A stretch of 1,421 nucleotides of DNA. It comes from Naegleria gruberi. Its lineage: Eukaryota. This document shows positions 1 to 1,421 of the stretch, in pieces. Numbering within the stretch: the first letter of the stretch is position 1; every line of letters begins with the position of its first letter. The notes under the pieces were generated by a model. That model was not told where the DNA came from. It saw only the letters and a list, made by a program, of their open reading frames with translations, and did no database searches. Position numbers and translations under genes: made by a program. The DNA lies in assembly GCA_000004985.1 (NCBI GenBank), contig GG739428.1, one strand, 5' to 3'.

Positions 1-380
1 AATTTGATTATAAATATAGTGACTTTCGGAATTCACTTTTTTTACATTCGATTTAGACGATTTAATGGTAGTATAATTGAGTATACAGGTCTATTATAAA
101 GAATATATTGGGTAGAAACGGGTTAATTTTTTTAATCGATTTTATGCATATATTACAAGAGGAATATAATGTTTTACAGTATTTGGTTATTTTAAAATCG
201 GCTAGAAATGAAGTGAGGACAAAAATTTTAAAAAATTTCAGTCAAAAATATGGTCATATTTATCAGTAAACTATATCTTGTGGATTTATATATTAATAGA
301 TTTTTCGTTTTTGACACCTCTATTGTAAACACTATAAGATTATTTATTTATAGTTATTTCCATATCTACTTTCGAGTTCA
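1..380. other. AT-rich intergenic (non-transcribed?) spacer, about 25% G+C
   Basis: Hand count of 1-60 gives 15/60 G+C. It contains A/T tracts and an A-tract palindrome, aaaattttaaaaaattt, at about 221-238. There is no ORF longer than a few dozen codons and no rRNA- or tRNA-like conservation. Confidence 0.5.
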
Positions 381-410
381 TCGACCCCCCCGAAATGTCT
401 GAACTTCAGT
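360..410 (+). promoter_or_regulatory. Candidate RNA polymerase I core promoter / transcription start region at the AT-to-GC composition boundary (speculative)
   Basis: This is inference only. A sharp boundary (C7 run at 385-391) is followed by the 11-bp palindrome ctgaacttcag (399-409) and aggatcct (430-437), about 870 bp upstream of 18S. Pol I promoters are lineage-specific, so no consensus can be matched by eye. Confidence 0.15.
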
Positions 411-616
411 TCCTAACCTTGCGGACAGCAGGATCCTAAGGGATTACCCTCATCGAGGGTATCAACGCCCTTCGGAGCCCCCAATGGGTCAACCACCCGT
501 TGGGGCCTGCTGTTCACACCGGGGGTCGGTAACCCTCCCCGCCTGATGAAGGGCGGTGGGCACCCCCAGCCCTTGCGGCTGGGAGCCAAGGCAGCGCGTA
601 ACTGCGGGGCGCTGCT

Positions 617-683
617 AACCAACCAACCAAACCTGACCCGCCACCAGCCAACCAGCCCACCAGCCAGCCAACCACCAGCCACG
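617..683. repeat. Low-complexity C/A-rich microsatellite-like tract: (AACC)n followed by degenerate CCAGCC(A/C)A repeats
   Basis: Directly seen: aaccaaccaaccaaacc at 617-633, then ccaccagccaaccagcccaccagccagccaaccaccagccacg at about 641-683. This stretch contains almost no T on the + strand. Confidence 0.7.
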
Positions 684-898
684 CGCCCTCTGGCCCACCC
701 AGGCCACGCGTGCGGTCGAGGCACCCTACAGCCAGCCGGCAGAACCCACGGCCATTCCCACGGCCAACGGTCCAACCCGCTGCCAGTCCTGACCCCAGGG
801 CTGTCCAGGGAGCCTCCCGCGTGTGTGACCCGGGAGCCTAGGAGGGCCCCCCAACCGTCCGGCCCAACCGCTGCCCCTGGGGCCGATTCAGATACCTC

Positions 899-992
899 AA
901 CCGCAGCCTTTTGGGCTGCCCACAGCCAAACCGCAGCCTTTTGGGCTGCCCAGATCCTACCAGCCTACCACCGCAGCCCTTTGGGCTGCCCT
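899..992. repeat. Tandem array of 3 hairpin-forming repeats with core CCGCAGCC(T/C)TTTGGGCTGCCC
   Basis: Directly seen: the core occurs at 901-922, 931-952 and 971-992 (ccgcagccttttgggctgccc twice, then ccgcagccctttgggctgccc). Start-to-start spacing is 30, 30 and 40 bp. Copies 1 and 2 extend to near-identical 30-mers, aaccgcagccttttgggctgccca(c/g)a. Each core is an inverted repeat, GCAGCC-ttttg-GGCTGC, with a 6-bp stem. Confidence 0.8.
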
Positions 993-1060
993 ACCACCAC
1001 AGCCAGCGAAGCCTGGACCGAGGGGAAACCCTTGACCCGGGACGAGCCAGCTGTTTTTCA

Positions 1061-1257
1061 ATATTGATTACCCGCATTAAGCGGGAAACCCTCGCAAGAG
1101 GAACCCCATACCTCAGAGACCCAAACGATTCATTCGTTTAGGCTCAAATCGAGTTCATAATGGCAAACGGATGGATAGCCAGTAGGTGGTGCAAACCAAC
1201 GAACGCTTGAAATCCAACCGGAGCGCAAACAAGGTAAAACTCGTTTTGCTCCAGTGA
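1061..1257 (+). other. 18S-proximal 5' external transcribed spacer (5' ETS)
   Basis: It lies immediately upstream of, and is contiguous with, the mature 18S 5' end at 1258. Composition is mixed and stop codons are present in all frames. It contains a perfect hairpin, cccgc-attaa-gcggg, at 1071-1085. Its function is inferred from position; no transcript data are available. Confidence 0.6.
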
Positions 1258-1421
1258 TACCTGGTTGATCCTGCCAGTACTATATGCTTGTCTCAAAGCC
1301 TAAGCCATGCAAATGTAAGATCAATCATATGCGGTTTCGGCCGTGTATAATGATAGTCTGTGGAAGGCTCATTATAACAGTTATACTCCTAGCCACTGGA
1401 AAGTTTACAAGGATACCACCG
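1258..1421 (+). rRNA. Nuclear small-subunit (18S-type) rRNA gene, 5' end only (partial; the gene continues past the window end)
   Basis: Directly seen: 1258-1278 tacctggttgatcctgccagt is the universal eukaryotic SSU 5' terminus. It is followed by tatgcttgtctcaaag (the U3 box-A pairing region, conserved), gccatgca, ggctcattataacagttat and aaggata. An archaeal SSU would start attccggttgatcctgccgga and a bacterial one agagtttgatcctggctcag, so this is eukaryotic nuclear. Several otherwise conserved positions are substituted, for example agtactatatgc instead of AGTAGTCATATGC and aaagcctaagcc instead of AAAGATTAAGCC. Confidence 0.9.

Follow-up and report, generated by a model that had tools for sequence, protein, structure and literature searches.

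A conserved two-part element at the AT-to-GC switch of the Naegleria gruberi rDNA plasmid: a candidate RNA polymerase I promoter

Background

Promoters for RNA polymerase I (Pol I) are known from plants, where the initiator reads TATATA(A/G)GGG, and from Acanthamoeba castellanii, whose core promoter is also of the TATA-G type. Sequence conservation that fades between distant lineages is usual for such promoters. Downstream of them, the conserved 3' part of the 5' ETS carries U3-binding and early processing sites in other eukaryotes.

In Naegleria, as on the rDNA minichromosome of Tetrahymena and the rDNA circle of Entamoeba histolytica, the rRNA genes lie on a multicopy extrachromosomal element, and the AT-rich spacer upstream of the rRNA promoter must also house an origin of replication. 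Unlike these two systems, the Naegleria element is circular, with one rDNA unit and one mapped origin; for the E. histolytica rDNA circles, one report describes the use of multiple origins (PMC10285105). All rRNA genes of Naegleria are found on this closed circular plasmid (CERE) of ~14 kb, of which each cell carries ~4000 copies, and complete CERE sequences have been published for strains NEG-M (AB298288) and EGB (MG699123) (PMC5805870). In the literature, all of the plasmid other than 18S-28S goes under the name "non-ribosomal sequence" (NRS) and is called "poorly conserved" (PMC5805870 included), and papers up to 2026 call the sequences governing CERE rRNA transcription and replication unknown. 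The same literature names the lack of defined promoters as an obstacle to building genetic tools for the brain-eating N. fowleri, and our searches of it found no mapping of a Naegleria Pol I promoter. Here we analyse a stretch of 1,421 nt of N. gruberi DNA (the window), in which a sequence-only reading had noticed an abrupt change of base composition.

Results

Identity of the window

The source molecule is the circular extrachromosomal rDNA plasmid of N. gruberi, not a chromosomal tandem array. By exact-sequence look-up, the longest ORF of the window is identical to GenBank entry BAF74738.1 (UniRef A7BJ61_NAEGR), described as "hypothetical protein [Naegleria gruberi]", and exact copies of it are present on four independent contigs. 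Two contigs, L001 and L005, carry 18S-5.8S-28S downstream of the window region. In L005, a metagenome contig of 23 kb, this unit recurs every 13,799 nt, which is what a circle of ~14 kb should show if it was assembled beyond its own end. Since the CERE had been fully sequenced before and the ORF is identical to a GenBank entry, the sequence of the window was already public. The rDNA spacer setting that had been proposed from the letters alone is correct, with the 18S gene beginning at 1258 (Rfam). The features of the window are collected in Table 1.

Table 1. Features of the 1,421-nt window of the N. gruberi rDNA plasmid
Feature	Position	Strand	Remarks
AT-rich non-ribosomal spacer	1-381	.	24% G+C; unalignable with other Naegleria species
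Distal C-box TCGACCCCCCC	381-391	+	Includes the C7 run; upstream half of the element, ~30-40 nt upstream of the predicted start
GC-rich hypervariable block	382-1053	.	67% G+C
5+1+5 inverted repeat CTGAA-C-TTCAG	399-409	.	In the variable spacer between the two boxes; incidental
Proximal box TCCTAACCTT|GCGGACAGCAGGA	411-433	+	Candidate core promoter/initiator; Pol I initiation predicted near 418-424
GC-rich hypervariable part of the putative 5' ETS	421-1053	+	G+C ~67-69%; C>G and A>T on the rRNA-sense strand
Perfect 8-mer palindrome AGGATCCT	430-437	.	Holds the only BamHI/BstI site (GGATCC); palindrome not conserved
173-aa ORF (GenBank-annotated: BAF74738.1, A7BJ61_NAEGR)	546-1067	+	Longest ORF; judged non-coding
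CCAACC/CCAGCC short-repeat array	617-681	+	Within the GC block; gives low-complexity cross-species matches
Internal ETS module	706-825	+	Includes CCACGGCCATTCCCACGG at 746-763; candidate early processing site or alternative RNA 5' end
Three ~30-nt direct repeats	899-998	+	Each a GCAGCC-TTTT-GGGCTGC hairpin; families D1, D3; inverted repeats I5, I6
Genus-conserved 3' part of the 5' ETS	1054-1257	+	Begins TTTTCAATATTGATTACC; 14-lineage alignment; BLAST 73-89% identity
18S rRNA gene, 5' end	1258-1421	+	Rfam SSU_rRNA_eukarya, 101 bits, E=1e-27

The composition switch

By a single-change-point likelihood scan, composition breaks at 372-382 (log-likelihood gain 92). The G+C fraction is 0.239 over positions 1-381 and 0.220 over 332-381; it is 0.900 in 382-391, 0.560 in 382-431, 0.61 in 432-531 and 0.687 in 482-1053. 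The knife-edge step that had been described is thus real and sharp, but it leads first to ~56% G+C, and ~70% is reached only 100 nt later. The GC-rich stretch itself, which had been put at 381-1060, is likewise real; as measured it extends from 382 to ~1053 and stops where the genus-conserved sequence starts. It is the sole block on the plasmid with at least 65% G+C, and it abuts the 18S side; few parts of the plasmid are as AT-rich as the 380 nt that precede the switch. Both base composition and strand skew shift only at the boundary and are then uniform through the block up to the conserved end of the ETS. The switch is most likely the junction of the non-transcribed spacer with the rRNA transcription unit.

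A GC-rich block in every sampled lineage

The contigs carrying the ORF were all from N. gruberi and so offered no comparative power, for which reason rDNA contigs of other lineages were fetched. These were retrieved by means of a spurious ORF inside the 5' part of the 18S gene, and metagenome and genome collections were also scanned for the Naegleria-specific ETS/18S junction. The lineages recovered in this way have 18S sequences 91.8-95.8% identical to that of N. gruberi; the qPCR primers for N. fowleri had no match in any locus, and a scan of viral contigs gave no result.

Alignment across lineages is possible over no more than the 200-250 nt directly before the 18S gene. This conserved part of the ETS, which adjoins 18S on the sense strand and was found in 14 lineages, contains a hairpin (1090-1101) whose loop is GCAA, GAAA or GUAA depending on the lineage and always of the GNRA type. 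Between it and an upstream drop in G+C, the rDNA spacers of all 14 sampled lineages hold a G+C-enriched block (53-74% G+C, 283-1758 nt) that is thus bounded by a composition switch as in N. gruberi, and its sequence is unalignable between lineages. In 10 of the 14 blocks C exceeds G on the rRNA-sense strand (GC skew of -0.10 or lower), and the other four are near zero. The starkest contrast among the 14 lineages is that of N. gruberi (27% versus 68% G+C).

A conserved two-part element at the switch

With no motif chosen beforehand, a BLAST comparison with the other lineages was made for the 3.6 kb that lead up to the 18S gene of N. gruberi. Besides the conserved end of the ETS and a repeated spacer motif, the boundary was among the few conserved spots. 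Positions 409-436 matched L067 and L069 at the switch of those lineages themselves (89% identity, E=3e-4), and 381-433 matched L070, again at its switch. Shorter and longer matches were obtained with L055 (378-396) and with the close relative L062 (205-490), respectively. Other than this L062 match, BLAST across species with the AT-rich spacer (1-381) returned nothing but matches to NRS repeats farther upstream.

The conserved sequence forms a two-part element, TCGACCCCCCC plus TCCTAACCTT|GCGGACAGCAGGA, that straddles the composition switch. In alignment A2 the invariant columns are 381, 382, 384-387 and 390 in the distal box, followed by 416-418, 420, 423, 425, 426 and 429 in the proximal box, and the switch-anchored lineages read TCGACCCCCCC, 19-26 nt, then TCC TAACCTT|GCGGACAGCAAGA. 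The first hold-out profiles, built from few species, were weak for N. gruberi (E ~1), which made it necessary to add species from the metagenome scan. A hold-out profile trained on L067, L070 and L055 only was then searched against both strands of the N. gruberi plasmid (18.7 kb) and gave one significant match, window positions 374-433 (E=8.8e-7), the next match being at E=1.2. When N. gruberi was left out of the wider set, there was again a single significant match on the plasmid (window positions 376-434, E=7e-8), so the element is single-copy there. In leave-one-out searches over seven lineages the top matches lay at the switch for L062 (3e-6), L070 (5e-5), group C (0.007) and L067 (0.075), values that go with training windows picked near composition switches after inspection. 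The leave-one-out searches failed for L055, group B and groups D-H, and Smith-Waterman comparison of the boundary windows of N. gruberi, group B and group C was not significant (P ~0.3, 0.6 and 0.03).

A looser layout is shared more widely. Of 13 lineage representatives, 9 have an ACCCC box at -70 to -20 relative to the switch, where 8.6% would be expected (binomial P=1.4e-7, for a motif defined post hoc and lineages that are not fully independent). The switch reads ...TATA|GG or ...ATA|CG in groups B, C, D, E, F and H; in N. gruberi and the lineages nearest to it the sequence there is TAACCTT|GCGG, without TATA|GG. The element is thus conserved among close relatives, inside a spacer that is otherwise unalignable, and fades in distant lineages.

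The C7 run and the palindromes

The sequence-only reading had marked the boundary by the string tcga-ccccccc-gaaatg and by two palindromes. The string is present at the boundary and spans 381-397, one base more than the 381-396 that had been given for it. Its C7 run (385-391) is unremarkable by count alone, since runs of at least seven C occur in 49% of composition-matched shuffles. What distinguishes the run is that it is kept across species inside the distal box, and the cross-lineage alignments and the hold-out profile searches indicate that it is the core of that conserved box.

The palindromes lie where they had been reported, but they are not markers of the boundary: their frequency is that expected by chance and related species have not kept them, and we therefore regard them as incidental. 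The window contains 10 perfect 8-bp palindromes against 8.5 expected, and six 5+1+5 inverted repeats against 2.4 expected. At 399-409, L062 reads ctgatcttcag, and L067, L070 and L055 have unrelated sequence. At 430-437, other species read AAGATTT, AAGATCC or AAGAAAT, and AGGATCCT overlaps the end of the proximal box in N. gruberi only. The GGATCC within it occurs once in 18.7 kb of L005, at the place matching window position 431; as a site for BstI, an isoschizomer of BamHI, it served to linearise and clone the EGB plasmid (PMC5805870).

Discussion

Reading the element as a probable Pol I promoter

On balance we think it probable that the two-part element is a Pol I core promoter at which the 5' ETS starts, with initiation near 418-424. 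In this proposal the C-box and the proximal box together would make up the core promoter, Pol I would initiate ~30-40 nt downstream of the C7 run, and the transcript would run through a GC-rich, fast-evolving and highly structured 5' ETS of ~835 nt into the conserved 200-nt ETS segment and the 18S gene. A Pol I initiation region had been one of two interpretations first offered for the boundary. It is now favoured by the conserved element, by the presence of the block in all 14 lineages, by the ...TATA|GG of several lineages at the switch and by the RNA-derived contig of a related species that is described below, and the start would more likely lie at 418-424 than at the C7 run. We infer from sequence comparison both the binding of the element by the Pol I machinery and the exact start site.

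Several lines of evidence point to the promoter reading. The first is position and orientation: the candidate promoter precedes the rRNA unit and shares its strand, and the one ORF that separates them lacks homologs in anything but N. gruberi. Then there are the conservation of the element in an otherwise unalignable spacer and its single copy on the plasmid, the apposition of AT-rich DNA and a GC-rich putative ETS, the TATA|G sequences of other lineages, and the uniform composition and skew downstream. Lastly, the sense strand of 421-1257 is predicted to fold far more strongly than its shuffles, and by a wider margin than the antisense strand (z-scores of -7.3 for sense and -4.0 for antisense, 20 shuffles each). 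MFE folds gave the impression of a conserved 5'-terminal hairpin that closes at the predicted start; we do not count it as evidence, because random 18-mers of the same GC-rich spacers form duplexes that are just as strong.

A start elsewhere and a different role for the element

A competing explanation, which we find possible but doubtful, is that the boundary element is another cis-acting element of the plasmid and that transcription starts elsewhere, for example in the internal module at ~736-745. The element might then act as an upstream control element or a spacer promoter, as a promoter-proximal terminator of read-round transcription, or as a fork barrier or a component of the replication origin. 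With an internal start, 382-735 would be a non-transcribed GC-rich spacer of the kind found in Xenopus.

The only RNA 5' end that we observed bears directly on this alternative. In L042, a contig of a related Naegleria from an ENA project, an Illumina adapter is fused to the sequence 496 nt upstream of 18S, and the independent Logan contig L047 begins at exactly the same base (-496); the sequence of this species directly at that end is GTATCTCAGACCAGGTGATTCG. In other contigs of the same project (L044, L048) the adapter joins directly onto the 5' end of mature 18S, from which it can be deduced that the libraries are derived from RNA. The RNA-derived contig extends beyond the conserved ETS part by at least 296 nt on the upstream side. 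In this species, then, there is transcription of the variable block, and a start at the beginning of the conserved block is ruled out. Ten nt downstream of the RNA end lies CCAGGTGATTCGATA, which resembles CCAGGCCATTCGATA, a motif of the internal module that is found in L062, L067, L069 and L070. For this reason the -496 end may be an early processing site instead of the primary start. The module itself is well conserved among N. gruberi-like lineages (by BLAST, 85% identity to L062 and 78% to L070) and is located at -430 to -670 in the N. gruberi group.

Against an internal start, base composition and strand skew stay uniform from the boundary to the internal module and change at the boundary only, and the internal site has GC-rich sequence on both sides. 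Such flanks are unusual for a Pol I start. Moreover, in the closest relatives of L042 with genomic data the internal motif has no match (L064) or a weak match with two mismatches far upstream at -1497 (L074). The composition switches of these relatives, at -577 and -529, agree with the distance of the RNA end and so fit a start at the switch. Alignment of the L042 RNA end with the genomic boundaries of other lineages gave nothing convincing. The boundary element and the internal module are dissimilar, and hence do not look like a pair of spacer promoter and gene promoter. Two further contig starts were considered as RNA ends and set aside: the -403 start shared by three group-B contigs reflects repeat-induced breaks, and the start of L046 at -200 may stem from a graph break where conserved sequence gives way to variable sequence.

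A role of the element in replication would be in line with the single origin, mapped somewhere in a 2.1-kb NRS fragment, and with the 380 nt before the switch, which rank among the AT-richest sequence of the plasmid. On the other side, no yeast-type ARS consensus is present in the window or in L005.

The ORF, the origin of the GC block and the assembly

The 173-aa ORF has been listed in the literature on the EGB and NEG-M plasmids as a possible gene similar to nothing (PMC5805870). Among 5.8 billion proteins we found no homologs of it outside N. gruberi strains, and it has no Pfam match. In the corresponding blocks of other species the ORFs are in different frames and on different strands, as would be expected in GC-rich DNA that is poor in stop codons. 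On these grounds we reject the ORF as a gene and judge it to be a non-coding by-product of G+C richness.

The second interpretation first offered for the boundary was that the GC-rich segment is foreign or recently acquired, which we now consider very improbable. Apart from the extreme contrast in composition (24% versus 67% G+C) and the ORF inside the block, an insertion could be read from TCGAGTTCAT, an exact 10-bp direct repeat at 372-381 and 1149-1158 that might be taken for a target-site duplication, one copy ending exactly at the switch. The second copy, however, is inside the genus-conserved ETS block AATCGRGTTYA, and the sequence that precedes it (1054-1148) is conserved as well. Chance alone should produce about one exact 10-mer repeat in 1.4 kb, and the window does contain another (D20). 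The block occupies the same place in every lineage sampled, the ORF within it has homologs in N. gruberi strains only, and a search of the block against plasmid and phage DNA gave no match. As far as comparison can decide, we therefore reject a foreign insert, with no target-site duplication and no outside homologs to support it.

That the junction is an assembly chimera of unrelated AT-rich and GC-rich DNA, a concern raised for 381-391 and prompted by nothing but the sharpness of the switch, can be excluded, as the junction is reproduced at 97.6-100% identity in 10 independent spanning assemblies from different samples (JGI, ENA, NCBI and Logan contigs) and in two published complete sequences of cloned plasmids, one of which had been cut open at the BamHI/BstI site, a mere 45 nt away from the switch.

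Comparison with other rDNA systems

If the element is a Pol I promoter as proposed, it would share much with the promoters of plants and Acanthamoeba. It is located directly upstream of the 18S-5.8S-28S unit in the same orientation; AT-rich DNA abuts a G/C-rich, putatively transcribed spacer; the element is short, alike in close relatives and fast-diverging in distant ones; and several Naegleria lineages read ...TATA|GG at the switch. N. gruberi differs from these promoters in having TAACCTT|GCGG and a C-run box at ~-35. We know of no counterpart of this box.

The region downstream resembles the GC-rich, length-variable 5' ETS of other eukaryotes, being a fast-evolving spacer that bears repeats, is predicted to fold (z-score above) and is followed by a conserved part of ~200 nt. 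Unlike in those eukaryotes, the contrast with the neighbouring spacer is as strong as 24% versus 67% G+C, and the length of the block varies over a four-fold range (283-1758 nt) within one genus.

Conclusions

The evidence establishes the identity of the molecule, a real junction, an element at that junction that is conserved and unique on the plasmid, and a GC block in every sampled lineage. The element is not foreign DNA and does not represent a new class of element. The sequence was public already; what is new is the annotation of a proposed boundary between promoter and transcribed spacer, which is ordinary in kind. It offers a candidate promoter of 53 bp that can be tested, a proposed start of the 5' ETS and a reason to drop the 173-aa ORF as a gene.

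A bolder and distinctly tentative proposal is that TCGACCCCCCC-N19-TCCTAACCTTGCGGACAGCA would be the first identified heterolobosean Pol I promoter, its C-run box at ~-35 serving as a lineage-specific recognition element. As the element adjoins the spacer's most AT-rich stretch and the circle has a single origin, promoter and origin might even form one compact control region. Such a region, if it exists, could be used for transgene expression and vector maintenance in Naegleria species, among them the pathogen N. fowleri.

Conserved elements in the putative transcribed spacer and a polymorphism at its boundary

Two conserved elements lie within the putative 5' external transcribed spacer (ETS) of Naegleria gruberi and its relatives (see the table). 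The first, near 18S in the conserved ETS end, is a hairpin with a loop that varies by lineage between GCAA, GAAA and GUAA, remaining of the GNRA type throughout, while the stem is kept. This pattern is a sign of selection on the hairpin at the RNA level. The second is an internal module, conserved although the GC-rich spacer around it is otherwise unalignable; the module is a candidate early processing site. At the AT-to-GC boundary, window position 392, immediately 3' of the C7 run and within the variable spacer that separates the two conserved boxes, is polymorphic among N. gruberi contigs (cccccccG vs cccccccA).

Features located in the rDNA-plasmid and RNA-derived contigs
Feature	Location	Description
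Hairpin CCTC-GCAA-GAGG	window 1090-1101	conserved ETS end
Internal 5' ETS module	window 706-825	78-85% identity among N. gruberi and the N. gruberi-like L062 and L070
ORF, 344-355 aa	L005 3327-4382; also L006, L008, L009	His-Me (I-PpoI-like) homing-endonuclease zinc-loop domain PF05551
Adapter-bearing contigs	L042 1-13; L044 1-33 and 1538-1568; also L041, L045, L048	

Other features of the rDNA plasmid

A repeated spacer motif, GAACGGCTGCGATTCAGAC, lies outside the window: in L002 it occupies 224-250 and 521-547, which places it 520-820 nt upstream of the boundary. It is also present in L005, L062, L067, L069 and L070. The N. gruberi-like lineages carry 1-7 copies, 380-1550 nt upstream of the boundary, on the rRNA-sense strand with a single exception; those in L070 are spaced ~90 nt apart. 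The motif could be an enhancer, a terminator or an origin-linked repeat.

ITS1 of N. gruberi is only ~33 nt long (L001 3448-3480), and the 5.8S and 28S 5' end of this species diverge strongly from the usual eukaryotic consensus. The PF05551 ORF, which begins ~600 nt past the 3' end of 28S, was described as a likely pseudogene in the plasmid of strain EGB (PMC5805870), yet each of the four contigs covering it carries an intact copy.

Contaminated assemblies and RNA 5' ends

Naegleria rDNA-plasmid DNA contaminates two bacterial MAGs in the genome collection, labelled Borreliella garinii (contig DYOB01000097.1) and Desulfosporosinus sp. (JARLHW010000166.1). In a single ENA project, Illumina adapter that had not been trimmed became joined during assembly to natural 5' ends of RNA. 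The ends tagged in these RNA-derived contigs are that of mature 18S and one of pre-rRNA, at -496 relative to 18S. Such adapter junctions are usable as a free map of 5' ends.

What the first reader, a model, noticed from the sequence alone, without database searches (positions are those of the whole stretch)
899..992. Three tandem copies of a 22-nt self-complementary element just upstream of the 18S gene
The core CCGCAGCC(T/C)TTTGGGCTGCCC recurs three times in 94 bp. Each copy can fold as a 6-bp GC-rich stem, GCAGCC/GGCTGC, with a T-rich loop. Tandemly repeated, structured elements in rDNA spacers are classically Pol I enhancers or spacer promoters, Pol I terminator or fork-barrier protein-binding sites, or ETS processing and snoRNA-docking sites. 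The third copy has a C in place of a T in the loop and a longer spacer, which suggests ongoing repeat turnover. Taken as DNA, each unit is also a near-perfect palindrome that could bind a dimeric factor.
Basis: seen in the sequence. Interest (0 to 1): 0.55.

Follow-up and report, generated by a model that had tools for sequence, protein, structure and literature searches.

The report
Repeated RNA hairpins in Naegleria rDNA leader
Three near-identical 21-base hairpin units lie in the GC-rich leader ahead of the 18S rRNA gene of a Naegleria-type circular rDNA plasmid; they most likely fold as stem-loops in the pre-rRNA leader, with copy number changed by small local duplications, which is an ordinary kind of rDNA spacer feature.

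Summary
CCGCAGCCYTTTGGGCTGCCC occurs at 901-921, 931-951 and 971-991 (0 of 200 shuffles give any match), and each copy folds as a 7-bp hairpin (-11.6 to -13.3 kcal/mol).

The window comes from a Naegleria-type circular extrachromosomal rDNA element. It runs from AT-rich spacer (1-370), through a conserved promoter-like block at a sharp AT-to-GC boundary (310-434) and a GC-rich, CAGCC-rich variable tract, to a conserved 250-nt core (1003-1257) and the 18S gene (1258 onward).

Relatives recovered from metagenomes carry one or two hairpins at the same distance from the 18S gene, about 285-320 nt upstream. Their GCAGCC/GGCTGC stems are the same, but the loops differ (UUCG, GCAA, UCUG). The apical pair varies C-G / U·G / U-A, and the spacing between the half-sites varies. 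This pattern fits selection on an RNA hairpin, not on a DNA protein-binding site.

Copy number is 3 here and 2 in the closest relatives. Neighbouring short repeats also change copy number between otherwise identical elements.

Best reading: these are transcribed 5'-ETS stem-loops, an ancestral hairpin pair with one recent extra copy made by slippage. The enhancer, terminator and fork-barrier readings are not supported. The transcription start has not been mapped, so the claim that the array is transcribed is an inference. Interest is low to moderate.

The parts
901..921 (+). Hairpin unit, copy 1. Stem 903-909 / 913-919 (GCAGCCU / GGGCUGC), loop UUU, apical U·G pair.
   Evidence: Exact pattern match. 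RNA fold -11.6 kcal/mol, z = -3.3. Falls inside the window 836-912 segment that has no counterpart in L009, and is identical to copy 2 over 24 nt, so it is probably the most recent duplicate.
931..951 (+). Hairpin unit, copy 2. Stem 933-939 / 943-949. Counterpart of the first hairpin of L009 (CCGCAGCCTTTTGGGCTGCC).
971..991 (+). Hairpin unit, copy 3. Stem 973-979 / 983-989 with an apical C-G pair. Its position is conserved: the stem starts 285 nt upstream of the 18S gene.
   Evidence: Fold -13.3 kcal/mol, z = -3.8. Fuzzy matches to the unit start 288-290 nt upstream of the 18S gene in the window, L009 and L006/L007/L016/L017. RNAalifold includes this hairpin in the consensus structure (columns 24-35).
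866..885 (+). Degenerate fourth unit (AACCGCTGCCCCTGGGGCCG), 33 nt before copy 1. It forms only a weak hairpin.
   Evidence: Member of family D1 (868-885). Fold -5.7 kcal/mol, no better than shuffles.
952..970 (+). Linker between copies 2 and 3. It contains the 8-nt micro-duplication TCCTACCA/GCCTACCA that makes this spacing 40 nt rather than 30.
   Evidence: Direct reading of the window-versus-L009 alignment.
564..583 (+). Related upstream hairpin of the same CAGCC...GGCTG type (CCCAGCC-CUUGC-GGCUGGG).
   Evidence: Reference copy of family D1. Fold -14.4 kcal/mol.
310..434 (+). Conserved block at the AT-to-GC boundary: TTTGAC (310-315), TCGACCCCCC (381-390) and CCTTGCGGACAGCAGGAT (417-434). 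Candidate Pol I promoter and start of the transcribed leader. This is an inference; the start site is not mapped.
   Evidence: TTTGAC-N(55-75)-TCRACCC occurs once in the window (0 of 200 shuffles). It also occurs once each, on the sense strand at the same boundary, in L002, L009, L016, L017 and L018.
381..1257 (+). Inferred 5' external transcribed spacer: GC 56-73% between about 400 and 1100, C-rich, with CAGCC over-represented, and strongly structured.
   Evidence: Composition profile. MFE -366.9 kcal/mol against -309.5 for shuffles, z = -6.7. CAGCC occurs 14 times against 2.5 expected.
1003..1257 (+). Conserved 3' core of the leader, with helices that covary among relatives. Likely site of processing and processome docking (inferred).
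   Evidence: Alignments. Window 1046-1257 is 80% identical to the sequence upstream of the N. fowleri TY 18S gene.
1258..1421 (+). 5' end of the 18S rRNA gene.
   Evidence: Rfam RF01960, 101.1 bits, E = 1e-27.

Best explanation
The window is the region upstream of the 18S gene on a Naegleria-type circular extrachromosomal rDNA element (CERE). RNA polymerase I most likely starts at the conserved block on the sharp AT-to-GC boundary, at about window 360-390. If so, the three units are transcribed as part of an ~880-nt 5' external transcribed spacer.

In the nascent pre-rRNA each unit folds into a short GC-rich stem-loop of 7 bp, set among unstructured C/A-rich CCAGCC linkers. A pair of such hairpins immediately 5' of the conserved 250-nt core is ancestral in this clade and is kept as RNA structure. 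It probably serves as a passive structural or spacer helix module of the leader that scaffolds early small-subunit assembly, and it is discarded with the spacer.

The window's lineage gained one extra, still identical, copy and an 8-nt linker duplication through replication slippage or unequal exchange in a low-complexity tract. Homogenisation across the roughly 4000 plasmid copies then fixed the change.

Shown: the repeat, its folding, its fixed position, the loop and closing-pair changes in relatives, and the copy-number differences. Inferred: transcription of this region, selection on the structure, and the scaffold role.
For: Taxon and setting. Relatives found through an 18S signature carry the GIR1 twin-ribozyme intron. 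ITS1 is 33 nt in L018 (18S ends at 10085, 5.8S starts at 10119). The 14.1-kb contig L002 has overlapping LSU ends, which indicates a circle. Published N. fowleri CERE primers match the relatives exactly (primers from PMC13398248). Window 1046-1257 is 80% identical (E = 5e-48) to the sequence upstream of the 18S gene of N. fowleri TY, and the GC architecture is the same.

Position. All relatives share the same layout: AT-rich spacer, a sharp boundary, a GC-rich block of variable length (400-1400 nt), a conserved core, then 18S. A conserved bipartite motif sits once per element at that boundary.

RNA-level signature. Hairpins at the same place are GCAGCCC-UCUG-GGGCUGC in L009, GCAGCCC-UUCG-GGGCUGC and GCAGCCU-UUCG-AGGCUGC in L016, GCAGCCC-GCAA-GGGCAGC in L018, GCUGG-UUUU-CCAGC in L008 and AUACGGCC-UUCG-GGCCGUAU in L002. 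The apical pair therefore runs C-G / U·G / U-A. In the variable tract there are 5 UUCG/GNRA-capped hairpins on the sense strand and 0 on the antisense strand. Shuffles give a mean of 0.53 and 0 of 300 reach 5. Four of the five lie 281-317 nt upstream of the 18S gene, which is the array position.

Specificity. GCAGCC-N(3-7)-GGCTGC occurs only at this position in about 150 kb of related elements. The full unit is absent from IMG/VR. It has only 2 single hits in 596 Gb of prokaryotic genomes, which I estimate to be about the chance expectation.

Turnover. There are 3 copies here against 2 in relatives. L016 and L017 are 100% identical over 2700 nt but differ by 2 versus 3 copies of an adjacent 18-20-nt repeat.

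Structure. The whole leader folds far better than shuffles, z = -6.7.
Against: The transcription start has not been mapped for any Naegleria CERE, according to the papers I could read, so the claim that the array is transcribed rests on inference.

Stem pairs 1-6 are invariant among the GCAGCC-type hairpins. True covariation is therefore limited to the apical pair, plus wholesale stem replacement in the more distant L008 and L002, whose homology rests on position only.

The 131-nt array region as a whole folds only marginally better than shuffles, z = -1.7.

CAGCC is 5-11 times over-represented throughout the tract, so a single inverted GGCTG is enough to create a hairpin without any selection.

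The variable tract ranges from 400 to 1400 nt among relatives, so most of it is dispensable.

The window's own loops (UUU) are not special tetraloops.

No second copy from the same organism was available to check the count of three.
Confidence: 0.6

Rival explanations
1. Neutral by-product. The tract is a slippage-prone CCAGCC low-complexity region. Hairpins arise whenever an inverted GGCTG appears and are duplicated by slippage. Neither the structure nor the copy number is under selection, whether or not the region is transcribed.
For: CAGCC is 5-11 times over-represented in every related leader. The tract length varies from 400 to 1400 nt. Copy number changes quickly between near-identical elements. 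Stem pairs 1-6 show no covariation. The array region folds at z = -1.7 only.
Against: A hairpin is kept at a fixed distance from the 18S gene across lineages whose surrounding sequence no longer aligns. Those hairpins are capped by UUCG/GNRA tetraloops on the sense strand only, 5 versus 0, with 0 of 300 shuffles reaching that count. The apical pair shows the series C-G / U·G / U-A.
Confidence: 0.2
2. The pre-rRNA starts further downstream, near the highly conserved AT-rich element at about 1054-1075. The GC-rich block and its repeats would then be upstream spacer DNA acting as Pol I enhancer-like or upstream-promoter repeats.
For: Strong sequence conservation begins only at about 1003-1010. 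TTTTTCAATATTGATTACC is almost invariant across all relatives, including N. fowleri. No transcription start has been mapped.
Against: Sense-strand-specific RNA tetraloops and the closing-pair series lie upstream of 1003. A second conserved block sits exactly at the AT-to-GC boundary, once per element. The repeat sequence itself is not conserved in the more distant relatives L008, L002, L005 or in N. fowleri. The repeats have no similarity to either candidate promoter.
Confidence: 0.1
3. DNA-level palindromic binding sites for a dimeric factor, acting as a Pol I terminator, a replication-fork barrier or a pause site.
For: Each unit is a near-perfect palindrome, and both DNA strands can form hairpins of -6.9 to -8.3 kcal/mol. 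The GCAGCC/GGCTGC half-sites are conserved in the window, L009, L016 and L018.
Against: The half-site spacing changes from 5 to 6 bp, and the centre is replaced by UUCG or GCAA. One half-site is mutated in L018 (GGGCAGC). The element is absent from L008, L002, L005 and N. fowleri, which have unrelated stems at that place. The location is inside the inferred transcription unit, on the 18S side. It is not downstream of the 28S gene and not just upstream of the promoter.
Confidence: 0.05
4. Specific pre-rRNA processing or U3/snoRNA docking element: an A'- or A0-like cleavage site, or a hinge-pairing site, present in three copies.
For: The array sits immediately 5' of the conserved core, where docking and cleavage sites are expected by analogy with yeast and vertebrates (PMC3239212 and PMC3130255 abstracts). 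The CCGCAGCC 5' arm is conserved in four lineages.
Against: Docking sites need to be single-stranded, whereas these sequences are locked in stable self-complementary stems. The copy number varies. The sequence is absent from other Naegleria lineages. No Naegleria U3 sequence was available to test for complementarity.
Confidence: 0.04
5. Part of a protein-coding gene: the ORF at 546-1067 on the + strand (173 aa) reads through all three copies.
For: The ORF exists. An unexplained ORF upstream of the 18S gene is annotated in the N. gruberi EGB CERE (PMC5805870).
Against: There is no Pfam match. The 30-nt and 40-nt spacings put copy 3 in a different reading frame from copies 1 and 2. L009 differs by indels that are not multiples of 3, and its ORF reads the hairpins in another frame. 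Stop-poor GC-rich sequence produces such ORFs by chance.
Confidence: 0.01

Closest known systems
Short direct repeats in the GC-rich tract upstream of the 18S gene in published Naegleria CEREs (for example the 35-bp and 85-bp direct repeats mapped in N. fowleri LEE, MT741533; PMC7714845)
   Same: Same genetic element and same zone. N. fowleri TY carries about 6 tandem copies of GACCCAGCCAGACCCTTCCATTGCAGCGAACC in the corresponding GC-rich block. They are CAGCC-rich and have been catalogued only as repeats, with no assigned function.
   Different: The unit sequence is different, and the N. fowleri units are not self-complementary hairpins. Published annotation treats the whole region as 'non-ribosomal sequence' and not as a transcribed leader. 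That the 35-bp and 85-bp repeats of the LEE map are the ones seen in the TY sequence is my own inference.
Direct-repeat motifs E-H in the 1,483-bp ETS of the Didymium iridis extrachromosomal rDNA (PMC13182076)
   Same: Short direct repeats in 2-5 copies inside the external transcribed spacer of a protist extrachromosomal rDNA. The copies are similar but not identical, and their function is unknown.
   Different: The organism is unrelated (Amoebozoa) and the rDNA is a linear chromosome. In Didymium the transcription start was mapped by RNA reads, and two repeat types give enriched ETS RNAs. None of this has been tested for the window.
Helices of the yeast and vertebrate 5' ETS that scaffold the small-subunit processome, with U3 hinge pairing sites between them
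   Same: A series of stem-loops ahead of a conserved 3' part of the leader. The role of such helices is structural, and the sequence is poorly conserved while the helices persist. This comparison rests on general knowledge, plus the abstracts of PMC3239212 and PMC3130255 seen.
   Different: There is no sequence homology. No protein or U3 contacts are known for Naegleria. The hairpins here are much shorter and are repeated.
Pol I enhancer or spacer-promoter repeats (Xenopus 60/81-bp elements, Drosophila 240-bp repeats) and Sal-box/Reb1-type terminators
   Different: They lie in the non-transcribed spacer upstream of the gene promoter or downstream of the 28S gene. They resemble the promoter or bind a defined factor, and they are not defined by RNA hairpin conservation. 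Here the array lies downstream of the promoter-like block, does not resemble it, and shows RNA-type variation.

Membership tests
Naegleria-type circular extrachromosomal rDNA element (CERE) | Sequence homology of the region flanking the rRNA genes to a named Naegleria CERE | tested here: met
   Window 1046-1257 is 80% identical over 218 nt (E = 5e-48) to the sequence immediately upstream of the 18S gene in the N. fowleri TY CERE (supplement S1 of PMC13398248).
Naegleria-type circular extrachromosomal rDNA element (CERE) | A single rDNA unit on a circle of about 14-16 kb | tested here: inconclusive
   This cannot be tested on a 1.4-kb window. Relative L002 (14,161 nt) has the LSU 3' end at one contig end and the LSU 5' part at the other, overlapping at model positions 2895-3021, which is consistent with a circle.
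Naegleria-type circular extrachromosomal rDNA element (CERE) | Genus hallmarks in relatives: GIR1 twin-ribozyme intron in the 18S gene, a 33-nt ITS1, and genus primer sites | tested here: met
   GIR1 is present in L009 and L002. In L018 the 18S ends at 10085 and the 5.8S starts at 10119. GAACCTGCGTAGGGATCATTT and the LSU-start primer match 9-13 loci exactly.
5' external transcribed spacer of the Pol I pre-rRNA | Lies between the mapped transcription start and the 18S 5' end, on the sense strand | not testable with these tools
   The array is on the sense strand, 267-357 nt upstream of the 18S gene. No start site is mapped in any CERE paper I could read. A conserved promoter-like block at 310-434 is only a candidate.
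5' external transcribed spacer of the Pol I pre-rRNA | Evidence of selection on RNA structure on the sense strand | tested here: met
   UUCG/GNRA-capped hairpins number 5 on the sense strand and 0 on the antisense strand in the variable tract, and 0 of 300 shuffles reach 5. The apical pair runs C-G / U·G / U-A. The leader folds at z = -6.7. The core has covarying helices.
5' external transcribed spacer of the Pol I pre-rRNA | U3 snoRNA hinge-complementary sites and A0/A1-type cleavage sites | not testable with these tools
   No Naegleria U3 sequence or RNA-end data were available.
Pol I enhancer or spacer-promoter repeats | Located in the spacer upstream of the gene promoter | tested here: not met
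   The array is about 520-610 nt downstream of the only conserved promoter-like block and inside the GC-rich block that continues to the 18S gene. This depends on the inferred promoter.
Pol I enhancer or spacer-promoter repeats | Sequence similarity to the gene promoter, or conservation as a DNA motif among relatives | tested here: not met
   The unit shares no repeat family with 310-434. It is absent from L008, L002, L005 and N. fowleri.
Pol I terminator or replication-fork barrier site | Positioned downstream of the 28S gene or immediately upstream of the promoter, with a conserved protein-binding motif | tested here: not met
   The position is wrong. The GCAGCC...GGCTGC motif is found nowhere else in about 150 kb of related CEREs, including the regions downstream of the 28S gene. 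Protein binding itself cannot be tested here.
Dimeric-factor DNA palindrome | Fixed half-site spacing and conserved half-sites | tested here: not met
   The spacing between GCAGCC and GGCTGC is 5 nt in the window and in the first L009 hairpin, but 6 nt in the second L009 hairpin and in L016. One half-site is mutated in L018.
Dispersed generic repeat | Many copies at unrelated loci | tested here: inconclusive
   There are 0 hits in IMG/VR, 2 single hits in 596 Gb of prokaryotic genomes (about chance by my estimate), and no copies elsewhere in related CEREs. The organism's own nuclear genome could not be searched.
Variable-copy short tandem repeat in rDNA transcribed spacers | Copy number differs among close relatives or among units | tested here: met
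   There are 3 copies in the window and 2 in L009 and in L006/L007/L016/L017. A neighbouring repeat has 2, 3 or at least 4 copies in 99.8-100% identical elements.

The most novel reading that the evidence does not exclude
The hairpin array may be more than passive structure. It could be a lineage-specific functional module of the Naegleria pre-rRNA leader. One possibility is a multivalent binding platform for a processome or other RNA-binding protein whose dosage is tuned by copy number. Another is a source of stable small ETS-derived RNAs, as reported for two ETS repeat types in Didymium (PMC13182076). Together with the conserved TTTGAC...TCGACCCCCC block, it would give the first defined Pol I promoter and leader architecture for the CERE of the genus that includes the brain-eating amoeba.
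Probability: 0.1. Interest if true: 0.5.

Novelty: new member of a known kind. Interest (0 to 1): 0.25.

Why it matters
The array itself is a routine finding. Transcribed rDNA spacers in many eukaryotes carry short, fast-evolving repeats and small hairpins, so this one adds an example, not a principle.

Its value lies in the context. Published descriptions of Naegleria rDNA plasmids treat everything outside the 18S-28S region as 'non-ribosomal sequence', and they state that the signals for rRNA transcription are unknown. The comparison made here suggests a more specific layout: a promoter-like block, a variable C-rich leader with a conserved hairpin pair, and a conserved 250-nt core. That layout can be tested directly.

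It would also be useful to groups trying to turn the plasmid into a transfection vector, or to target ribosome synthesis in N. fowleri. In addition, the variable tract could serve as a strain-level marker.

Tried and rejected
- Tandem Repeats Finder does not report the array; it lists only the CCAGCC-type microsatellite at 617-681. The repeat was confirmed by pattern search and the repeat finder instead.
- An Rfam scan of the window at E <= 1 found nothing except the 18S gene.
- IMG/VR scans with the repeat and with an 18S signature both returned nothing.
- The prokaryotic genome scan gave 2 single hits, L022 and L023, which I estimate to be about chance. This collection cannot address the organism's own nuclear genome.
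- MAFFT alignment of the isolated hairpins (A1) put 3-nt-loop and 4-nt-loop copies out of register. I therefore did not run the pair-counting tool on it and read the pairs directly from the sequences.
- My first promoter alignment (A2) used wrong coordinates for the reverse-strand loci and should be ignored. It was redone correctly.
- A coding explanation was rejected: no Pfam hit and the reading frame is not conserved.
- Clark & Cross 1987 (PMC367933) is not held. The 2021 Plasmid review (Nguyen et al., cited) did not turn up in the searches. No paper on Naegleria pre-rRNA 5' ends was found.
- A possible homology between GCAGC...GCUGC here and GCGGC...GCCGC at a similar position in L005, L008 and N. 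fowleri (an A-U to G-C swap) was noticed. I did not count it as covariation because the alignment there is not reliable.
Full report
**1. The observation**

The window contains CCGCAGCCYTTTGGGCTGCCC exactly three times, at 901-921, 931-951 and 971-991. There are no further matches even with 3 mismatches allowed, and none in 200 dinucleotide-preserving shuffles.

The repeat finder describes the array as a 30-nt unit at 899-928, 929-958 and 969-998, with 100/90/73% identity and spacings of 30 and 40 nt (family D3). A degenerate fourth unit lies at 866-885, and a related hairpin lies at 564-583 (family D1). TRF misses the array.

Each unit folds alone as RNA into a 7-bp stem with a UUU loop, at -11.6, -11.6 and -13.3 kcal/mol and z between -2.7 and -3.8. 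As DNA the stems give -6.9 to -8.3 kcal/mol on either strand.

The T-to-C difference in copy 3 is the apical closing pair, U·G changing to C-G. It is not a loop position. The longer spacer before copy 3 comes from an 8-nt micro-duplication, TCCTACCA-GCCTACCA, which is single in the closest relative. Because the units are self-complementary, copies 1 and 2 can also pair with each other in the MFE fold. The 131-nt region as a whole is only marginally more stable than shuffles, z = -1.7.

**2. What the locus is**

The 18S rRNA gene begins at 1258 (Rfam RF01960, E = 1e-27). The composition falls into four parts:
- 22-25% GC up to about 350;
- a sharp rise at about 370-400;
- 56-73% GC with a strong excess of C over G between about 400 and 1100;
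- 44-47% GC up to the 18S gene.

One metagenome scan with a lineage-specific 18S signature returned 21 loci. Several lines of evidence identify the clade as Naegleria:
- Two relatives carry the GIR1 branching ribozyme inside the 18S gene.
- ITS1 is 33 nt in L018.
- The 14.1-kb contig L002 has overlapping LSU ends, as a circle would.
- Published N. fowleri CERE primers match the relatives exactly (primers from PMC13398248).
- The N. fowleri TY CERE sequence printed in that paper's supplement aligns to window 1046-1257 at 80% identity (E = 5e-48) and shows the same GC architecture.

The window is therefore the region upstream of the 18S gene on a Naegleria-type circular extrachromosomal rDNA element. 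The species could not be named.

**3. Anatomy of the upstream region in the clade**

All Naegleria-type relatives share one plan. An AT-rich spacer gives way at a sharp boundary to a GC-rich block of variable length: about 400 nt in L009, about 700 in the window, L016, L002 and L008, and about 1400 in L018. A conserved block of about 250 nt then abuts the 18S gene.

At the boundary there is a conserved bipartite signature, TTTGAC-N(55-75)-TCRACCC. It occurs exactly once per element, on the sense strand, in the window (310-387; 0 of 200 shuffles) and in L002, L009, L016, L017 and L018. About 30 nt further on lies CCTTGCGGACAGCAAGAT (window 417-434). I read this block as the candidate Pol I promoter and the start of the leader. 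This is an inference. The CERE papers I could read give no mapped start and say the transcription signals are unknown.

The GC-rich block is a low-complexity tract in which CAGCC is 5-11 times over-represented. The whole 883-nt leader folds much better than shuffles, z = -6.7. The 3' core contains helices with compensatory changes.

**4. The hairpins in relatives**

Fuzzy matches to the unit start 288-290 nt upstream of the 18S gene in the window (copy 3), in L009 and in L006/L007/L016/L017.

| Locus | Hairpin(s) at the array position |
|---|---|
| L009 | GCAGCC-UUUUG-GGCUGC and GCAGCCC-UCUG-GGGCUGC |
| L006/L007/L016/L017 | GCAGCCC-UUCG-GGGCUGC and GCAGCCU-UUCG-AGGCUGC, 30 nt apart |
| L018 | GCAGCCC-GCAA-GGGCAGC |
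| L008 | GCUGG-UUUU-CCAGC (unrelated stem) |
| L002 | AUACGGCC-UUCG-GGCCGUAU (unrelated stem) |

Three features of the comparison matter. The stem core is kept in four lineages. The apical pair runs C-G / U·G / U-A. The loops are swapped for the RNA-stabilising tetraloops UUCG and GNRA.

Across seven non-redundant leaders, the variable tract holds 5 UUCG/GNRA-capped hairpins on the sense strand and none on the antisense strand. Shuffles give a mean of 0.53, and 0 of 300 reach 5. Four of the five lie 281-317 nt upstream of the 18S gene.

The distance between the two palindrome halves changes from 5 to 6 nt. An RNA hairpin tolerates that easily; a dimeric DNA-binding site usually does not.

GCAGCC-N(3-7)-GGCTGC occurs nowhere else in about 150 kb of related elements. 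The 21-nt unit is absent from IMG/VR and has only 2 single hits in 596 Gb of prokaryotic genomes, which I estimate to be about chance.

**5. Turnover**

The window has three good copies, whereas L009 and the L016 group have two. Copy 1 is identical to copy 2 over 24 nt and lies in a segment with no counterpart in L009, so it looks like the most recent duplicate.

In the L016 group an 18-20-nt repeat just upstream of the hairpins is present 2, 3 or at least 4 times in elements that are otherwise 99.8-100% identical over 2700 nt. N. fowleri has its own unit of about 32-35 nt repeated about 6 times in the same zone. These are probably the 35-bp and 85-bp direct repeats mapped in strain LEE (PMC7714845). 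Contigs L001 and L010 end within a few bases of the array's 3' edge, as often happens when assemblies meet repeats.

**6. Explanation and rivals**

Best supported (confidence about 0.6): the units are transcribed as part of an ~880-nt 5' ETS and fold co-transcriptionally into short GC-rich stem-loops between unstructured C/A-rich linkers. A pair of such hairpins just 5' of the conserved core is ancestral and is kept as RNA structure, probably as a passive helix module of the leader. The third copy and the linker duplication are recent slippage products that were homogenised across the multicopy plasmid.

Rivals:
- A purely neutral by-product of the CAGCC-rich tract (about 0.2).
- A transcription start downstream, near 1054-1075, which would make the repeats upstream DNA elements (about 0.1).
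- DNA palindromes for a terminator, fork-barrier or dimeric factor (about 0.05).
- A U3-docking or cleavage site (about 0.04).
- Coding sequence (about 0.01). The ORF at 546-1067 has no Pfam hit and its frame is not conserved.

**7. Comparison with known systems and verdict**

The nearest known things are the uncharacterised short direct repeats catalogued next to the 18S gene in Naegleria CEREs (PMC7714845) and the ETS repeat motifs of the Didymium extrachromosomal rDNA, two of which give enriched ETS RNAs of unknown role (PMC13182076). By analogy only, the helices of yeast and vertebrate 5' ETS are also comparable.

The array fails the tests I could apply for enhancer or spacer-promoter repeats, for terminators or fork barriers, and for a fixed-spacing DNA palindrome. 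It meets those for a variable-copy repeat in a structured rDNA leader. Its membership of the 'transcribed spacer' class remains to be proven by mapping the start site.

This is a new member of a known kind and of modest interest (0.25). The more useful by-product is a testable promoter, leader and core layout for the Naegleria rDNA plasmid.

Noticed in passing
window 310-434; also L002, L009, L016, L017, L018 at their AT-to-GC boundaries: A conserved bipartite signature, TTTGAC-N(55-75)-TCRACCC(CCC), followed about 30 nt later by CCTTGCGGACAGCAAGAT. It occurs once per element, on the sense strand, exactly where AT-rich spacer turns into the GC-rich block. It is a candidate Pol I promoter and leader start for Naegleria CEREs, whose transcription signals are described as unknown. 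L008, L005 and N. fowleri lack it; L005 and N. fowleri show TTTTCTACCTATAGGTG at their boundary instead.
   Followed up: partly
window 1003-1257: A 250-nt block abutting the 18S gene that is highly conserved across all relatives and 80% identical to N. fowleri. It includes the nearly invariant TTTTCAATATYGATTACC and GNRA-capped helices (CCUC-GCAA-GAGG and others), with compensatory changes in several helices. It is probably the processing and processome-docking core of the leader.
   Followed up: partly
window 546-1067 (+): A 173-aa ORF spans the repeats. It has no Pfam match and its frame is not kept in L009. [quoted passage not shown]
   Followed up: yes
window 617-681, and the GC-rich blocks of L002, L008, L009, L016, L018: A CCAGCC/CCAACC microsatellite-like tract. 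CAGCC is 5-11 times over-represented in the leader of all Naegleria-type relatives except the N. fowleri-like L005. The sense strand has a strong excess of C over G.
   Followed up: partly
L016 oriented 1029-1064, L017 oriented 3874-3927, L006 5-80, L007 51-126: An 18-20-nt repeat, CAGACCCTTCCACCAGCC, is present 2, 3 or at least 4 times in elements that are 99.8-100% identical over 2700 nt. This is direct evidence of rapid copy-number change in this zone. The motif CAGACCCTTCCA is also part of the N. fowleri repeats.
   Followed up: yes
L009 8337-8533; L002 5720-5917 (-): GIR1 branching ribozymes (twin-ribozyme group I introns) lie inside the 18S genes of two relatives. The window ends before that position.
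   Followed up: no
L001 and L010 contig ends, equivalent to window 996-1000: Two independent metagenome contigs from close relatives (93-96% identity) stop within a few bases of the 3' edge of the hairpin array. This is probably assembly breakage at the repeat or GC-rich tract.
   Followed up: no
window 372-381 and 1149-1158: The exact 10-mer TCGAGTTCAT occurs both at the AT-to-GC boundary and inside the conserved core (family D19). I estimate that one such 10-mer coincidence is about what chance gives in 1.4 kb, so I did not pursue it.
   Followed up: no
L005 oriented 1329-1341, L008 1729-1741, N. fowleri TY about 270 nt upstream of the 18S gene: A hairpin GCGGC-N(2-3)-GCCGC lies at a similar distance from the 18S gene in the N. 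fowleri-like lineages. If it is homologous to GCAGC...GCUGC here, pair 3 shows an A-U to G-C compensatory change. The alignment is too uncertain to count this.
   Followed up: partly

Follow-up and report, generated by a model that had tools for sequence, protein, structure and literature searches.

The 1,421-nt stretch of DNA analysed here (the window) very probably carries the start of a functional Naegleria small-subunit (SSU) rRNA gene whose sequence is normal for the genus. The window most likely represents a part of the Naegleria (Heterolobosea) rDNA unit that reads from an AT-rich non-ribosomal spacer (NRS) through a GC-rich repeat block and a conserved proximal 5′ ETS into a functional SSU gene, of which it includes the first 164 nt. 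This 5′ end belongs to an already known kind of gene, and the product would be an ordinary 18S rRNA. The bases that deviate from the consensus represent the normal, fixed sequence of the genus, most of them single-stranded; one deviation is a compensated change from G-C to A-U at the base of helix h6, and another removes a bulge from helix h3 and leaves a C·U mismatch. An earlier interpretation made from the letters alone (the sequence-only reading) had called the gene a functional SSU gene rather than a pseudogene and had regarded its differences from the consensus as real features of a lineage. The first of these claims was supported by a complete gene in a near-identical contig, by invariance and by covariation, and the second by the invariance of the differences across 22 contigs. 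The same reading had considered the sequence unusually divergent and the organism poorly sampled. Neither view was sustained: what the window shows is the usual start of a Naegleria SSU gene, invariant across loci, and two related loci are tied to named species by protein identity. All window coordinates given below are on the plus (+) strand.

The identity of the 3′ part of the window was established with the Rfam model of eukaryotic SSU rRNA (RF01960, SSU_rRNA_eukarya). Positions 1258-1421 matched model positions 1-151 with a score of 101.1 bits (E = 1e-27), well outside the range of chance and above the gathering score of 50, and the match began at position 1 of the model. The matched 164 nt end only because the window ends. 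We annotated 1258..1421 as the 5′ end of the SSU (18S) rRNA gene on the basis of this match and of identity to two public contigs, L021 and L019. A string search located TACCTGGTTGATCCTGCCAGT at 1258-1278, ACTATATGC at 1279-1287, GCTTGTCTCAAAG at 1286-1298, CCTAAGCCATGCAAATGT at 1299-1316 and GGAAGGCTCATTATAACAG at 1362-1380, as well as AGCCT at 1297-1301 and AGGCT at 1365-1369 (placed at ~1364-1368 by the sequence-only reading). All of the strings that had been quoted from the window were present, within 1 nt of the positions given for them.

Relatives of the window were found in public contigs. A 31-mer (ATATGCTTGTCTCAAAGCCTAAGCCATGCAA) that covers two departures from the consensus matched 18 metagenome contigs, and in BLASTN comparisons these 18 shared with the window the SSU start plus 190-510 nt upstream of it, at 83-96% identity. 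Four further contigs (L019-L022) were found by an exact match to a 173-aa open reading frame (ORF) of the window. Over the first 164 nt of the SSU, L001 was identical to the window and nine loci differed at one bulge base, while the other loci differed in the tip of the h6 hairpin, some of them also at one other variable base. The three departures from the consensus were invariant across all 22 metagenome or read-assembly contigs (18 + 4). A 28-mer matched none of the viral contigs scanned, and a search of full-text literature with a 20-mer (TCTCAAAGCCTAAGCCATGC) found no paper.

Four of the contigs are of the same type as the window. L021 was 100% identical to window positions 15-1421, L019 and L020 showed 99.44% identity to all 1,421 nt, and L022 showed 99.4%. 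The SSU gene of L019 is complete and intron-less (2,020 nt at 1428-3447; 1,393 bits, model positions 1-1831). It is followed by an ITS1 of 33 nt, between the SSU end at 3447 and the 5.8S start at 3481, and by an LSU gene that starts at 3773, covers model positions 1-2641 of 3401 and stops at the contig end. The public data hold two haplotypes of the same species, one represented by the window and L021 and the other by L019, L020 and L022. The two haplotypes differ at eight sites only (31, 110, 136, 226, 317, 326, 392 and 1146), seven of which lie in the AT-rich spacer (31-392), one in the ETS and none in the SSU.

That the window belongs to a Naegleria rDNA unit appears highly likely, as judged from features of its relatives: their primer sites, the type of intron, the lengths of the ITS and the identity of the intron proteins. 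Genus-specific ITS primers for Naegleria have been published (PMC7951808), and among the first 18 loci the forward primer had an exact site in 13 and the reverse primer in nine. Both primers matched L019 exactly and delimited a 409-bp amplicon, which by arithmetic leaves ~114 nt for ITS2. The same assay yields 408 bp from N. philippinensis and 381 bp from Vahlkampfia, where ITS1 measures 28 bp, and an ITS1 of 33 bp with a 5.8S of 175 bp is characteristic of the N. gruberi/australiensis/italica/philippinensis group (PMC3167841). An ITS1 of 33 nt was also present in L015 and L016.

In seven relatives, an intron interrupts the SSU at S516, precisely where GTCTGGT adjoins GCCAGCA. The intron was ~1.31 kb long in L001, L002, L009 and L013, all four of which contained PF05551-type endonuclease sequence, and a GIR1 branching ribozyme was recognized by Rfam in two of them, L009 and L002. 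The twin-ribozyme intron Nae.S516 has been described (PMC1464144, PMC3679873) and is optional: 21 of 70 strains carried it, and ~70% of isolates are without the intron (PMC1464144). The ORF of the L001 intron encodes a His-Cys box homing endonuclease (PF05551, E = 5e-38) that is 98% identical to an N. italica protein and 94% identical to that of N. philippinensis; a comparison of this endonuclease with PDB sequences gave no match. The L002 endonuclease was 100% identical to an N. andersoni protein over 245 aa. In L003, L012 and L018, the S516 intron measured 379 nt (SSU ~652-1031) and was without GIR1 or an endonuclease-sized insert. We liken these three introns to the single case of an intron with NaGIR2 only, the 375-bp intron of N. 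byersi NG597 (PMC1464144).

Species-specific oligonucleotides were also compared with the loci. An N. fowleri ITS primer had no match in the loci with up to four mismatches (<=4), and the N. australiensis NRS primers had none at the same threshold, their sites lying outside the region covered by the window-type contigs. A putative N. fowleri 18S probe sequence likewise had no match in the loci with <=4 mismatches. N. fowleri is unlikely to be the source species. A sequence presumed to be that of probe NAEG1088 matched 12 loci exactly; this result was not used as evidence.

The 164 nt of SSU in the window are too conserved to tell close genera apart, and in a subgroup of the loci (L003, L004, L012, L013 and L018) the ETS was of another kind and some Naegleria oligonucleotides aligned with 1-2 mismatches. 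Both observations would fit a close vahlkampfiid outside Naegleria (e.g. Willaertia) with an identical SSU 5′ end. However, the window ETS was 96% identical to that of L001, the locus whose endonuclease shares 98% identity with that of N. italica, and L019 combined exact sites for both primers with a 33-nt ITS1 and a 409-bp product, as against 28 bp and 381 bp in Vahlkampfia (PMC3167841). We consider a vahlkampfiid source very unlikely. It is even harder to credit, and in our estimate extremely improbable, that the DNA comes from a novel, fast-evolving and poorly sampled eukaryotic lineage. Such a lineage could explain the departures from the Rfam consensus, and the link to the genus rests on hallmarks of relatives; yet those relatives have Naegleria primer sites, Nae.S516-type introns and endonucleases that are 98-100% identical to named proteins, the ITS1 and amplicon lengths equal published Naegleria values, and Naegleria rDNA, including several complete circular elements, is already in the literature. 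The sequence-only reading had stated that a near-identical 18S gene from a well-characterised organism would make the sequence an ordinary one for its lineage. The Naegleria hallmarks of the relatives effectively supply that organism.

The SSU structure was mapped with RF01960 on the window and on the 5′ domain of the near-identical locus L016. Helix h1 (1261..1277; CUGGU/GCCAG with loop UGAUCCU) had 5/5 standard pairs and was invariant. In the SSU model, h3 and h4 draw their 5′ strands from GCUUGUCUCAAAG, the candidate U3-pairing box of the sequence-only reading. The h3 strand (ACUAUAUGCU, 1279..1288) has lost a bulged C and carries a G-to-C change: the Rfam alignment of AGUAGUCAUAUGC with AGUACU-AUAUGC places a 1-nt deletion at model position 25, an unpaired bulged C, and the G-to-C substitution in the same stretch. 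This alignment agrees with the substitution plus 1-nt deletion that the sequence-only reading had recognized in the first changed stretch. The strand pairs with AGCGUAUAUU at SSU 680-689 of L019, where nine of the ten positions form standard pairs and the tenth is a C·U mismatch. Since AGCGUAUAUU was identical in every locus that holds that region, the mismatch is lineage-fixed and uncompensated.

Downstream of h3, the Rfam structure line placed the 5′ strand of h4 (GUCUCAAAG) at 1290-1298, the h4/h5 internal loop CCUAA at 1299-1303 and the 5′ strand of h5 (GCCAUGC) at 1304-1310. The h4 and h5 strands are those of the consensus, and none of the h5 pairs was flagged as non-canonical in the Rfam alignment of the L016 5′ domain. 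Their distant partner strands, GGCAGCAGGCGC and GGAGGUAGUGACAAGCUAU, were present in L019 and L021. The second departure, from AGAUUAAG to AGCCUAAG (AUU to CCU), fell within the h4/h5 internal loop, which is unpaired.

Helix h6 (1313..1361) was identified by pairing in the alignment, and the minimum-free-energy fold agreed with it. Covariation across loci supported a lineage-specific apical extension with a UUCG loop at 1327-1348: three of its pairs were altered on both sides, and the loops were UUCG, UCAC, UUAC and GCAA. In an 18-sequence alignment with six distinct rows, 99.2% of the cells in h1 and h6 were paired, compared with 20-46% when the 3′ partners were shifted by 1-3 columns as a control. 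GCAUGU and GCAAAU were separated by three substitutions, with no insertion, in the Rfam alignment. The change from GCAUGU to GCAAAU, together with that from CUGCGAAUGG to CUGUGGAAGG, holds the sole true compensation, the basal h6 pair A1313-U1361 in place of the consensus G-C, and the remaining changes, in GGAAGG and AUUAUA, are at single-stranded positions. CUC at 1368..1370 supplies the 5′ side of a long-range helix of 3 bp; its GAG partner lies within CCGGAGAGG of L019, and 3/3 pairs are intact. Two outer pairs of the h7 stem were non-canonical in the model alignment. Of the helices that the sequence-only reading had wanted checked, h1 formed in full, h4 and h5 kept consensus strands with their distant partners present, and h3 kept 9/10 pairs with one C·U.

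The one candidate compensatory helix named by that reading, between AGCCU (1297-1301) and AGGCU (1365-1369), was rejected. The two segments occupy non-partner positions in the SSU model and are 5-nt reverse complements consisting of invariant bases, so they offer no covariation, and the bases are assigned elsewhere. In the Rfam structure, G1298 closes h4 and CCU belongs to the h4/h5 internal loop; at the other segment, AGG is single-stranded and CUC (1368-1370) pairs with the distant GAG. The consensus pairing of GCCAU with AUGGC, from which the proposal started, was also mistaken: GCC and UGC of h5 pair with a distant GCAGGC.

The structural comparison bears on whether the rDNA copy in the window is degenerate or a pseudogene, with a drifted 5′ end. 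Signs of decay might be seen in the three clusters of departures from the pan-eukaryotic consensus, in the uncompensated C·U in h3 and in the two non-canonical outer pairs of h7. Against this, the same bases did not vary among 22 independent contigs, which come from different samples and species, the near-identical L019 has a complete SSU with full coverage of the model as well as 5.8S and LSU, none of the eight within-species differences fell in the SSU as compared with seven in the spacer, the h6 extension covaried, and the distant helix strands were all present. A pseudogene is excluded by the completeness of the gene, its invariance, its covariation and the way the polymorphisms are distributed, and we assign practically no probability to it.

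Upstream of the functional Naegleria SSU start, the window falls into an AT-rich zone (1-~395), a GC-rich zone (~396-1000) and a zone of ~45-47% GC (~1050-1257) that runs up to the SSU at 1258. The GC content was 22-25% at positions 1-350 and 64-73% at positions 450-1000, with an abrupt step from ~23% to ~70% near 380-450. By its composition (22-25% GC), the segment 1..395 was annotated as the AT-rich NRS of the rDNA unit. Among the loci beyond the window-type contigs, L009 alone aligned to this segment, with ~70% identity, which matches the reported differences in NRS between Naegleria species (PMC11008152, PMC10586121). The abrupt GC step could raise the suspicion of a chimeric assembly at the AT-rich/GC-rich junction, but the junction was shared base-for-base by four independent contigs from four different samples, which excludes a chimera, L009 was colinear across it (~70%), comparable GC steps occurred at other Naegleria loci, and the probability left to this explanation is negligible.

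The segment 396..1000 was delimited by composition and repeats as a GC-rich (64-73%), C/A-rich repeat block. Repeats of the CCAACCAGCC type stand in tandem at 617-681 of this block, and at 899-998 there are three direct repeats of ~30 nt, each with a GCAGCC-UUUU-GGGCUGC hairpin. The block may be distal 5′ ETS, in which case it would be transcribed, or spacer. A block of 64-79% GC upstream of the SSU, preceded by a lower-GC spacer, was also present in L002, L008, L009, L014, L015 and L016, where it stopped ~200-300 nt before the SSU. These six related loci have the profile AT-rich, GC-rich, ~45% GC in common, and the sequencing of the N. gruberi plasmid likewise revealed stretches rich in G+C (PMC5805870). 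The sequence-only reading was right about the composition, an AT-rich spacer followed by a GC-rich upstream region (22-25% versus 64-73% GC), but what it had found an odd pairing of spacer and ETS is an architecture common to related Naegleria loci. A 10-mer (TCGAGTTCAT) that occurs twice, with starts at ~372 and ~1150, was dropped as a candidate feature; by estimate rather than computation, this is about the chance expectation for 1.4 kb.

The 173-aa ORF (546..1067) is a stop-free stretch of the GC-rich block. The exact protein is annotated as a gene on four public contigs, a Pfam search with it gave no match, and the underlying DNA was poorly conserved between species. The ORF is probably spurious, an artefact of stop-poor GC-rich sequence. 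An unassignable ORF has also been reported upstream of the 18S gene in the circular rDNA element of N. gruberi (PMC5805870).

The last ~200-260 nt before the SSU form the conserved part of the ETS in 12 loci. In the window, we delimited the conserved proximal 5′ ETS at 1060..1257, by 83-96% identity in these 12 loci. A comparative fold placed hairpins at 1071-1085, 1090-1101 (with a GNAA loop in all loci), 1141-1155 and 1220-1252. The last of these directly precedes the SSU and stops 5 nt short of the mature 18S 5′ end. RNAalifold predicted 48 pairs in the ETS, 10 of which were kept through double-sided changes among the 12 Naegleria-type loci.

All Naegleria rRNA genes have been reported to reside on ~4,000 copies of a circular extrachromosomal element (CERE), each with a single cistron, and to be absent from the chromosomes (PMC5805870, PMC11008152, PMC10586121). 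By analogy with the rest of the genus, the rDNA unit of the window would lie on such a multicopy circular plasmid. A CERE was defined as a closed circle of ~13.6-16 kb with one rDNA cistron and an NRS. The window-type contigs (<=6.5 kb) do not close, and the circle was seen in the relative L002. This contig (14,161 nt) has an exact terminal overlap of 127 nt, which gives a circle of 14,034 bp; the CERE of N. gruberi EGB is 14,007 bp (PMC5805870). The single rDNA cistron of L002 contains a twin-ribozyme intron at S516, and the contig seems to be a complete CERE of the N. andersoni type assembled from a metagenome.

Changes relative to the eukaryotic consensus were also observed beyond the end of the window, in the 530-loop (L016 8695-8756; L019 SSU 634-696). 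All Naegleria-type loci have GGAGGAAAAGUCUGGU|GCCAGCACCCGCGG in place of the consensus GGAGGGCAAGUCUGGUGCCAGCAGCCGCGG. This alters the 530-loop pseudoknot, a universally conserved element, on both strands, and in the standard register the alterations do not compensate each other by Watson-Crick pairing. The two altered strands flank the S516 intron site. One could envisage that the window comes from a Naegleria species with an unsequenced rDNA plasmid, that the h3 bulge loss with its C·U, the ETS hairpins and the 530-loop strands are co-evolved processing or decoding features, and that the AT-to-GC switch at ~380-450 marks the Pol I start region. We regard this combination of proposals as unlikely.

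Since the window resolves to the ordinary rDNA of a free-living amoeba from a thoroughly studied genus, it has little discovery value. It provides a worked example of how 18S deviations from a consensus should be judged, namely against the lineage's own sequences and the true helix partners. A by-product is the comparison of the Naegleria proximal 5′ ETS with its conserved, covarying hairpins, which could aid the mapping of pre-rRNA processing or the design of CERE-based Naegleria vectors.

The closest comparison is with the SSU model itself. The window shares with RF01960 the same 5′ terminus and the canonical arrangement of h1, the 5′ strands of h3-h5, h6 and the CUC/GAG helix. It differs from the model in the loss of the bulged C of h3 with one C·U, in the loop CCUAA instead of AUUAA, in an A-U instead of a G-C pair at the h6 base, and in a 15-nt apical extension of h6. 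As far as the compared sequences indicate, the differences in h3, the h4/h5 loop and h6 are fixed in the genus.

At the level of the whole unit, the system for comparison is the Naegleria CERE, as known from N. gruberi NEG-M/EGB, N. fowleri, N. australiensis, N. jadini and N. pringsheimi. In these elements, one SSU-5.8S-LSU cistron, strongly conserved between species, stands beside a repeat-rich, species-variable NRS that has a lower G+C content than the rDNA and holds G+C-rich stretches (PMC5805870, PMC11008152, PMC10586121). The window loci similarly combine strongly conserved rDNA with a variable spacer. The Nae.S516 intron (NaGIR1, NaGIR2 and His-Cys box endonuclease) is found in relatives at exactly S516, a position outside the window; the nearest intron-bearing relative, L001, is N. 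italica-like, whereas the window-type SSU, as seen in L019, is without the intron. A more distant analogue, cited as such in the CERE papers, is the rDNA episome of Entamoeba histolytica, in which rRNA genes are also located on extrachromosomal circles (PMC5805870, PMC11008152). Those circles belong to an unrelated lineage (Amoebozoa) and are described as palindromic in the title of a reference that PMC5805870 cites.
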